Positions 1-64,000 of a DNA stretch of 64,000 nt are shown here, piece after piece; the stretch's first letter is position 1; each line of letters opens with the position of its first letter. The notes under the pieces were generated by a model that ran no database searches, had not been told where the DNA came from, and was given only the letters and a program-made list of their open reading frames with translations. This DNA comes from Klebsormidium nitens (Eukaryota > Plantae > Klebsormidiophyceae), in assembly GCA_000708835.1 (NCBI GenBank), contig DF237186.1, forward strand, positions 67,656 through 131,655, given 5' to 3'. Made by a program: the position numbers and the translations under genes.

Positions 1-12
1 GCAGAGGCTCAC

Positions 13-1537
13 CCTATGCTTTTCAGACCAGAAATGAACTCGTCTCTGGAAAACTCGCACATCGTCGCTGCTCCCATGTGCCAGGCAATCACAAGCTGCA
101 CATCAAACAGAGCGCCTTTGAATCATTCCGACGATTCGGGGGTTCGTCATACCCCACAGTTTATCAACCCCACGCCCTAAGCGGATGCCGCAAATGAAAC
201 CGACAGTGTGTTTGGATTTTCCATTGCCAACCATGGAACCAAGAATTGCAGATGCAGGAAGGTACCAGGATGACACGGCCAACTCTATGAAGGCACTTTC
301 AAACATTTACTGTCCTCCCAAAATGCTAAGAGCACGTACTACGATCATCTCCATGTTAATTCACGGTACACCAGAACTTAGTCGTCCTTAGATTCCTTAA
401 ATCAAGCTAAGCACTTAAGCAGACCACTGAGCAGAAAGAGAAGCACCGAAGGCCCTCCTTACCATGACCACATCCCCCGGATCCACTTGCAAGTCGTCAC
501 AGAACTGCGAGACGCCCTCAACGCTGATCTGATCGGCGTGCGGGTCTTTGTACCGGCTGTAGAGCGCTTCGAGCTGCCTCTGGTCTGTTCGAACTTGAGG
601 GGAGGAGGGGTGTGGCTGGTTGTAGTAAAACTCAAATGCGGCTTCCACGTTCCAGTCAGCAGCCTTCAGAGCCGCAACGGACGCCTTCTCCCTGAAAGAT
701 CCAAGAGGTCAGGACCACTAACAAAGGATCAGAGTTGTTGAGCGACAATGAAAATGGCTCGTGATATCAGGCACAAGACACCTCTCCATCAATCATCAAC
801 GAGCAGTACACACAGTTTAAAAGAGATCAAGACCGATTGCAAGGCGTTTAGCTTCTTCCTGGCATCTCAAGTTTGCGGTTGAGCTAACTTACGTGGCATC
901 GGCGATTGCGCAGAACTGGCGCACCTTCTCTTTCTGGGCCTTGTTGAGCTTATTCTGCAATGAAAGGATAGTCACTGTGCAAAATGCATGCTCTACTGAT
1001 CCAAGTCACAAAGATACTGAAGTACAAGCTGTGCATCAGCCAATGCGTGTATGCTTCCTGATGCCAAATCCTGTACGACGCGCTTTGACCTCAATCTTTT
1101 TGCCAGGCTTCTGCACTCAGGGTGCATAAACGGTTTTCGACATTGCGAATTTTATGAGGACAGAGGAAGGTGGCGGATATTTGCATTCCTGTTCTTCAAG
1201 AAGCACATGAACCACAGCCACAGAACAAGTGCACAAGATAACGCCACTGAAACCAGATGCCCTGGAGAAGTTACTGATGGAAGTGGACAAGCAGCTGAAA
1301 TGCTAGAGATTACGCAAAACTTATGTAAGTGCCACTTGGAATCTCATCTGCCGCGATACGGCCATTAGACAAGCCCGAAGTTTGTTCAGAACCGTTCCTG
1401 AAGATATAGATACAATGAGAATGACAAGCACGGTCAATTCTTTTGACAAAGGGCAGTGTTCCCCCTTGTCTGACCTAGAGCGTTCTTTGAAAACTGTTTC
1501 GAAAACACCAATTTGCTTGGATAAACAGACTCACCAT
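13..1537 (-). CDS. DCN1: DCN1-like (defective in cullin neddylation) protein, 5' part; continues off the left edge
   Basis: Exons 1535-1537 (ATG only, tentative), 893-954, 463-691 and 13-95 splice in phase with GT-AG ends. They give M-NKLNKAQKEKVRQFCAIADATEKASVAALKAADWNVEAAFEFYY...LEALYSRYKD...ISVEGVSQFCDDLQVDPGDVVMLVIAWHMGAATMCEFSRDEFISGL, matching my recollection of the UBA-like + PONY/DCN1 pattern. Confidence 0.88.
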
Positions 1538-2451
1538 CTTCAAAACAGACTATATCCCGCCGAAGACGCAGCCCTTCCTGTAGAAATCAGACCTTGGTCT
1601 AAGAATCACCACCACCTTCAGCAATAAACTGGCGGCGATAACCCGGGTCAACCCCTCAAGCTCAGCTCACTAGCCTAAACTCTACACAGTTTGCAGGAAA
1701 CCGCCAACAGCCTTCTCACAATGTTTCATCCAATGATTCGTCTTTGCCAGGACGTGTGCATCTCTGCATTTCCGGTCTCTGGACGAAGCAGCTTGATACC
1801 AGCACAGAAGGGCACAAGTGAGGAACACAGAGGCAATGCGGTCTTGCGAACCGTGTTGCATCATTGACATATGAATTTGAAGCTCGTGAAGTTGTGAGCA
1901 GCAGCAAAACAGATCAGCTAGGCAGCGAGCTGAGATCAATGGCTTCCAAGAGGTCGGTTAATCGTAAACCGGAAACCTTTGACCACAATGTCGATGAGGC
2001 CCCGGTCGGTTTCCAAAATATCATCATATGATCCACGAGACGATGTTCATAACTTCCAAATTTGAAAAGAAGTCACGACATTCTACCTAGATTAGATGTA
2101 TTTACTCCGTCCTATCTTTTAAACCGGCATCACGCAAATCGCCATAAGCAACGCATAAATTCCGGGGAGTTCATCTTATATAGCCATGGGTAAATTCCCC
2201 CTGTAGCCGGTCAGCAGTTACACCAGGTTCACCGGTTAACCGTACCCCAGGTTCCTGCAATTGGATGAGCTGGCTTCAAGTTCAACTTCAAGTTCCTGCC
2301 AAAATTCGTGGCAGCACCTTGGCAGCGCGACAGGGGTTCGCCACCTGGGTCACAGGGTGGACCAGCTGAGCAGGATTCCGAGCTTTCTCTCTGCCACTGC
2401 TTGACATTCTTCTTCCTTGGCTTTGGACGACCCTTCCAATAATTAGCAGGC

Positions 2452-5400
2452 ATGGAGGAGGGGAACATCAACGAGGGCCTGCTAGGCCCCACGCAGCGGC
2501 TGGCCCGTGACATCGGGCTCAGGGGCGTTCTGAAACTCTGGGCGCTCGGGTCCCTGCTTGGTTTGGCAGTAACCCTCGCGTACCTAACCCAGCCCGCAGA
2601 GAGCACAGTCTATATAGCCACTGCAGAGAATGCAACTTTCTCTTTTGCTGACGCAGACGCAGCGTTTGGGGGGCTGATTCCGCCGAACGGCTTGAGGGGG
2701 GTGCTGCGCAGGAGCTCCCCCCTGGATGGGTGTGGGGCGATGGATATTTCGGCCGCTCCAGGGGAGGTGGAATTTGCACTGATTGAGAGAGGGCAGTGCA
2801 CATTTGATGAGAAGGTCAGGAATGCGCAGAATGCCGGGTTTGCGGCTGCCATCATATTCAACAACGAGCCGGGGCGGGAGCTCATAACCAGTAAGTACAC
2901 CAAGTTTGTCACAAGCTAAAGTTGTGGTTGAGTGGAATCAACAGGGAACCATGAAGGCAGAAAGTGTGTTTGTTGCGCCCTGAAAAGCACGCCTAGTTTG
3001 CAGAAAGTTGTGCTTCACCAACTGCATAAGAAAGTCTGGGGTTCGAGAAGGGCTGCAGTATGTCCGATTTCACGTTGTGCAGGCCGGTTCAAAATCTGAA
3101 GTGTCGTTCGGAGCTCATGAAGGAATGCTTTGAAACCATTTTTCATGACAGGTCTCCGGGAGCCTTTATACGTTGCTACCTATATGGTTAGTTGGCTGTG
3201 GAACTTTCCCCAATGGCTCCCTAGTTGCATGAGTAGGGTTTGCATCCGTTCATCCCTAAATTGTAGCGGCATTCTCCAGCCTAAGGGGAAAACCTCTGAA
3301 TCAGGAAGTTTTTGGCCGGCAAAGTAACGTTGAAAATGGGAGGCTCAAGGTTGCAAAGGGATGGGCTTGCAATGCCGCCTGGGTCCAAGCTACATGTGTC
3401 CGGATTCTTTGGTTTCCCAAGACGATTTGTGTGTTGCTAGCAAGTTCCTACTTTTATTTCTACCTCTTTCTCTTCTATTTCTACTTCTTCTTCCATTTAC
3501 TTCCATAGTATTATCTTGCGTGTGGGGCATATGGGGGGCTGCTGGCAATGTTGTTGGCCAACTTTCGATGCCCTGTTGAGTTGACCAAAGGAGTGCCGAC
3601 ATTCCAAAGAAGGAATGGATTGAGGGTGAGGATAGGCCCCATATGGTCTTGAATACTTCTGCCTACCCTAACTCCTGTTTGCCTTGCGGAAGGTGGTCTG
3701 CATGCACAGGCTTCGACACTCTTCTCCATGCTATCCCGTGTCATTCACCAATTCTGAGTCTGCAGATAGCGGGGTTGGGCTGGACTCCAGCACCCTGAGG
3801 AAATGAGGAACTTACTGCAGACCTTGGAAGCAACTCACTGCAGGCTGTTTCCAGCATTCAATGCCCCTTTGTTGTCATTATGTCGTAAAGAGACTGCAAA
3901 GCACATGGATCAGTCTGGGACAAGCTTCTTGTTGAGGAAGAAAACATTTAGTACTTGGAATGATGAGTGGTGACGTTGTTTTGAAGTATCAGGGACGGGT
4001 TGAGGACTTTTCCCTCAGTAGAAGAGCTGCTTGCATCCCGTTGGTCTTGATGATCCTGCCGCGGGGTTTTTCTGGGCCACTTTTGAACCAATTCGTTCTG
4101 CAGATTGGGCTTTGCGGTCCCCTGCTGTAACCTTCTCTGTCCATCATTTCTGCTTGATGAAAAGACAGGGACTCCTGCAATCCATATAGAGCCGGCCAGC
4201 GTGCAATCCTGGAGCGCTGTTTTGGGAAAACTCTGGACTCCGCTCAGTCTCAGCCTTTCTTGCCTACCCCAAGCTCGAATCTCATGCGATATGACAGCGT
4301 TCATATATGCTGCTGGAAAGCCATTTTTTTCACGCTTCTCCAGTGTCAGGCCGGCGCACTAGAGAGATGTATATCCCTGCCGTCTTTATTACAGACAACA
4401 GAGGTCAGCATTATTCTTACAGGACAACAAATTTCCGCGTTAAGTCTTACAGGACAACAATCTCACTGTCCGCTCAAGAGCAACTTTCTTTCTCCTCACC
4501 AGTGTCGGGCCGGCGCACTGGAGAGATCTACATTCCCGCCGTCTTTGTAACCTACAATTCGGGGCGGCAGCTACTCTCGGTGATCGAGCAGCCCGACACG
4601 ATTTGCTACATCTCGTCCACGTTTGAGAACACCGCGTGGTCCGTCATGGCCGTGTCCTTCATCTCGCTGCTCGCCGTTTCCGCTGTGCTGGCCACCTTCT
4701 TCTTTGTGCGCCGCCACCGCCTCCGCAGGTGAGAGTTTGAGTTTTTGGGTTTGAATCTTGATTTTCATAAAATCCGGTTTTCTGGATCTTGAATTCTGCA
4801 TGAGTCCGGGCTACGCTGCATTTAACAGGGAGAATGTTGTGCTTGCAACCATTTTCTTTTGTCTGCCGCCAAGACGAATGTTCACCCACGGAGCTATTGT
4901 CCTTGTTGGAAGCTCCAGACTCCGCAAGTAAGTCTAGCCCGAAGGTTGACCATATTTCGAGAGACGTCAAATCACAGGATTTTGAAGAATTCAGCTAGTT
5001 GTCGACAAGTAGTAACGCCTGTCAGATATCCCCTTTCTCAAAGAACCTTAGCGCGTAGTAAGCAGCCCTTAAAACTTGTGCTTTTGCCGTACAGGATTGG
5101 CTCGCGCCTGGTTTTGGTGCGGACGGAGGACGCGGGTATGACAGCGCGCGAGGTGAAGGCGCTGCCGAGCTTCACATTCAGCACAGCGACACCTGGCAGC
5201 GGGACGAGCGAGACGTGTGCCATCTGCCTGGAGGACTATGAGGCGGGGGAGAAGCTGCGGGTGTTGCCGTGCCGGCATGGTGAGTTCCATCGATCTCATG
5301 TTGCGTATTTTGGGTTTTGAGTTTTCGGGTTTGATTACTTAGGACTATGTTCGAGACAGTATACCTGTGATGGACTTGATGCTGAGGGGAATTTCTGCTG

Positions 5401-6835
5401 AAACGGTGAGGCCAGTTTCTGGTTTCAGCGGGTTTAACTCTGGGTCTCCAGTATGTTTGTTCGAGACAGTAGGCCTAGTGACATTCTTAGGTGAAAAGAA
5501 GAAGCTGCCGGTGCTGCCCTGCTGGCATGGTGAGTCGGAGTTTTGTGTCGCGCGTTTTGAAGTTTTGCGTTTTCTTCCTTTTTGGTGTTCTAGAAGACTA
5601 TGGGGTTGATGCTTCGCTTGATGTCGAGGGAGGAAAAGGCTACGAGTGCTACTTGGCCGTTACTCTCACGCAGGTCTCTGTGCTTAGCGGCTTAGAAGTG
5701 TGCTTTCTGGAATCAGGGTTCAGAAACTTTTTCATGGGCTCTAGGGAGGGGAGAAGCTCTCGGTAGTGCCCTGTCGGTAATGCGCTTCCAAGTGCGCATA
5801 CCGGATTCTTAGGATTGTGGCTCAAAGCCATTATGAAGCTGTACCGTTGCGTGGTTTCAGAAGTTTGTACTTCATGTGAAATTGCTAACGTCAAGGCAAG
5901 GAGACGCTGCAGGCGCTGCCCTGCAGTAGGTCGATTTGCAAGTCCAAAACTTCCTAGTTCGGTATCTCATGTCGCTTCCGTCGTACTGGTCGTGAAGTTG
6001 CAAAGAGTGTACCAAACGTGAATGAGCCTACGCTCTCTGGATTCGTCCTTAGTTCCCTAGGTTCGCCTGTTCTGTGCCTGGTATCATCGAGGAAGGGAGA
6101 CGAACGTCCTCTTTCTGGAACTCCAACTGTTCTGATGCGGTGACTGCGAGTACGGCAGGGTGCAGCCGAGGTATTGTTCTGGCAGTATGCAAGCTCACTC
6201 CTTTGGTCTTCCTTTCTTTCCTCCGAATTTGTTCTTTTCTGTCCTTATCTTCACCTTTATCGTTCCGCCTTCCTAAACTCTGCCTGCAACTCGGCCTGCA
6301 ATCCAGCCCATCTGCCACAGCATCGTTTCCATGGTGCTCCATTCCCAGCTATCTGTAAACGTACGCTTATGGTCTTCTGTCCTTTGATTGTCGGCTTATG
6401 CCCGGCTTTCCCGCCCCTGCAGAGTTTCACCTGGCGTGCGTCGACCAATGGCTCACGACGCGCCGCCCCTTCTGCCCCGTCTGCAAACGGGACGCCCACA
6501 GCACCAACCCGGTGCCCCCCCCCTCCGAGAGGACCCCCCTGCTCGGACCTCTTTTGCGGCAGAGCCCCCGATCCGCTCCAGGCGGCACGTCGACTCCCGT
6601 CCAGACCCCCCCTCACTCGACGGTACAGATTGAGGGTCTGGAGGAAACTGCTAGTCGAAATAGCCCGGGGCAAGGGGCCCAGTCCGTTGGCAGGGGAGAA
6701 GCTGAGACTGGGGGGGAGATTGAGGGGGATCTATCAACAGGAGGTGGGGGAGACGCGTCGGGAATTGCGATCGGAGGGGCAGAAAGGCCGGCGTTGGTTG
6801 CAGCGGCGACACAAACGACGTCCGGTTCTCCATAA
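2452..6835 (+). CDS. RMR: RMR-type receptor homology (PA) / transmembrane / RING-H2 protein
   Basis: Exons 2452-2890, 4503-4728, 5095-5279 and 6423-6835 total 1263 nt, in frame. They encode a PA domain (FALIERGQCTFDEKVRNAQNAGFAAAIIFNN), a TM helix (WSVMAVSFISLLAVSAVLATFFFV) and a RING-H2 ([43 protein letters not shown]). Confidence 0.92.
4325..4400 (+). repeat. Diverged intronic copy of the RMR exon-2 acceptor and exon start
   Basis: ctccag|tgtcaggccggcgcactagagagatgtatatccctgccgtcttt (acceptor 4341-4343) versus the functional caccag|tgtcgggccggcgcactggagagatctacattcccgccgtcttt (exon start 4503). Confidence 0.9.
5490..5935 (+). repeat. Three degenerate copies of the RMR exon-3 end/donor
   Basis: Functional gaagctgcgggtgttgccgtgccggcatg|gtgag (5251-5284) recurs as gaagctgccggtgctgccctgctggcatggtgag (~5501-5533), gaagctctcggtagtgccctgtcggtaatg (~5753) and gacgctgcaggcgctgccctgcagtagg (~5902). 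Confidence 0.75.
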
Positions 6836-9074
6836 GGAGGCTGTGGTGGGGCTGCGGAAGGTTGCTATCCAGAGGGAACATGCAGTAGCCTGGATAGGTG
6901 AACTGTGAGGCAACGAGGTGCGTATACGAGGTGGTTGGAGAAGGTCGCGACGGGTGCCCCAAAAAGTGGGCACGTTGTGAGAGAGGTGGTGAAATGGGCA
7001 CTATCATGTATGCCAATCTCAAGTTACGGTACATAAAGGTAGGATGCGGGTGCGCATGCGGGTGTCGGAATTGTAGCCTGTCCACTGGCTCCTTAGATTC
7101 TCACATTTGTCCTCATGTAAAGGAAGGTAGGAAAACGAGCCTTGTAGATGTTGTCTTGCTACCTTCAGGTTATCGTCATAAGCATAGGTGTAGAGTATCC
7201 GGTTCTACCTAGCTAAACCCTTTTGCGTTGCGTAATAGGCCTTCCATTAAGAAGACCTGCTTGTAATGATGTAAGAGTTCACCTTAAGATGTTTGTCCCC
7301 GTCGTGAGCATCATTTTGTTATGTAATTTAGCCTCTTGTGACAGGTCTTTGATGCTGCCACTTACTTTAGATTGGCATTACGCGTTCGCCGAAGTTGTTC
7401 GTGCACGCTTTGGCACATCATGAAGAAGGCGGTGGCTTAGTAGGACCCCATTTGGGATGGGAGATCCTCACCTTTGTGCAGTGATCACAATCGCACATAA
7501 CTTAGCTAGGTTTGTAAGCAAGACATTGTCTCATCGGGGTTGCTGCAATTGGTCAGATTAGAGAGCATCTCCTTGACGTTGCAAACCCGGATCATAAAAT
7601 CGGGGCCAAGTCAGGGGGACCAAACGCCCCAGGTAAATAGGTTAGCAACATGAACAGTGTTCCAGCAGCCAAACGGCTTATTGCCCGGAGCCGAAAACTG
7701 GTGGGATTGAACCTCCACAGGGTCACCTTCGAAACCCCATGGTTTCGTGTCCGGGCAAAACGCCGTTTAGGAGATGTAGAGGGCTGGTTTAGGTGGGTTT
7801 TACAGCCAAAAACACAGTAACCTTATTCTAACAGTCTTCTTAACCCTCCCCTCAGACCAACCGAGGACCGCATCGGCCTCGGGACATCAGAAATAAGCAA
7901 TCTTGACCGTCAAAGTCAGGAAAATTTCTCATCTGACGGTGCGGAACATGGTTCGCGGACTTTGCGTGGTGTTTGGTCCCCCTGGGCCAAGTCTACTAAT
8001 ACGATGTTGAATATCCGGGCAACTAATTGGCGATACGTGCTGTGGTTCTTTGACATTGCATTGTAATTGTAACTTGTAAGTTTAATGTTGAGGCCTATCA
8101 TCATTGACTCCATTGAACGGCCTAATGTTGCATGGTGCGCAAACTTTTCACGACGCCATACAAATAATGGCATCGATCAATAATTGCTTCGAATTCTGCA
8201 TTAATGCATGGCGCGCGGCCAGAGCTAATTCAAAATTTAAATGAAGAATTATGTTTACGTTGTCGAAGGTTGAATACATTTGCTCCAATCTGTGGCGCTT
8301 CGACGAAAGAGGAGAGGCCTTTAATATGAATTATTACAACCATGAGCCTGAGGCCGGGCACTTTTCGCCGCGTCTGCTCTACCTGGATGGTGCCGGTACG
8401 TACCCGTGTCACAGGGCCCAAACATGGGACAGTGGACACGTACCAGCGGGACTTGGTTGTGTACACTGTACAGACCTAGCAGGGCGCCCGCCCGTCAGCA
8501 GTGTGAATCAAAGACGATTCACAGCAGGTCACTCATTTTTGACACTCTCTCGGAAGCCCCCCGCCTCAATGGTGTCGCTGTTACATTTTCAAACTCGACC
8601 GGTATCGTACCGAGGAAGAGTTCACCCGGAGCACCGTACAGTACAGCTCAAACCAGTACCCCTCCGGTACCGTACCTAACGGTCGGAGACTTGAAGTTTC
8701 GTTTTGACCCGCGCGCGCTTGACTGGAACTTGATCGAGTTGTGTTCAGGTCAGCTGACCAGTCTCCGCCTTGAACTTGAAGTTGAAGTTGCATGAACATT
8801 ATGATTCAGGTTCTCTGCATTGGTCTCATTTTGGAGTGCCCAGCTTTCTTGGAAGGAGGCGGCCATGCGGATCAGTCCACAATTCATATGCAGCAAGGGA
8901 CACGGATCAAGCGTCTTCATTTGCCTCTTGCAAGAGTTGGAGGCCACATCGAAAAATATCTGATCGGAGAGGATCAACAGGGTTTCCATCAGTCGCAACA
9001 GGCAAAGGTGTCGGATCATGCTTCACCGCATTTGGTCCCGGTGACGAAGTCTTCTCCCTAAAAGGGTCCTGGCG

Positions 9075-12000
9075 ATGGGGTCCGCTTCGTTGGCGGCAGG
9101 CGCTTGGGCGAAACCCTTGTCGCCAGAGAAGGCCATGCGCGCCGACCGCTGCGACTCCTCACCCTCCTGCAGTTACTCCGCACTTCCCTTCCCCCAAGGA
9201 CAACGGAACCTCAAACCCTTAAAGCTTCCGCAGCGGAAATTGTTCTCTCCCCCCCCCCTGGACAGGGCCCCCAGAGTTCCCCCCACAAAGGTCCATCTCT
9301 CGGACCCCCTCTGGTCGCAGCCGGGGGGCGGGCACGACTCAGATGACGAGTCGGAGCCCTCCCCCCGGGGGTGGAGGTCGATCGATGATGGGATGGGGCT
9401 TAACCCCCTGGCGGCGCAGCAAGTGCAGTGGTTCCGTTCGACGTGGCCGTACATTCAGGGGCATCGGGGGAGCACGTTCGTGATTGTCTTGCCGGGGGAG
9501 GTGTCGCGCGACAAGCAGGTGTTGGATGGATTTCTGCAGGACGTTGCGCTGTTGCACGGATTGGGGGTCAAGATCCTGCTCGTGTGTGGGTCGCAGTCGC
9601 AGATCGACGATCTGCTGCACCAGAAAGGTGGGCTCGCATGCGCCGTTTGGGTTTTTGATGCAATGATTTAGTAACCTTGGGACCGGTTGCGATTCTGAGA
9701 AGAATGGTGCGTCCTGTTTAATAGGTGGGATGCTCATCATGTAGTTACTGCATGTGCTTTGAAATGCTGGGGCTTGAAGTGAGCACATTGTACCTGGAAC
9801 TCGGGCTGCTGCCTTGAAATGTATTGTCCTTCTCGCATGCGCCTTGCCCATCACGCATCTTGGAGTTGAGTATCTTGCAACAGAAAGCTTGTTGTTATGT
9901 AATTGCTTTCACCGGCACCTCGTTGAGGTTGCTGTTTCTGGCATAGGAACCAGAATTGTGCTTTGATTGGCCACAATGTTGTGCAGTTTGGCATGACTAT
10001 GCTCCGACTCTTTTCATTGTGAACCTGATTGCTTGATGCCAGATTTTGACCATGATCCGGCCGAGCTTTGACTTTCTGCTCTTGGCCCACGCTTTCCTTA
10101 TGCTGAGCACTATTCCCCCTGTACTAGCCACACAACAGCTAGGATTAACCCCTTTCATTGGCCCCCGTTCTTCCTGTAAACCCCATGATCTTACATCACC
10201 GTAAAATGTAGGATCACATTTTAGGGTATAAGCGTCGCTTCTTTGGAAGCAACGCACTTTTCTGCCTTTAAGCTTCGCTGAGCTACCATGCATTCTCTGG
10301 GTGTGCCTTCACGATTTCAAGGTGCCAACTTGTTGGAAATCCAAAAGGAAGATTGTATGGACTCTCCGCTGCATGCTTGTGTGGGCAAGGTCGTTATGAC
10401 CTCCAAAAGAGGTCTGTGAAAAGATGGGAGGAATTGGTCTCAGTTCGGTTTCTTTTTGCAGCCATCAACTGTGATCTGGGTTTTCTACAAGCATTTTGAA
10501 ACAGCTGCAAGCAGGACGCGGCGCTTCTTTCAGTGTCCCAGAAACTTGGGAGGACTGCGGCCAGGGTCTTGTTCAGATAGTTCTGGCTTGCTTGCTTTGA
10601 TATGGATCCGGGGAGTGGACCTGACTTTCTTGAACAGACTCACATTGGAGCACTTAACTGCTCTTACAAAGAGAGTCGCACCGGTCTTAGAAAGCCAGCT
10701 GTGGAGCCTGGAGCCTGGAGCCTGGTTCATCCGATTGCAAAAGTGTGGATCCAGACAGAGGGAAACATGAGAAGGAAAGAAGCAAGCCCGGGCTAGTCTT
10801 TGGGAAGCACTTTTTATCTCCTAGCTTCCAAGCCTGGCAGAACTCTCGTTGAATGATGTCTACGGCCCTTTCTGCCTCCAAAGCTGTGCTACCACACAGA
10901 TATGTGCATCTAGCAACACCCAAGCGCTCTGACCAAAATCGTTTCCCGCCACAGGCCTCCAGCCGCGCTTTGTGGGCGCATACCGTGTGACCGACACCGA
11001 GGCGCTCGAGGCGGCCATGGAAGCATCGGGCCGCATCCGGCTTAAGATCGAGGCCAAGCTCTCGCGTGGGCCGTCGATCCCGTCCATCCGACGGCACGGA
11101 GAGAACGAGCGGTGGCACGAGATGGGCGTCTCGGTCGCGAGCGGAAACTTTGTCGCGGCAAAACGGCGGGGGATCATTGGCGGCGTTGATTACGGCAACA
11201 CGGGGGAGGTGAAACGGGTGGATGTCGCGAGGATCAAGGAGCGACTGAACTCGGGGTGCGTCGTGGTTTTGAGCAACCTGGGGTATACGGCGGCGGGCGA
11301 GGTGCTCAATTGCAAGTGAGTGGACCGTTTGGTGAATCGGTACTCCCCGAAAGTTAATGTTTTGATGTTTTATTGGGGTGTCAAACAGCCTGAAGTCTTA
11401 CCTAGGAGGAGGTGCTTGATTGCAAGTTCGTGGGCAGACCGGTTCACTGACACTGGTTGCGACCAGTGATCTTCCTGAGTTAGTCGTTGTGACGTTTTAT
11501 TTGCGGTGTCAAACGGACTCGGGTGTATCCTGGGATGACCGAAAGCATGACAGGACCAAAGGTCCCGAATCTCTGAAAAAAGTTCCGAGTCTTTCCCTCG
11601 GACTGGTGTCAATCCTCCAGTCTTCACACTGCCTGCGAGATAAGGATAGCGTTTGCACTGTCAAAAGCGTCATCAAAGTCGTTTTCGACATCCCTCACTC
11701 AATTGCAGGTTCTTGATCATCCTCGAGGTATCAATCCAGCTCTTTGTTCGTTTTTGCAACGCATATGAGGTGGCGACCGTTTTGCTGGGACCTTCGTGGG
11801 GGCTGATAGATTGCCGTGCATATATTGCTGAGCCCCTTGAGTTGACTGTAAATTCAAGTATTTCCCATACTTTGCCTCACTTGTATATCAACCCGCCTTT
11901 CGACCCCCATCTTTCGCAGCGCGTACGAGGTAGCGACTGCTGCGGCAAATGCTTTGGGGGCCAACAAAATGCTGTACGTGTTGCTTAATTCCTCAGTCAA

Positions 12001-13951
12001 GTTGGAACCTGCATAGAAACTCGGTTGTAGCTTCATTCACTCAAACTGATTCCAGTCGAATGATGATACTAATCCGACTTTTACCCCCAACGTTGCAGCG
12101 CGTACGAGGTAGCGACTGCCGCGGCAACGGCTTTGGGGGCCGACAAAATGCTGTGCATGCTGGACGGTTCCGTTTTCGACGACAACGGGCGCCTCCTCCG
12201 GTGGATGACGTTGCAAGAGGCCGATTCGCTCGTTCGGGAACGCGCGGAAACGTCCGGCGCAGCCGCAAACTACGTCGACCTCATGAAAGGCCCCCCGTGC
12301 ATTACGCTGTTGAGCGGACCGGGCTATGGGAAGACGCTTGATCTGGATGAGAAAGTTTACACCAACGGGCGGCGTGTGAATGGGGCCAGTGAGAACGGGC
12401 GCGGTGTGAATGGGGGCAGTGTGAACGGCGCCAGTGTGAATGGGGCCAGTGTGAATGGGGCCAGTATGAATGGAGCAGGTGCGAATGGGGCTGGCGCAAA
12501 CGGGGCGGAGGAGCTGTGCGACTTGAGTGAGGAGTGCGCGACGGGACACGCTCTGATAAACGGGATGAACGGAATGAACGGAATGACCGGAATCGAGGCT
12601 GGGGGCTTCTCCCAGGCGGGCCAGATCCTCACGGACGCAAACGGGAACGTGTACAAAACGACCCCCTGGAAACGGGGGTTCCCGGTCAAAGGCGGCGACC
12701 GCCTCGAGGGGGGGGACGGTTACCTGGCCGAGTTGGCAGCAGCCGTGTATGCGTGCAAGGGGGGGGTCCGGCGCGTGCACCTGGTCGACGCCACGGTGGG
12801 GGGGTCGCTTTTGCTGGAGCTATACACCCGGGACGGGATTGGGACGATGATCTCCAGCGACTTGTACGAGGGCACCCGGGGCGCGACGAGCCGGGACCTG
12901 GTTTGGATCCAGGGTTTGCTCAAACCGCTGGAAGACGACGGGATTCTGGTGAAGCGGTCGGAGGAGCAGATGACGGAAGACCTGCCGTATTTCACGGTGG
13001 TCGAGCGCGACGGGGCCGTGATTGCGTGTGCGGCGCTGTTTCCGTTGCCGGGGGGGCGGTGCGCGGAGGTGGCGGCGTTTGCGGTCGCGCCGGAGTGCCG
13101 GGGGCACGGCCGGGGGGACAATCTGCTGGGTGAGATAGCCCCCTAGGAAACCCCCAATTTGAATCTCGCACGAATGATGAGTCCTGCTGTGAACGCAAGA
13201 AACGGTAGAGGAGGACCCCCGCTTTTGAAACAAATGTGATCTGATTCAGCGGCATCAGGCCTAGAATCGGGTGCGGCGGTGGCTGGCAATCTGTGTAGAT
13301 TCGTTTGGGACAACCCTCTTCCCCCTCTTTGGATCTGCCCACTTGGGATACTAGGTCCGTTTTCTGTTCTCCGAAATTTCATCTGGAAATCGATCTTCGC
13401 ACACTCAAGAGAAAGCAACTTTCTTCCATCTCACGCTTCCTTGCGTTTGTCAGCTCGTCTGAGCGTTCCGGCCGCAGTCCGGAGTAGTCTTAGAAAGGCT
13501 TTGCTCAACACCGGCCAAACCCACCCTTACGCTAAACCCACACCTTATGCTACACTTACACCTATGCTAAGCCCACCCTTTTCCGATGTGCATACTACTT
13601 GGAGAAGAAGCCGACGGCGCCGGTTCGTTTCAGCAATTTTGACATTGTCTCGTTCAAAACCTTTTCGAACCCACACCTTGTGCTAAACCCACCTTTCTTT
13701 TCCGGGCAGATTACTTGGAAAAGAAGGCGATGGCACTCGGCCTCGAGCGCCTAGTTCTGCTCACCACGCGCACCGCCGACTGGTTCATGCAGCGCGGCTT
13801 TGTGGAGGGGTCCTTGGGGGACCTTCCCCCCGAGCGGCGCGCGCGCGTCAACACGTCCCGGGGCTCCAAGGTGTTTGTCAAGGAGCTCAACGATGTCGGG
13901 TCGCCCCGCTCTAGTTACGGCACCGATGCGCGGTTCAGCGCCCGGGTTTAG
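9075..13951 (+). CDS. NAGS: Plant-type N-acetylglutamate synthase (amino-acid kinase domain + GNAT domain), predicted plastid
   Basis: Exons 9075-9627, 10955-11315, 12099-13129 and 13710-13951 total 2187 nt, in frame. Motifs: VQWFRSTWPYIQGHRGSTFVIVLPGE, SGNFVAAKRRG, SNLGYTAAGEVLNCNAYEVATA, LELYTRDGIGTMISSDLYEG, GNAT segment FAVAPECRGHGRGDNLLDYLE and LLTTRTADWF. Confidence 0.95.
11745..11990 (+). repeat. Two degenerate copies of the NAGS exon-3 acceptor and exon start
   Basis: gcag|cgcgtacgaggtagcgactgctgcggcaaatgctttgggggccaacaaaatgctgt (11916-11975) nearly matches the functional junction at 12095-12155. A weaker copy, gcaacgcatatgaggtggcgacc, lies at ~11757. Confidence 0.88.
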
Positions 13952-15446
13952 GCCGGCTGTGCTTGGTAGCTCGTTGGTGCGCGGGGAGTGAACTTGATTT
14001 GCAGTAACCCCGGGAGTTTTAGAGTGCCCGGGGCGTAAATATGGGGTAATGGTAAGAGTTGGTGGGTAGATTGTGGGGTTAAGATCGCCCCGCTCTGATT
14101 ATGATTTGTTGGGTCGATGCTTCCACATAAACTGGCGTGCCCTGAGCGTTTGGGTTGGGGATCGCCGTATGGGGGCCTCTGATTGTGTTTCTGATCGTAA
14201 TAATCAATGAACATTTTGGTCCTAAGTGCTCCTTTTGGGGGGAAAGAAAGGGCACTTGCATGGCAATCTAGCTGTGTAGGACGGAGCTTGATAACGGAGG
14301 GTACGGACGGTGGGAGTTACTCCACATGCGGTGGCTGCAGACGGGTTCGAATTGGACGTGATAAAGGATAGGCGTTACTTACATATTGATTGCTGTGGTC
14401 GAATTTCCGTTACTTGTACAGACAAGCAAGACAGACTAAGCCAAAGCTGTGATCGTGTCAATCAGTTTAGTAAATATTATCATCAGGTTAGAACCTAGTT
14501 CTACTGGCTCCCCCTTCATTGAATGCATCTATTGATGTTTAAATCTTCTGCCAGGAGGTTCGCTATGTCTTGCGGTACAGTGCTGCTTGTTGCCCAAGTT
14601 GTCTAGCTAAGTACCTAGTAAGACGCTATAGCTACACTGATGCCCTCAGTCCCTCAAAACTTTTAAGATTGTGATGATGGCCGCAGAATTTCTGATCATG
14701 CACTAGACGGTTCATGTGTGCTACTAACCATGCCGGCGTAGCACCCCTCTTGGCCGCAAGCTGGCCGGCGGTCCATGACGCGGACGATCGATATAAACCG
14801 CGGTGTTGAGAACGTACATGCAACTGTCTATGTTTCTATATATGCACATGTGCCAGCGCGCCCGGCTCATGCATGTTAGTACCCGATCATCCAATGAATA
14901 GCTTTGATCATCTGCTCATGGCGGGCCGGCGGCCGTCCCAGCTACTAAGCCTGGAGACGGTACCTGCAGTGCGTCTCCAATGATGGGCCCCCGGCAACAT
15001 TGGCAACATGCTCAGTGTCACTCGGTCAACCAAACAGGCCGGCCTGCATGCATGTATACGACCGTTACATATGCGTGCAGTTCGAGTCGACGTATGGAGC
15101 CTTGCGAATTTCAAAGGACAAATAAACCTAAGGTGAACTCGCGCTAATCTGGTCTTGGTATCTATGAATCATATTGGAAGGTGTGCGAGTGCGCATGACG
15201 ATTGTTTATGGTCACTTATAGGCCTCAAGACGGAAGGTCGACAATCCCCGTATAAGCTCACATTTACAGGTTATAGGCTATGCAAGTCCAGATTGAGAGC
15301 ACTCGCCCGTGCTGGGCCTCGCAACAATCTCATATTACCTTGCACACGCACCTCTATCGTGGATACCTCAAAGAATCTTTACAAAAACGATCCATGCAAC
15401 AGGATGCACCCAGATGCTAGCCCTTGAGCGACACATGCGTCGCTTT

Positions 15447-18400
15447 TTAAGCGACCTTTGGTACCAAAACCTTGAGGGCCCCGTCAGATGTGGTGGGCTT
15501 CGCTTCGGCCTTCGCTTGGTTGTCTTCTATCAAGTCCCGGAAACCGTAGCCGAGAGACGTCCCGGTCTCCTTGGCACTCTGCATCACAGAGCCGCGGAAC
15601 TCAGTCCAAACGGGCGACAAACACGGGGTAAGCGTCCTCCACTCAGCGGGTTTTCATTTGACTTCTCGTCCGAGCAAGCAACCAAGCAACGAGGAGGGTT
15701 GAAAAGGCCAGGAGTGTTGGCGCCCGGATAAGCACCCAAGCTTGAGAGAGAAGTGCGTGGCTCGTGTTCTGGTGGCCGGTTGCAGGAGCACCGCAACCAC
15801 AGGAATCAGTGCACTTACATAAAAAGCAAAGGTTCTCTGTCCCAGTTTTTGAACCGGGGGGGGTATTGCTGGCGGGACTGAACCGAGAGTGATCATCGGA
15901 GGTGCTTACCCTCGTCAGATCCTGAAGATGGAGCATCCGGTACTTGTTGATGGCCGTGGCAATCTCGTTCGGCGACCACTTCTCAGTGAACTGCACACAA
16001 GAAAAAGCCCGAGGGTCACGCCTATTAGCCGTAGGGGGAGTCCGTGGCCTTGAATGCCTTGCTGACGGGACAAGATTCCAAAATGAGAATCACTTACGAC
16101 CGCTTGACTTCTGTTTTTACATGAGCAAGAGAGTTGGCGCCTCAAACCGTTGAATCGTCCTAACCTGCGAACCCTGCCGAAGCGTTGCTCAGACTGAGCT
16201 ATCTAAAAAGTAGTTCCAACTCAGCCACAATCCAAAGTCTGGAACCCTACCGCAATCCATATTCCTTTGAAAGCCGAATCCTGCGCTAGCTCCCCAACTT
16301 CCAAATTGGATACCAAAGGAAACTCTCCAGAGCCCTAACCCCTGCATATCCACAAGCCCTACGAAATCCATGAGCCCTGAAACAGAAACGTCGCCAGCTC
16401 ACCGTCCCAAGGATCGCGGTAACCGAAAGATGTGGTTCAGACCCACAATTCAAGAACCGACTGCGTCAAAACAAACCTCAGAACGAGCAAAGGACAGAAA
16501 AGCCATAAAACGTAAAACCTCGCCGGCTCACCGTCCCGAGGATAGCGGCCGCGAGTTGCAGGCTGGGCTCGAGCACCTCGGGCACCACGACGCGCGCGCC
16601 CGCGCGCTCGAGCACGACCCCGTGGTCGACGTCGTGCGCGCGCGCAAACACAGGCATGTGGGGGTCCATCTTGTGGATCTCGTACACGGTTCTGCAGGGG
16701 GTTAATGATAATCTTAAGCATCGTTTGAGGCCGGATTCATACTTGGACTAAGGTTCGCTTTGTCTCCAGGAAGGTGAAGTGTACTGCAAACACGGGCGTG
16801 TGAGGGTCCATCTTGTGCATCTCGTACCCGGTCTGCAGAGGAGGAAAAAGCTTGTTAACGATAATTTACGGCTTGGGTTAAGACTTTGCTTAAACTGGGA
16901 ATGGTGGACGTGGTGTTACAACGGCAGGTAGAGTCGATCTTGTAGATCTCGTACACGGTTTTGCGGAAAGGTTTTAATGAACTCGTCGAACATCGTTGAC
17001 GGCTTCGGTTTACCGCTTGGGTCACGGTTGCTTAAACTGCAAGAAGTTGAAATATGTGCAAAACCAGCAGTTAAGAGTTCCATGTTGCGGATCTCGGACC
17101 CGGTCGTTGGAAGAGCTATAAACTCGTAATCGTCGCCTCCGATTCAGGTGCGATTACTCTCAAGAGACGTGCATTACGTTGTGTTGTGTTCGTCCATCTT
17201 GCTGATCTAGTACATCGTCCTGCGGCAGAGGTGGGTAAAATCATCAAATCATCGTCTACGACTGGTTTGGGGTTTATTTTTTATTAATGGGAGGGTTCAG
17301 AAGTGCAGTAACATCAGGTGGAGGTCCCTGCATTTCAACTGAATTTACGGCTTGATTAGAGGTTTGGTTCGAATTTAATATCCGTTGAAACGTCACCGGT
17401 AGATCTTTTTTGGGGAGGGGAGGTGAAGACTTTGTCCACCGGTCTGTTCAGCGGATGGAGAATCTCCTGAAGATACTCTGTAGGATTAAGGACAATATGA
17501 AGCAAGTCTTGTTCGTACCTGTACATGGCTGCTGGTGTGTCTAGCAGAACCACGACCGCCTTGGCCCGGCTGAGCCCCACTCGCTCAAGCACGTGCACGC
17601 TGCCCGCGTCACCGTAGAAGACCGGCAGGTCTGCCTCCCGCCCTGCGGCAACGCGCTCCCTGAAGAGCCAAAGAGAGGCGCTAGAGATTTCAAGCAGTGC
17701 TTTGTGTTCGCTCAAGACAGGGTGTGGAAACACTAGAATTGTGAGCAGCACATCTCAGAAGCCTTGGAACTTTCGAAACGTCGTGCTAAGTGCCAGAGTG
17801 TGCGGTTGAGATTGCAAGCATTGAGATCGAACTTAAAGTCCTGGAGAGAGACCAAGACATCTCGATTGTCGCTGAAAAGACGTTTATCTTTGCCTGGTCG
17901 TGTGAAGACCGAGCAAGGAGGGGTCGCAGGGTATTGAGCCCTTCCTGGTCAATTGAACCTACCGACGTCCTTACGCACTTCAGAGCGAGGAATTGAGCAG
18001 TAAAGCAGACAACATCAAAAGGATTGTCAAAATCTGCATCAATGGACAAGTCCTGACAGCGCGAAAGTATCGAAGTCCGAGCAGCAGACGCATCTTGACG
18101 AGACAAAGGAAGCCGTTTGCGCGGCAGGGAGACGGCTACTCACGCCCGCATGTCGAGGACCACGAACGGAATCAGGTGCTCCGACAAGAACTGGGCGACC
18201 GTCTGCGAAAAAATCGACGGAAAAAGTTAGCTTCTGATGGCGTGCTTTTGTTGGTGGAATCATCCCAGGATACGCCATGTACTCTGAGCAACAGCAGCAC
18301 GCTTCTTTTCCGCGCTGATCCACAAAGTCGAGACACATTTGCACTCCCTGAGCTGATTTTGTGGCTGCTCTCAGGGCAGCGGGGACGGGGAGTCAGGCCC

Positions 18401-21400
18401 CGTCAGATGCGGGATACATGAACGGATCAAACGCGGACGTACACAAGCGCGCCCACACCGGCTCGCACACTGCGCTTGTCTTGACGTCAGTGCGCGTCTG
18501 CTCTATGAAGCGCCCAATCCTGTGCCTTCTGTGAAGTGCGGCTCGAGAAATACTGCACATTCCTCTAATCTGCCTACTCTAGAAGTTACTGATGCGAGGC
18601 TCGTCGCATGATCATCTCCTTGCTCGACATCCGCAAACACCTCAAGAACTGACGTTGTGCAACTACTGAAAGGCCCGAGGAGCGTAAAGTTACAAACGGC
18701 CGCTCACCTGACCGCCTCGCCCGAATCCGCAGATGATGATATGATTGCTGATGTCCTCCACCTGCATCGACAGTTTCAAGTCAGGTAGGGAACACGCCAG
18801 ATCTACGGATCATCCACTGCGGCCAGCTTCCCTTATCAACATCCAACGAACGTCTCTCAAACCACACCGATCCTCGGAATCCAAACGCAGCACAGCTTCT
18901 AGATTTTGGACTCGTTTCGTCGACAGGTTCCCGTGCCATTCTCTACGGAAAGAATGAGCAGACGTGGTCTTCGATCACCCGGAGTTTTCATCAGGTGCTT
19001 CTGCAATCTCTTTATTATCAGTCGTTATTACAGCGGCAACTTGGTGAGGTCTTCTCCTTGCTAACTTGTTTTCAGCGATTTGACATTTCTTAATGCGGAC
19101 CCCAGCCGCTCGCGAGATGAACTCTCGCCCAAAATGCAGAGTACCTATATACAAACTAGGATCCTTCTAGGAAAGTCTGGCCCCTTCACAGGGGCGAGGG
19201 CGCAAATTTTAGACGAGCTACTGCTCAAGCAGAACGAGAAGAAAACGAGGGTACCGCAAAGGTCTCATGTATGGGTTCATTGCAGGCAATTAGAAGCCGC
19301 ACCTCGGTTTCCTTGGGCCGCAGTGTCTCGATGTTGTTGGTCTCCAGCTTCTCGTACTTGCTGGCCAGCCACTTGCCAAAGTCCGCCAGGAACGGCGTCA
19401 GCGCCATGGAGAGGCCCACGATCAAGAACAGCATGGACGACAGGTCCTTGGTGATGATGCCCTGCGGAACGGCGAATGGAGGTGTTCAATTTTCGGGTTT
19501 AGGGTAAAAGGTTGCCCAGTTTGCAGAGAGAGGTTGAGTGGAATCGGCTCCGTAGACGCGTCAGCTCCACGGAGAGGCCCACAATCAAGAACAGCATGGA
19601 CGACGGATCCTTTGGTAATGATGCCCTGCGGAGTGGTCAACGGAAGATTTAGGGTTCAGGGTTCTAAGCGCCCAATAAGCCCAGATTGCAGCAGAGATCG
19701 GGTGGAATCCGCTTTCCAGAAGACAGGTCCTTTCCTTGGTTGTGATGCCCTGAAGGGTGGTGAAAAAGTCTTCGCGGATGCTCGATCTGCGGCAAGAGAA
19801 TAAGTGAAACCCACTCTCTGCTTTGTGATTGATGGCGGACCGTCTGATGCAAGACCACAGCATGACGATCATTGCTGCGAGGACGGAAGCGAGGACCCGG
19901 AAAGTAAGAAATGAGGCCACTGCCGATCTGCCGTCACACCAATGACACGACTCTTGAGCTGGTCCAGCACCTAAAGTAAAAGAGCGAAAGTTCCATCAAG
20001 AGAAGCAGGCAGCATAAGAGGCCAGAGCTTTGAGTAGTCACAGCTTTAGCCGATCAAAAGCTTGCGATGTTCACCTCTTAATAGTGTCTTCCAAGGAGTG
20101 GACTAGTTTCAAGCTGTCCCACTGTGTCGCAAATGTGACCGCCTCACTGGACCTCTTCCTCGACATGAATCCTCTCATACGGCTAAGATCATCCGTATCC
20201 AGCAGCAACCGGTTAGCTCATGCACACGCTCAAAACAGAAGCGCCTTACGAAGGTGATGCGATGGTTAGAGAATCTCTCTTCCCAAGGCCCGGTTCAAAA
20301 GCGGCCGAAAACGGCGACCATCCTACCTGCGAGACCGACTCCTTGAAGGCCACGAACGCGAACTCGCCCCCCGGAGCGAGCATCATACCGGCCCTAGTAG
20401 CGGCCACGAGACTCATCCCGAAGTAGCGCCCAGCGCCCGCAACAATGGCGGTCTTCCCGACGAGGAGAAGGGCGATGCCGCCGAAGACGGTGACGGGGTG
20501 GGCCGCGAGGAGGCGCAGGTTGATGGCCATGCCGACCTGCGGAATGGGGTTAAGAAGTGGGCTAGCGCGGACGTTTGTGCACTCGAAATGGAAATTATCA
20601 TTCGGGTCATTTTGGATTTGCCTGATGTCAACGATGGGTGACAAGGGGGGCGGTGAGCGGGAATAGGTTGATGGCCATGCGTTTAAGTTGGTGGGTTGAT
20701 GCAAGAGGTTTGAATCGATTCAGCGACCTAAGGACGAGACGAAGGTGGTGACAGACGGCCCTACTTGACGGTCATGCTGACGTGAGGGATGGGATGGAAG
20801 AAGTGGGTAACAGGGAAATCTGCATACGGTCGAGTGATTTCACGTCGAGATTGATTGCCGCCTGAAAGAGTGGAACGGGAACAAGTGCAGGATTGAAAAG
20901 AGGAAGATTGGGATTCGTAGAATGATGCCGACATGCAGGCTGTTGTACAGAGAGGCAAACAGAGATGCCTTATATAATTCACGAGTGACGGCAATGCTCT
21001 AGTTCTCCACTCTCCCAGCAGAGCAGATTCGCAGCTTACCGTTTGGAAGAAGAGCCCGAGGAGGAGACCCTTGTAAGGGGAGATGTCGGACTCGACTTGG
21101 AGCGCGAACTCGGTCTCCGCCATGAGCAGCCCCGAGATGAAGGCGCCAAGAGCCATGGAAAGGCCAGCCTGCATCGAATGCATGCGAACAAGCGTTAAGG
21201 TTTGCAGTCGACGAAATATGCTGGATTTTGCGGGATCACTTGCGCGAGCGTGCACCTGCTGACTCTGCATTCATACATAGAACACTCCCCAGAAGTGGGT
21301 CGTAAAACTGAGAATTTTCAACCTGCAGTCCTGGCGTGATGGTCATTGTTTGAAGAGCGTTTGGGCACGTGGGCCCCAGAGACAGAGACAGGCACGTCGG

Positions 21401-24400
21401 CCAGTTCAGTGTGACAGACTTTCAGCCCTCTCCGTGAACATGGACTCTTACCATTTCAGTAAGCATAGAGCAAGGGATGCGAGAGAAATAGAGCAAGGGA
21501 TGCGAAAGTCAGGACATTGCGGGGTCGCGAATGAGCAGTCTCTTGCCTGAATGGATTTCTGCATACAATCTGGCGGCCGATCGTTTTATCTCTCAAGGAC
21601 CTGTAGTGCTTTTAAGGTAGGATAGGACCAGGCTCCGTGAAGAAGTAGGTTAGGGCTGCTGACCTTGAGTGTGACGAAGCTGACGGCAAGGACGAGGAAA
21701 AGCGAGGTGGAGGCGAGGATCTCGGGGTTGCGGCTGTTTGTGACCACCTTGTAGATGGGTTGCAAGATCTGCACACAGCAGAAAAGAGTCAAGTCGATGC
21801 TCGCCAGAGTCCGTCAAATCAACCGTACGACGTATTCGTTCTGGATACAATTGGCTCTTTCTTTTCCATTATTATCGGGTGGTACACAGTGGGGGGGCTT
21901 CATGCGTTTTTATGGGAGGCACGGCTTCAGCCTAAAACCAGTCTTCCCTTTTTTCCTTGCGTTTGATTTCTTTCTGCCATACTTCAGTCAACGACACGCG
22001 TGCTACCATGCGTGACGCGCACTCCGAGAGCACCTTCTCTTGCTCGCTCGTGCTTTGCAGGAGGCTCAGTTCAGAGCAGGTCGCAATAGAGACTCAAAGC
22101 TCAGGGAAGAACGGGTACAGCAACAGGAAAAGGAGAGCCAATGTTTGGATGACGCCTTCACGAACGCGAGGAGGCCAGTCCAATAAAGAAAAGCGATAAG
22201 GATGTCCATGAGCTTTAAGCCGGTCGGAAGAAATCAAACAAAGACGCTGGTGATCAGGGAACCAAACTAGTAGATGATGCAGTGACCAAAGGGAAGTCTT
22301 ACTTTTCTACCCGCCACGACGATGAGCGAGACGAACGTCACGGCCTTCAAGGCGGCAATGCCCAACTGCCGGAACACATTGGCAAGCCCCAGCTGCAGAC
22401 AAGCAGAAGAAGATTCAAACAGGGGAGGGTGTGCCGTGTCGAGATTCGTCCATTCCGAGCTGAGCCGTCGTTTCGTTAAAGGTGCCAAGCTGATTGTTGA
22501 GGCATACTGGACAAAAACAGGAACAGGTCGCCAGCTGATTCTGAGCCCACCACGTTCGACCTTGGCTTGACCTTTACAAGCTTCTTTGGCAGTTCCTTGC
22601 CAAGGAAGCCAAATTTGGCAGTTCCTTGCCAAAGGAAGCCAAAGACGGTTCTCTCTTTTGATCAGGAACGTTTTCGAAAGCATTGGCGGAGCAGTCCACT
22701 TCTGCGACGTGCAATGGGACAGCAATCACAAGCAATTACAATTATCCCTGCCACATCATTGTTTTGACGCGGCCGCGACTGCGATACCGCTGCCTCACAG
22801 ACGCCCGCACTTGACTTTGCCAACTCCTTCCAATAGCAAAGGCTTTGGATGCCCAAGGTGATCACGGAGACCACATTTCCACATTTACCAGACTTGTCGC
22901 ATGCACAATGGAAGGCCGATCTGTGCTGAACGAAGCAGACAGCCGCCGAAGCGATACCAACAGATCGAGCGTCAAGCGGCTCACCCCAGAGCTCTGGCTC
23001 TTGGGCGACATGAGCGGGATGATGATCAGCAACAGAACCACGAAGAGATCCTGCACGGACGCACCTTACATCACGTTAACATGCGACCAAGACAACAGGT
23101 AATGTCAGCTCGGTCTTGAATTACAAGTGATTGTGGTCTTTCCAAAGCTTAAGAACCTTCCGCCAGAGCGGACTTCGAGACGGTTGTGCTCTACACTCGA
23201 CGAAGGAGGACCACTTGTTGGGTATGATCCAAGGAAAGTGAGACCCGCGTCGAGCACCAAGGCCCGCGCCGAGCACCAATACAAGGGACCTTCAAGTAAC
23301 CGAAGCCAGTCCCAACTATAGAAGAGCTGTCAGCACTTTCAGACGGGGACGGATGATAAACTGGGCATCAAGGGCGACAGACAGTCGCAAGATCTCCCTA
23401 CAAGGGTTTTTCCCCCTGTAGCCTCCAGGTTGCTTGTCCTGAGACTGCCTTTTTAGAACCTCAAAAAGTACGTACGCATGCTGACACCCATCCGACCTGC
23501 CGACTACAAAGCCCATGACGCGGTTGATCCCCGGTCCCCGTTCTCCTTTCCTTGCCCCTCACCTGGAAGAGCAGGACTCCGAAAGCGCCCCGCCCGTGCT
23601 TGGTTTGAATCTCGTTTTTATCCCGCAGAACTTGGATCGCAACTGCGGTGGACGAGAGGGCGAGCCCTGCGCCCACGACCACTGCTGCGGGGACGGCCAT
23701 CCCGAACAAGTAGTGGGCGACGCCGCCAGTGAAGGCGATGGTGGGGAGGACCTATGATGACGGAGAAATTGCAAAATCAAGGTTCGAACGGGATACTAGA
23801 GCAGGTTGCGACGGACTTGCGACAATGGCAACTCGAAGCAAAAGTGTCTCGCGCAGACTTCTGAAAACGATCAGAAAGGTCTCAGGCGAACACCAACAGA
23901 CCTCTGAGACGTCTACAGAGGAAAACGGAAGCATTACCACTTGGTCATGACAAAATCATGCTCCTTAGGTACGACCAGTCAGCCATTCAGGGAGCCGAGA
24001 AATGCACCAGGCGAAGGAACATGCGGACTTAGACAGGCTCTGGGACCAGGACGTTTTGGCAGTGTAACGGAGCTTACCTGGGCAACGCCTAGCCCGAAAA
24101 CGAGCTTCTGCATGTTCAGGATCTTCTCAATGGACAACTGCAAAAGGCAAAACGCGAAGGTGAGATCCTTGAATTCCTCCAGCGTCAAAGGCAGGATGAC
24201 ACGGGCTTGCAGAACGTGAGAACGTGAGGACACTCATATGGCGGATGGTGCTGCTCAACCGAAAGCTGGAAACTCCTGGAAAACCGGCCCGCAAAAAGGG
24301 AACGTGCAGAGACCAGTAAAGCTCGGCGACTCCAAAACCCACAGCGCAGTTGGTCAGTCGCCCTCATGGACCACACGGTGCACAACACTTACTGCGATTT

Positions 24401-27400
24401 GGGCTTCCATTTTACAGATTACCAGACGCCGTGAACCAACGTGCATCTACGCCCTCGATAACAATTTCGAGCCGAGACTAGACCTTGACTCGTAGAAATT
24501 GTGGCGTCAGTTCTAAACGATGCTACTGGCCCAGCCCCTTTTCAATGTTGTCCAGACAGAGTCCAAGAAATGATAGTGGCTGCTTTGTCAATCAACAGCG
24601 GCTGATAGCTTCAAATAAATGCAGCAACTTTTAATCTTTGAAAGCTCGACTCGGGGTCAATGGGAACAACGCATACCTCCAACCCGATGTTGAAGAGGAG
24701 GAAGACAACGCCGATCTCTGCGAGTGCCTCCGTGGCATGAATGTGCTTCACGAGGCCCAGGCCATGAGGCCCGATGATGACGCCAGCAACCAGGTACCCG
24801 AGCAACGGAGACTCTGCACTCGATTGATAGATGGAACATAGTCAGAAAACCACAGGAACCAAGAGTCGAGGTGTAGTACTGAGGGGAGGCTCAATTCCAT
24901 TAGGGCTTTGCCTGTCGTGTTCTTCATAGAGGCCCTCGTCCGAGAGAAAAAGCAAGTAGAGATGTGGCGCGACGTTGTCGAACAGCTCGTCGCAAGCAAC
25001 CAGATTTACGGGCCAGGACTTTCTTAGGATGGAGACTTGTTCCTGTGACGGGTACAAGTGATGCCGGAGGCAGACCTTAGGCGCCAGATCTCATTTAAAA
25101 AGGTAACTCGAGGAGCATGGAACTCCACCCAGTAGTTGCTTGATCACTGATGCCACTGCGCAGCATCACAAAGAACGCGAGGATTCCGCGTGGATCGCTG
25201 CTGCTACCACTAGGCAATATCTAGGGCGCCCTGCTAACAGAAACATACCCCAGCCGATCAGATCAACACACCCCTCCGACCAAACGCTGCTCCAATCGGC
25301 TTTCAAAAGGCGTCCCACAATCACTGAGTCCCAATGAGAGAAGCTGCTACACTTCAGAGCGTCTGACAGTCCAACTACTGGAATCGCCCCGGAAACAAAC
25401 TTTGTGCACTCACTCCCGGGCAGCTTCTGGAAGAGCAGCACGGCGATCAACCCGAACAGCAGCAGCACAAGCGCGTCCTTGAGCGTCTTCTCTTCCGCGT
25501 GCTCCTTATCCAGGCCCAGAGTCGCCATGACCTGGCGCCCCTGTTCCGGTAGCTTCTCGACCACTCGCGTCGTGACGTCGTACACCCGGTTGGCCTGGAC
25601 GGCGACGACACGTGGCGGCTCCGGGAGGAGGACACGTGTCCGTGGGTGGATGCAGAGGGTCCTGAAGAGGATAGGTGCATTAAGAACAGGAAGCGTATGA
25701 CAGGATCTGGGGACTCATTCACGGGATACGCGCAACTCCGAGTATTTTGAAAACCAAAGCATTTGAGCCTCGTCCGAACGCACGCACCTTGCCTGAATAG
25801 GATCCAAAGATGATCATAGATTACCAAAGCTCTACTGGCACGTACTTCAACACTGTCCCAAACCCTCTTTATAATCCTCACCAGGACAAAAGACGGCTTT
25901 CGAAAAAGTCAACCTTCCAATGGAGCTCCTTACCCTGCGACTGCTAGGGCCAATGCCACACACACCCCAGGTACGTTACGCCGCACCATGGCGGTCAGTC
26001 GGAACAGGACCTTCTCTGCCACAGAGGTTGGCTTCTTCGGCTTGGTAGCGGTGTCAGGGTCAGCTTCGACCACCTTCGGCGCCGGCGGAGCAACTGCGGC
26101 GGCCTTCACTTTGTCTGTAACCGGCTGGTCCTTCAATATTTGCACCTGTGCCAAAAGAAGTGGTGCGTGTGAGGCGCTTCTTGTTGCAAGATTGTGAGAC
26201 GTAACATTGCAGTTTCGCCCCAAACCTGATACCTCACTGAAGGTTCTGACACACCGACATAGTTGCTTCAAACTTTTATCACCTGATTGAAATCTGTACT
26301 AGCTCCTCACTGCAATTTTGCAGCGGATTCGGCGAATCGCTAACGCCGAAGATGCCCAAAACGACAGGCTTGAGGGGACTACTCTCGGACGGCTCAGACA
26401 TTCACCAGGACATGGACAGCTGATAAACATTCATGTCTTCGTTCCCTACAAACACAAGATCTGTTCGCAGCATTCCGCAGCGAGCTCCTTGCTCACCTCC
26501 TGTTCGACCACCGCAACCGCCTTAGCCTCAATCGCCTTAGCTGCTGTCTCCGCCACAGCTAAAACGTTCGGGCTCTCGACAATCGCCTCCTGGATCGCCT
26601 TCACCGCTTTTGCGGCTTCTTCCTCATCCTCGGGCCGGATCTGAATCTCCACCACTTCCCCGTCTCCCTTGACTTTCTTCGCAGACTTGTAGAGCGCAAT
26701 TCTTTCTGTGGCTTGCTCGACGAGTTTCTCGACGTCCAGGAAGGCAGCCTTCGCCGCGCTGACGCTGCTCTGTGCATCCATCTCGCGCTCGACCGCGGCC
26801 CCGGCAAGGTCCATGGCTTGCTTCGTTTCTGCGCATCAGGAAAGAGTCTGATCTGATCTTCCTCCTACAAAAGGTGGTGTAATCAGTGGAAACTGGTATC
26901 TGCCAGCAGGATCATTTGTAGCTTAGGCACTGAACGTCGTCACTAAGGCTATTCCACATCCTCTGATCTGCAACTTTACCCCCGAGCATTACTAAGTTGC
27001 TTCACTCCGTCATTTCCTGGCTGTACTGTCACTCCGGCTGACGCTAGTTCATTGGAGTGAATGTACCTTAACACATGACCAGATTATCATCTCACTCCAA
27101 AGTCTGCGGCTTTCCTGAGACGTTATCCACAATGAACCTTCCAATTGCAGATGAACCACCAAGAGCACAGCCAAAAGTCGCACCTGCATCAGCTTCGGCG
27201 GCGATTCTCTTTGCCTCGTCCACCTCGGTCCTCAGCTGGGCCACCTGCTTCGCCAGCTCCTCCCGCCTCTTTGAAGCATCACCCAGTCTTTCCTGCGCAG
27301 CGCTCAGTTGCGCCCTCCGCCCCTCCACCTTCATCCTCTCTGTCTCCAGCTCTTGCTGCAGTGCGGCCATGGTGGCGTCCACTGGTTCTGGCTCTGGCTC

Positions 27401-28831
27401 TGGCTCTGGTTCCTCCTTCTCAGACTCGGACTCGGACTCATCGTCTGCATGAGGCTCCAACGGCCTCGTTTCTACGCTTTCTAAGCTGTCACCCGCAATG
27501 TCGTGACTGTCGAGATCCGCCACTGCCTCAACCGGCTCTGCAATGGGGACCACTAAACCCTCTCCCAGGTCCAGCTTGCCGTCCTCCAATGTTGCCCCCT
27601 CTAGTTCTTCGACTGCTGTGGCTGGGACAAACGCTTCCGACACTTCTGCAGCAAGCCGGATAGGCTCTGCGTCTGCTGCATCAGAGAGTCTGCGCGATTC
27701 CAGCAAGCTCTGGATGCTCTCCTCTTTCTTGGCCAGCGCAGACTCGGACAGCTCGAGGGCGTTTTCCGCTTCGCCGACCTCGCGGGCCGCCATAGTCACC
27801 TCCTTTTCGACCTCGTCCAGCTGCAAACCAATAGATGCAAAGCTCGGACAGTTGCTATAAACATGTATTCAAACCCTTTCTTAATAACTTCAGTGATGAT
27901 CAACTCTCCCAAACATTTTCAACTTCTTATGATGAAACATTAAAGCAGTGGCCCCCAGTTTACAGACTGAGCTCCATCATTCAAACATCGACAAGTTGTG
28001 CGACATCAAGCCTCGAAGCGATTGACGGAGCCAGAAGATCTCAATTGCCAGCACTGAAAGTGTTCACATCATGCGGACACAGAAGGAGAGATGCAGAAAA
28101 CAGAAGTTTCAGGTCGCAGATTAGATAGTGGCGCAAGAGAGCTAAGCAGACAGCTCCCGCAACCGACCGCATTTCACTGAAAACAATTGAGCAAGCGTGT
28201 CTTCTTTTACCTTGGCAGCTGTTGCATCGCACTCATCCTGCTTGCTTGCAGCTTCCTCATTCAAAAGGACCGCTCTCTCTGCAACCGCTTGCGCCGCTTC
28301 TTCTAACTTGCTCCTGTGCTCCCTGGCCTCTTCCTCCTCTTTAATTGCATCTTCCCACTCCACCCTTGCATTCTCCAGAGCCGAGAAAGGAGGTTCCCCC
28401 TTCCCGTCAGGATGCTCAATCGTATCATCGGCACCATTATCTGCGCTACCACTCGTTCCATTAGAAGCGCTGCTCACAGCCTGTGCCTTGGTTTGCTCAG
28501 GAGCACTGGAACCCTCCTTTTCTTGCGTTGGGGCATCAGTTTCGACAATTTCCGCCCTACACAGTCCAGATCTGTGGCTCCTCCTGGTGGATAAGGTGCG
28601 TGAGAACACATCAATTTTGAGAAGGGATGGGGCAGACAAGGGGCTGAAAGTACGACCTTGGCATAGTCTCTTCGAAGGTGGGATGAGAAAGTGCAACCGC
28701 GCAGAAGTGCAGCCACTGGCGATGGGTGGTTCACTTGCTGGTATACTCCTCTTTGGACAGCGAGTGTTTGCAAAGTGGCAATTGGATAGAAGGCCGGGCG
28801 CTGAACCCAGTTGTAGCACATGAGAAGCCAT
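15447..28831 (-). CDS. KEA2: Plastid envelope K+/H+ efflux antiporter, KEA1/KEA2 type (long coiled-coil N-terminus, CPA2 domain, TrkA-N/KTN domain)
   Basis: 20 exons: 28211-28831, 27184-27820, 26497-26828, 25934-26145, 25414-25661, 24677-24813, 24078-24137, 23563-23751, 22985-23050, 22303-22392, 21664-21768, 21040-21168, 20327-20536, 19303-19461, 18708-18761, 18144-18202, 17519-17659, 16532-16691, 15910-15990, 15447-15578 (3822 nt, in frame). Motifs: [103 protein letters not shown]. The N-terminus looks like a transit peptide. KEA1 and KEA2 cannot be distinguished from this. Confidence 0.95.
16650..17235 (-). repeat. Array of five copies (one functional) of the KEA exon-18 acceptor junction
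   Basis: The + strand core gtccatcttgtggatctcgtacacggttctgcag (16664-16697) recurs with increasing divergence at ~16806-16838, ~16933-16966, ~17076-17105 and ~17192-17228. Spacing is about 115-145 bp. Confidence 0.88.
19400..19760 (-). repeat. Two intronic copies of the KEA exon-14 acceptor and exon start
   Basis: Functional ccgcag|ggcatcatcaccaaggacctgtcgtccatgctgttcttgatcgtgggcctctcc (acceptor 19462-19464) recurs at acceptor 19626-19628 (ggcatcattaccaaaggatccgtcgtccatgctgttcttgattgtgggcctctcc, +1 nt) and at ~19750 (ttcag|ggcatcacaaccaaggaaaggacctgtc). Confidence 0.9.
22585..22643. repeat. Tandem pair of a 29-30 bp hairpin-forming unit in a KEA intron
   Basis: tttggcagttccttgccaa(a)ggaagccaaa occurs twice. 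Each unit has the inverted pairs tttggc/gccaaa and ttcctt/aaggaa. Confidence 0.8.
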
Positions 28832-30877
28832 ACCGACCTAGCAGGATCAGTAACAGCAAACTTCACATCATCAGCTGCTGCGGCTCTTCATGGACAATCT
28901 TAACATCTCAGAACTCCCCAACCTCGTGTAGGGTATTCAAGGAGCTTGCAGAAGGGGTCAACAGCCAACATGGGTTGCAAGCTGCCCATGGAAGTGACGC
29001 AGCGATGCGATCTAGCCGCCTTTCTAAGTTTTCCACCTGGTTCTCACCCTGCATTCAAGTTCCTGGTTTGGGAACAGCGTCGGTAGTCCTGACTCAAACT
29101 TAGAGGCCGGAGAACGGAGAGGCTAAAAAGTGGGAATAGGCAGATAAGGGAAAATATAGAGGCAGACTTGGGAAAAAAGAGAATTTCCTTTAGAGGGGGA
29201 AGAAAAAGGCATAGAAAGAAGAGGGGGGATACGGAAAGGAGGGGGGATCGCCGTGGTCACATGAGGAGTCTGTACTCTTGAACAGATAATGAAAACGCGT
29301 CGCGTACTCCCATGAATGCGTACTTTCTGCAGTCTGAGTTTGCTTATCTTGAAGAGGGAGAAGGGAGAGCCGTGGATGTCCATCGCACGGCTCAAATTCA
29401 TCGAGTCCCACGCATTCTTTTTTTTAAGATTTTTTACTCTCTTTCGTGGATGCGTGAAGCTTTTTGCCAAACCGGATAGGGTGCTTGGACTTCAGCGGAA
29501 CCTTAGCGGAACACCGGAAATCGAAAGGTCCACGGTGCGAGCCCGAGCTTGGAAGGGTCATCTTTTCGAAGAAAGTGATGAGTACGGTGCGAGTTGTACG
29601 CTTCGACCCTAAAACCCTAAATCCCTGTAAAACTGGCCCCTGTGACCCTACGACCTGAAGCCTGAGAAGGAGCAAATCACTCTATGCTGTTATCTTTGCC
29701 CAGTCTGTAAAAGCGACCAGACTGGTTTCCGCTCCTCCTAGGGCGTAACGCCAGTCGAGAACCTCCAGTATGTTGTATGTATATGACAGATAATGTAAGC
29801 GTTACCTCCGGGAGGGGGACTTTCCCTCACTATGTAAATGTATACACCTATACGTCGATGTTTCATGTACACTGTACGGTGCACTGAACACTGAAAACCG
29901 AACGCAGATTCTGCAGGAAAACGGAAGGTTATGCACCGTCGATAGAGGAGTGAGGTGCTAGCATTGACGGCAGAAACCCGTCCGTTTAGAAGGACGAAGT
30001 CTAACTCTTTCCTGACCGTCGATCTTGTGGATCTCATGGTGACAACGCTTCCAAAGAAGGATGCGCAATTAGGTACTGACTTCTGAGTCCTGGCTGAGAC
30101 ATGAGTACCTGCATAGTACATATCTTAGGCCTCTAGATAGTATAGGCATGTGTGCGATTCTAAGATTCGGCCGCCTTGCTTCGATGTAGGATTCCTACAT
30201 GGGATGTTGCTGTGGCCAACAACCTGACAACTTGCTGACAATCTCATCTACAAGTGGTGCTTCGGCCCGGTCGTTTAATGTCACTTATGATTCGTTGTTA
30301 GGTAGATAGGGCTGAAGTATGTCGCAATTGCAACAAAGTGTTTGTATTAGAATCGACCATGATATGCGACATATTCAACATATGGATGCAGCATGCACCT
30401 TCGCTATGGCATGCACTGGCCAACTCCATTTTACAAAGAGGTCATGAGTCTTGTCACACATGATGATACAGACTGTGCTCATTTGTCATCTTGGCATGCG
30501 ACAGATAAACGATCACCCACCGAAGGAAAGGATTGGTCATAAGATCTGAACGAGATTAGCATGGGCTTCAAACAAGCCCTCATAACGGTGAACATGGAAA
30601 GACCCCGGGCCCTGAATCTTTTGACTTCAAACATAACAACGCGACAGTCCATACAATCCTTTCAAATTGCATACATCCTATTAATAATGCGACTAAACTT
30701 CATTTGTGAATTTTGACTCAAAAGTATAATCGCCTTAGCAACGCCAGAAAGCTTTGTTCTAACTTTACACAAGTGTACACTAACGCCCTTTCTATTGCAA
30801 TCCGCAAGAGCCAAAGAATAACAAGCGCTTATAAGTTGGCTCATCTAAAGCATGTACCGGAAACACCAGAATGCGAC

Positions 30878-33800
30878 TCATCCCCCTACACTCTTTGCTG
30901 GCTCCTTACTTTCCGTCCGCATATCCCTCTGTATTGTTTGGGACACCCCCAATCCCAAACCAAGCCCAAGAGGAACACCGTCGGCAAAACTCGAAGCCCT
31001 TGTAACCCCCCTCCCGCCTTGCTCGTAAAGAGGACTCTGCTGTTGCTGCTGCACGGTATCCCTGTACCCAGGGCTATCCAGGAAAGGCGCGCCTGTCGCC
31101 ACCAAGTTGCCTTGCTCGCCAGGGGTTACTGAAGCATCCGATGGGGTTGGAGGGGCGCTCTGTGACTCTGGCTCTATCATCCGGGGCTGTGCTGGCTCTT
31201 CGGGCTGCTGGCCGCGAGCTGACGAGTCCGCAAGGGCCAAGATGTGTTGCTGCGTTTCGACAAGACGACTTTCAGGATCCGAGGGTCCCCCAAGGGCAAC
31301 AAAAAGATGTCATGACAGGCCCCTGATGTGAACAGAAGCTGCGGATGGTCCACTTTGAGAAACCTGCAGCTTGCAAAAGTTTCGCTGGCGCACAGGTGAC
31401 CGCGCCCACACGGGCCACACGGCTGCAAATGGCATGCGCTTTCCCCTAAATTCACAAATGCGATAAGTTTTCGGTCTGATTGGTGCACAGGAAGACAAGG
31501 CACGTACATAAGCACGTGACACTGCTGACAGGACATTCCGGCAGAAGAACGGCATGTTTTCTTGGGTTCTGATAGCGTATGGGGAAGGCAAACTGCAACC
31601 CCCGCGATGCTTCAGAGAAGAATCTAAATCTTTCTAATGCTGATGCGGTGCACTACAAGTGACTTCGTCATCCACTTATAGTGGAGGCGACAAGCAACGA
31701 CATGAAAAACGGTAGCTCACCTGTTCTGCGAAAACTGGGCTCGCCAGGTTGATTGCGAGGTTCCTCATCAGCAGGATGATGGTCTCGCGGTCGATTGGAG
31801 GCATGCACTTCAGCTTCTGCAGATTCCCCGCAACCCCAATCTCAAACACATCTCCCAAGAACCGATACACCTTAGCGAAGTCGGGGTTGGCTGCACAAAA
31901 TAAGGGGAACACGCTGGTTTGGAAGAAGCCGTAACCAGAAGGAAATGCACACTTCTTGCCCAAGTCAAGCCTCCACTTGATGGAAACTGCACACTGCACT
32001 GAAAGAAATAGTGACCACAGTTTAGGACCCCGGATCCTGCTCATTGCCGCCAAAAGATTCTTCAAAGAGTTCCTTGTAAAGGTGGCATAGCAGCCTTGTG
32101 AGTATTTCCTCAAACGTGATTTCCCCAACACTTCGTTTCTTCCCCTCTCGTTCGAAATCGGTGGTGCAGTCCACAGCCACATGTAACGACCACAACTGAA
32201 ACCGACCATTCTACGACCAACGGTATCCAAACCAGACCTGAACTTTATAACGCAATCATATGCAGATATACCACAATCCTCCTTCCACTCCTTCAGTCTC
32301 CAATCATGTGTCTCAGTCACTAAAGGACGCAGCTACCTTTTGAAGGAGTGTCAGGTCCCCAAGCTGGAGCCCCCAACGTGCCAGTCTCCTCCTGAGGCGA
32401 CTGTGGGGGCACCGCAGGATGGGCTCCCCCAGGAGTGTAAGCACCTTCCCTGGGTGAATAAACCTTGCTGGAAGCAACTGCTGCTTGTTGCGCCGCGTGG
32501 GCAGCAGCGACTACTGCGAAGTCAAAATCGAAAACCTTGTCTAATCAGTATAAGCACAGGTGAGGGAACACTGGTGCGACAGTCTTAATTGGAAGAAAAA
32601 CGTCAATCGGAAGACACTCTGCAGACTTTCTGACTTGCAGCAGACCATATCAGCGGCCTTAACGTCTGGGAAAAGCGTAGAGGTAAGTTGTGGACGCTTT
32701 CATTAACAGAGTACGGTACTAAAAATGAAAACATCGTTGGACATCCGACGCCGATTCACCATCCACTCAGGTTGGCTGGACAAAACAAAAGGAGTGCTGT
32801 CTGTAAGCTGCCTAATAAAGCCAGCAATTGAAACGCTTTCTAAGCAGCCCTCCGAAGGGGAATGTCAACTTGCCTTTGGAAGCTTTTTGAGGATAAGGTT
32901 GTGAGGATTTGCGCTTGGGCCTTGGGGGCGGCACGTGTGCATCCTGACCAAGTTTCTGGACCTTCAGAAAATACTTCTGCGCGTGACTCCGGATCTGCAA
33001 GGGTTCCACCTCGAGAGTTGAGCTTTGAAACAAGCGCGAGAAAAGTGTCTAGCAAGATAGTGGGGCGAAACTCGGGGTTACACTCTCGACACAAATGGAG
33101 AGGGATCAACAACATCGGCATCACTTATAATCTGCACTATTTGCTAACTAGAAGCGCCAACAAACCTCTTCACATCGACGAGTTTCAGAAGAATAGACAC
33201 CTGAATCAAAGCCAACAACCTGTATTGATGTTGCATATTCTCGGAAAATTGAAAACTCAAAAGCAGCTCATCTCATCATTCCTCACCTGTATGACAGTTT
33301 TTGTTCCCACGTACTCTTCAATCTTTCTCCAGTCCCTATCAAAACTGCACACAAGAAAGTCCATTAGGTTCAGGCTTTCAGGCCCCTCTCACAAATGCAA
33401 ACCACTGTGGAGAACCGCAAACCAACATTTTCCACAAGAGATTTCAGTTGCCGAATGCTCAGATGGATTGCGCTTCACTAATTGAGCTTCTAAACTCTGA
33501 ATGTGGACAGAACGACGGGGAACCTGGTAGAGGGAGCTATTTGCGATTAGCAAATGGAATGAGCACTTTTGACAACAGCGACAAGGGCAGGTGGACAAGG
33601 AGATATTCCAGGCAAGCCAGCTCTGAAGCTTCGATGAGAAACCGACACGACCAGGTAAAGAGACAAGACAATACACCATCCAAATTTATAGACAGATTAT
33701 GCAACTTTCCGCTCCATTCAACCACCCCACACTCAGCTGCATGCACAATGGCGCATCTTAAGCTGGGCGGACAGAAGAACTTCAGAAAGGTAAAGTTTCA

Positions 33801-34469
33801 TGCCAGTGTCAGATTTCTTCTGCCCATTTTCAGCTTCTTTGCAAATCAACAGAGCCTCTCTTGCACACAAGCAATGTTGAAGGGCCCGATGTAGACTAGA
33901 ACAAGATTGTCGGACAGCAAGGAGTTCAGAGATCAGCAACTGAATGAAGCGCGGGCAGCCCGAAGATAGAGCATATTGATGCATGGCAAAAAGCCATAAA
34001 TAACCTGTGGAGAAGCTGCACACCAACCCACACCTAGCACAAGAATTCAAGTTCACAGATCTGCAAGCCCATTCCAAATGACAGAATGTGTCCAAAAACA
34101 ATTAGCTTTTAGGTATCAGAGAAGGAACTGCAGCACACAACCAGCAAACAAAACGCATCTGCAAAAGAGGGATACAGACGAGCTGCATACGAAGACCTGA
34201 GCAATGGGACTTCCAACCCTGCTTGCCCCCAAGCTCTCAACCAAAGCAGTTACTCACAGTTCTAGGGCCTTCAGAAACTTATTGTGCTCCTGCTCGGTCC
34301 AATTCTCCCGCTGCTTGGTAATGGTGTACGGCTTGCGGACTTTGCCATGCATGTCATCACCCTTCCCCGACAGCTCTCCCGATGGCGACAGCACGGGAGT
34401 CAACGGCCCCGCTGCCATATCCCCCGGAGGAGGACCTAGTCCAGGCGAAAAGGCGCCCTGACCAAGCAT
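30878..34469 (-). CDS. RVE8: REVEILLE/LCL (RVE8-like) single-MYB SHAQKYF circadian transcription factor
   Basis: Exons 34258-34469 (start could instead be 34418), 33287-33344, 32874-32994, 32337-32513, 31721-31890 and 30878-31249 total 1110 nt. MYB: [62 protein letters not shown]...[21 protein letters not shown] domain: [14 protein letters not shown]...[25 protein letters not shown]. Confidence 0.93.
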
Positions 34470-35430
34470 TGTCCCGGCGGAAAAAAGATGCGGCCTGCGC
34501 ATTTCCGCAGAGCTTGTCTCGCATTTGCTGCGCCCTCCTTCCTTCAAGACGGTTGTGCGCTCCCCTTCCTCGCCCTGTCACTGTTGATCAGTCAGGGTGA
34601 GTCGAGGCTCTGTTCAGCATGTCATTGTTGGGCGTTCCGTCTTCCTCCGAGTCCCAAGTGACTGTGCGCGCGGAACTGTCCAAATTCAATCTGCGGGACG
34701 CCGGAAACCGGGCGGAAAAATACTGGCCGGAATCTGCATGCATGCGCCCCACACTCAATTGCGTTCCGCCGGAACTCTGAGTCTGGCAGGGCGCTTCGTG
34801 CAGCTTCGTGTGGGGCCACAGCCTAAGGTACTTCTCGGATTCCACTACCCATGCGAGGTGCGTGGCTCTTCTGCGCCAGTGGCAGAGGAGCTGGCAGCCT
34901 GGCACCCTCCTCTTTTCTTCCTCTTTTTCCAATTTTTTAGATAGATCTCAGCACCCAGCAAACGAGGCATTGAGCAGGCTCAGAAACTAGGGCGCGCACA
35001 GGAACGGGTAGCACACCGTTGAGAGGACTAAGTTCAGGTCCCAAGGCCTTACAACCAATTTAAACGGGAAGAATTCATTTGACTGCACCCTCAATTGTCC
35101 TCGTGACAGATTGTGAAGAGGACTTTATCCACTCGGAACATTGGGATCTACTCATGGCGCTTTTGAAGCTAATAGAATGTTGTCTGCTTTCGCTACTTTC
35201 TAGGCATCTTCTGAACTGATGGCAGATGCTCAGGAGGGCACCCTCTGCTCATATAGTGTCACTTTTATCAATTGTTCTGTACAGAAAGCGATTTTGGCGA
35301 TAATCCCAAGTAGTGCACTGGATTGATTGCCCCTGGTTAGAATACTCAGCAAAGACAGGAGTGCTGTACAGTGATCCTTCAAACTGCGTGGAGCTAGCGC
35401 AGAAGTACTTGTCCAAGTCCTTCCACAGGC

Positions 35431-38400
35431 ATGGCAGCTGATCTGACCCGCCTCGCTCAGGAATCCCCAGAGTGGTGCCTGGCAAGTGACGTCAAAGTGA
35501 GTGTCACTTTGCTGGCCCTTGGCTAGCGTTCTCCTAGTTGTAGTTTGAAATGCGTCTGTCTGCGGAGACCTCATGGGGCAATAGCAATATGCGATCTTTT
35601 CAAACTCTGTCATCGCATTGAGTGGTTCTTGGAAAGCAATCGTCTCCTGTTGTGTCTGAACGCCTACTGCTTGGTGTCTTAATTGAAGGTAGTTATCAGA
35701 CTGCACAGTCGTGTTGCAAGGATGCGACCACTTTTGTCCTTCTTTCAGCTTCTCTTTGCTCCGTACACCAGGAATGCAACTGATCCGATCTTGCTGTGAC
35801 CACGTCCAAAAAGCATTTCTTCATGATGGGGGAAGAATTACGGGGGAATCCTTTATTCTGCTACGTACTCTTTAGGGGCTAGAAACTCTCTTCTCTCCTT
35901 CTTTGTGGCAAAACATACAACTGTGGAGACATGTTAAATGTGGACCAATTGCTGTCCTTCTTGTCTGTGCCATACCACCTGAAGGCGGTTATGAGGAGTC
36001 TTTCTTTGTCAGATCAATCTAGTGATATGAGAGAAGCAACTACACAAATGGAGCAGCCAGTGCCTCATACTCTTTTCACCGATAATGTAATAAGCGCGAA
36101 CAACGTCCACCTTTTCCCTGACTTCAATTGCCCGTGTCACCTTTCCTGGGTAGACACTACTTTGTTGATCCCTTTTTGAGTACGTAGTTTCATCGCTTTC
36201 TCCAATGTCTGAAGTACTCTATCACTGAGTTCGTTGTGATTTCAAGTCTCACTCTGTTGCTGCAGCTTTTAGCCTGGCTCAAGGGCTTCTCCCAAGAAGT
36301 AACACAACGCACTGAGTTGCTCACCGGCCGTATCGAAGCACTGTCCCATGACGCCTCAGTGGCGCAAGCAGACCTCCGCAATGTGTTCACGAGCCTCCAC
36401 CAACTGTCCAACACGCAATTTATCGAGCAGGTAAATGTGTGGAACACCTACAACATCTCTGCAGTTCCCTTCAAGTCTTGCATCGCTTGAGTCTTTTCTC
36501 AAGCTGTTCAGTGCACCCTATGATCCATCTAGCTCAGTTCTCTCCGTTCAATTTCGCATCGGTTACTTGTTCGGAGGTGCCATCTCCTTTCCTGTTTTCC
36601 CTGCACATTCCGTTCAAGCAGGCGGGATGTTCTTGGAGGCGCTTTTATTATTTCCCTTGTTGGCCTCTATCCATTGGTGTACACTTTGCCCTCCCATCCT
36701 CTTAACTCCGATTCAGACCTTCCTTCAAGAGCATTCCCGTCGGGCCAGTAACTCAAAACTCCGCTTCTTGTATATAGGGACGGCAATACTTCGATCCACC
36801 CTGAGGACCGTCAATCGCTCCACATACAAAGCTTTTGGTTGGTGTGGTTCCGAACAGAACCCCTCTCTGGAGGGGAAGAGCGAGGCCGGGGAGGAAGAAA
36901 AGAAAGAAACAAGAAGATGGCTCCATTACGTCCCTCTCAACAAAGCTTTCCTGCTCCTGCAGCGCGTTCAGGACGAAGACGAGATCTCCGCCCCCTCGTC
37001 ACCCCCTCCTCAGCGTGCATCCCGCCCCCCGATTGCGCCAGGCCCCGAGAGCTTCGAGCAGAACGTCGTACCCAAGTACCGCGAAGCAGTGGAGATCGCA
37101 TGGCGGGTTCTGAAGAGTGCCGATTGCCCTTCCACAAGTCAGCCCTTAGAGACGAACTCAACGAGAGATGAGGGGTTGAGATCCGGTCCCTCGTCCACCT
37201 CCCAAACGAGAGAAGCGGGATTGGAAAGAATTCGGAGAAGGGAATGGCTAGATCGCCCGCTGCCTCTCATTCTAGGAACAGACGCTTTCCTAGCGGACGA
37301 GTTCTGTGGCCTTCCACCCCCCGACACGGAGGAATACCGCCCCCCCCTCACGGAATCGTACGAGCGGGAGCGCAGGGAAGGCCACTTTGCAGGTCCCCGG
37401 GAGGACCAGGTGCCGAGCGTTCCCGAGAAGGGGGGTGAGAAGGGTTTGGATTCGCAGTCGGAGGGAGGTGACGTCGAAGACGGCTGGACGCAGATCAGTA
37501 GTCGGAAGGACTACTCGGAAGTGGAACCAGCGGTCTCTGCTGCGCTCAACTTCCGGGCGATGCTGGAAGAGGCCTTGCGGGGGCCGTCCGGAATATGTAA
37601 GCCGGCCGACTCTGCCCTGTGATTCTGAAGGCTGTTGCGTACAGGGCCTTTCGTATGAGTGTCCTTTTCGAGCAAGTCCGGCTCGAAGAAATTTGTGGTA
37701 CAACTGGTTTTGACACCCGGAAGTGTAGTACTTGTCGATCATCATTCCAGCAAGTTTGAGGAAGCCGTTAAGGTGTGGGCATTCCCGCCCGACATTATCG
37801 ACTTACAGAAGCAGGAAGACGTGTCCGAAAGATTCTGCTTCGAACCGTCTCCGAAAGTTTTTAGGAGGCGTTGTCGTGAGTTGTGTTCGAGGAGACTTCG
37901 TCATGCTCCGCCTGCAAGTCGTAGCTGATGAAGTGGGTGAACTCTCGCCCGTCTTAGGACAGGCCCGGCGCAGGCCCCGAAGCGTGGTTTTTTATTGGGA
38001 GAGGAACGCCGTTTCGCGGATGCTCTTTGAAATACAAGGTCGAGCCAGGGTTTCCACAGGTTGGCGCTTTGCGATAATGGATTTTTGCACTACTGCCCTG
38101 TGCTGCCGAAGCTTGCCAAGCCCTGGGCCTTCATCGAACTCCGGTCTCCGGGTCTCCTGCCTTTCTAGATTGGCCAAGCGCGTACTGTAAGGAAGTAAGA
38201 AGTCGAAATATTAGCCAGAGTTGGACTTAGCCTATGCTTCGGGTCGACTAAGGGCGGCAGCTAGTGTTTGAAGCCCTTTGTGCTTCGCCTCCGCACAAAA
38301 GCCGGTCATGCTGAAAGGAGGAGGGAAAGAGCATTTACCCACACTTTCCTTTGCTTTTCGTCGGCAGACGAAGATGTCTCCAGCCCCTCAACGCGACGGC

Positions 38401-41050
38401 CCACTCACGAAGGCGAATCAGATCCTGCCACGTCAGCTTCGCATGACGAGGCTCCCGGTGCCACCAATCGTGAGTCGCATGACGCTACAAAGAGTACGAA
38501 GGATCTATTAAATAAAAGGGGCGGGGGAAGTGAAGCCAGTATGAGTAGCCGAAGCCATGGAGAGAGAAGGAGTGCGAGCGGTTTCCTGGAAGAGACGAAG
38601 CAGGGGTTGGAGTCGCAAAGAGAGGGAGACGGAGCCCAAAGCTCGGGGAGCACTGGGCCTCAAGACAAAGCAAAGCGGGTGGTGTTTTCCGAAGATGCCC
38701 ACGAGGAGCGGCCTGTAGGTTTTAAGGGTGGGGAGGGGCGTCAGGCGGAGTCAGCAGAACAGGCGGATGGGCCGAGTGGGAAGAGCACTGAGCGGTCGTA
38801 CGGTGCGTTTGGAGACGATTGGGACAACGAGGAGTTCAGCTTCGGGTCTTCGACCAGTAAGAAGGTGGGCGCTCAAGCTTGTACTTCACTCTCTTACATT
38901 GAAAGTGGTCAACACTGTGTTTGTCTCGGATGTCTTGGAGACTAGTCCTTGCTTCCACGTCCTGCTGCCTCCAAGAACCTGGCTCTTGGTTGCGATTGCT
39001 GCTCCCTCGCGATGGGCCAACTTTATCCGCGTTGCCTCACGATCAGCGGTTGCAATGCGTCGAAAGGAAATGCAATCCCTCCTTGGGCCCTACCTATAGG
39101 ACCCTGTATGCATTCTGCAACGTAGTCTTCAGTGAGTAAACAGGAACAGACGTCAAATCCGGGAATTCCAGAACTGCAACGATGGATTGTCTTTTCTCCA
39201 GTTCCCCCTTGAGAGCATTATTGCAAGTGTTCCTTACCTACGCTGTGCTGTTGCTAGTCAGAGAGAATTCGTGACTATCTTTCACTGCTCACAGAAGACA
39301 CAGCTTCTTAAGAGGCGTAAGCAACCTAGAGCTCTTGGCGGAAGCAACTCAGTGAATCCTGACCCGAGACATTGAAATCGCCGTCGGGTAGGAGAACTTT
39401 AAGACCTCGATTAAATGTTGCGCGACGGCACGCTTACTGTTAAAGGCGTTCTTTCTCTGACAGGGCAAGCCCTCGTACACTCTCGACCTTGACGACCTCT
39501 TCAAACGGAAGCCCCGCACCGCCCCGCTTCCAAATGGCTCGGATTCCTCAAGTGGAACCTTTGGGGAAGGCGCTTTTCAAGGTCCCGCAGAGTCTCAAGT
39601 GTCCAGCAACGGGTTAGGATGGGGGTTAGGCGGTAGTTCACAAGCTTCTGGAGGAGTAGGCCCACAAACCGTCAAAACGGGGTCAGGTGTGGGTTTGGGA
39701 GGCAAAAACGCGGCAATGGATGCGGTTACGGCAGCCCTTAAGCAGCGGCAGGCGGCGTCCAAAGGTTCTCCTGAAAAGCCCTCTGAGAATTGGGTTAGCC
39801 AGTCGGTTAGTGCAGACTGGGTTAGGACACCTTCAGCCGACGTGCTTGGGGAGCCGGTTAGCGTTGATTTCGAGGATGATCGAGCGGTTCTGGACGAGAC
39901 GGGGGTGTGGAGTCCGAGCCTCACCAACCCCCCGCTTCGAACAGAGCTTTCGTTTGGGCCGGTGGAAGACCATACGGAGGGGGGTGAGGCTACTGGCAGG
40001 GAACAAGACAGGAGCGGGGCGGAAGAACCGAGCGATGTTCGGAAAAGTGAAGACTTGGGGAGGTTGCGAAACGGAGATGATTGGGAAGCGGAAGCAAGCG
40101 ACGGGTTTCCAGCGGGAGGCGGTCGATTGCACGGGCGTTTGGAAGCGGAAACGGAGTCTGTCAGGGCGGCGGACAGTGCCTTGCGAGAAGGTGCGGGTTT
40201 CCACAAAAAGGGCGAGGAAAATACTGAAGCGGACCGGGCGAAAATGCGCAGCGAGGACACGGGAGGGAAGGGAGACAGTGAAACGGCTCAGGTAACGGTG
40301 CGGGAACCAGGGGGCAATGGCGGGGAAACGGGGAGTGGCCGCCTTTTTGGTGTTAGGAACGATCGGGCAGAGACTAAGGGCGGTGAAGCGTCCACTTCGG
40401 GGGGGCAAAACCTCGGGTTCGGAAAAGGGGGGGCGAGGTCGAAGTTGTTTGGGGACAGCGACGAAGAGGATGACTGCGGGCTGCCGCTCTTTGGGGGGAA
40501 GCTCGGGCAGCGGCCGGGGGGGAAAAGGCGGGGTCTGTTTGAAGATAGCGATGAGGAAGCGGGGGGGTTAGGGTTTGGGCGACGAAGCACGGGTTTGTTT
40601 GGTAATGGGTACGGTTTGGCAAAGGACGGTCTCGGTGGCCAGAAGCAGAGCACCGGGCTCTTTGGAGACAGTGAAAAGGCAACCGGGGGACTGTTTTCGA
40701 GCGACCGGGGGGAAGGTGATGTTAGCAGCGCGAGGGCCGCGAAGTCAGCGGCTGAGGGATCCCCCAAAAGCGATGCGGCCAAAGCTGCGAGGAAAGCCGA
40801 TGAGGGCTTGTTCGGGGCGCCGCAACAGCAAACGGCTCTGAGTGCGGATCTTTTCGGCGACGATGAGGAAGATGGGGACCTCTTTGGTCTGAGTGGGCTT
40901 GGTCGCCATTCGCGTGACAAAGCGGGATTTGGGGAGGCGGGCCCAAAGCGGACGACTGGGATCAGCGCTTTTCTCGAGAGTACGTATAGCAGCGACGAGG
41001 AGGATCCGTGGGAGGGCCGGTTGGCCAAGCTCAAGGAAGGGCAGGACTGA
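35431..41050 (+). CDS. WASHC2: FAM21/WASHC2-like WASH complex subunit
   Basis: Exons 35431-35496, 36266-36430, 36963-37596, 38368-38864 and 39464-41050 total 2949 nt, in frame. The N-terminus EWCLASDVKLLAWLKGFSQ...LRNVFTSLHQLSNTQFIEQRVQDED and RPLPLILGTDAF resemble recalled FAM21 motifs (WSLAADAGLLQFLQEFSQ, LSNTQFIENRVYDEE, RPLPYLIGS). The disordered tail has repeated LF+acidic motifs. Confidence 0.8.
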
Positions 41051-42492
41051 AGATGGGTTATTGAAATGCACCGCTGCGTTCACTGCGCCAGAATCTTCAG
41101 AATTTATTCCCACAATCGATCAAGTTTGACTGCGTTCGGATTCGAAAGCGACCTTAGTCTGGCCAAGTTGAGAAGGTCAAGCCAGACCAGGAAGCTCGCG
41201 CTTTTGTGATGGCGGGGTTTGAATTGATCATCGACGCCGCGGCCTGCCAGCTTCGCGATCTGCATAATAATTGCAATGAAGCGGATCCGCATGACGACAC
41301 ATGTGTATAGGTACGCAGTACCTAACGTTATAGCTATAGCTGTAAAAATGTATTCAGTACATGCATTGAATGTGCATCATGGCGCTGCCGGGCGGCGGCC
41401 TCGAACGGCGCGGATGCATAACAAATCTCGCAGAGACGGCCGTTTCCTATTGTTGTTCCGGGGCGGCCCAATTATAATTGCTATACTATAAATGCATTTC
41501 CCGGCATGCACAATCAAATATATGGATATCGTGCCGCACTGGGCATGCGAACCCAATCGTACGATGTAGACGTCCTCGGACTAGTCTCTCGGACGTCCGG
41601 CGCCGGTTCAGCCAGATCGCGATCGGCCGGGGCCGTCGGTTCAATGCATGCGCGCACACCTGCTCAATGTGAATGGTCACGGTAGGCCTTAATGACCAAG
41701 AAATCGTTATACATATGTGATGGTGAAGCTATGACCGTGGGCCACATGTTCTATGGGAGCCATGGGTGACTATATCGAGTATAAGCCTTGAGAGGGAAAC
41801 GAAAGTCAGCATGGTCGGAGTATCAACCCGGAAGCCAGCCGCGCTCAGCTATGCTGCATGCTCTTCGGAAGGCGCTTTAAAGCTAAAGACATGCAGGGGC
41901 TGCAACCATGAGCACTCGCGTACCATCTCAGTACGTTTATCGGACTTTGCATGCGAGGCGCTGCTGCGGGTGGAACTCGTGTTGTGGAGGATGGCCAGTG
42001 ACCTAGACTCGCGGCCGCGGCGCGCCCGCGCTCAAACGCTCATGGGTTATGGTCGTCCCATCGTCGACTGGGGTTGATATCTTACGCGTCTTCGCTCTCG
42101 TGCAAGAGAAGCGCGAGTGTCACTAATCTCATTTCCAAACATGCCTAAAAGGAGGCATGCAAGCAGCAAAGTGACCACTTTCTGAGGCCTTGTCAGCCTT
42201 TGTTCAAACGTTTTCTCCTTTTAGAATTGCGTCGAACTTCACGCCAGCAAGGCCGCAATTACTGTAGAAGATTCTGCGATTGGCTTGATCGAATTTCCGA
42301 GCGTGCACGGCGCATGATCTTGGTGTGTCATCCTTCTCACGACTTTTTGGACGTGCTGCATCTAGGTGTTCTACGTCCAGCTCTTTCGTCATAGGTACAG
42401 GGTGCCCTTCGTAGCGCGTTCGAGACTTCGAGTCCGCAGCCTTCTTCCTTGCGACAGCAGACCACTTTCTTTCATGAAAGCACATTGACGCC

Positions 42493-45400
42493 ATGGCGGC
42501 CGCAACGGTGTCCGTTTGCGCAATCTCCCTCTCCTCCGCTGCTTTCTCTCCCCATCCACCGAGCGCTCTGCGCCGCCCCGGACGGTTCTCTCCCCCGGTG
42601 CATGCACCCGGTACGCACCGCCCGGGGCTCTCCGCCCCTCCCTTCGGCCGACCGACAAGTGTACGGTGCAGAGTCGCCGGCCTTGACGCTGGTGACGCCA
42701 GGCCCCCCGGGGATGCGCGCGCGCGCGATGAGCGGAGGGACGACGACCGCCCGGGGGGCATCGACCTGGGCAGAATGGACAGGGGGCGGGGTGATGAAGG
42801 AGTGGGAGAACGGCTGGGGAGCTTGGCAGACCGGGTGAGTGAAAACGGAGACGCCTCTTGACGTTGCTTGAACGACTTTTTGTGGAGGCAAATGGGAATA
42901 GAAGGCCTGTTTACGTTGCTTACAACGGCTATCTGTTCGAGACGCACATACACGGGACTTATAGAGAGTGAGCATGCCCGCTTGTCGCATTGCATGCCGT
43001 GTCGGGGGCTGGAAAGGCGTTGAGACGAATGAATAGCGATGAAGGCCAGCTCTGAGTTAGAAGATTGAAGTACCTTGGAAAACAATCAGTTCTCCACATT
43101 ATCTCTGCAAAGGTTGGAGCAAGGGAAGAAGGGACAGCGCGGGTTAGAGAAATGAATTTTAACAACGGTCGCCTTCTTCGGTCCCAAGAGCTTCGAACCC
43201 CTGTGGAGTAACAAGCCCCGTTTTCATCTTCTCCCTGCCAATCCAACCTTGTTCTGGTTCTTATTCTTGATTCCACCATTTGGATTGCATGGCTTATGGT
43301 TGACTGCCACGTGTCCTCACAGCCCGGTGCGCTGAGCCCCTTCGGAGGTGACGTCATCCGGGTGGGCCGCCGCCACCCCGAGGTGCGCCGCGCGCGTCGG
43401 CTGCTCAAAGACACCGGTGAGAGGAACCATAACGTGATGACCTTAGTATATGTTGTTCCCGACGGAGATCTTGAAACGGTGTATAATGGCGACAAGTCGA
43501 ATACATATATCTTCGAAGAAGCAGGAGTGATCCTGCACTTGATGCATCGCAGACTGGCCGCCGTTGCAAGCCGCTTCAACATTTCGTATAGTACCAGAAA
43601 ATGCGTGTGGAATCAGGACAAAGGAATGGGTGACGGAGCTCGTTGTAGCTGCACACTTGGATCCGATAATTGGGAGGCTACAAATCCAGCCAATCTACGT
43701 TCTCCTCCCTCAAAAAGAGGGAAAATGATACCCGTTCGATACGCTTCATAAGTTTGAAATTTACCTCATAAGCGCATCATTTGTCTCCTTCGTACGCAGG
43801 CTTCCTCAGCCGATACGCCGACGACACGGACCTGTTCGACCCCGCCATGCGGGAAGCAGTCCGTCTCTTCCAGGTGGGTTTGAAATATCTATAAGGAACC
43901 GTGACGGGAAAGAGTCAATGATAACGGGACCAAAGCATAGACCAAACCAGGCACAGTCGAAGGGACCATTTACAAGTATCGTTGGAAGGATTAGCAAATT
44001 CAAATGTTGACTGACGGTGAGATGAGAAGTTTGCATAAGTGGATTGACAGCTTTCAAAGCCATCCATGGGGAGAGGTATTTGAGCTTCTGGACACAGTTT
44101 TGGTGGCACCTAATTTAAGCAGCGCTCAGAATAGGTTTCACTTCCTCTTGCGAACGGATCTCCGAGCATCTCAGGTCATACAAGGATGCCTCAACGGGCC
44201 ATCCTTCTCTTGCCATTCATACTGCCGTTCAAATGAGAATGGTAGATTGTTTGGAACCCGCATGACTTCGATGCTGGAAAAAAGAACGTTCGCCGATGCC
44301 GCGTGCCGATGCCTGTAGACCGAAATCCTTCCAATTGTTCCCATCACTTCGACCCCTGAACTTAAAGTCCAAGTTCCAAACCTGACCAAGCCATCAAACT
44401 CTATTCTTTCAGCTATTCACGAAATGCAACCGCAAAAGGCTAACCGCAAATCGCTAACCCCGGGTGCAGGAGGTATCCGGGCTGCTGACGGACGGCGTGC
44501 TGGGCCCCACCACCAAGGACACGCTGCGCCGCGTCGCGCTCGGCGCGCCCGTCACAGACGCCGTGAGTTTGTCAGCAAACCGAGATCCGGAGATTTATCC
44601 ACGTCTTCTTGCGGCTTTCAGGGTCCGAAAGGTTTGGGGCGCCCGTGACAGGTGCTGTGAGTCCGTCAGCTTAACGAGGGCGTCCGATTTTGAGCTTCAC
44701 TTGTGCATCTGAGTCATCGAGGAAAAAGGTCATCCAACGGCCCACATCCCTTTTCATTTGGGAAGTTTCCTTCGGCGACCAGACTTGCGTCTTGGGATAA
44801 GTGGACGCCGGTTGGGGAAGGCGTCCCCTGACGCCCCTCTTATTTGGCTTTTAGGATCCTACGTGTCTTTCAAAACTTGGGGCGCCTGTCACAGACGAAG
44901 ACAGCGCGTCAGCTATTTTAAGTTTGAGAGGTTTGATGAACACGTGCTATTTGGATTCTAGGAGCCTGCGTATCTTTGTTTCAAGAGTCTGGCGCGCTCG
45001 TGACAGACGCCCGTGAGTCTCTCCAATGTTTCGTTGCCGGGTTTGACGAACATGTGCCTTTCAACTTCTGGGTTTCTGTGTATCTTCGTTTCAAGGCTTG
45101 CGGCGCTTTCAATGGTTTGGGAGGCTTCGAATGACTGCGAGGCTTCGAACAATCCACAAGTAACCTTGCGCTTTGCCAGCTTTCTGCTCATGCCACTCTG
45201 GGCTGGAGGATGCTGTGAAGTCTAGTTCGTTGAGCAGAATCGCAGAAAATGCGAGTAGGCAGCGAGGGAACTAAACAAGGCAGGGTGCCAATACTTTGTG
45301 CATAGGCTTTCAGGTATTATTGGAAACCGGGTATTGCAGGTTTTTGAAAGCTCGGGCGCTTTTGCTGTCCAGGTGTCCGATTACACGGCGACGGTGAGCG

Positions 45401-48400
45401 TGCGCGACCTTCCTCCGACACCTTCCGTCGATCCCACAGACGCCGCCGTCATGGCAAGATTCCGCGTTCCATTCGCGTCCATTCGCGTTTCTTGCGCAAA
45501 AAGCTGCCGTTTCGTCCTCGAACGCCCGAGAGCCGTCAAACAAAAATTATAATCTTCATTGTTGAAGTCGTTGCAATTCGTTCTGGAATTTAGTGCTTTC
45601 TGTTCAAAAACTGCGTGTATTGCGCTTATTAAGTCGGACCAATTGAGGACATCGGATCACAATTCGCTGCTGCGCCGGAGAAGCGTCAGCTATGAGCCAG
45701 CTTTTGAGGTCGCCTGAAACGTAAAAAAACAATTTTTCGACCGATTGGGAACATCAAGCGGCCGGTTGGTAGAAAGTTTGATCCAGAATTTGATATTTTG
45801 CTTTAACGGTCTGGTTGACTCTTGGTGAGTGGTTAAGCTACTCAGGAAACGTCCACCGATGCCCAATCTCTTTCGACTGGAATGGAAGCAATACTTGGCG
45901 AAAGTGACTGTTGATCCGACGCTAAGATGCATCACTATAATCGACGACCCAAGTAACGACTCGGAAAACCTCCGCCAGGGGGCTTAGAAAAGTCAGTACG
46001 ACGGTGCGTCCACCCTACTTCAGACGCAGGCCAACGCTGAACAGCTATCAAAAATTTGTCACCCGCTCTGGTAACGACACGGTTTCGTTTCAGGTGACGG
46101 ACTGGTTAACGAGATGATCAGGTTCACCTAGTGGTGCTCTAACTGGTTCACTAGGTCTGGATTCCGTTCCCGATAACGGAATGATTTATCTGGATAACCA
46201 GGTTTGGTTAACGGCAGGTTTTTGTTGTGAACGCTGCAGACGCAGGCCATCTGTGCGCTCATGCCGTCTAAACTGGTTCACCAGACTCGCTTTCGTTCCC
46301 AACAACGGAGTGTTTAGTTGGATAACCCGGCTTGGTTAACGCCGGCTTTTTGTGGTTACTCCTGCAGACGCAGGCCATCTGCGCGCTGATGCTGGTGGGC
46401 GCGTCCCTCGTGGGCCGACTGCTGCTCGCGTCTCTGGCCAACACCAAAAGGTGATGACCGTTCGCTTTATAATCAGTAAGATCTACATTCAGCAAAGCTC
46501 GACGACCTAGTACGAAAGCCTTAAACCCCAGGATCGCTGCTCCGTATCTGTACCCAACCTAGACCCCCAAAGTAACCCCGTCCCTCCATGAATGACGATC
46601 TTGTTATCGCCTGCGTGAAAAGGCTTTCGAGAATATGGATCACACCGTCCCTTGCAATCACAACTCCCTTCTTCTGACCTGCACCCGACTGTCCATACCG
46701 GTTATTTAGACCCGACTATCTTGACCCGATTGCCACGGCCCGAATTTTTGGAAGTCTTTCGTATACGGGCTGCACCTAAGGTTGCAATTTGCTGTTTGGA
46801 TATGATCACAAGTTGCTGAGCAGCGTTGGTGTGCTCTTGGCAATCAGTTTCCCACATCTGCTGACTCTGGTCACAAGATTCTTCGGATCATCTTGCCCAA
46901 ATCTGGTCCAAACGATAGAAAGAGAAACATTTCTTTTCACGCGGCTTGCTTCGATCCATCCCGCCTGAGATCCTTGCGGCTGATGAGACGTGCCAGGTTG
47001 TCGGGAACAACGAAGCTGGAACGCTTACGCTGTCTTTCTCATCGCGCTTGAAGTCCCACAGAAAAAAACCGTATCCCCGCTGTCTCTTCGTATCAGAGAA
47101 CCCTTTCTACACAACCTCTCATATCAGACCACAGGAGAAAATCAAACCCTGCTTCCTCTCCCTTTCAACCGACAGAAGAACACGTTAGCCATGCAATTGG
47201 TTTTTTTCCAAAACCCGCAGACTGAAGGTGAAACCTTTTACCATCTTCTCGTCGTTTCAAACTCCCAGAAGGAAATTGTGTCTTACCTTGCTTCTTTCGT
47301 CTCGGTCTAGTTCTCACGAGGGCCCCTGGAGCTGCGGCTGCTGGCCCTTCAGTGAACCGGTGCGCAAGATCATGTACACAACCAGCGTCGCCGGGTGAGT
47401 TCCTTTCAACCTCTCACTACGTGCACAGGGTTTAGGGTAATCAAGCATGGTGGTTAAGGGCTGGTTAGGAGATTCTGATAGTGTCCAACGATAAGACTCG
47501 AGCAGTGAGCAGACGTTTTACGTGGTTACTGCCCGTTTATTGGTCGAAGTACCGGAGTGTAGTCTGGTCACCGAGCCTCGTTAGCAGCGAAACCCTTCCC
47601 GTGATGCCACTCAAAACCCGAAAGAAAGACATAAGTAGTGAGTCTCAGCACGATTGTAAGAGCACGTTGTCCGAAATTGTCTCTTTCCCAAGTCTTTCCG
47701 TTGGTTCGATCCAAGTTACAAGAGCGTCAATGCAAGTATGCTCGAGGACGGAATAAGGTTCTCAATGTTGTTTTCTGCTCTTCATTCATCTCTTCTGTTT
47801 CCAGCGGCGTACTGAACACGGCACGCAGTAGACGAGATTCTTTCAATGCGTTGGGAGTGCTTCAATTCAAATGCTTGGCAAAGCTGTTGCTCAGGTCGGA
47901 GAAGCGCAATCAGTACGCACTTTCGAGAAGTAGGTAGAGCAGCGTTCCGCTCATAATCTTAAGAGGGGCCGCAAACGAGTTGCAAATGTCAAACCGCTGC
48001 AGACGTCGCCTTGAACACATCACAGCTTCATTGCCGACTTCCTTCGCTTCGTACACACTTCTTTTTTTTAAGGGGTAAGAACCTCTGTGATCCTTCGCCC
48101 CCGGCTGGGAAGTTTGATTCTCTGGGACTTCCCCCCCCTGCAGCGTCGCCCTGTACACGGTGCAGCTGATCCGCGGCCTCTGAGACGTGCGCAAGAAGAA
48201 ACTCCCCGGCCTTCACTCGTGGGGGGCGCTGTCAACTGCGAAACCATCCCCCCAATCCAAATCCAACTAAACGTGGGGGTTCGATTCTCTCTGATTCTTT
48301 CCCCCCTGCAGCGTGGCGCTGTACACGGCGCAGCTGATCTGCGGCCTTTGGGGCCTGCGCGACCCGAACCTCCGTGCCCTCTCCCGGTGGGGGCTCAAAA

Positions 48401-49067
48401 GGAGTGAGAAAGCTCTCGAAAGGGATGAATTTCAAGACGAGGGGCTGAAACCTTTGTGTTTCTTCCCCCCTGCAGCGTGGCCCTGTACACGGCGCAGCTG
48501 ATCCGCGGCCTGTGGGACCTGCGCGACACGGGCCTCCCCGCGCTCGCCCGGTGGGGCGACCCGATCTTCCGCCCCATCCTGCTAGGGCTTCTCGCGGTCG
48601 CCGTCACCGACGACTCCCTCGCAGTGCGGCCGCGGCAGTGGGAGCGCGCGGCGATTCACGCTCTGGGCGCGCTCGTGCGCGCGCTGCTCGCGCCGTTCCG
48701 GGCGGTCCTTGGTGTGAATGAGCCCGAGCGGGGCTTGCGCGAGGTGGAGGAGAAGGTGGGGAGGGGGGTGCATGAGGTGGGGGAGAAAGTGCTGGGGAAA
48801 CGGGAAGGGGGAGGTAACGGAGAAGATAAGCGGCGGGAGGGGCGCAACGAGCGCGAGAAACGGAATGAAAACGACGAACGGCGTGGGGGTGAGAGGCGAG
48901 ATGAGGGGGAGGGGCACGAGGGGCAGGGGTTCAGAATCGAGGGGATGCGACGGGGGGGTGAGCAGAGACAAGGGGGGGAGGGGCGTGATGGGGGGGGGCA
49001 AAGGGAGGGGCAGGAACGGGGGGGGCGGCAGGAGCAGAACGGACAGAACCGGGGGATCGACGAGTAG
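42493..49067 (+). CDS. Predicted plastid-targeted membrane protein with a PG_binding_1-like peptidoglycan-binding domain
   Basis: Exons 42493-42834, 43323-43416, 43800-43873, 44470-44562, 45373-45393, 46368-46450, 47311-47394 and 48476-49067 total 1383 nt, in frame. The Ser/Ala/Arg/Pro-rich N-terminus ends in VRC. The PGBD-like segment is IRVGRRHPEVRRARRLLKDTGFL...DLFDPAMREAVRLFQEVSGLLTDGVLGPTTKDTL. It is followed by the hydrophobic helix QAICALMLVGASLVGRLLLASLA and a charged G/E/R tail. Confidence 0.78.
44630..45025 (+). repeat. Four degenerate copies of the exon-4 end/donor of the PG-binding gene
   Basis: Functional ggcgcgcccgtcacagacgcc|gtgagtttgtcagc (44542-44576) recurs at ~44636 (ggggcgcccgtgacaggtgctgtgagtccgtcagc), ~44815 (weak), ~44879 (ggggcgcctgtcacagacg) and ~44991 (ggcgcgctcgtgacagacgcccgtgagt). 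Confidence 0.82.
46140..46395 (+). repeat. ~128-bp tandem duplication spanning the exon-6 acceptor of the PG-binding gene
   Basis: aactggttca...ggataacc...ttggttaacg...ctgcag|acgcaggccatctg occurs twice (acceptors 46237-46239 and 46365-46367). A further cagacgcaggcca lies at 46021. Confidence 0.9.
47990..48540 (+). repeat. Array of four copies (one functional) of the last-exon acceptor of the PG-binding gene
   Basis: cccccctgcag|cgtggccctgtacacggcgcagctgatccgcggcctgtggg (exon start 48476) recurs at exon-like starts 48312 and 48144, with a faint copy at ~48003. Spacing is about 140-168 bp. Confidence 0.92.
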
Positions 49068-50649
49068 GCAGGTTTTGCTAGACGTGAGAAGGGGTGGAGT
49101 TCCTTGTGAGTGAGCTTCGATTGGCGCTTTGGTATGTCTCGTCAATCAAAGAAGGGAACGGCGTTCTAACCAACAAGAGCCCTTGCGGAGGCGTCGACAC
49201 ACCGTCTGTAGGTTTTACGTATCAGCGGTGTCGTTGGGCATGTAGCGATAGAAAGAATGCAAATGTCGGATTAATGAGAGGGCTCTTTGCACAGGGCTTC
49301 GGGCAGTCAGTGCAGCAATAAGCACCGCTTAACTCGCTTAGTACGTTTCAAAATTAGCCAGCTAGCATCTTTGGCATAGTAGCCACTAGGTTCGTTGGGC
49401 GCCCACCTAGTAGCGATGTGGGCGATTCGCTGCATTTAGATATCTGCTCTGCAGAACGGGCAGAGTGAAGATTTTGATATCAAACGTACTAAGCGCTCTT
49501 TGGTGAACGTGTTCGCTTGCCAGGCAACTTTCGGGCCGTGATAACGCCTTCGTTCTAGCTGCCGCCAACTTGACGTCTTTGCTTAGAATCATTCGACTAA
49601 GAAGTACGGTACTGGGTCGCTGAGCGCAGTGCTATTTGGGGACATCTCCTTTTACCTGCGACTGTTGAATATGATCAATTCTCTTCGACTTCCTGCTTAA
49701 TCGGTCCCTGCTGTGCCAGAGCGGAAGAGATTGTCAATGCTATCGTTGACCTTGCAATAATTCCCCATGCGACACGTAGTGTGCACGTAGTATTGTATGA
49801 ATGTCGATCTAGGAAGCTTGGAGTAACGCGCGGATGGTTTTATGTGGGAGGAAAGTCCCAAAACAGCGGGAGAGCGGGTGAACAGCGAGTTAGCTAGTTA
49901 GATTGCTCGAAGCACTAATCTTGGACGCCCTTCGGGTGCAGCCATTACGCCGATTGCTGCATGAGCCATACCAACAACACAGACTAGTCATCGTACAACT
50001 GCCAAATACCTGGAAGAATTAGCTATATCATCACTAGCGCGCTCCTTGTTCTCTGTCGCCAATTCAGCCTCATGTGAATCTGGTGCGCGTTGGAGTTTTG
50101 AGGGAGTTGCAAGGAGCTGCATCGTTGACGACCGGGTTGCAAAAGCAGTATGGCGCAACACTGTACCACTAGGGTCGTGTCGAAAGCCCCTTGATTTAAT
50201 TAAGCCAAGAATAATTTGAGCCTTTCAAGAGTAGAAACTTATCCAAAAAGCTCCATGTTTACTCGCCCCACAATCGGCTTCCTCGGAGCAATCCATAAAT
50301 CTACACACGTACGCCTGCACGCCAACTTCGACATGAACGGTTGATCCAAACATGTACGACTTTCTTATCTTGCTCTGTCTTTGTGATGTTCATTGTAACC
50401 GTGATGGAAAGTGCGCGCCGTGTGCGCCGACGTTTGAACTAATCACCATCATCAGATTGTCAATCAGTCCCCGGACATCAGTTGGATATATGAATCGGCG
50501 CATGGTACGGTTGATTTCAGACAAACCCTTTTTCCCAGTCCACATGCGAGCAAAGATAAAGTGGTTCTTGCAGCTTCTGCAGATAACTGCATATCATACG
50601 TCGATCAGTGCACTACTGTCTGCACTGCGCTGTACATTCCGTGGGCGCC

Positions 50650-53600
50650 ATGCAACTCCCCGCGGAGTTGCAACGGGGCTGCAAGGACGCGCACGCGCGC
50701 GCTGGACCAGAGCACAATTACGGTAATGTCCGAAGGATGATCAGACAAAGTCAAAGATTACGTCATCCGAGGCAACGTGGCAGATTCTGGTTGCAAACGC
50801 GTACGGAGCGGAATCCCGTTATGTTGACTAACCCGGGGCCGGTAATACGTAACCAACGGTTTGCAACCCCAGAAGGGGAACCCCCTCCTCAAGCTGAGGA
50901 AGTTCAGAGCCTGCTTCTGGAAACGACGTAAGCAACTTCAAACCGCAGAGGGAGGGCTTTGAACTTGAAGCTGAACAAAAGCTTCTGTCCCTTCAAAAAG
51001 ACGAGAGTGCATTCAGCTGGATTCTTGTTGCATAATCCTGGCATTCGTCCAGCTTGCTCTTTTAACGCGGCGGAAGTTGAGAGGCCAGATTCAAGGGAGC
51101 TTGCAAGGAACAAGCATTCATAGCTGTACTTTCACAACTGTTCGCAGCGAGGCGTCACTGAATTGTCGTGGGTGTGTGAGGAAGCTTGCTCTTTTGTTGG
51201 GCCCCAAACGTTGAATTTTCCTTACAAGTGCAAACAAGTGAGTGTGGGTCAACCAGTAGAATTGTGTTTTTTCCTCCCCTGCAGACGGCATTGACTCAAT
51301 GAGGGTGCCATTGTGTTCAGGAGTCGTTCGTGTTATAAGGATGTTCCTGACGTGCGTTTGAGAATAACTCGCATGAGTGTTTGTGCAGTCAGGCACGATT
51401 TTACAGTTTCGTCACTGTTTCGTCACTGTACACTCATAGCTCATTGACCATGAGGCTAGAACCAAATATGACGTGACGAGAGTTGCAGGTTTGTTCGTTG
51501 AACATCTCCCTTGTTGTCTGTTGCACCGACCATCTGTCAGGGATCTGCAGGCTCACAACGATGCCATTGCTAGCTGCCATAGTCTCGCACATCTGGAGCT
51601 AACTCTCATTTTTCCCCATCTGCAGCTCTTATTTCGGACTGAATGACTGGGAGTATGCCTTGCGGGCGAGCCTGTGAAGCGAACTTGCATTTGTAGAAAG
51701 TCCTGACGCATTGTGCCAGGCTGGCAAGAATGCCGGCTATGGGGCCGCAACCCTCTGAGGAGGAGTTGAAGGTCAGGGCCACAGAAGCCCTGGAAGCGCT
51801 TGCGCGTGCTTCCGGCGCCAAGGGCCATATCTGGATGGTAATCAAGGTGAGAACTGCTGATTCTCCAGGGGAGCAGACTGAGTATAACAGATTTGTCAAG
51901 GCCGCGTTTACACATTTTTGAGGTTCACTGAGGCCAACGCCCACGATTTTGTCAGTTGAAGCCAAGACAGAAAGATTACTTTACGTCTAAGTGGAGTGAT
52001 GAAATCAATTTCCAAGTTGAGTAGCTTTGATCCCGGCAATATCCCCCCTTTCAGCTGGCCTGAACCTTGTCACAAAGGTGGTCCCACTTGAAGACAGGAT
52101 GATCATCCTCCTTATGAGTGTTTTGATATCTGCAACTTATGAGGAACTTTTAGGGTTCTGACTCCACAAGGTAGACAATAGTCGAAAAAGCCAATGTCAG
52201 GGATATATTGCTATGCAACGTGCCTATCTCAGAAGGCAGTTCTCTCGAAGGAGAGAGTCTTCCTTAAATGAGTGCTGGCAAGCCAAAGAACCCCATGCCG
52301 AAACGGCGACAAATCGCTTCTGCAGTGCGCTTAGAAATAGATATCAGCAGTCTGCAATGGCCAAGACCTAAAGCCAGGTGGCTAATGTGACTCAAGCAAA
52401 TGGAGACTCTTGCATGACTTCTGACGCTCATCTCTGATGCAGGGGGATGGGGGTAAGATCGGGGGCTGCTCTCCGAGCCTGAGGCCTTATGGAGCTGCGC
52501 TTATGGATGAGGTGGAGAAAGCAACTGAAAAGTGAGTGGTCAGCACACAATGCGTTTGTAAAAGGTGGTAAACAGCTTCATTTTGGATCCTGGAACATAG
52601 TTGCACGTTGCATGAGCCTGTGGAGTAGAGACCAAGCATTGCTCTTTTAGGGTTTGAAATGGAGTGAAGGAGCCATTAATTTGGAAGCCTGGGCTGGAAT
52701 TGGATCAAGTGTACCCGGCACTCCCTCCAAGCTGCGACAGCTTTGACCAAGCTTCTTGGGGCTCTGTTTGCTCAAATAGACCCCTCGTTGGTTACTCCAA
52801 GCACTCGCCTCGCAGCACTCCCCTCCGTGTGAATTCAGTTCGTTCAGTTGTAGGACTAAGCCCCACGTGTCTCCCCCCCCCCAAAAATGCTTAGGTACTG
52901 TGTTCATTGTGTGTTCGTAGTGCGACATAGGATTCATTCCCCATTTTATCCTGTCAAGTCCATTCAGAACCACTCTGTCTTTTGCAGTGGTTCTATCTTT
53001 TGCAACCACAGCCAAGTTCACTTGGGCTGGTGTAAGACGCAAGTCTGATATAAGAAGCACTCCCCCAAATGCTTCTTGTCCTGTCGAACAACCAATACAA
53101 TTCTGCCCTCCATTGCTCCATCCTCAAAGATGGTTATTTAACCTCTTCACTCAATCAAGTTTGAATCCAATGGTACTTCCTCCGTACTTCCTGCGGAATT
53201 CATGGCATAGGAAACAAGTTAATCGAATTCCTGAAAGTAGGTGCCTGCCTCTGCAGACCTGTGAAAGCATGAGCCCTCAGACTTGCTAAGACTGCCACGT
53301 CGTTACGAAACGCACTGTCACTACTGTGGATCAACTTTGGATCAGTCACCCCGTTTTCCCCGAGACAACTGCCCTGTTGTTGCGACCAGCAATTGTGAGC
53401 CCTCTAATCTGCTGAAGCTAAGAAGGTGCTAACCCACCTTAAGGGAGTCCTTATACCCCTCCACAATTGCCCTCTTCATCGTACTTAGAGTCCTGTCTTG
53501 GTTTTGAAGCCTCGAAGCAAAGAAGGTGCTGCAAAGAACCCACGTTATCTCACAGGACCCCAATGATTACTGGCGTAAATCGCCTAACCCAGCTCTTTTC

Positions 53601-56600
53601 ACAAACCGGTTATCGTAACCAGCAACCGTGAAACCTGGGGCCTGCTCAAAGCAGAAAAGGTGCTCCATCATCTTGAAACCCAGCTCCCTGTGACTCTTGA
53701 CGCTACCCTCTCAATCAACCCTGATATTTAACCCAGGTCTTAACCTCCCCTGCAGGCCGGTTATTGTCACTAGCAAGCGCGAACCCTCGGGCCTGCTCAA
53801 AGCCGAGAAGGTGCTGCACACTCTGGCCAAGACAAAGCACGTGGAACTGCACCCCATCGTGGCAACCATGATTCAGGGCCTGAACGAGATCAACAATCAC
53901 AAGCACCCGCGCGTTATGGCAATCACCGACCCAAGCACGGTGAGGCACTCCTCCTGTGTCCTTAACTTGACAAGCGTTGTGTCTCTCAGGTGATAGGCAG
54001 TAAATCTGCAAGAGGTGCTGTTTGCTTGGCTCTTGAAACTTGGGGCAGTACCCCGATATAAGAAATGCTGGGGGATGTGCTTGGTAAAAGATAGGCACTT
54101 GTGTCATATGGAAGGGGGTGGGGGTGGTTTCTGTCACCTTGGGGCCCCTTTCTGTCGGGAGACGACAAACTGTTGGTCAGTGGTCAAAGCCTTGATGTGC
54201 TTAGATCAGACGATTCCCCACAGCGTCATATCTAGCCTTTAGAAGGCCTTGGAGCGGATTTCCATTCCGTGGATGAAAGCAGGTAAGAGCATTCCTTTCC
54301 AGAGTTGGGGGCAGTGCCCCATCAAACACACCACCAGACAGAGCTCCACCTTATTGCTATGTGTGACGTTTTTACCTGTTGAACAGTGTCACCTGATAAC
54401 AGCGCGGGCTTGTTTGAATTGGAGGAGCAGACAGGCAATATTGCACAAGAGGCTGAGCATGAAGCTTTTCGTAGAAGCCTGCTTTGCTGCGACAAAATAG
54501 AGCTGGCGTGTGCGTAAGGAGCTTGTGTTTGGTCCTTGTCTCGAAAGGGACCTAGTCACCCTTCTCAAGCCTCTACTGATGAGGCTGCATGGATCCTTTT
54601 TTTGCGTTCTCCTTTGGGATGATCAATCTTCCCTTTGCCATATTGTTGCGCACATATCACTCTTCTTTGGAGATTGCTGCAACCTGACCTTTCAAACGGG
54701 CCTGCATGCTTCCTTCTCTACTGGTAGTCTTTGGTGTTCTCTCTCTAGTACCCAGCGCAAGCTCTAGGTATTGACAGACCCTTCTTGTGAAGCTGGGTTC
54801 AGAAGTCTTTTGCATGCTGAAGCCAGAGCACTCGATCTGATAAGCAACTCCGATCCCCTTTTACCATTCCAAAACTTTTTCAGCTCCTGCAATTTCAATT
54901 TGGAGCAACTTAGCAACTCTTGACCTCTAGACCACAACTGCCACTTCAACCAATCTTACTAGTAGTACACGAGTCACTACAATTGCCTCAGTAAGTATCA
55001 ATCCTATCGTTCTTTCTGGGCGAAAGTCTGCCTGAGTCTCCGAGGTCACAGCTGCAGCTTTCTTAACGTGGACACGGCAATTAAAATTGTTACGACCAGT
55101 AATGTCTCTGGAAAAACTCTCATCGTGACTGTTTCCGTGGGTTCTGCCCTGTCAAAAAAATCACACTGCTCAGCCACTCTGAACGTTTCGCACTTATCCC
55201 CTGCAGATGCCTGCGTGGTTCCCGTTTCCCCCGGCCGTGTACGCCCCCCGCGCGCAGAAGATGGACCTGCACCAGCTGTTCCACGTCATCGACGTCATCT
55301 TCGGTCAAGTGCGCGGCAACCTGCACGCAATCCAGACGCTCCACTCGATGCTCGACCGCGTCTACAAATCCGGGTCGTGCAGCATCGGGACGCGCGCCGG
55401 GATCGACTCCTTCTTCGAGTTCCTCGAAGACGAGGCGATCGCCAAGATGGGCAAGGTGACGTCGGGCCTCGTGAAGGAGGAGGTCCACGATGACGTCATC
55501 CCCGCGCAGGCGGCGAGCGAGACGAGCGGCGTCGGGGGCGAGGGCGACGGGGAGGCTGAAGCGGCGTCGCGCAAGCGCGCGCGGAGCGCGGACGCGCCGG
55601 GAGGTTTTGCTAACGCGCCGGGAGTTTTCCCTGACGCTTTGCTTCCGAGCGCGTCGCCCGGACACAGCGCCGCGAACAGCACCCCGGCGAACGGGGCCCC
55701 CAATCCGGACGACGAGATCGACTTCGAGAAGTACATGTCGGAGGAAGGGGGTCAGTTCCTGGCGGAGTTCGACGCGCTCACGCGGCCGCAGCCCCAACCG
55801 CCGCAGCCATTCTGGGACGCCGCTCCCGCCATCGTGCCGGCCCCGATGCCCCCGTCCGAACTGGCGGTGGCGTTCGATGCTGACGTGGCGATCGAGGAGA
55901 GCGGCCCGGGGGCGCACATCTGGGAGTACCGCTCGTCGGGGGAGCTCACGCACTCGACCGGCCAGTCGACGCTCGCCACCAACGGCTCTGACGCGCTGCA
56001 GCAGTCGAACGACGGCACGTTCCAGGCCGCCTCCGGAAATGGACACAACTCCACCCCCACCAGCAGCCGAAACTGGGCGCCCGAGTGGTTCGCGGAGCCC
56101 GGGGATCTGTACCCGCGCCCTGACGTGGCGCCACGTCAGCACGGGGTGCCGCTCCTCGGGAACGACGAGGCGCTCGTGCGCGCACGGCTGCAGCAGCAGA
56201 TGAACCTGGCCGAGCAGGAGTGGCCGGCCGGGGGGCAGTTTATGGGCTACCGCAGCCCCACTGAAGCGGCGGACTTCGCTCCGGGGGGCCACAACGCGGG
56301 CTTCCGCAGCCCCCCCGAGGCCGCGGCCTTCCCTCCGAGGCTGGCCAGAAACGACGGACTCTCCGAGTCAATGCGCCGCGACTTCCTGCCGCAGCAGGGG
56401 GCCTACCCCCCTGGAACTTACAACGACGATTACATCCGATTCGGGGGGGCGCCCAACGGCATGGAGCCACGACTCCGCCAGGTGGCCATTGCAATGGCGC
56501 GCGCGCCGTCGTTCTGTCCCTCCCCCTCCCTTCAGGACAGGCCCCCCCCGGCTCCCCCTCAAGTGCCCCCCCCGGCAGCGNNNNNNNNNNNNNNNNNNNN

Positions 56601-58629
56601 CCCCCTACCCCTTCCCACGGACCGACGGCCCCCCCCCGGCCGTCCCCCTCCAACGTGCCCCCCCCGGCCACGCGCACGCCCACGGCTTCCAAATCGGGGG
56701 GTAGTTCTGCAGAAGGCCAAGGTGCTCATCGCTGGGGCTCCCAAGCCTCGCCCCCCTCCTGAAAAGGCGGAACCGTTCCCGTACTCACGGAGCGCCCCTC
56801 TGGGGGTCGCGACGGCGCCTTCGGATGGCCCCCGGAGCCGAGAGTTTGAGCCGCTGGGGAGGTCTAGGTCGGGCGACCAGCCTCAGGGCGCGTTTTCCGG
56901 GCCCCTTTCCGGCCGGAAGGGCTCCGGGGAAAAGGACCGGAGAGGCTTGCCTGGCCCTCTGCAATCCTGGGGGGACAGTCCGAAGTCCGGGGACCTGAAC
57001 GAGCGCAGCATTTCCAGGGAGGGGCGCCAAGGGTCCGGGGACCTGTCAGCCAAGCAGTGCGCAGGGGACAGCAGCGGGAAGGCGCTGAAAGTGCTCGGGC
57101 TCGAGGAGCACGGTGGCCCTGGCAGCACAGGGGGATCCCTCGGGTGGACCGGGTCCCAGGACGGGAGCGGCAGCTTCGACGAGGACGGGGAGAGCGGCGG
57201 GGGCAAGAAGGGGCTCGCGCGCTTCCTGCCGAAGCTGGGCCGAGGCAAGGGGAAAGCAGCGAAGGAGAGCGAGAAGAGTTCGAAAGAGGACTCTGCCTTG
57301 TATCGGGACCGTTCATTGGGCGGGCAGTCCACTGGGAGCGTCAGTTCGGGATCGGACGTTCCACTACCCAGTCAGGGCAGTGGGGGGTGGTTTGCCACAG
57401 AGATACTTCCCCGGCAGGGGAGCGGCCCCATTTCGGGGGGGCAGTCTCCGCCCCCCGACAGCCTGTACGAGCCTCTTGGGAGAACCCCCCCGGGGGAGTG
57501 CGAGGCCTTTCCCCGGCGGCGTGACGTCCAGCGCTTTGACAGTTTCCGGTCGGTCGGGTCGCTGACGTCCGACGAGCCGGAGAGCGACGCGTGCGAGAGC
57601 TTCCCGTTCCGGCGCCCGGCGCCCCAGACGGAGAAGGGATTCCCCTCGCAGCGCCCGGGAGCGGAGTCGGAGGGCCTCCAGCGGCTCATGCAGCGCCTGA
57701 GCGTGTACGAGGGCGTTGATCCCGCGGCGGATCGCTCAGCCGCCGATTTTGCAACAAAGACGGCACGAACCGTGCTGCCGGCGGCGGCTTCCCGTCAGCA
57801 GAACGGTGTGGCTGTGAAGGAGGCCGAGATGGGCTCCCAGGAGAAGGCCCGAGCGGAGAACGGGATGAGCCCGCGGAGCATTTTGACCGAGGGGCCATCT
57901 GTTGGCACGCCCGCACGTCGTGTTCGAGGACGTGTGAGCGGAGAAAACGCGTACGACGAGGAAGAGGAGGAGCCGAAGTCCCCTGCATTCGCTCTGGGCA
58001 TTGGTGGGTCCATCTAACGGAACCTTGGGACTAGTGCCCATTCAAGGGGCTTGCAGATTAAGCCTTTCGTTTCAGCTGAGTTTTGCATATGAGATTGCGA
58101 TTCTGTGAGAACCTCGTCTTTGCTATGGGGACCCCGCTTTACAGGAATTCTTTGGCAGCTGTTGAGACTGTACCTTACTCCTTGCAAAGTCCCGAGTTTA
58201 TCTGAACACTTAAATCGCGAAGTTTTTGTGAGCTGCGTCAAGTCCGCTTCTGGTCCTTCTCGTAAGCTCATGCCTCAGCAGCGGCGTTGTGGAAAATGAT
58301 CCTTCCGCTGCATCACTGCAGGTACTGAAGACGAGGTTGACTTTGACGACGATACCGGTGTCTCTCACGTTGGGCCGAGTGCCCGCAGCGCCCCAGCAAC
58401 AGTGGTCAGCGTGAGAATCATCAGTGATGCAGCTGCGGTGACGGCCCTGCCAGCTGTCCCGGTCACTAAAGCGCCCGGGTCACACGCACCGGGCACTCAG
58501 AGGGGTGTGATTGCGGCCGCACCCGTTGTTGACGGTGTGGCCCCTGTGAACGGGCGGGCAACTGAGGGTGCGGTACACGATGATCCGTTGGTACGGTTGC
58601 AGCGGTTAAGAGTGGGGGTTGGTTCATGA
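50650..58629 (+). CDS. Large uncharacterised multi-exon protein with a short conserved-looking core and a long disordered tail
   Basis: Well-supported in-phase exons: 53756-53939, 55207-58003 (spanning the N gap) and 58322-58629. Upstream candidates (50650-50722, from 51285, 51697/51720-51847, from ~52988) have good splice signals, but their linkage is unresolved. No family was recognised. Confidence 0.6.
53400..53680 (+). repeat. Three degenerate copies of the start of the 53756 exon
   Basis: ccggttattgtcactagcaagcgcgaaccctcgggcctgctcaaagccgagaaggtgctgcac recurs as ccggttatcgtaaccagcaaccgtgaaacctggggcctgctcaaagcagaaaaggtgctccat (~53606-53668). The anchor agaaggtgct also occurs at 53521 and 53421. 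Confidence 0.85.
56581..56600. other. Assembly gap (20 N) in a C-rich, proline-coding stretch
   Basis: Run of n. Frame continuity across it cannot be verified. Confidence 1.
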
Positions 58630-60375
58630 CGGCCACGAAAGCAGGTCGGCGGTTTAGTTGTCGCCATACATCAGATCAAGTTGGAAGGCTCTGTCGGTTT
58701 CTGGTTAGTATTTATATTTCAGCACACCGGTTTACATAAGACACGATCGTGATTGCAGTTATGGGATCTTGCAAAAAGGTGGACCGCTGATACGTATGTT
58801 AGAGGGGAGATGTCTGCAGAAGGTGGACGTGAAAGGGGTTTAGTCTGGTACGTGGGTTAATGTTGAACAGAGAAGCGGTCAATCACCAGTCTTGTTTGGA
58901 TTGCAGACCAATGCATAGCTTACATGAAAGTAACACACATATATTGAACTTCGCCAACATACACTTACCTGTTGTTGTTCAGGTTTGTAGTATCCTGTCT
59001 TGCTGCTTGCTAAAGTACTAGCCGCCAGCCCTCTTTGCACAATGTACGTGCAATTTGTGCATCACATTCAAGCCTCAAATGCATGCATATCATGATCACA
59101 TTGCTCCTTTGATTGCATGGTTCGAAACTGGAGTTGAGCATGAGTCTATGGCCTGATCGCGCGTAGGCCGCCATCATTGGAATACCTTTGCGTCAGTTAA
59201 GCTGCAGGCTCCCTTCGTGACGTACGTACGCCAGCATTCTGCATGGCCGTGACTTTTAGAACGTCGCGACAAGACAAATCAGTCACTTGATTGAAACAAC
59301 AATGAAATCATTGTTGGAGCAAGAGGCCATGCATGAACCATGACATGGTCTCTTTCCAAAGACCCCGCGCCGTAGCCAGTTCGGCCATAGGCTTCTCAGG
59401 GCATACATGTAGTGACCTACCTATGGTGTGTGTTCCGGCCATTGGCTTATGATGCGATACGTCGAACTGCACGCAGCACGAGTGGACATGCGCTTCCGAC
59501 CGAAGTGCGATCAGGTGCTCCGCGCCGGTGCGGCCGCGATCGGGGATCCGGCTGCGGCGCGCTTGACCTCGCCGATCGACGGCGACTAGCTGGTAAGCAC
59601 CGTAACCACGATGTAAAATCTACGTTTAGTAACCCGAACTCACTGCCACAGGCGGCCTGTACCGCGCCGCCGGTTCCATCTTTCCCGGCTGGTCTGGACC
59701 CTGGCCGGCCAGGAGTCTGGGCATCGGAATACTCGCGAGTACAGCGATTGCACAGTGATGAGCCTCCCACCGTTCGATGAACAGGGCCTTTTGAGCCCCG
59801 AATGCAAACCCTTTGTATAAGCCCTTGCAGAGGCCGGGCAAACCCGCGGCAGTTGGCGCGACCTTGCATTTCCACCCAACCCAGCCGGGTACATCTACCG
59901 GGGGCCCCGAGCCCAACCCCCTCTGGCATAAGTTATGAGCCAAAAGGGGCCCGGCGCAGCTATACGGGCTCAGCCCGTGCCGTTACCAAGCACTCACAGA
60001 CCGTTCCCATTCAGCACGCCAAAAGAAGACGTCCAGCTTCCTTGCCCATTGAGATGAGCCCTCGCAATGTGCAAATCAGCAGCAATCTTGCTCGCTTTAC
60101 ACAGTTCGCTTTCTTCGGTGCCAATTTCTCAGCGGTTTAGCGGCTTCCGTGTGCGTTAGGCCTCTTTGCAGTAGAATGACAGAGCCAAAGCAGGCGGCCT
60201 TAGAGAAGCTGCAGGGCAGATTGGTGTGGCTCAGGGCTTTCAGGTTGGCCAGCAATTAATGTCAACAGGAATTGGTGTTCTGTAAAGCGTTGTGGGGGCG
60301 CTTCCTAGTATCAGTCTCATTATCTCTCTTGGCCTTTTAGGAGCAAATCAGAGCTGGCCCTTCAACTGTGTCGTC

Positions 60376-63300
60376 ATGGCAAAAGGCCGCCCTCATGGCC
60401 GGTCCAAGTCTGACCACAGAGTTTGTCAGGCAGCCCGACATGCGCTAGCGGCTGAGTACAGGGAGAGGATCGCCATCAGTGCTGAGTTGCAGGAGGCGCG
60501 GATTGCGGCGGTTAACGTAGAGTGCAACGTGGAAGATGCCCCTCGTAGGCGGCGGGGCCAGAAGTCTAAGGATCCAAAGACCAAGGCATCAGCTGCTCGG
60601 GTGTCAGCACAGGGCCATTCTTCCAAGGCAACTGGCAGTGGGAAAAAGAAAGCAAACAAGCGATTGGAACATGCGCATGGCAAAGCTGCACAAAGCGGTG
60701 AGTTTCTGGTGCATGGCTTCTGCGTTGAATGCTTCAAGTTATGAGGCGGACGCAAAGCAGAAGCTGGGACATGCTGGTGTGTAAGATAGAAAGGTGACGG
60801 GTGGGTGGCCTTGCAATGTGTACCAAGAAAGAGCATATCTGTTCTAGTATTGGAAGGAACGAAGTTGGTACACACTGCTTTTGGTAGCGCGGTCAGAATG
60901 GTTAAAGGGTGGCTGGCTCTGCAGTTACTCATAAGATTCTGAGGAGTCTTAGCGGGCATGTTCGTCCCTGGGACGTACCAGACTTTGCCTTTTTCTCTTT
61001 AGAACATAAGAAGCTAATTCTTGGTACATACTGTCAATCACAAAGTTCTAAGCAATCTTAGCGGGCATGGCCGTTCCTGGGACGTACCGGACTTTGCCTC
61101 TTTCTTTTTAGAACATAAGAGGCTGATTCTTGGTACATGCTGTCAATCACAAAGTTTCAAGCAATCTTAGCGGGCATGGCCGTCCTTGCAGTGTACCAAA
61201 ATCAACCTCTTTCTCTTTAGATTATAAAAGGCTGATTCTTGGTACGCGCTGGCAATTACAAAGTTCCAACCCCACTGCCGAAGAAAGAGACATGACTGCA
61301 AAAGGCAGGGGCACACACCAAGTCTTGCAGGCATTTCCAAATTTAGAGTTCAGGTTCCCTACCCAACCTCTGCGCTTCTTTATTGCAGACGTGCACAGTC
61401 TGCATTGTCATGCGTGCGGCGCCACTGCTGAGGTTGGGCTGAGGGGAAGCAAGGAGGGGGGCAGCGTCAAGTACTCATGCAGAGGGCACTCCATGTCCAA
61501 TGGTTGCTTTCGAATCGACCGAGACCGCGCAGGTGAGAGATTTTGGGGAGCCTGATGTTGACATGGTCTAGATGCAATGCCATGCTCATAGCTGCCCTCC
61601 CATTGCCAGCAATGAGCCTTTAGAAAAGACTGTCGAGAGGTTCAAATGCTCTGTGTGCTCCTGCAGCATGGGCAGAGGACGCAGAGATGCGCCGCCTGAG
61701 AGCAGAGGAGAGGAGATTGGAAGCAGAGCTGCGGCAACTTGGAGGGGCCTCGTTTGCTGCAAAGCCGACATCAGGTGGCGTGTGGCGCGATCTGATCCAA
61801 GTGGTTGTTCTCCCTTACAGAACTTGGGGGCTGCAAGCCCCCTATCATGCCTCTAATGCATTATGGCTCCTTCTGCTGTGCACTTTACAGATAAATCAAT
61901 AGTGACGGCAACTCAGCGCTCATTGTCTGCTTCTGCAGCTAGGAGTGAGTTCCCAACAACAGGGCTCTGGGCTTCGATGCACATGAGCGAGTCACTCATA
62001 GGTAAGGCACTTCAATTCTGGATCTGCAGTCCACTCGTGAAGCATGTGGCCTTCTTTGAACATGCAAACACGTGTAAAGCACTTGGGCTCCTACGACATA
62101 TCTGACATGTTTCGTTTGGAATTTGCTGGCTGCTTGTGGATGAGGACAGCGCGGCGCACATGCAGCATCTGAATGTGGCGTCCTCCCATGCAGAGATGCT
62201 ACTCACTATCGGCGGAGTCGAACGCAACCCGGGCCCTACTACAAAGGAGGTGAGCCCGGACAAGGGGACTTGCTTCCAGCAGTTCAGGGTGTTACCAGCA
62301 CCAATTGTCTTCGAGCATTAAGGAGCAACTGTGTGACTTCTCTCAGTGTCCATGCTATCGAGAGCGGGCTATAAATGGTTGTGCTCATTTTTGCTGTGGC
62401 CCCTCCACAGGAGAAAGAGCTGGCTTTGAAGAAGAGCTGGCAGGAAGTCGATTCCGACATTGAACCTGAGCTGCTAGACTACCTGGCAAAGGAGGCACTC
62501 ACCTTGGCACGCTGGAGAGGGACGCCCGAGGACCTCCGCCCTAAGCGTCTGAGCGACTTGCAACAAGACTACCCAGGGCCAGGAAGTTGGTTGAAGGGCT
62601 GGAATGCGATCTTCGATAAAGCTGCAGGTAAGCAGCTCCCTCTATCCAATGAGTAGGCTAGCTTCGATGCAATTCGCTTGGAGATCAGGCCTATCGAGGT
62701 ATTCATCGAATACTGGACATAAGGGAGCCGAGCCTTCTGGTGTTGTTCGTCAGCAAGTGCGCCCAGATAGCTGGAAGAGAATGGCACGACAGGGGCTTTG
62801 CTGATTGGAAGGTCTCTCTTGGTTTTTCTGCTGATGTGATTGCGGTCTGCTCTTGTTTGGTATCAATCCTTCCGAGGATGGTGCATGCTAAGCATGGTGT
62901 GATTCCTAGCAGAAGCTGAGTTGCTCTGAAGCAGAAAGTTGTTTGCTGTGCAATTTTGTTGGCAGAACAGGTGCAACTCCTGAGCATCAGGGTGCTTGTC
63001 AGCCGTCACCCTTATGCAATCCCCCAATGGTTAATTCTTCACCTTGCTCCTGTCTGAGAGGCAACCATTGCGGCGCCCTCATCTGCTCTTCCTTCTGCTG
63101 CAGTTGCTGGCAGGAGGGGTCAGGATGCAGAAGCGGGCCACTCTGGGGATGCTGCTCAGGGAAATCAGACTCGTGAGTTCTGCCGCTCATCTTCTGTGCT
63201 CTTGCGTTACGGTATACTTGTTTCTGCAGAGTGCTTCTTGAGGTTGCTTGTCGCTTGCGCTCGCCGCCTTACTTGTGCACGATGGACAACTCAAAGATAG

Positions 63301-64000
63301 GCCTAGCAACCCAGCACCATCCCTAGTACCTGGCTCTTGTCTCTCTTCTGGGGTTTCTGCTGATGTGGCTGCCTTTTGCTATTGTCTGGTATCAAAGTGC
63401 CCGCAAGCCGCTCTTCTGACAAGCAATGCCTGCATTGTGGCTAAGTCTGAACACGTGCCTCATAGTCTTCTTGAGTCTGTGATCTGTGGGCTACTTGTTG
63501 CATCGAGTGTTTCCTTGAGGTGATAAACATGGTTTAAACCTATCTTCCAAAGCATGCGCCTACAGGGAAACTGAATAGTAAGCTGTTTCCAGACAAACTC
63601 GACCTGACCAAAAGCTTGGTGCTCTGCAGGGGTCCCATCCAGTGCTAAACCCAGCTTCAAACGGTCAACATGCCTTGATACATCAGACATTGGGGTTCTT
63701 GCGAAGCGTCTGGTGAAGAAAAGGAGATTGGAGCTTGAGCAAGCAGGAGAAACGGAAAAGGGCCTCTTCGAGATTGGCTGGAGCATCCTGCCGCAGGCAA
63801 AACCTTTGGGTGTCAAGGATCTACGGTTTCTAGTGCTGAAGGCAGAGCAGAAACTCGGAGTTGCGGTGATGGGGCGCTCTCATTTCAAGGCTCTAGTAGA
63901 TCGTGCAGTTGCGCTTATGGAGGGAAAGCTGCCGGGTGGTGGGCGGAAGGTCCTCATGCACGGGCCTGCAGGGTTCGGCAAAACACATCTCCTTCTGCAG
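60376..64000 (+). CDS. Spliced gene with an internal 2A-like peptide and a downstream P-loop NTPase; partial, runs off the right edge
   Basis: Exons 60376-60697, 61389-61532, 61667-61774, 61939-62001, 62194-62249, 62411-62627, 63104-63172 and 63630->64000 are all GT-AG and phase-compatible. They contain SLIGEMLLTIGGVERNPGP (motif 62211-62237) and Walker A VLMHGPAGFGKT (63962-63985). Confidence 0.75.
60947..61270. repeat. Three tandem copies of a 109-bp unit in intron 1 of the 2A/NTPase gene
   Basis: tcttagcgggcatg starts at 60947, 61056 and 61165, each followed by gtacc...ttag...ttcttggtac...caat..caaagtt. A decayed fourth copy lies at ~60810-60880. Confidence 0.92.

Follow-up and report, generated by a model that had tools for sequence, protein, structure and literature searches.

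A probable StopGo (2A) recoding signal on its own mini-exon in a spliced and expressed nuclear gene of Klebsormidium nitens

StopGo (2A) peptides have been regarded as a device of viruses and retrotransposons. Their use by cellular genes was described as rare, and plant viruses were found to be almost without StopGo (PMC12846837). In the genome of Klebsormidium nitens, a match to the StopGo core lies inside a nuclear gene, within a stretch of 64,000 nucleotides of contig DF237186.1 that was analysed here and is called the window. This raised the question of whether a gene of the green lineage uses ribosome skipping to obtain two proteins from one open reading frame. We consider it likely that the site is a genuine StopGo recoding signal in a spliced and expressed Klebsormidium-type gene, and that it separates a basic zinc-cluster protein from an NTPase protein. 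Here, a gene family of the green lineage keeps the signal on an exon of its own, under selection and in expressed, spliced genes. With this family, the question of why a cell splits one open reading frame into two proteins can be studied in a natural system.

Gene structure and position of the core peptide

Transcript contigs from four runs, belonging to four studies, were aligned to positions 59000-64000 of the window. The RNA origin of the runs was a guess, and since the contigs skip exact GT..AG introns, their source must be spliced RNA. An eight-exon gene with GT..AG junctions was identified in the transcript contigs, which continues beyond the end of the window (Table 1). The joints 61774/61939, 62001/62194 and 62249/62411 are carried by contigs of all four runs and studies. 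The last two had been predicted by an earlier reading of the DNA without database searches (the sequence-only reading), and both were found as predicted. The joint 60697/61389 is present in three runs, and exon 3 is linked to exon 2 by a loose contig end at 61663. Exons 4 and 5 both have AG acceptors and GT donors. Contigs across exons 3-6 show zero mismatches to the locus, and introns 4 and 6 have zero depth.

The transcript contigs begin near 60091, and translation presumably starts at the ATG at 60376. From there, the spliced open reading frame of the eight-exon model is open for 450 codons. The contigs over exons 1 and 8 have 95-99% identity to the locus, and loose contig ends such as ...SAPMSQSLIA are joined at 62196, which indicates that close paralogues are expressed too. 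Since the 5' contigs carry mismatches, they derive from paralogues.

Table 1. Features of the StopGo gene in the window (positions of the window)
Feature	Position	Strand	Basis
Upstream region and 5' UTR common to L042	59980-60283	+	blastn, 77-92% identity to L042:2860-3095
Exon 1, putative start codon and basic Lys/Arg-rich N-terminus	60376-60697	+	first in-frame ATG of the open reading frame
Exon 2, Cys/His cluster	61389-61532	+	translation; cluster kept in homologues
Exon 3, Arg/Glu-rich helical, coiled-coil-like segment	61667-61774	+	transcript contig joints
Exon 4, ends ...WASMHMSESLI, beginning of the hydrophobic stretch that precedes the 2A core	61939-62001	+	translation and transcript contigs
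Exon 5, 56-nt mini-exon, (E)MLLTIGGVERNPG/PTTKE, whole 2A/StopGo core	62194-62249	+	translation and transcript contigs
Core octapeptide GVERNPGP	62214-62237	+	joined-exon translation
Predicted unformed Gly-Pro bond (Gly 62232-62234, Pro 62235-62237)	between 62234 and 62235	+	core position
Exon 6, N-terminal region of the predicted downstream product	62411-62627	+	62627/63104 joint in four runs
Exon 7, short Gly/Ala/Gln-rich linker	63104-63172	+	63172/63630 joint in two runs
Exon 8, first part of the P-loop NTPase (truncated at the window end)	63630-64000	+	contigs run past 64000 (loose ends)

Several further observations were made on the gene and its surroundings. The apparent 5' UTR (60091-60375), over which the contigs are mismatched, contains short upstream open reading frames with ATGs at 60177 and 60260. 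In intron 1, a 109-nt unit is present in three tandem copies, 73-84% alike, at 60920-61269; contig depth is low there (2-12), and most of the stretch is absent from the homologous locus L042 described below, whose alignment to the window shows 389 gap columns in this intron. Introns 6 (62813-62866) and 7 (63342-63395) each hold one copy of a 54-nt direct repeat (80% alike), both at a similar distance from the next exon. The contig depth of exon 7 is several times that of its neighbours, with many loose ends, which implies that many other transcripts contain similar sequence. Directly upstream of the gene, a 936-codon open frame was identified at 55207-58017, which is rich in Pro, Gly and Ser and belongs to a stretch of 69% G+C with an internal run of N.

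Joining exon 4 to exon 5 yields, in a single frame, RSEFPTTGLWASMHMSESLIEMLLTIGGVERNPGPTTKE (also written ...GLWASMHMSESLIEMLLTIGGVERNPGPTTKE), with SESLI, EMLLTIGGVERNPG and PTTKE following each other around the junction. The in-frame splice claimed by the sequence-only reading was thus upheld. Its reading SLIGEMLL was corrected, since the junction codon G/AG codes for Glu and there is no extra Gly. The octapeptide GVERNPGP fits the StopGo core definition, which has been widened to (D/G/C/N)(V/I)ExNPGP (PMC12846837). Upstream of it lies SESLIEMLLTIG-G, a Leu-rich, helix-prone segment with (A/G/S)G at p12. This is a recognised StopGo type, as one Leu-rich upstream motif described in PMC12846837 ends with (A/G/S)G at this position. 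In the K. nitens paralogue GAQ93188.1, the stretch ahead of the core was modelled as a helix.

The Gly in place of the canonical Asp had been taken as a possible sign of weakness. This concern falls, since Gly at p12 is a standard variant, found in viral StopGo sites as often as Asp (1,207 vs 908; PMC12846837). The site lies inside one continuous spliced open reading frame with coding sequence on both sides, and NPG ends at nucleotide 678, or codon 226, of the open eight-exon model, in agreement with the 226-residue upstream product that had been proposed. The peptide had also been described as assembled across an intron. This holds for the upstream helix, which crosses the intron; the core itself is located entirely on exon 5.

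A chance match, or an exon 5 that lies outside the mature mRNA, has a negligible probability. With the six-frame amino-acid frequencies of the window itself, 0.0006 matches to (D/G/C/N)(V/I)ExNPGP are expected per window. Transcript contigs of four studies join exon 5 to its neighbours at exact positions, and homologues keep the motif. On these three grounds, a chance match and an unspliced or skipped exon were both rejected. In the whole window, only one other NPGP was identified, at 50830, and it is without 2A features.

Conservation of the mini-exon in homologous loci

Homologous loci were identified in a 9.9-kb Logan contig (L001) and in a 9.8-kb JGI metagenome contig (L042), the latter and a further locus, L043, being found via the open reading frame that spans exon 5. 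L001 codes for an NTPase with 43% amino-acid identity to exon 8 (tblastn, all aligned positions). Two kilobases upstream of it, a 59-nt mini-exon encodes TLLMIGGIETNPGPAVTVE, with the peptide TLLMIGGIETNPGP. Its DNA reads catgcag/CG ACG CTT CTG ATG ATC GGG GGC ATC GAA ACC AAC CCT GGG CCT ...GAG/gtgagg, sharing the catgcag acceptor and the gtgag donor with exon 5 of the window. For six conserved residues of the L001 peptide, the codon differs from the one used in the window, which argues for selection on the peptide.

The corresponding peptide is AMLLTIGGVERNPGP in L042 (encoded stretch AMLLTIGGVERNPGPTAKE), EKLLMIGGVERNPGP in L043 (encoded stretch EKLLMIGGVERNPGPTADE) and ATLLNIGGVEPNPGP in GAQ93188.1. 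In all four homologues the StopGo core is kept and the flanks vary; within the core, the window and its homologues differ only at the free position x (R, P or T). The sequence-only reading had named a lack of conservation among homologues beforehand as a refutation of its claim; the motif was found in each of these homologues.

GAQ93188.1 (KFL_013500020) has the same architecture as the gene in the window. The two Cys/His clusters are about 59% identical over 46 residues by visual count, and in the paralogue the cluster is followed by the Arg/Glu helix, by ...WASM.MS..LI..LL.IGGVE.NPGP and by a region like exon 6. The paralogue differs in the helix sequence and in the free residue of the core, which is P instead of R. 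The public gene model ends at 337 amino acids, before any NTPase.

In L042, all six leader exons are present with identical lengths and an intact open reading frame. DNA identity to L042 is 94.6% for exon 5 and 97.2% for exon 6 (dS 0.04), and 80.7% for the intron between them; within the leader, conservation is highest in exon 6. The upstream protein (dS 0.48, dN/dS 0.32 to L042) is, judged by this ratio, under purifying selection. Exons 5-6 together (62194-62627, compared to L042:4944-5377) have a dS of 0.04, while that of the upstream exons is 0.48. The low value may reflect either constraint on synonymous sites or gene conversion confined to these exons.

The closest relative of exon 8 was found in another locus, L002. 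As it contains a frameshift and a stop codon and has no 2A within 10 kb upstream, this locus is read as a probable pseudogene copy.

Skipping, falloff or one fusion protein

In the preferred reading, a genuine StopGo signal, a single mRNA with a single open reading frame would be translated up to ...MLLTIGGVERNPG, where the nascent chain in the exit tunnel would block formation of the Gly-Pro bond. The basic protein of 226 residues would then be released, and translation would resume at Pro. The second protein is predicted to start with PTTKEEKEL and to consist of a conserved 77-residue N-terminal region, encoded by the end of exon 5 together with exon 6, which a short linker joins to a P-loop NTPase that extends past the window. 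Some ribosomes would probably stop after the release (falloff), leaving the upstream protein in excess. For the alga itself, skipping, the ratio of the products and the roles of both proteins are what we infer here.

The peptide has already been catalogued and tested in a reporter by Snell and Matreyek (bioRxiv 10.64898/2026.06.17.732966), whose list comprises 4,218 2A-like peptides of non-viral origin, of which 3,271 were assayed in HEK293T cells. The peptide of the window is a further StopGo case and not the first one. The 60-nt oligonucleotide in Table S5 of the preprint is identical to nucleotides 622-681 of the spliced coding sequence and runs across the 62001/62194 junction, so that the public annotation uses the same splice.

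In the reporter of that study, splitting of the chain leads to a loss of green fluorescence. For the window peptide SESLIEMLLTIGGVERNPGP, sort-seq scores of R 2.65, G 2.49 (SD 0.64, n = 4) and IR 2.77 were given, compared to R 2.25, G 2.54 and IR 2.30 for P2A and R 2.92, G 3.23 and IR 2.99 for the dead control P2A-NAGA. On these scores the peptide looks active, its G being like that of P2A and unlike that of the dead control, with the reservation that the value is noisy and comes from HEK293T cells. It was also stated by the authors of the preprint that single peptides need their own confirmation.

Two alternatives to the preferred reading have to be weighed against these data. In the first, the site would act mainly by falloff, with release of the chain but without restart, so that the gene would carry a translational attenuator and would give mostly the 226-residue protein and little NTPase. 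This is compatible with the preprint data on related peptides. The near-identical peptide KRSLIAMLLTIGGVESNPGP was classed as 'falloff only' in HEK293T cells, as was its Gly-to-Asp version, and for LLLVLLVLLVIGGVEMNPGP the N-terminal band alone was seen on western blots. For the window peptide, however, the downstream reporter scores no lower (IR 2.77) than for P2A (2.30), and the peptide of the paralogue GAQ93188.1, SQLLIATLLNIGGVEPNPGP, was labelled 'skipping' in Table S7 of the preprint. In addition, the most conserved part of the leader, exon 6, lies downstream of the site, which implies that the downstream product matters. Falloff as the main outcome is therefore considered unlikely.

In the second alternative, the motif would be an inherited relic at which Klebsormidium ribosomes do not skip, and one fusion protein would be made. 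In one heterologous context, skipping was abolished by Gly at p12: a trypanosome 2A into which Gly was placed at this position (LDARRLLLLISGGVERNPGP) was scored as 'nonskipping'. A relic is nevertheless very unlikely: the core is kept across the homologues while flanks and third codon positions change, and the green score of the window peptide equals that of P2A, noisy as it is (SD 0.64, n = 4).

In the accessible parts of the preprint, the peptides are listed, but neither the algal genes nor their splicing and payloads are discussed. Only the 20-residue peptides are on public record so far, and in the literature searched no description was found of the gene structure, the conserved mini-exon or the reuse of the leader.

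Predicted products, leader reuse and related systems

The predicted upstream product has 226 residues, a mass of 24.5 kDa and a pI of 10. Its basic, hydrophilic, Lys/Arg-rich N-terminus is followed by the Cys/His cluster of exon 2 and the Arg/Glu-rich helix of exon 3. The cluster, C-x2-C-x20-C-x2-H-x5-C, is kept in L042, L043 and GAQ93188.1, and a weak hint of a treble-clef zinc finger was obtained for it with Pfam (E 0.063).

That an NTPase follows the 2A, as the sequence-only reading had held, is supported by the Walker A motif GPAGFGKT in exon 8 (63953-63976). This is the last feature in the window and the only NTPase motif visible there. The Pfam matches of the window NTPase, nSTAND_NTPase5, AAA_16 and NACHT, were all below threshold (NACHT with E 0.16 and 12.2 bits vs a cut-off of 26.7). 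For the homologous NTPase P0002, AAA_22 was matched with 26.4 bits vs a cut-off of 27, the Atlas clusters that resemble it are fungal and contain NACHT, IstB or nSTAND3, and the AlphaFold2 model of this homologue has a mean pLDDT of 40.8. When exon 8 was compared with 1.84 billion representative proteins, four short fragments were matched. Word-index protein searches with P0002 and with the exon-6 open reading frame returned only themselves or L042. Exact look-ups of two open reading frames of the window found neither on record, a metagenome scan with exon 8 gave zero relatives, and PDB, PADLOC and Pfam searches gave only generic P-loop matches. For the C-terminal open reading frame of L001, zero matches were obtained in Pfam and the Atlas.

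The similarity between the window and L042 begins near 59980 and ends at 62758, inside intron 6 (L042:5504). Past this point, L042 continues with a different P-loop, AIIGNPG/IGKS, and with a C-terminal open reading frame at 7583-8155, which resembles oomycete and trypanosome RHSP clusters in the Atlas (scores 0.96-0.97). This resemblance concerns the different payload of L042 and not that of the window. As a lead, it suggests that the L042 payload may resemble the Crinkler/RHS type. The donor of exon 6 in L042 is GC and not GT.

The segment that spans the upstream region and exons 1-6 behaves as a leader cassette, since in L042 the same unit precedes another NTPase payload. The description of the gene as a 'domesticated' cellular gene goes too far for a multi-copy family in which one leader precedes different NTPase payloads; it resembles a conflict or selfish gene family more closely. 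It is possible, and is proposed only tentatively, that the cassette is portable, and that Klebsormidium recombines it, with its zinc-cluster protein, its StopGo exon and the N-terminal region conserved in the second product, onto varied payloads that are NTPases, nucleases or other enzymes. In that case, StopGo would co-produce a fixed partner with each variable and possibly toxic payload. If true, this would be a eukaryotic conflict system of modular design that relies on ribosome skipping.

A comparable modularity is known from the Crinkler/RHS (CR) proteins, in which a conserved N-terminal part or variable header is combined with varied NTPase-REase payloads (Zhang et al. 2016, as reviewed in PMC5289972). 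Like the family described here, they are modular, have a recombination-prone junction to varied NTPase payloads and occur in free-living eukaryotes (PMC5289972). However, no 2A end has been reported for CR headers, and the payload in the window is visible only at its Walker A region. Sea-urchin NOD-like receptor genes are also cellular genes with a 2A ahead of a STAND-like NTPase. There, the 2A follows a signal sequence and serves dual targeting, whereas in the window it follows a basic protein of 226 residues. An assignment to the NLR/NACHT proteins with an N-terminal 2A was not obtained for the gene in the window, as NACHT stays below the cut-off and a basic, hydrophilic N-terminal part of 226 residues takes the place of the signal sequence.

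With the viral StopGo sites that combine Gly at p12 with the Leu-rich motif (PMC12846837), the site in the window shares G(V/I)ExNPGP after LL-x-I-G and the same proposed mechanism. These viral sites are found in RNA-virus polyproteins, whereas the one described here is located on its own exon of a nuclear gene. A recent viral insert was rejected as a reading of the gene.

The peptide belongs to the same class as the 2A-like leaders of non-LTR retrotransposons (LL[LV]IGGVExNPGP type). In metagenomes, the DNA pattern for LLxIGG[VI]ExNPGP was found in 39 contigs (L003-L041), mostly before Cys-rich or endonuclease-type open reading frames. No homology of these contigs to the gene in the window was detected outside the peptide, and no Pfam match to reverse transcriptase or APE endonuclease was obtained in the exons of the window or in the downstream open reading frames of L001 and L042. 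On both grounds, a retrotransposon open reading frame was rejected. In the 39 contigs themselves, LL[LVI]IGG[VI]ExNPGP is a common leader of seemingly animal-type retrotransposon open reading frames, often followed by a Cys-rich segment similar to CSGCDRNLKSGTQCDxCGRWF.
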